A stretch of 26,344 nucleotides of DNA, from assembly GCA_030637655.1 (NCBI GenBank), contig DAOWGI010000083.1, positions 1 to 26,344 on the forward strand, given 5' to 3'. The notes under the pieces were generated by a model that worked only from the letters and a program-made list of their open reading frames with translations, was not told the DNA's origin and ran no database searches. The translations under genes were made by a program, and so were the position numbers. This DNA comes from a candidate division FCPU426 bacterium. Its GTDB lineage: Bacteria > Oederibacteriota > JAAXVQ01 > JAUVAV01. Shown here one piece after another: positions 1-26,344 of this stretch (the stretch's first letter is position 1; every line of letters begins with the position of its first letter).

Positions 1-247
1 AGACCACGGTTTTTCCATTGCCCTGAAAACCCCGGTTAATGGCGCCTATTTTCTCCGGAATGGTCAGCGCTTTTCCCAGGTGAGCAATCCGCAAAAAATT
101 AGGCTGAGATATAGCGTAATTGCCCGCATCAAAGGCCCAGGTCACGTAAGGCAGAATAAAACTTACTGCAATTAAAATAGTACATGCTTTTATCCAGGTA
201 CGAAACTTGGGATGATGAAAAGCGGACATTGAAGTCAGCTTGGACAT
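1..247 (-). CDS. 5' part of a second giant-protein paralogue (runs off the left edge)
   Basis: ATG at 247 with AAGGGA upstream. It translates MSKLTSMSAFHHPKFRTWIKACTILIAVSFILPYVTWAFDAGNYAISQPNFLRIAHLGK..., colinear with 11198-11444 (about 12 mismatches in 247 nt by manual count, mostly synonymous). Confidence 0.92.
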   Translation of the reverse strand, partial: MSKLTSMSAFHHPKFRTWIKACTILIAVSFILPYVTWAFDAGNYAISQPNFLRIAHLGKALTIPEKIGAINRGFQGNGKTVV

Positions 248-304
248 TTTGATTTCCCTTTCATATACATTTAATTTAGTGATAGATATAAGTCTGTTGT
301 TTTA

Positions 305-332
305 AGTATATCACTAAAAATCAAAAAGGCAA
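305..332 (-). promoter_or_regulatory. Putative sigma70 promoter of the paralogue (TTGCCT-16nt-TATACT with extended -10 TG)
   Basis: The same motif and spacing are conserved upstream of the other paralogue at 11514-11541. Confidence 0.6.
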
Positions 333-412
333 TAATCGCAAATGTTTTTAATTGTTTGCAGTTGGGTGTTTCAATTCAAAACGGGTTTTGAGGTTAAAAA
401 AAGCATATTTTC

Positions 413-437
413 GGGCGAATACAAGATTCGCCCCTAC
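413..437 (-). repeat. GTAG-type REP palindrome (GTAGGGGCGAATCTTGTATTCGCCC)
   Basis: GTAG tetramer followed by a GGGCGAAT/ATTCGCCC stem, 40 nt downstream of the giant gene stop. A related copy lies at 10398-10421. Confidence 0.8.
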
Positions 438-476
438 GGCATCCGGCGCATTGCCAAGCCAAGAGAGAGGACCGGC

Positions 477-3400
477 TTACGCTGCGTTGGCAAAACTAAA
501 CTGGAGCGTGCGTCTTTCATTTATCCTGGCAGCCAAATCCGGCTCCATTTCAAATGCTCCTTCTATTTTATAGCTATAAAGCAAGGCATTCTGCACTATG
601 GCACCCATGCGCAGCGCCTTGGGAATATATATTTTATGCGGTCCATTAGCTGCGCTGGTATATGTTCCCAGTACGGCTGTTTCCCTGCCGAACATTTTCG
701 AATTTTCAAAGTATTTACCCAGGCTCAATAAAGCTGCTTCATAATCTTTAGCAGTTGTCCCTGTTTGTCGGGCTTGGTATTTTAATATGCTCATAAGGGA
801 ACGCGCGAACTTTGCTTTCGCGGCTTTTTTCTTCCGGTCACTTTTCGCCAGGCAATAGGCATTATAATGCTGCAGCGGCGCTTCTATTTTACCAAACTGT
901 TTTGTAAAAATAGCATGGCCGATAAGAGACTCCACTTCTTGGTCAAAACTTCTCTGAATAGCAGCAGTTATTGGTTTAATGTTCGGCAAAACTTCCTGAC
1001 AGGGAACCACTGCAACCAGCGTAGCCGGGTCCAGCGCGTTGGCAGTAACATCAGCATCCGATTTTATGAAAACATGCGAAATAGCCGGTATGGCAACTCT
1101 AACTTTTTGGCCCGAGGGAGCTGTTACTGTCTTTTCCACTACTCTATCATTGTGCACCATGGCATTTACCTGATAGGGCAGTAACCCCCCGCCCAAATTG
1201 ACAAAGACCGGCTGGTCAGGAGCAATCTGCGCTAAAATCTGCTTTAACTGCGCGCTCTCAACTGCTGTCAATATCCCATTTTCTCTGGTCAAAATACTCT
1301 GAATAAAGTTCAATACATCCTTTAGCTTTCGGTTTTCACCAACCTGATCCAAAAGTTTTGCCGCTATTTGTTGATAAATTCCAGGAACCTCTGACTTGTC
1401 AGCAAACAAAAGATGGGCCATATCATATTTTTTAGGCAGATCTTTTTCATTTATGTTCAGCAGTTCCAGCTTTAAAGCAGCGCTATTGACCCCGTACTTT
1501 AAACGCATAAGCTGTTCCTGAATGCTCCGCACCACGCCTTCCAGAAGCTCCGGCTGGTCTATTGTTTCTAAAATCATTTCTCGCATGCTTTGCAGTGAAA
1601 GACGAAGCGCAGGATTCTCAATTTTCGCGATTTGTTCCTGGCTCAAGTTTTGTATTATATATGCAGTCCATTTAATATTTTTATCCCAACCCTTGCCTAA
1701 GGTTATCTCCAGTTGTTTAGTCATTTCCACACTGTCCCACAAACTGCCGGCTTTTTTGTTAACCATTGACCCGATAATATTCAGGATTTCCAGAATCTGC
1801 GGGCCAGAAACGCCGATTTGTCTTTCTACATTCTGCTTACTATAAAAAGCAGCCACAGCAGATACTCCATGCTCTGCCGGCTTATTTAAGTCACCGGCTG
1901 TTCGCCAGGTAACGCCCGGACCATAAATTTTGCTGAGTTCATCCGCTGCTTCTGCTCCTGCCTGGATTGCCTTTATCGCATATTTGTCAAATTGCTGATC
2001 CAGCTTCCAGGCAATAAATCTCGAGATTGTCCGCCATATAATATTGTCCTTGCTTTTTTTCACTATATATCCTGCCCAGGCCGGCATGCTTATAATAGTT
2101 TCGAAATCTTCTTCTGTTAGTCTCGAAGTTAAACCCTTAGCAGCCTGCGGTTTAAGCTTACGTTCCACGTAAAATTCACCGCATTCCACGAAGAGGTTTT
2201 TTTCAATCTTTTCACCGAACATCGGCCCAAAAATAGCCTGCTTAAAATCATCTCTCTTTCCGTATATTTTCGCATAGATGATTTTACCAAAAGAAGTATC
2301 CTTTAGCGACGCATTGGATTTCGTTGCCCCTAAAAATTGCCTCATGGATTCACGGTCAAACGGCTCCATGGTGGTTAAAAAATTCACTAAATAGTGCGAG
2401 ACTATCCAAAACGAGAAAAGTATGCCCAGGCTCAAGCCGGGTGACAAGAAAAGAAAATGCACGACTATCAGAACAAAACTATTGAGTATAGCCAACTTAT
2501 TGGCTATTTCTTGTCTTTCTTGCAGCACAGACTCATTGATTCCACTTTTGCCGCTTTTATCATAATGAGCCCTGGTGAATACGCCCCCTTTAAATTCATC
2601 ACCCACGCTGGGGAGTGTATAAAAGAAAAAGCTTGCTTCAATTACCTTAGTGGTTACAGCCCAATTTCCGGCCCACAGACTTGTAGCCATAAAAATAATC
2701 GCGAAAAACGGAATCCCCGGAATCACTAATTCCGCGGGGCTAGCGAATTTCCGGATATACGTACGGCTTGAAATGCCCAGCTTTTTTGCCCACGCTTCCA
2801 GCCGCCACATGGCGCCGCCGGTTGGTGCCGGCGGTTTCCGGCCACGCTTCATGTCTTCAGCATTATCCGGGACTATGTCCGCTGTGACAGCTGATACCGC
2901 GTACATACTGATTTCATCCAATTCTTTATCAAATTCCGGCCGTTTATCTTCGCTCACTTTTTCTAACAATATCTTTTCCACTATCTCAGGATGTTTTAGT
3001 AAATATTCCACTTCCAACCCGTGTAAAAAACCAGATACCGCGCTAACTTCCCGATCGCCCTTGACTATTTTAACCGCACTCAGACGTTGCAACAAAGCAG
3101 CCATGACCACAGAACGCATGCTGATTATGGAGTCATATTCCCCATGCAAATATTTGTATTGTTCCATGAACAAGGGCATAGGCAAAAAGAACCTGCGGTG
3201 GTTTTCAACATATTTTTCAAACTCCCCATCTTGCCGCACTTGCCCATCCGGCGCGCCTGCCAGACCGAGCCTCCCTTTGCACCAATGCCATAAGCGCTCG
3301 GACTGTGTAATAAAAGTATCATGAATTACATCACCCAAAGTAAATTTACCCTCTTGATAAAAAGAATAATAAAAAAACCTGACCAAGATAATGATGACAG

Positions 3401-6400
3401 GCAATCCGGAGAGCAATAAAACAATGGGCACCAAGATAACTATATTATTATCAAATTGCATTATAAAGGGTAAACCTTGATAGAACAGCAAGAATTCGTA
3501 AACCAGAAAAGCTATTGTTGGTATTGCGGCCATAAACAAGCTTAGGAGCTTGTCAGCTTTCCCTAAATTGCTTGTAAAATATTTTTTAACCAAGAAAATA
3601 TCGCACGCGCTGCATGTGCCGGCATAGGATGGAAATCGTTCTTCCAATAAAATTGCCCTTTTTTTCACCTTATGGTTGGCTATTATTTCGGCTAAATTCC
3701 CGGCGTAAAAATACAGGTCATGATGGCCTACAGAGAGGTAGACTTTCTTGCCCTTTACGTCCACTTTTAAACTGCGGGTTTTTTCCTCTATTTGTTCAGT
3801 TTTCTGAGGATAATATTCAGGAAACACCTTGTCCCAAAGTTCGGAGATTTGGTCCACAAAGACCAACTTTTGTTCCGGGCTGTGGGGACGTCTTGTAATC
3901 AATCCTTTTTCCAAAAAAACATCAGCCAAACGGTCAAAATCATCCGCTTGCAGGATAAGTTCTGCCAGGTTCTGCATAGATACACCCATTTGCTCTGCTT
4001 TATTTAATATTATCTCAGCATCGTAGTTCCGGGTCGTCTCTTTGAACTCCAACCAGGCCGACAACCTGGTTAATCCTTGATTGATCAGAAAATTATTTAC
4101 CCAGGTTACCGCAAACATATAAGGCATGGTTAAAGAGGTTATAACCACTGAATCATTTTTTCGCGCTCGGCTCGGCGTCCAGCCTAACCTCTTTGCCAGG
4201 GAGGCGCCGGGCGTGCGAGCAGGTTGTTTCTTGGTTTTTTTATCTTCCACGGTACCTCGCAAATCCAGTACATAAGAAGCAATTGCAGAATCAGTGTCCG
4301 GCGCCTGTTCCTTAATTCTCTTAATAAGTTCGCGTAATCGTCCTGCTAAACTACACTGGTGGAAATCATCACCTGTTTTAAATATAATTCCGGGAGAGAC
4401 ATCACCATATGCGTCTTTAAGGAAATTTGACTTTCGTTCAACCCCAGGCATAACTATATCCTGCTTCCCGCCTTTTCCCCACCGCACTAATGCCCAAAAA
4501 GCTTCCTGCGCTAAATTAATACGGCCATAAAGTATACCCGTATCATTATAAATATTTTCTTCCAGATAAATATTTTCCTCCAGCAATTGGATAATTAATT
4601 CCACAATATCACGGTCAATAAATTCGATATATTCCGGATTAGATAGTACCAATAACGCTTGCAGGCGTACGTAAGGATCAGCTGACTGCAATGCCCGTTT
4701 ATAGATAGGTAGGCTTTTAGGTTTTTTGAAGCGGGCGGCAAGCAATACCAACCCCTGATCAAACTCCCGCGGGCTTTGCACAAGTTCTGTGACTATCTCC
4801 TCCTCCGCAACTCCCCAATTTCTCAGCAGTCCAATGATTAGGTCACGTGTTGGGGATGTTATTTCCCAAGTAGGTAAAAATTTAATAAAATCTGATTTTA
4901 AATCTTTCAGATCATGTTTTTTTGCGAAAGCGGCAATTTCCGATATATCCTCCGAAGAAAAAGACCTTTTCCCAAGCATCCGGCGCAGGCCCGGCCGCAT
5001 TAGGGATGGATCAATTTTAGCGAAAACATTTAAAAGCGCCATTTGGAAGACAATATCTCCGCTGCCGGGTTCTGCGAGCTTCTCCACATAATATGTGAAT
5101 AGTTTATATAATCTTCCATTAAGATTTTCAGATTGTTTAAGAACTGACTTTGAATAACCATTTAAGGCCTTGGCTGCTTCTCTTCTGTCCTTTGAAAAAG
5201 TTGGTCTTTTTATAATCCCTAAGAAAGAAAAAGTATCTTTCTCTATTACCCGCAAAAAGATTGTCAGGTTTTCTTGGGTATCCATACCTTTGACTGCCCG
5301 CGCTTTTTCGGCTGCTATTGACAGCAGGGGCAATGTTTTTGCGATTCTGGCTCTTAAGCCTTTCTCTTTTTTCCTCCACTCAAGAACTTTTTTGTTATAC
5401 CAGGCATGGACCCAAATGTTTAATTGTCTCGCTTTATCATTATCCCTTATCAGCTTTCTGCCTATTTTCACTCCGTAATTCGCGCTAATAAAAATAAGTA
5501 TTATTGGAATTACCCCTGTTACTTTTAATATTACTGTTAGTGCATAAATAGACAGAGGCAAAATCAACATCCACAAATACATTGTAGCTGCCAAAACAAA
5601 ACCAGCCCACCATAGCCGCATTTCTTCTTCTCTCCCCTTATGCGCGGCTTGAAAAATGTCGGTTCGCTTCAGTGTATAAAACAATGCCGGCATTAATGCC
5701 GCTATAAGAGGCGCAGTCCCGGGATAATGAAAGACTAACAATAAAAACACTACTGCCGTAATCTCCTGAATTATCCTCCCGGGAAAAAGGAGAAGCAATT
5801 GTTCATCTACCCCTTTCCAGTTTAATACTATTTTTTTCAGCTCGTTTTTCTCAAGCAATTCATTTATTTCTGCTTGTAATTCCCAAAATGCCTCCTTCTC
5901 CCTGTCCGGGACAAATAGTAATGATTCGTGTTTAGGCACTATTTCTGTAGTGATTTCATAGTATAAGTCAAACTGATCTTCAGCAAACCCCGGATTAGCT
6001 TCCGCTAAAGCGCTATCTACTATGGATAGCAGCGTCTTTTTTTGTATTCGAGATTTTACTTCCGTAGGCAACACCTTTTTCGATTCACAATATCGATTAA
6101 ATTTATAGTGCAAATACAGGAAGGCTGCAATACTGATCAGGAGATTTACGGAAGGAAAAACATAGGTGGGAATAGCCAGCCACAACAAACCTGTGATCAG
6201 CGATATGAAGGCGGTAATCACGGCATTTTTCAGAGGCGTTTTAGTTTTAGTGCGCAGAAATGGCAGTAGCTTGTCCAAATGGAACAACACCGGATAGAGA
6301 ATCAGGGCCAATTTGAATGTGCTCTGTGAAATCGCCATTAAGCTGTCCGTGGGCAGCCATTGCGCCATGATAGGATGCGTTCCCCACAGGCTGCTTAAGC

Positions 6401-9400
6401 CCCAGAGCCCTATTCCGCCGGCTATCAGCACCCAGGCAATCTCAATAAAAACCAGATACTTGTCATATGTCTTTTCTGTCATCGGAAACCGCTTAAGCGT
6501 CCAGGTCTTTAACAGCGCGAATTTGCCGCCGAGCGATGCAGCAGTGCCGGATTTGATATCCTTATCAAAACCCGATAATTCCAGTTTCTCCAGCTCAATG
6601 GATCTTTGCAATTTTGACGTATCCACGCCTTTTGGCGCTTCAGCAAAGAAGTGGCCGAAAAACTGCCCGATTTTCGCATTCAAATATTTTAGCGGAGTAT
6701 CTTTTAGGGTCTTGTTGGCATTATGCTTTTGCAATACTTCAATCACGGCTTGTTCTGCTGCCGGGGTAAATTTCCCCAGGTCTTTCACCCGCATCAATTC
6801 CATGTGCTTGAGTTCTTTGGCAACCCATCCGACAATATCGCCAATGGCTTCCTTTTCGTCTCCAGTAAATCCTTCTGCGAATTTATTGGCCCAGGCAATA
6901 AATTCCGGCGTTTCGATATCCCACATCACAGTACCTGAATTTGTAAGGGTCAAAGTCCCGTTTACTAATCCTTTCCAAACCGGTACTTTTCCTATTCTCT
7001 CTCTGACTTGTTCAAAAGCGCGCTCAACATCCTCTGGATTAACCACGTTACTCTGCGCGGCTTTATCTTCTGCGGACAATTGCTTCAACTTAGGATACAG
7101 AACCGTAGCATGAAATTGGCCGGGCCGGGTAAAGGCCGCTTTAAAGCCATATTCTTCGGCCACTTGCTCTAAGTCCTTTTCAACCTCTTTCATTTTATCT
7201 TCCAATTTCTTATTAGCGCTATCTTTTCCAACAACAATAGTTATAGGCGAATACTTTTTACCTGCAAAAACATTTTCAATATTTTTTCTTAAAACATCCG
7301 GATCAGTAATCAGATATTTAGGCTTAAAATCAGCTTTCCATAACCACACCGCGATTATTGCCAAAACAAATATGACTATCAGATTAAATATGGCTTCCGG
7401 AGTATATGGTAAAATAAATCCCAACCCTATTCCGCCCAAATACAACGCCCAAATCACCCCTGCTGCCTGCAGGATATATACGTAAGTCAAAGAGCCAATG
7501 CTGCCAAAAATGTTATGAGTAAACGTTTCAAAAATTCGAATTATTTTTGCACCCCATAATTTACCTCCCATAGCTGTCATCGCCGATTTAGGCAAAATTG
7601 TATTTTGGCCGCGCTGCCACCTTAATGCGCTCCCCAGTGATTTGATGAGCGCTTGTGGAACAGTTAATCCTTTTTCCCGGTTTAATTCAAAGCTTAAACG
7701 CTGAATAGTAATACCTAAAAACAGCACTCCTAACGCCAATCCTGCAAATAAAAACCATATCCCAGAGGCATAATAACCCAGCCCTGCGACTCCCAAGCTT
7801 GAGATATAAGCTCTCCAGGGAGTTAATTCTCTTACAAATATTTTCATATACCAATACGATGTCAAACCAAAAGCGATTACGCCCCACAAAGGCGCCAGCG
7901 CAAAAATAAAGCCGATGTTGGCTGCTGCCAGGATGTAGGTAAACAGCACTTTAATTTTTGCTTCAAGGGTTAGACCATCCCAGCGGTCTTGTTTTAATAC
8001 ACGCTTGTTAGGAAAAATTGCCCAACCCAGACAGATATCTATTAGCATTAATTTGGAAAATCCAATACTGGTATTAACAAAGCCTACATACAGAGCGGTC
8101 ACTACAGCCACAAATCCAATGCTTCCCAATGACAACTCCTCTTTTGGTAATGGCCTTTTGTCTGATTCCGCACCTGTCACCGGATTCTCTTCATTTTCAA
8201 GTTCTTTGAAGCCATTCACCAATTCATGCAGAAAACTGCCGACTGGGACAGCTAACCTTGCGAGCATTACGTCTGCCAAAGGCAGCTGGCTTGGCATGCT
8301 AGCTAACATTGCCACCACTCCCAATAACAACAGCGAACTTACCGTGGCTGACATGGCGGCGTGGGCAGCCAGGTCGAATCTTTGATAAGGTGTTTGCTTT
8401 TCAGCTAATTTAAGGGAAGACACATACTTGCTTTTCCCGGAATCATACACAAGCACGCCCCAAACATAATGAGCAACTAAAAAGGCAACAAAAATTACGA
8501 CTGCAGGCACTATGATAAGCCAGCCGAAATCAATGAGAGTATGCGTGTCCTTTAGAATAAAATGCAGCACCGGAAAAAAATAAATAAACGCGGCTGCCAA
8601 GCCTTCGTACCTTCCCGCCTGGCGCGGCGTCCAGCCGCGCTTCTCTGCCCAGGGCCCGCCGATAGCGCCGGGAGTGCGATCAGCTAAACTTAAATCAGCT
8701 GATTCATTTGTAGCATCAATAAATTGAAGTTGCCCATTAACAAAACTTGCATAACCTACACTATCGTGAGCAGCAAAAATTATGTAATGATTGGGAAATA
8801 CTTCCCAACACCACTTACCATCCCTCTTCGGAGAATGTCCGACGACAAAAACCGCATTAGGTTGGCCTATATTTCCAAGAAAATTCTTCACATCTGGATA
8901 ATTATAGTCCTCATGATACCTATTTCGTTCCAACTGATAAACAATAGGATTATCCTTATTTGCAACATCTACATTTTTAATATCATCGAGGGTTACGCCG
9001 CCTTTTACAGGACCGGCATGACAACCCACAATCCCATCCCCCACACCCATTACAGGACTACTATTAATAAATTCTTCATATTTTTCCAAATAGTCCTTCC
9101 CATATCTCTCCCTTAATTTATTTTTGTACACTTTCCCTTGAGAAACACCGTTTATACTAAAGTCCGCTGATAAATAATCGTGATTGCCTAATACATAGTA
9201 AACATTATCTTTATTCTGTATTTTCAACTTCATAATAAACTGCATAATCTCAATTGAGGTATCCATTTCCGCTAATTTTTCTTGTTTTTCATTATGTACC
9301 GCATCACCTAAAATAACTAAAACCGCTTCTCCTCTATTTATCTTGCCAAGATTATCATTTGCATTTAATGTTTTTTTCAGATTATCCAAACGTGTATGTA

Positions 9401-15435: not shown

Positions 15436-16455
15436 TTATTCCAAATCAAAGGCTGTGACATGAGCCGATCCCTCGCGCAATTGGCGCAAAAGGTCTGCCA
15501 GATCCGAAGAGGTGGATTCCAGAGCCACAGGCTTGTAATTTTTAAGTTCGTCAAAAACATCTTTCTGCTTGATGGCCACACGCATGGCCGCATCCGCTTC
15601 TACCGGTGTCACCGCAGTGTTCACCTTGCCCACACTGTTGAGCTTGAACCAAGCCGGCTGTGATCTGCCATTCAAGCCACCTATCGATTTCCCGAATTCA
15701 TCATAGGCCATTACCATCCAATAATATTTCTTCCCGTTTTCCAACGCACGGGCAGAGGGTAAATAAAGCAATTGATTGGCACGGACCATAGGGCTCTTCC
15801 AATAGGTATTGATGGTCGGATCCTGATTCGGGCTGACCAACACCTCGTACGAGACAGCTCCTTGTCCTGGAGACCAGGAAAACATGGGCAGCAAGGTATT
15901 GACCACAATGCTGTTGGGATAGATCACACGAGGCGGGTTATTTTGCGCAGAAGGTGGCGCAAACATGGCAATCCGCATGGCATACGATGGACCGGTTGGA
16001 TCCAAAGGAATCACCTGTACCTGGAAATTACCCTTGATCTGTGAATTTCCGCCTTGGAGCATTTTCATGACTTCTTCCTGCTTCAAATAATCATTATTAT
16101 AATTAATCACATTGTTGGCAGGATTGGATATCTGGCCGGCATTAAAAACGTTTTTACCAACAACCAGAGGTACGGTGGTCATAAAATTAACAGAAGCCAC
16201 ATCAACATTCCCATCCTTAATCTCCAATCGGAAGCGAAAACTGTTCTTGGCTTTTGTGGATTCCACGGACATCATTAGTATTTTTGAGGAGACCATCTCC
16301 ACCTTGGAATCCCCTTTGTCCCAGGCTTTGTAAATTTCCATAAGAACTCGCGGTGAGATCGTGATGCTGTTGATACGTACCTTAGCCGCTATTGGCGGCG
16401 CAGCAGCAACCATCAGCACAAATAAAGCTACAATAATTCGCACTGGTACTTTCAT
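15436..16455 (-). CDS. Exported protein with Fn3/Ig-like domain
   Basis: AAAGGAGG RBS, signal peptide, and PMFSWSP..GAVSYEVLVS...KYYWMVMAYD. Confidence 0.75.
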   Translation of the reverse strand: MKVPVRIIVALFVLMVAAAPPIAAKVRINSITISPRVLMEIYKAWDKGDSKVEMVSSKILMMSVESTKAKNSFRFRLEIKDGNVDVASVNFMTTVPLVVGKNVFNAGQISNPANNVINYNNDYLKQEEVMKMLQGGNSQIKGNFQVQVIPLDPTGPSYAMRIAMFAPPSAQNNPPRVIYPNSIVVNTLLPMFSWSPGQGAVSYEVLVSPNQDPTINTYWKSPMVRANQLLYLPSARALENGKKYYWMVMAYDEFGKSIGGLNGRSQPAWFKLNSVGKVNTAVTPVEADAAMRVAIKQKDVFDELKNYKPVALESTSSDLADLLRQLREGSAHVTAFDLE

Positions 16456-16605
16456 AGCTAACCTCCTTTAAAAACTTTTTAATTAAGAATTGTGGTAATA
16501 AATTTTAAAAATTTCTTTTTACGCGCGAAAAAATGAAAAGCATGGACAAATTGCTGGAAAAAGACTGTAAAGACAGTGTTTTTATCCGCCTCCTATCCGG
16601 AAATA

Positions 16606-16634
16606 AGTCTAGTATAGGCTTTGGAATTTGTCAA
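16606..16634 (-). promoter_or_regulatory. Putative sigma70 promoter (TTGACA-17nt-TAGACT) for the Fn3/FecR/barrel operon
   Basis: Consensus -35, 17-nt spacer and near-consensus -10, about 150 nt upstream of the ATG at 16455. Confidence 0.6.
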
Positions 16635-16639
16635 TTAAT

Positions 16640-16819
16640 TGTATCATGTCAGTGAAGTGTTTTTTTAGTTTGTCATCCCCGAATGCTTGTATCGGGGATA
16701 TGGTTTAAAAAACCGAATTCCCGATTAACCCCTCGGGCTGCGTCAGCGTCCCTTTTCGATATTTTTCCGGTCGGGGAATGACAACCTTTGTTTAACCGGC
16801 AGTTCACTGACATGTTACA
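16640..16819. mobile_element. 180-bp MITE-like element with TGT...ACA termini and flanking ATTAAT
   Basis: Terminal IR TGTATCATGTCAGTGAAGTG versus CAGTTCACTGACATGTTACA (2 mismatches). ATTAAT lies at 16634-16639 and 16820-16825, and there is an internal TGTCATCCCCGA...TCGGGGAATGACA palindrome. Confidence 0.7.
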
Positions 16820-17017
16820 ATTAATTAGAAATCAGAATTTAAGGAATCGCCAAACAACGAAACGATCCGTTCACGACTAAGCCGTCTATTTTGCGGGGGA
16901 ATTGTAACCACAAGTGCAACAGTTTGTAAGTTAGAAGTTAACCTAATAACCGGCACCGCTTTACTAAACTAATCATCCAAAACTCCGGCCAAAAGAAATA
17001 TTTCTAAATTAAATTTG

Positions 17018-17944
17018 TTAAAATGCAATTCCGAGAGCAATCGTGTGTTCACCATCGCTCTGGCTAAATCCATTCCAAAGTTTTGGCGCAAAAGCATAAT
17101 CCAGAAGGTATGTTAATCCGTAAATATCCATGTGCACTCCTGCGCCCACGGACAACCCCTCCAAACTTTCATTCCCTAAAACGTAACCCGCTCGCGCGCT
17201 GACTGTTTTTGCATAAATATATTCCACTCCAATTCGAGTTGAAAACAGTTCATCATAAATTCCATAAACAAAATCTACGGCTCCTCCCAACCCATGTTCA
17301 GCCGCAAGGTCGGACCGGGCGCCTACCGAAGCCTTCAGATTAAACGGCAATTCATGAGTATTGCTGATATACTTGATCCTGGTTCCCATATTTTGAATGA
17401 CCAGGCCGAAAGAAACTACTGGATGGAGTTCATATTGAAATCCCAAATCCACCGCAAAGGCGTTGGCGCTATATTCACCCAGGGTCGAATTCATAAACTT
17501 CAAACTTCCTCCCAAGCGCAGTTTCTCATTCAAGCTTTTACCCGCAGCCAGACTTACCAGCAGGTCATATACTTTCCAAGGAGCTTCGCCCGGAAGATTA
17601 TCAATATCCGCTTGCCCCTGATAAATCACTCCCAATCCTAAAGCAGCCACCCGTGGAATCAAATAGGCCATCGCTAAAACTTCCGTATTAATTTCGGCAA
17701 AACCCATCTGATGCGAAACACTTACCTCGCCCTTTTCCAACAAAGCCAAACCGGAAGCATTCTCAAACAGACTATAGGCGCTGTCGGCAAGCGCGGCTGT
17801 AGCGCCTCCCAACGCCGCGGCCCGGGCTCCCACCGGAGCATTGAGATAAGATAAGGCAGTTGTTCCTATCCCTCCTGCTTGTCCGATTTGGACAAAAAAC
17901 AAGCTGAAAATAACTATCCCCACAAATACCGTTGTTTTTTTCAT
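17018..17944 (-). CDS. PorV/PorQ-like (FadL-related) outer-membrane beta-barrel
   Basis: Signal peptide, LNAPVGARAAALGGATAALADSAYSLFENASGLA, AVDLGFQY, RAGY and C-terminal HTIALGIAF. Confidence 0.85.
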   Translation of the reverse strand: MKKTTVFVGIVIFSLFFVQIGQAGGIGTTALSYLNAPVGARAAALGGATAALADSAYSLFENASGLALLEKGEVSVSHQMGFAEINTEVLAMAYLIPRVAALGLGVIYQGQADIDNLPGEAPWKVYDLLVSLAAGKSLNEKLRLGGSLKFMNSTLGEYSANAFAVDLGFQYELHPVVSFGLVIQNMGTRIKYISNTHELPFNLKASVGARSDLAAEHGLGGAVDFVYGIYDELFSTRIGVEYIYAKTVSARAGYVLGNESLEGLSVGAGVHMDIYGLTYLLDYAFAPKLWNGFSQSDGEHTIALGIAF

Positions 17945-17979
17945 TTTTTAGGTCTCCTTTATCTTTTTGACGAGAATGA

Positions 17980-18996
17980 CTAACGTACAATAGCGACCCT
18001 GATTGTTTTATGCATTGAAGCAGAATCAATCCGGATCAAATATACGCCTGAAGCTACCTTCTGATCATTGGCGTTTCTGCCGGACCAGACAATTTGACCT
18101 GAACTAACCTGCCCGGTAATCAGGGCTCGGATCATAACTCCTCGAGTATTATATATTTTAATTGTAACCTTTTCATTTGCCGGCAGCTGATTCAAGTTAA
18201 TTTTCAGTTCATCTCCCTTATCCGGGTTGAACCAGTTGCGGTCCACCATCAACCCTGGCAAAAGGCCAGGCGTAGAGGTCGCGGTATACGTACTCGTACC
18301 GGGTATAACCGGTGTAGCTATCATAACTGTCGGCGTGGCAGTAGGTGTACTCGTAATTGTCAGCGCACTCGTAACTGTCGGCGTGGCAGTAGGTGTACTC
18401 GTAATTGTCAGCGTACTCGTAACTGTCGGCGTACTCGTAACTGTCGGCGTGGCAGTATATGTACTCGTAATTGTCGACGTAGGAGACGGTCCAGCTACGG
18501 TTACACTTCCATTTGTCAAGTTAAATGGCATTTCTCCAGAAATTTCGTCAACAATTACTATGTTGCTTAGTGTCAGCGGAGATATCCCATTTGCTTTCGA
18601 GGTTAAAGTAATGGAAACGAAAGTTCCGGAAGAAGAAACCAAGTCTGGAAACAATAGAGTAAAAACATTAGTGACAGTCCCATTTATATTATCAATCGTT
18701 CCTTCTCCAAAGACAAACGCAGGCTGAAATAAATTTCCTTCAATTACGTGATTCACTTCGACAATGTCAGGATCAAAATTCAGATCAGCCTGCATGCCGC
18801 TTGACAAATCACCTTGAAGATCAACATGGATATCAATTGAAAAAACCCGGCCCAATTCATTAATTGTTTGGCTGGCGGGTTCTATACTAACCTCGGCGGC
18901 TCTGGTAATACAAGCGATTAGCAGCATAAAAACAGATATAAGCAGCAGCACTTGTGTTTGGCGGTTCAAAGAATTTTTTTCACGGTTCACATGCAT
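17980..18996 (-). CDS. Secreted protein: cohesin-like domain, Thr/Pro linker, C-terminal FlgD-Ig/T9SS-like sorting domain
   Basis: GMQADLNFDPDIVEVNHVIEGN (cohesin-like), TPTATPTVT repeats, and NWFNP...IKIYNTRGVMIR...WSGRNANDQKVASGVYLIRI. Confidence 0.85.
   Translation of the reverse strand: MHVNREKNSLNRQTQVLLLISVFMLLIACITRAAEVSIEPASQTINELGRVFSIDIHVDLQGDLSSGMQADLNFDPDIVEVNHVIEGNLFQPAFVFGEGTIDNINGTVTNVFTLLFPDLVSSSGTFVSITLTSKANGISPLTLSNIVIVDEISGEMPFNLTNGSVTVAGPSPTSTITSTYTATPTVTSTPTVTSTLTITSTPTATPTVTSALTITSTPTATPTVMIATPVIPGTSTYTATSTPGLLPGLMVDRNWFNPDKGDELKINLNQLPANEKVTIKIYNTRGVMIRALITGQVSSGQIVWSGRNANDQKVASGVYLIRIDSASMHKTIRVAIVR
18324..18480. repeat. Tandem 48-bp/18-bp repeats encoding the Thr/Pro linker
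   Basis: taactgtcggcgt... units start at 18324, 18372, 18420 and 18438. Confidence 0.9.
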
Positions 18997-19105
18997 GGCA
19001 ACATCCTCCTATGGGCTGAAGCCCGGGCTATCTGGCCAGTGGCATAATCCGGCTATGGCCTGTGCTGCCGAATATAGCAGCTTACTATTTTTCCATCCAC
19101 TTTTC

Positions 19106-19135
19106 CATTTGGTCAAAAACATTTGGTCAAAAACA
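19106..19135. repeat. Perfect 14-bp tandem duplication (CATTTGGTCAAAAA x2), intergenic
   Basis: Directly visible in the sequence. Confidence 0.85.
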
Positions 19136-19150
19136 ATTCATCGCCATCAT

Positions 19151-19606
19151 TCAAGGACATAATTCTTTTTTAAATATATTCTTCTTGCCTCTCCAACAAA
19201 GATAAGCTGTTTCAACCTTTTTAATAAGCCAACATGACTTTGGCGGATCTCTTTTTAAGTATATTTGATACCAAGCGCCTCTTTGCGAATCATCTAAGAA
19301 TCCTTCCAAAACTATAGTCACTATTGATTCCGTAGGATTTTCACTAGCATTATCCTTTTTTATTATACTTATAAATCCCGGCTCCTCCTTGCTTATATCA
19401 ACAAATCGCTGGGAAACCAGCAAGGGAGATTTTACCCAGGCTTCTTTTTCATCCACGGCCAGCTTGATTCTTTGGTTAAATTCACCAAACTCCAGGTACT
19501 TATAAGATTTAACTGGATATTGATCCGGTCGTATTTCTTCAGCTATCACTTCAAGTGGCAATAAAATTACACAACTAATAAACAGAGCATTAATTAAAAA
19601 TCTCAT
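19151..19606 (-). CDS. Small exported hypothetical protein (LDDS...C..RG...CP type)
   Basis: GGAGG RBS before MRFLINALF, a signal peptide and C-terminal cysteines. Confidence 0.8.
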   Translation of the reverse strand: MRFLINALFISCVILLPLEVIAEEIRPDQYPVKSYKYLEFGEFNQRIKLAVDEKEAWVKSPLLVSQRFVDISKEEPGFISIIKKDNASENPTESIVTIVLEGFLDDSQRGAWYQIYLKRDPPKSCWLIKKVETAYLCWRGKKNIFKKELCP

Positions 19607-19680
19607 TAGTTGCGCCTCCTGGTCCAATACGGCTCAAATATCATCGCCTGACCTCGCTCTTCGAGTTTGAAAACTTAGCT

Positions 19681-21840
19681 TTATTTCTTTTCCAGCTTTT
19701 TCAAAATAGTTATTATTTCCTGATCACCTTTTTTCTCGGCAATTTTCATGGCAGTAGTGCCAATAGCATACTCTTTATATACAATCTTCCCGGCTTTAGC
19801 AAGTTTGGCATTAACCTCCACGCCTTTAGTAATTAACCACCTGACATTCTTGGCATTTCCATAATGTACTGCATAATGCAGCGGGGTCGCGCCAATCCGG
19901 CTCTTTATATTAACCTCCGCGCCCTGCGAGATAAGCCACTCAAGTAATTTTTCATTCTCCAATTGCACGGCGTTATAAATCGGGGTCAAACCTTTTTCGT
20001 CCCTGGCATTAATATCAGCGCCTTCACGCACTAAATATTTCACGTTCTCCAGTATACCGCTGGTAACGGCAACAAAAAGCGGGGTCGCGCCTACATTAAT
20101 ATTTATATTAACCTCGGCCCCCTTTTGCAGCAAAAATTTAATTACCGGCAATCTTCCGCTTTGCGCCGCACAATACAGAGGATTATAAACCCCCTTGCCA
20201 AGATTCACATCGGCTTTATGCGCCAGCAAAAACCGGACCATTTCGAGATTCCTGTTCTGTACCGCCTGCGCCAGCGGAGTTATCCCCACATTGGTCATAA
20301 CATTGACTTTTCCGCCTTTTCGAACTACAAATTTCGCCGGTTCTATTAAGCTATGCGAAGCTATCTTGTGTAAACAAGTAGTGCCGTCTTTAGTCCGGAA
20401 ATTAACATCCGCTCCTTTATCCAACAGATAACTTATTATAGGTTTTGAAGCACAATAAAAACATAAAAGCGGAGTATTGCCCTCATTGTCTCTAGCCTTA
20501 ATTTCCGCGCCCTGGTTAATTAATAATTTTATCATGTCAAGATTAGAAGATTCACATGCTTGATGCAGCGGAGTTCTTCCCTGGGTATTACGGGCATTAA
20601 CATCAGCGCCCTGGTTAATCAAATAACCGGCATTATCAAGGTAACCATAACTCGCAGCCAAATGCAGCGGGGTATTGCCGGCATTATCCAGCACATTAAC
20701 ATTTTTATTTTTAGCAATAATCATTTTTAACAAATCAAAATTGGGACCTCCGGCAGCCACATGCAGCAAAGACATGCCGGCATTGACTTTTTCATTTACA
20801 TTAGCTCCTTGGGATATCAAATAGGCCGCGATTTCCAGCGAGGAACTGACCGCTATTTGCAAAGGAGAATAGCCATAACTGGTTTTAAGATTCAGTTCGG
20901 CGCCATGTTTAATTAAATATTTAACTATTTCCAAATCCAAAGCGCTGATCGCGGCTATTAATGGGCTACTCAATTCCTGCTGGCCGGAACTGTTTATTTC
21001 CGCCCCATTGGCCACAAAGATTTTTGCGATCGCCAAATTCCCCCTGTTGCAAACGTTATATAATGGCGTTACTCCACAAGTGCTTTTCACATTTAAGCTT
21101 GCGCCCTGGTTAATTAACAGTTTGGCAATCTCCGGATCATTATTCACTTTAAAGATTGCGGTTTCTCCACCCTGATCTTTAATATGCAAATCAGCGCCTT
21201 GCTTAAGTAAAAGCTTAACTATTTCAACGGCATCGCTCTGCACTGCCGCCATCAGCGGAGTCAGACCATAACTATTCTTTTGGTTTTTATCCAGCCCGGC
21301 TTTAATCAGTTTCTGCGCGATTTCCGGATTACCGCCATTCTCAGCCACAATATGCAACAAAGTATCCTGATATCTGGTTTTAATTCGTATATTTTCCTGC
21401 TTTTGCAGGAACCAGTTCAATACTGCGTTGTTTTCACCCAAGGCGGCATAAAATACCGCATTCAGACCATTGGAATCTTTGGTTTTTAAATCAGCGCCTT
21501 TGCTTATAAGATATTGGACCAGTTCCAGACTCCCATTACGTGCGGCTAAATGCAAAGCTGTGGTACCTTTGCTATTCCGAATAGTAATTTTCGCGCCTTT
21601 TTCGAGCAATAGTTTAACCATAGCTTTATTTCCCTCGGCTGCCGCAACTTGTAAAGCCGTATAATCATTCAAATTTTTCACAGTCAAACTGGCGCCGTCA
21701 TCCAGGGCCTTTTTAACCTGATTAATCTCCCCGGCATTAATTGCTTTGAACAAATCAACATTAGCATTCGCATAACTCAGGCTTGCGCAGCCAAGCAGAG
21801 CTATTCCACAGATCAACCGCAAAAATGTTTTTTGTTTCAT
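19681..21840 (-). CDS. Exported ankyrin-repeat protein (about 20 repeats)
   Basis: Signal peptide, repeated GxTPLHxA...LIxxGADVN, and GGAGG RBS. Confidence 0.96.
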   Translation of the reverse strand: MKQKTFLRLICGIALLGCASLSYANANVDLFKAINAGEINQVKKALDDGASLTVKNLNDYTALQVAAAEGNKAMVKLLLEKGAKITIRNSKGTTALHLAARNGSLELVQYLISKGADLKTKDSNGLNAVFYAALGENNAVLNWFLQKQENIRIKTRYQDTLLHIVAENGGNPEIAQKLIKAGLDKNQKNSYGLTPLMAAVQSDAVEIVKLLLKQGADLHIKDQGGETAIFKVNNDPEIAKLLINQGASLNVKSTCGVTPLYNVCNRGNLAIAKIFVANGAEINSSGQQELSSPLIAAISALDLEIVKYLIKHGAELNLKTSYGYSPLQIAVSSSLEIAAYLISQGANVNEKVNAGMSLLHVAAGGPNFDLLKMIIAKNKNVNVLDNAGNTPLHLAASYGYLDNAGYLINQGADVNARNTQGRTPLHQACESSNLDMIKLLINQGAEIKARDNEGNTPLLCFYCASKPIISYLLDKGADVNFRTKDGTTCLHKIASHSLIEPAKFVVRKGGKVNVMTNVGITPLAQAVQNRNLEMVRFLLAHKADVNLGKGVYNPLYCAAQSGRLPVIKFLLQKGAEVNININVGATPLFVAVTSGILENVKYLVREGADINARDEKGLTPIYNAVQLENEKLLEWLISQGAEVNIKSRIGATPLHYAVHYGNAKNVRWLITKGVEVNAKLAKAGKIVYKEYAIGTTAMKIAEKKGDQEIITILKKLEKK

Positions 21841-21936
21841 ACTAATAACCCTCCTATGATAGAAATAAAATCTACATCCGCAAAACCTTTTAATTACCGG
21901 CCAAATTGAATTCCGACTACCGTATTCTTACTTCAA

Positions 21937-23808
21937 TTATTCCTTTAATCCCAACACTTCATATACAGACAAAGCCTCGGCCTTGCCTTTGAGCATAATT
22001 CCCGCATGTTCCTTGACTTCCACAATGTCCTTTACTGCCTGATAGGTACTTTCGGAAATCAGGAAAAACGCCCCTAAATCCTTGGTTTTACTCTCCAAAC
22101 GGGAAGCCACATTGACCGTATCCCCGATCGCTGTGTATCCCATGGCCTGCTGAGAACCCATATTGCCCACAATCGCTTCCCCGGTATTAAGACCCACACC
22201 AATCTTAATAGTACGCCGGCCTTCGCCTTTCCATTTGTTGTTCAATTTTTCCAAAGCCTGCTTCATATCCAGTGCTGCTCTCACAGCGCGCGCCGGATCA
22301 TCCTCGTGCGCGACCGGCGTCCCAAAAATAGCCATCACTGCGTCACCAATGAATTTATCCACCATGCCATCATGCTTAAAGATAATATCTGTCCAGGTCT
22401 GGAAATATTCATTAAGCAACTCAACAACCTGTGCCGGTGGAATCTGCTCGGACATGGAGGTGAAACCGCGCACATCCGAAAAAAGCACTGTCACATTCTG
22501 CTGATTGCCTCCCAATTTCAACGCGGCATTCGGATCTTTAACCAATTGATCCACCACTTTGGGTGAAACAAAACGTGAGAACACACCCTTAATATACCGG
22601 CTCTGACGTTCCTCTGTGACCAACAGATAGGCCAGTACTACCACATAGGTGCCTACGTTAATCATAATCATGGGGGTGAACATGGGTATTACCAAATCAA
22701 ATTGTACAAACAGCCAGGAAGCAACTCCGCCGTAAAGGAATATGGATGCCACGAGCAGCAAAAAGCTGTACCAGGTCCGAAGATGTGCACACACCAAGGC
22801 CAAACTCAGAGCCAAAAGATAAAACACCAAAATGTTTAACCAGCTTGAGCTGTTAATGAAATATTTTTCCTGCAGAATGGTATCCAACACATTCGCGTGA
22901 ATTTCCACGCCTGAGGTTAAACCACTGGAACGCAGCAAAGGTGTGGCATGATCATCCTGCGCTTCGGTAAACATGGGACCGATTAAAACAATTTTCCCTT
23001 TAAACATCTCTGTATCCAACAGGCCCTGGAAAATTTCGTCATCCATGATATTATCAAAAGAAACAATCGTAAAACTGCCCGGACCGCCGCGATAGTTGAT
23101 CATCAGGTCGGCATTTCGTTTTACTTTTATTTCCATGGAGCCGTAGGTGAGCAGATTATTGGTAAGGATTACTTTCGGATCTTTGATTTTATAAAAACGC
23201 GAGAGGATTTTAAGTATAAACGATTGATATAACTTTCCTTGATGTTTGCGTATTAAAGCCGCGTGGCGCACAATACCGTCTTTATCATGCCAATAATTTA
23301 CATAGCCGACATGCGTCTTTCCCGGATCAATCTTTGGAATCGGAGCCACATAAGAAGTCTTCGTGCCGACGGCCGTCTTTTTGGCGTAAAATTTACTACC
23401 CAAAACAATCCAGGCGCGGGAGCGGATAATGGCTTCTCCCAATATTTTGTCCTGACGCGCGACATCTTCATCACTAGGTTCCGAGAAAATCAAGTCAAAG
23501 GCTATAACCTGGGCCCCGGCTTTGGAAAGATTATCAATGGCTTTGGCAAAAACAGATCGCGGCCAGGGCCAGCGGACTTTAAGTGATTCCATGGTTTGAT
23601 CATCTATACCCACAATAATGATTTTATCTTCCCTGGACGGACCGACGAATTCTTTCATCATATAGCGCAAATCCAGCATTTTGTTCTCATAGGTAATGCC
23701 AAAACCCACATAATCCATAAATGAAAACAAGGTGGCAACAGACAACGCGATAATAATCGCCATTTTTGTCTTACTGACTTTTTTTATGTATTCAACAATG
23801 GCCTGCAT
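21937..23808 (-). CDS. CHASE2-domain class III adenylate cyclase
   Basis: IVGIDD..RWPWPR, SGVEIHAN, three TM helices, VLFSDVRGFT, DKFIGDAVMA and YTAIGDTVNVASRLE. Confidence 0.95.
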   Translation of the reverse strand: MQAIVEYIKKVSKTKMAIIIALSVATLFSFMDYVGFGITYENKMLDLRYMMKEFVGPSREDKIIIVGIDDQTMESLKVRWPWPRSVFAKAIDNLSKAGAQVIAFDLIFSEPSDEDVARQDKILGEAIIRSRAWIVLGSKFYAKKTAVGTKTSYVAPIPKIDPGKTHVGYVNYWHDKDGIVRHAALIRKHQGKLYQSFILKILSRFYKIKDPKVILTNNLLTYGSMEIKVKRNADLMINYRGGPGSFTIVSFDNIMDDEIFQGLLDTEMFKGKIVLIGPMFTEAQDDHATPLLRSSGLTSGVEIHANVLDTILQEKYFINSSSWLNILVFYLLALSLALVCAHLRTWYSFLLLVASIFLYGGVASWLFVQFDLVIPMFTPMIMINVGTYVVVLAYLLVTEERQSRYIKGVFSRFVSPKVVDQLVKDPNAALKLGGNQQNVTVLFSDVRGFTSMSEQIPPAQVVELLNEYFQTWTDIIFKHDGMVDKFIGDAVMAIFGTPVAHEDDPARAVRAALDMKQALEKLNNKWKGEGRRTIKIGVGLNTGEAIVGNMGSQQAMGYTAIGDTVNVASRLESKTKDLGAFFLISESTYQAVKDIVEVKEHAGIMLKGKAEALSVYEVLGLKE

Positions 23809-23817
23809 GCGCTCTCC

Positions 23818-25119
23818 TTAAGGGTTCACAATTAACGTTTCGCCTGAAATCCTTATTATGGTCCCAGTCACCAACTGACCGGCCTGACCCCGGATTTTAA
23901 TTTTAGCCTTAGCATAAGTCTCCGTGGTACCGGTCCAGGTATTATTGTCTGTTTTTTGTTCCAGCAATACTGTTGTCCGTGTATTGAGGCGTGATTTCCG
24001 ATATTGCACAGCCAAAGCTTTGCCAATGGTTCTCAGTTCTTTGGCCCGTGCTGTGATTTCCCGGCTTATAATCCGGCCGGGCATGTTCGCAGCTTGAGTG
24101 CCCGGACGCGCGGAAAACGGAAACACGTGCAGTCTTATCATATTACATTCCCGCACTAATTTACAAGAATTCTTGAATGCTTGCTTGGTTTCACCCGGAA
24201 AGCCGACAATCACATCCCCGGTGATGACAAAGTCAGATCTGGCTTGTTTGAGCTTTGCCACTTTCTTTTTAAACTGAGCCGTGTTATATGTCCGGCGCAT
24301 GGCTTTGAGAATGCCGTCATCTCCACTTTGCAGGGACAAATGCAGATGCGGACATATTTTATCTCCTGCCGTCTTGAGGGCTTGGATCAAATCATCCGAA
24401 AGATGCTGTGGTTCTACGGAAGATAGACGCAGGCGGTAGGTGCCCGGGATTTTTATTAATTCCGGAATAAGTTGGGCCAATCCCGGCTGCCAGCATCCGA
24501 TATTCACCCCAGTAATGACAATCTCCTGGAATCCGTTTTTAACATATTGCTCCACTTCATTTTTGATATCTACCAGAGGACGCGATACCGGTTTGCCGCG
24601 TGCCAGGCGTACCCGGCAGTAAGTGCAGCTGCCATCACAACCGTCTTCTATCTTTATCATAGCGCGTGATTTGCCAGGCATAGGTGATAATGGTCCGGTC
24701 TGGAAAAATCCTCTAGCCACCGGATCCTGCCAGGCCTGATCTGTCACCTGCCTGGTCCTGTGGAACAATTTAATTGCTTGGCTGATAATTTGCGCGGCTT
24801 GTGAGCGGTGTGCCTGGTCTATCACAGCTACCACACCAGGTAATTTGGCCAGTTTCTCGCTCTCCATCTCAGCCAGACAACCGCTTACCGCAATGGCCGC
24901 ATCCGGATATTGTTTTTTAGCTTGAGTAATATATTTTTTAGAATCACGGTCAGCGCGTTGGGTGACTGTACAGGTGTGAACTAAGACTAGATCAGGTTGA
25001 TCTTCATTACTGCTCAGACGCCAGCCGGCTGATTCCAACTGAGCGCTCAATAAGCTTGCTTCTACTTGATTAACTTTACAGCCCACAACATGCACGGCAA
25101 AAATCTGTTTGGAATTCAT
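23818..25119 (-). CDS. mtaB: tRNA t6A37 methylthiotransferase (radical SAM)
   Basis: GCKVNQVE, TCTVT, GCLAE, EDGCDGSCTYC (CxxxCxxC), RLRLSSVEP and HVFPFSARPGT. Confidence 0.92.
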   Translation of the reverse strand: MNSKQIFAVHVVGCKVNQVEASLLSAQLESAGWRLSSNEDQPDLVLVHTCTVTQRADRDSKKYITQAKKQYPDAAIAVSGCLAEMESEKLAKLPGVVAVIDQAHRSQAAQIISQAIKLFHRTRQVTDQAWQDPVARGFFQTGPLSPMPGKSRAMIKIEDGCDGSCTYCRVRLARGKPVSRPLVDIKNEVEQYVKNGFQEIVITGVNIGCWQPGLAQLIPELIKIPGTYRLRLSSVEPQHLSDDLIQALKTAGDKICPHLHLSLQSGDDGILKAMRRTYNTAQFKKKVAKLKQARSDFVITGDVIVGFPGETKQAFKNSCKLVRECNMIRLHVFPFSARPGTQAANMPGRIISREITARAKELRTIGKALAVQYRKSRLNTRTTVLLEQKTDNNTWTGTTETYAKAKIKIRGQAGQLVTGTIIRISGETLIVNP

Positions 25120-25228
25120 AATAGCCTCGCTAGAGTGTGAACTTAGAAGCTATTATCCGAAAAAAATATACACATAACAAGTATTTATTCACCACATACC
25201 TCTTTTTGAATATGCGGTGAGTACAATT

Positions 25229-26344: not shown

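Follow-up and report, generated by a model that had tools for sequence, protein, structure and literature searches.

To our knowledge, bacterial giant proteins with dozens of transmembrane helices are known from sequence only. The 26,344-nucleotide stretch of DNA analyzed here (the window) contains a giant open reading frame (ORF), P0001, and raises the question of what the bundles of transmembrane helices within such a protein do. EExxxR, FxxxH, and HxxxN are the signature motifs of CPBP (Rce1/Abi) glutamic endopeptidases, and the initial annotation of this DNA described four repeats of one membrane module with motifs of this kind. All of the motif strings that it quoted are read from the minus strand at the positions that it assigned to them, and every one lies inside the P0001 ORF. 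The features of the ORF are as follows.

477 to 11468, minus strand: giant ORF P0001, a mosaic membrane protein of 3,663 aa (ORF call), which holds all of the features below.
11328 to 11384, minus strand: hydrophobic N-terminal signal-anchor, residues 29 to 47, preceded by a K/R-rich N terminus (hydropathy and sequence).
10074 to 11465, minus strand: shared N-terminal head, residues ~2 to 465 (phmmer against all ORFs).
8823 to 9419, minus strand: calcineurin-like phosphoesterase (Metallophos), residues 684 to 882 (PF00149, E = 5.3e-13).
8193 to 8696, minus strand: module M1, residues 925 to 1092, a PGAI lead and then four helices, with the tetrad intact: E955 (8604 to 8606), FLVAH at residues 996 to 1000 (8469 to 8483), and HELVN at residues 1081 to 1085 (8214 to 8228) (alignment A4 and AF2).
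7740 to 8180, minus strand: degenerate fifth module of the short M4 type, residues 1097 to 1243 (alignment A6 and tblastn).
6048 to 6608, minus strand: module M2, residues 1621 to 1807, with a GGK lead and the tetrad intact: E1676 (6441 to 6443), YPVLFH with its His at residue 1730 (~6279; a variant of the M2-family FPILH), and HYKFN at residues 1787 to 1791 (6096 to 6110) (nine full-length copies).
5328 to 5906, minus strand: M3, a doubtful member, residues 1855 to 2047: E1902, FQAAH at residues 1939 to 1943 (5640 to 5654), and HAWYN at residues 2021 to 2025 (5394 to 5408) (motifs and one paralogue).
4158 to 4217, minus strand: orphan M1-type lead RTPGASLAKRLGWTPSRARK, residues 2418 to 2437, with no bundle after it (sequence).
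2319 to 2846, minus strand: module M4, residues 2875 to 3050, with a GG lead and the tetrad intact: E2913 (2730 to 2732), FTRAH at residues 2964 to 2968 (2565 to 2579), and HYLVN at residues 3025 to 3029 (2382 to 2396) (alignment A5 and AF2).
480 to 2318, minus strand: C-terminal soluble domain, residues 3051 to 3663, adjoining M4 (phmmer).

When full-length P0001 was searched against Pfam, Metallophos was the only domain matched (E = 2.7e-14 for PF00149 when this piece was searched alone). The N-terminal head opens 23 other long ORFs of the same genome, and partial copies lie at contig edges. The C-terminal soluble domain is also found alongside an M4-type module in the giant ORFs C4 and C77 (phmmer with residues 2881 to 3663, E = 1.2e-272 and 8.4e-82, respectively); it belongs to no known family, Pfam and PDB sequence searches with it being empty. 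Where C77 is homologous, the orphan lead is not conserved, and it is noted as a curiosity only. We propose that P0001 belongs to a large family of mosaic giant membrane proteins specific to this lineage, in which the common head is followed by a variable tail and autonomous four-helix membrane modules occur at intervals along that tail.

The motifs are real, but the modules that carry them are not detectably repeats of one another. Self-BLAST of the P0001 modules returned nothing at E ≤ 10, HMM iteration left M1 to M4 as four separate families, and hhalign between these families gave probabilities of 0.6 to 4.6%; M2 and M4 were the only linked pair, via a common N-terminal lead. The count of four had also missed the fifth module, which is 25 to 33% identical to four short M4-type copies (alignment A6) and matches G002:C15 by tblastn (E = 1.5e-13). 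This module keeps the Glu, while the motif 2 His has become Arg (FPNKR) and motif 3 has changed from SHxxxN to SYWYMK. M3 is a doubtful member of the motif-bearing set because all three motifs are missing from its only paralogue (C57, 54% identical), whose residues at the motif positions are F/H, Y, and I. HAWYN of M3 lies ~27 residues past the last hydrophobic helix, which places motif 3 outside the hydrophobic helices.

M1, M2, and M4, by comparison, represent four-helix domain families that are confined to the lineage and also occur in other giant ORFs. Copies are found alone, beside different neighbors, in other giant ORFs of the same genome and of the same taxonomic family; the modules move between giant proteins as independent cassettes. 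Their host proteins, which carry several modules per chain, range from 1,000 to over 12,000 aa in length, and a search for stand-alone homologues of 74 to 349 aa found none. There are at least three such families (M1, M2, and M4 types), of ~130 to 170 aa each, and they follow a common design. This design comprises a Gly-rich lead and short amphipathic helix, a Glu opening helix 1, an (F)xxxH closing helix 2, and, toward the end of helix 4, an HxxxN/D, with each of these elements placed on the membrane face that holds both module ends.

The E/FxxxH/HxxxN residues of M1, M2, and M4 are conserved across copies and are therefore functional residues. Among 25 HMM-recruited copies of the three families, the Glu is present in 23, the motif 2 His in all 25, the motif 3 His in 24, and the Asn/Asp in all 25; hardly any other polar residue is invariant. 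In the M1 family (alignment A4; six copies, 22 to 59% identity), P, G, A, I, E31, H76, H157, and N161 are invariant, with Glu, His, and HxxxN each found in 6/6. The nine full-length copies of the M2 family have the Glu in 8/9, the motif 2 His in 9/9, and HxxxN/D in 9/9, and in the M4 family (alignment A5; 10 copies, 17 to 37% identity) H94 and N155 are invariant and E39, F90, and H151 are each found in 9/10. Phe precedes the motif 2 His at position −4 in 4/6 M1 and 9/10 M4 copies; the M2 family uses an FPxxH form, of which P0001's own copy carries the PVLFH variant. Motif 3 is present as HxxxN/D in M1, M2, and M4 and lies in the last helix of both AF2 models. Conservation of E, H, H, and N in homologues, which the initial annotation had named as one test of its reading, was thus found for M1, M2, and M4; for M3 it was not, as the C57 paralogue lacks the motifs. 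In composition-preserving shuffles, the strict E...FxxxH...HxxxN triple had a P value of 0.0004 to 0.0023 per module and a loose triple one of 0.004 to 0.025. Across the 47 ORFs of ≥1,500 aa in the genome, 26 strict triples were observed, against 6.2 ± 2.1 in block shuffles.

The confident AF2 models of M1 (pLDDT 88, pTM 0.82; helices at 24 to 48, 54 to 79, 103 to 132, and 139 to 167) and M4 (pLDDT 86, pTM 0.76) are predicted four-helix bundles. In the M1 model, 7 residues separate the Glu from the start of helix 1 and 3 separate the motif 2 His from the end of helix 2, and the motif 3 H and N are 10 and 6 residues from the end of helix 4. Each tetrad residue is thus predicted to lie 3 to 10 residues from the same-side helix ends and, therefore, at similar depth on one face. 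Foldseek with the M1 and M4 models found no PDB match at E ≤ 0.001, and the best VIA-align scores against 48,161 chains (Z, 7.6 and 7.4) all fell to generic helical bundles, so the suggested CPBP/Abi fold was not recovered by either method.

As described in the available text of two papers, the CPBP domain consists of four transmembrane helices: the first bears E, the second bears His, and the fourth bears HxxxN, which serves as the oxyanion hole; E and H hold a water (PMC11980579; PMC6588880). The modules resemble CPBP/Rce1 (PF02517; MmRce1, PDB 4CAD; myxosortase MrtX) in having a four-helix membrane core and the E/FxxxH/HxxxN-D helix order, and M1, M2, and M4 likewise carry the tetrad on helices 1, 2, and 4, on one membrane face (PMC11980579). 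Our analysis suggests that the modules are probably membrane-interface hydrolases. The fuller hypothesis, which we put forward tentatively and at a little below an even chance, is that they constitute a new autonomous membrane module whose CPBP-like tetrad works as a hydrolytic site at the membrane interface. The tetrad would then work like the site of a CPBP/Rce1 glutamic intramembrane protease: Glu and His would activate water, HxxxN would form the oxyanion hole, and the module's substrate, cleaved at the membrane interface, would be a peptide or else an ester or lipid. Linkers of the giant protein itself would be the first substrate to consider, and other targets may also be cut; the copies without a tetrad (the fifth module and the M3 paralogue) would remain as plain anchors.

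Formally, the tetrad could instead be a noncatalytic site for a metal (Zn, Fe, or Mn) or a cofactor (bis-His haem), or an ion path, which would make the modules sensing, redox, or transport units; we consider this unlikely. A Glu with two His residues is a typical set of metal ligands, and on this account CPBP was itself initially classed as a metalloprotease, according to the available text of PMC6588880. The models also place the His of helix 2 and that of helix 4 at comparable depth, which would suit bis-His ligation. However, the i/i+4 pairs (F...H and H...N/D) mirror motifs of proteases and not those known from metal or haem sites, and no metal- or haem-family Pfam match was found at E ≤ 10. 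With respect to transport, the weak top Foldseek rows included ZnT7 (E, 0.29 to 1.2; TM, 0.21 to 0.27) and the VIA rows included the MgtE transmembrane domain (Z, 7.5) and VIT1 (Z, 5.8), but all of these fall within the tool's generic helical-bundle range, and several modules per polypeptide would be odd for a transporter.

It is unlikely that the modules are merely passive anchors or insertion units fastening soluble domains to the membrane, their polar residues forming only a buried hydrogen-bond network. The even helix number, the position between soluble domains, the lack of stand-alone homologues in the size range searched, and the retention of tetrad-less copies (the fifth module, with H to R, H to Y, and N to K, and C57) would all fit such a role. 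Since degenerate copies persist, the modules do have a role independent of the tetrad, and for these copies the "inactive anchor" option of the initial annotation stands. They recall the noncatalytic CPBP relatives APH-1 of gamma-secretase and CflP of group B Streptococcus, in which a protease-like membrane fold has lost or does not use its catalytic residues (available text of PMC6588880 and PMC13692083, respectively); however, APH-1 and CflP are demonstrable CPBP homologues, whereas for the P0001 modules, even the intact ones, homology is unsupported by the tests. What argues against anchoring as the whole explanation is that the same four residue types occupy the same helix positions in three otherwise unalignable families and that purely structural networks rarely mimic a catalytic signature down to F at −4 and N/D at +4.

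Self-processing of the giant protein by its modules is speculative. In its full form, the giant mosaic proteins would be self-processing membrane polyproteins whose intact modules are minimal proteases cutting at the conserved Gly-rich lead, a proposal that we regard as distinctly unlikely. The cut would fall just upstream of the module, at the PGAI, GGK, or GGT lead, and one 3,663-aa chain would yield several enzymes, with each enzyme kept tethered by a module of its own. The giant Omnitrophota proteins ("Archaeovorins") are similar in having very long ORFs with many transmembrane regions between divergent soluble domains, although the P0001 family has a different N-terminal head. The available text of two preprints poses cleavage of the Omnitrophota proteins into pieces as an open question, proposes C39 and S8 peptidase domains as possible cutters, and describes no conserved polar motifs in the transmembrane bundles (bioRxiv 10.1101/2023.11.21.568195; 10.64898/2026.06.07.730766); "CPBP" and "intramembrane" have 0 occurrences in that of the 2026 preprint (10.64898/2026.06.07.730766).

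We think it very unlikely that the modules are bona fide, if very divergent, CPBP/Rce1-like members by descent. The modules share with CPBP the order of the motifs, their placement on the helices, and a four-helix core (PMC11980579, in its available text), but none of the homology tests that were run supported common descent. P0001 at full length did not match PF02517 at E ≤ 1; a genome scan with this profile detected two ordinary CPBP genes, both of them on other contigs, but nothing in the window. None of 33 module copies scored above the curated PF02517 cutoff of 22.4 bits, the one sub-threshold match covering the motif 3 region (E = 0.041, 14.6 bits), and none of 28 copies matched the NCBIfam CPBP models at E ≤ 1. 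With hhalign, the module alignments (A1, A4, A5, and pooled; Neff, 1.6 to 2.4, hence of low sensitivity) gave probabilities of ≤1.3% against an alignment of 28 CPBP sequences from the same phylum, with scores of 11.8 to 18.5 compared to 10.2 to 13.7 for reversed decoys. Pfam, NCBIfam, and hhalign with decoys therefore lend no support to the proposed CPBP/Abi homology. The likeness of the motifs is real in residue order and in the helices occupied, but motif 1 is not EExxxR: a single Glu is conserved, lacking both the second Glu and an Arg at +5 (GRxEG in M1, IE[TIA] in M2, and, in M4, one Glu whose position slides by one residue). The tight hairpin between motifs 1 and 2, an empirical feature of the 28 same-phylum CPBPs (E-to-His spacing of 32 to 34 residues), is also absent, the spacing being 43 to 48 residues in M1, 54 to 66 in M2, and 42 to 75 in M4. 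Five extra motif-bearing modules in other giant ORFs do have a CPBP-like spacing of 28 to 37, but they were picked by the motif itself and carry no weight for conservation. In addition, the modules have four helices and an amphipathic lead, compared to the six common core transmembrane helices of the ECOD RCE-1-like group, and, unlike CPBP proteins, are embedded several per chain with no stand-alone form found. The CPBP likeness may reflect either extreme divergence or convergence.

Chance matches in hydrophobic sequence, which might fit M3 alone (paralogue without motifs, motif 3 outside the membrane helices), are an explanation that conservation refutes in M1, M2, and M4, and the shuffle values, the fourfold genome-wide excess, and near-invariance in 25 copies leave this reading a negligible probability.

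We found no published description of these modules in the literature on Omnitrophota giant genes and on CPBP and giant proteins, preprint supplements aside. Whether giant bacterial proteins are cut is posed as an explicit open question in the available text of one preprint (bioRxiv 10.1101/2023.11.21.568195). Part of their anonymous transmembrane content here becomes a defined, testable domain of ~150 aa with four helices and four conserved polar residues, one that suggests a built-in cutter or a catalytic anchor. If self-processing were true, it would answer, for bacterial giant proteins, the question of whole or pieces, and no smaller CPBP-like protease than the module would be known. Should the tetrad be catalytic, the module would be a minimal CPBP-type protease or hydrolase scaffold, reached by convergence or by divergence past recognition; if it is not, the modules would still represent a new family of membrane domains, specific to the lineage and freely exchanged among giant genes by recombination.

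The span from 2382 to 8640, which the initial annotation had read as four repeats of one membrane module, falls within a single ORF (477-11468, minus strand; 3,663 aa) encoding a giant protein, whose residue numbers are used here. The motif strings quoted at that stage all translate correctly, and they are distributed over four membrane modules (M1, residues 925-1092; M2, 1621-1807; M3, 1855-2047; M4, 2875-3050) as follows.

Residues 955, 1676, 1902, and 2913, minus strand: upstream glutamates E955, E1676, E1902, and E2913, one per module from M1 to M4
Residues 996-1000, minus strand: FLVAH of M1
Residues 1081-1085, minus strand: HELVN of M1
His1730, minus strand: last residue of the variant YPVLFH of M2
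Residues 1787-1791, minus strand: HYKFN of M2
Residues 1939-1943, minus strand: FQAAH of M3
Residues 2021-2025, minus strand: HAWYN of M3
Residues 2964-2968, minus strand: FTRAH of M4
Residues 3025-3029, minus strand: HYLVN of M4

The motif residues are kept in homologues of M1, M2, and M4. Over 25 copies recruited by hidden Markov models (HMMs), the tetrad of Glu, motif-2 His (FxxxH), and motif-3 His and Asn/Asp (HxxxN/D) is retained in 23, 25, 24, and 25 copies, respectively; because the copies are kin, these are not 25 independent events. The M1 family (6 copies, 22 to 59% identical to the window copy) is invariant at the Gly-rich P-G-A-I lead preceding the module (PGAI in 6/6), G28, E31 (E955), P64, H76 (H1000), G80, A117, S121, L122, A149, H157 (H1081), and N161 (N1085). 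In the M4 family (10 copies, 17 to 37% identity), P43, G88, H94 (H2968), and N155 (N3029) are invariant, and Y30, A35, E39 (E2913), G60, F90, N122, L143, and H151 (H3025) are found in nine of the ten. The nine full-length M2 copies keep Glu in eight and both the motif-2 His and HxxxN/D in all; their motif-2 consensus is FPILH, of which the window copy has a PVLFH variant. These counts leave out five further modules of other giant ORFs in the same genome, which were chosen by the motif itself (C10, 13337-14146; C63, 58363-59235; C46, 1243-1740; C88, 6808-7335; C112, 26975-27517). Their layout is E/FxxxH/HxxxN-or-D (e.g., GLKWE ... FLFLH ... HNxFD). In some of them the distance from E to His is CPBP-like, at 28 to 37 residues, and none matches PF02517, the CPBP/Rce1 family of intramembrane glutamic endopeptidases.

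Four equal repeats are not what the protein contains. M1, M2, and M4 do keep the same tetrad, but their families are separate, M3 is doubtful, and a fifth module had been overlooked. Self-BLAST of the giant protein found no internal repeats at an E value of ≤10, the module families stayed unmerged on HMM iteration, and comparing the alignments of the M2, M1, and M4 families by hhalign gave probabilities of 0.6%, 4.6%, and 1.5%. Only the N-terminal lead aligns between M2 and M4 (GG..W..TY, with 8 to 9 residues between it and the Glu). The HMMs of both recruited a single common locus, G008:C389. The standing of M3 is questionable: its single paralogue (C57, 54% identical) carries other residues at the Glu and both His positions, and HAWYN lies ~27 residues beyond the last hydrophobic helix. 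Residues 1097-1243 (window 7740-8180) align with short M4-type modules at 25 to 33% identity, with the motif-2 His replaced by Arg and SHxxxN by SYWYMK; judged by this alignment, the stretch is a fifth, degenerate module, one that motifs alone could not have revealed. At residues ~1296-1377 (window 7338-7580, minus strand), a GGK..W lead (MGGKLWGAKIIRIFETF) precedes two or three hydrophobic helices that lack His motifs; this stretch, too, may be a module that has been truncated or has degenerated.

The modules are mobile, autonomous cassettes. Each is found singly, with varied neighbors, in further giant ORFs, both here and in same-family genomes (tblastn and HMM searches), and all matches sit in open frames of 980 to 12,551 aa. 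The M4-type profile has matches in 7 of the 11 genomes of the taxonomic family, its own included; of 88 genomes elsewhere in the phylum, just one has a match, which is borderline (E = 5.1e-4). M4 and the C-terminal 610-aa domain occur together in two other ORFs. A short M4-type module lies around 400728-401183 of G006:C1, in a 12,551-aa open frame of a same-family genome that looks complete. No stand-alone homologues were found for the M4 type (74 to 335 aa) or the M1 type (92 to 349 aa), none of 1,944 scored candidates was a homologue of comparable length for residues 900-3100, and a pattern scan of the genome contigs with alignment A2 gave 302 pattern matches, none confirmed. An exhaustive phmmer search with residues 920-2050 against 1.84 billion representatives returned seven matches. 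P0002 to P0005 and P0007 (2,127 to 4,702 aa) match at M1 or M2, P0006 (4,516 aa) matches residues 1110-1220, within the degenerate fifth module, and P0008 (730 aa) is a distant relative (E = 2.6e-7, 25% identity) of the following soluble stretch.

Window 6782-7361, residues 1370-1562, minus strand: soluble stretch after the transmembrane (TM) cluster, without a Pfam or PDB match

Across the whole giant protein, the sole Pfam family is a calcineurin-like phosphoesterase (residues 684-882, E = 5.3e-13); eight soluble pieces added nothing beyond this and a weak HEAT match, and PDB sequence searches with three soluble pieces were empty. The assembly (3.28 Mb, 120 contigs, 91.6% complete) has 47 ORFs of 1,500 aa or more, which reach 12,216 aa in the longest case and total 153,583 aa, or ~14% of bases. 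The N-terminal head (residues ~2-465) also opens 23 more long ORFs, and contig edges carry additional partial copies. An 82-aa ORF running off the left edge of the window (2-247, minus strand) matches head residues 4-90 (E = 1.5e-50); a second giant gene thus begins just downstream and continues past the window's edge, so that two head-bearing giant genes stand in tandem. Upstream neighbors at 19681-21840 and 21937-23808 (both minus strand) include a 719-aa, near-wholly ankyrin-repeat protein and a CHASE2-adenylate/guanylate cyclase, and FecR-like, Ig-like, and cohesin/T9SS-tail proteins are encoded nearby as well. For the neighboring MiaB-like protein, the named relatives were all distant (30 to 34% identical) and came from unrelated phyla.

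AlphaFold2, run on family alignments, models M1 (pLDDT 88, pTM 0.82) and M4 (pLDDT 86, pTM 0.76) as confident four-helix bundles. The M1 model has helices at 24-48, 54-79, 103-132, and 139-167 and a beta-hairpin at 81-93 after helix 2. Helix 1 carries the Glu 7 residues from its start, helix 2 the motif-2 His 3 residues short of its end, and helix 4 the motif-3 His and Asn 10 and 6 residues short of its end; all four residues are therefore about equally deep and on the same face as the module's two ends. Lys plus Arg density is 0.15 to 0.16 per residue on that side versus 0.03 in the helix 1-2 loop, an argument for placing the tetrad and the flanking domains in the cytoplasm. The K/R-rich N terminus and single signal-anchor argue for export of the head, and no further hydrophobic helix was found between the signal-anchor and M1. 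A cytoplasmic tetrad and an outside head are compatible only if residues 1218-1377 hold an odd number of helices or if the charge rule fails here.

In published accounts, the CPBP domain comprises four TM helices (TM4 to TM7 in MrtX and MmRce1), the first bearing EExxxR and the fourth HxxxN; the Glu and motif-2 His bridge a water, and the His/Asn pair forms the oxyanion hole (PMC11980579). According to a second source, CPBP proteins combine EExxxR with two His, located in two other TM segments, and do not bind metal (PMC6588880). The modules resemble CPBP in the order and helix placement of the motif residues but differ in that motif 1 is one Glu rather than EExxxR and in an E-to-His distance of 42 to 75 residues, versus a tight 32 to 34 in 28 CPBPs of the same phylum. 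We tentatively favor a hydrolytic site that would work like that of CPBP but be carried by a new and minimal scaffold of four helices. That the same tetrad instead forms a non-catalytic site for a metal, cofactor, or ion seems rather unlikely. Passive anchors, in which the polar residues form a purely structural network, are favored by the survival of degenerate copies; we regard this reading as unlikely.

True CPBP homology, diverged past recognition, is improbable. Membership in the CPBP/Abi family, as first suggested, failed or received no clear answer in every test. The giant protein itself has no PF02517 match, and a genome scan found two ordinary CPBP genes elsewhere and none in the window; none of 33 module copies reached the Pfam cutoff, one giving 14.6 bits (E = 0.041) over the motif-3 half, and none of 28 copies matched NCBIfam CPBP models at an E value of ≤1. 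In hhalign comparisons with an alignment of 28 CPBP sequences, drawn from loci in this phylum, the scores were 11.8 to 18.5, versus 10.2 to 13.7 for reversed decoys. Foldseek returned no match at an E value of ≤0.001 for the M1 or M4 model, VIA-align gave best Z scores of 7.6 and 7.4, to generic helical bundles, and Rce1 (4CAD) and APH-1 were absent among the matches listed for either model. Profile searches of PDB sequences with the M1-type (A4), M4-type (A5), and A1 alignments found nothing below an E value of 0.9. PAP2 phosphatases, which have HxxxD, a His motif, and KxxxxxxRP, were set aside in the absence of KxxxxxxRP and of a Pfam match at an E value of ≤10. Rhomboids, with an HxxxN oxyanion hole, were set aside on their known Ser-His dyad and six TMs. 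In the literature searched, preprint main texts included, no account was found of polar motifs conserved in the TM bundles of giant proteins, nor of CPBP-like modules there.

A chance origin of the motifs is plausible for M3 alone and can otherwise be dismissed, since the triples exceed chance. A strict triple (E, 25 to 70 residues, FxxxH, 40 to 110 residues, HxxxN) has a P value of 0.0004 to 0.0023 per module when each module's own residues are shuffled, and a loose triple has one of 0.004 to 0.025; across the genome's 47 ORFs of ≥1,500 aa there are 26 strict triples, versus 6.2 ± 2.1 after block shuffling.

One further lead, of the M1 type, stands ~1,480 residues downstream of M1.

Window 4158-4217, residues 2418-2437, minus strand: orphan lead RTPGAS..LGWTPS, after which no helix bundle follows

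It is not kept in the homologous stretch of the C77 paralogue and thus does not count as evidence of a substrate site; when the stretch around the orphan lead (residues 2405-2470) was modeled in complex with the M1 bundle (residues 951-1092), the score was 0.00 in both runs, made without controls. If the conserved tetrad does hydrolyze, the giant protein's own linkers would be an attractive candidate substrate, because the Gly-rich leads (PGAI in M1; GGK/GGT in M2 and M4) are conserved, and the giant protein might then process itself.
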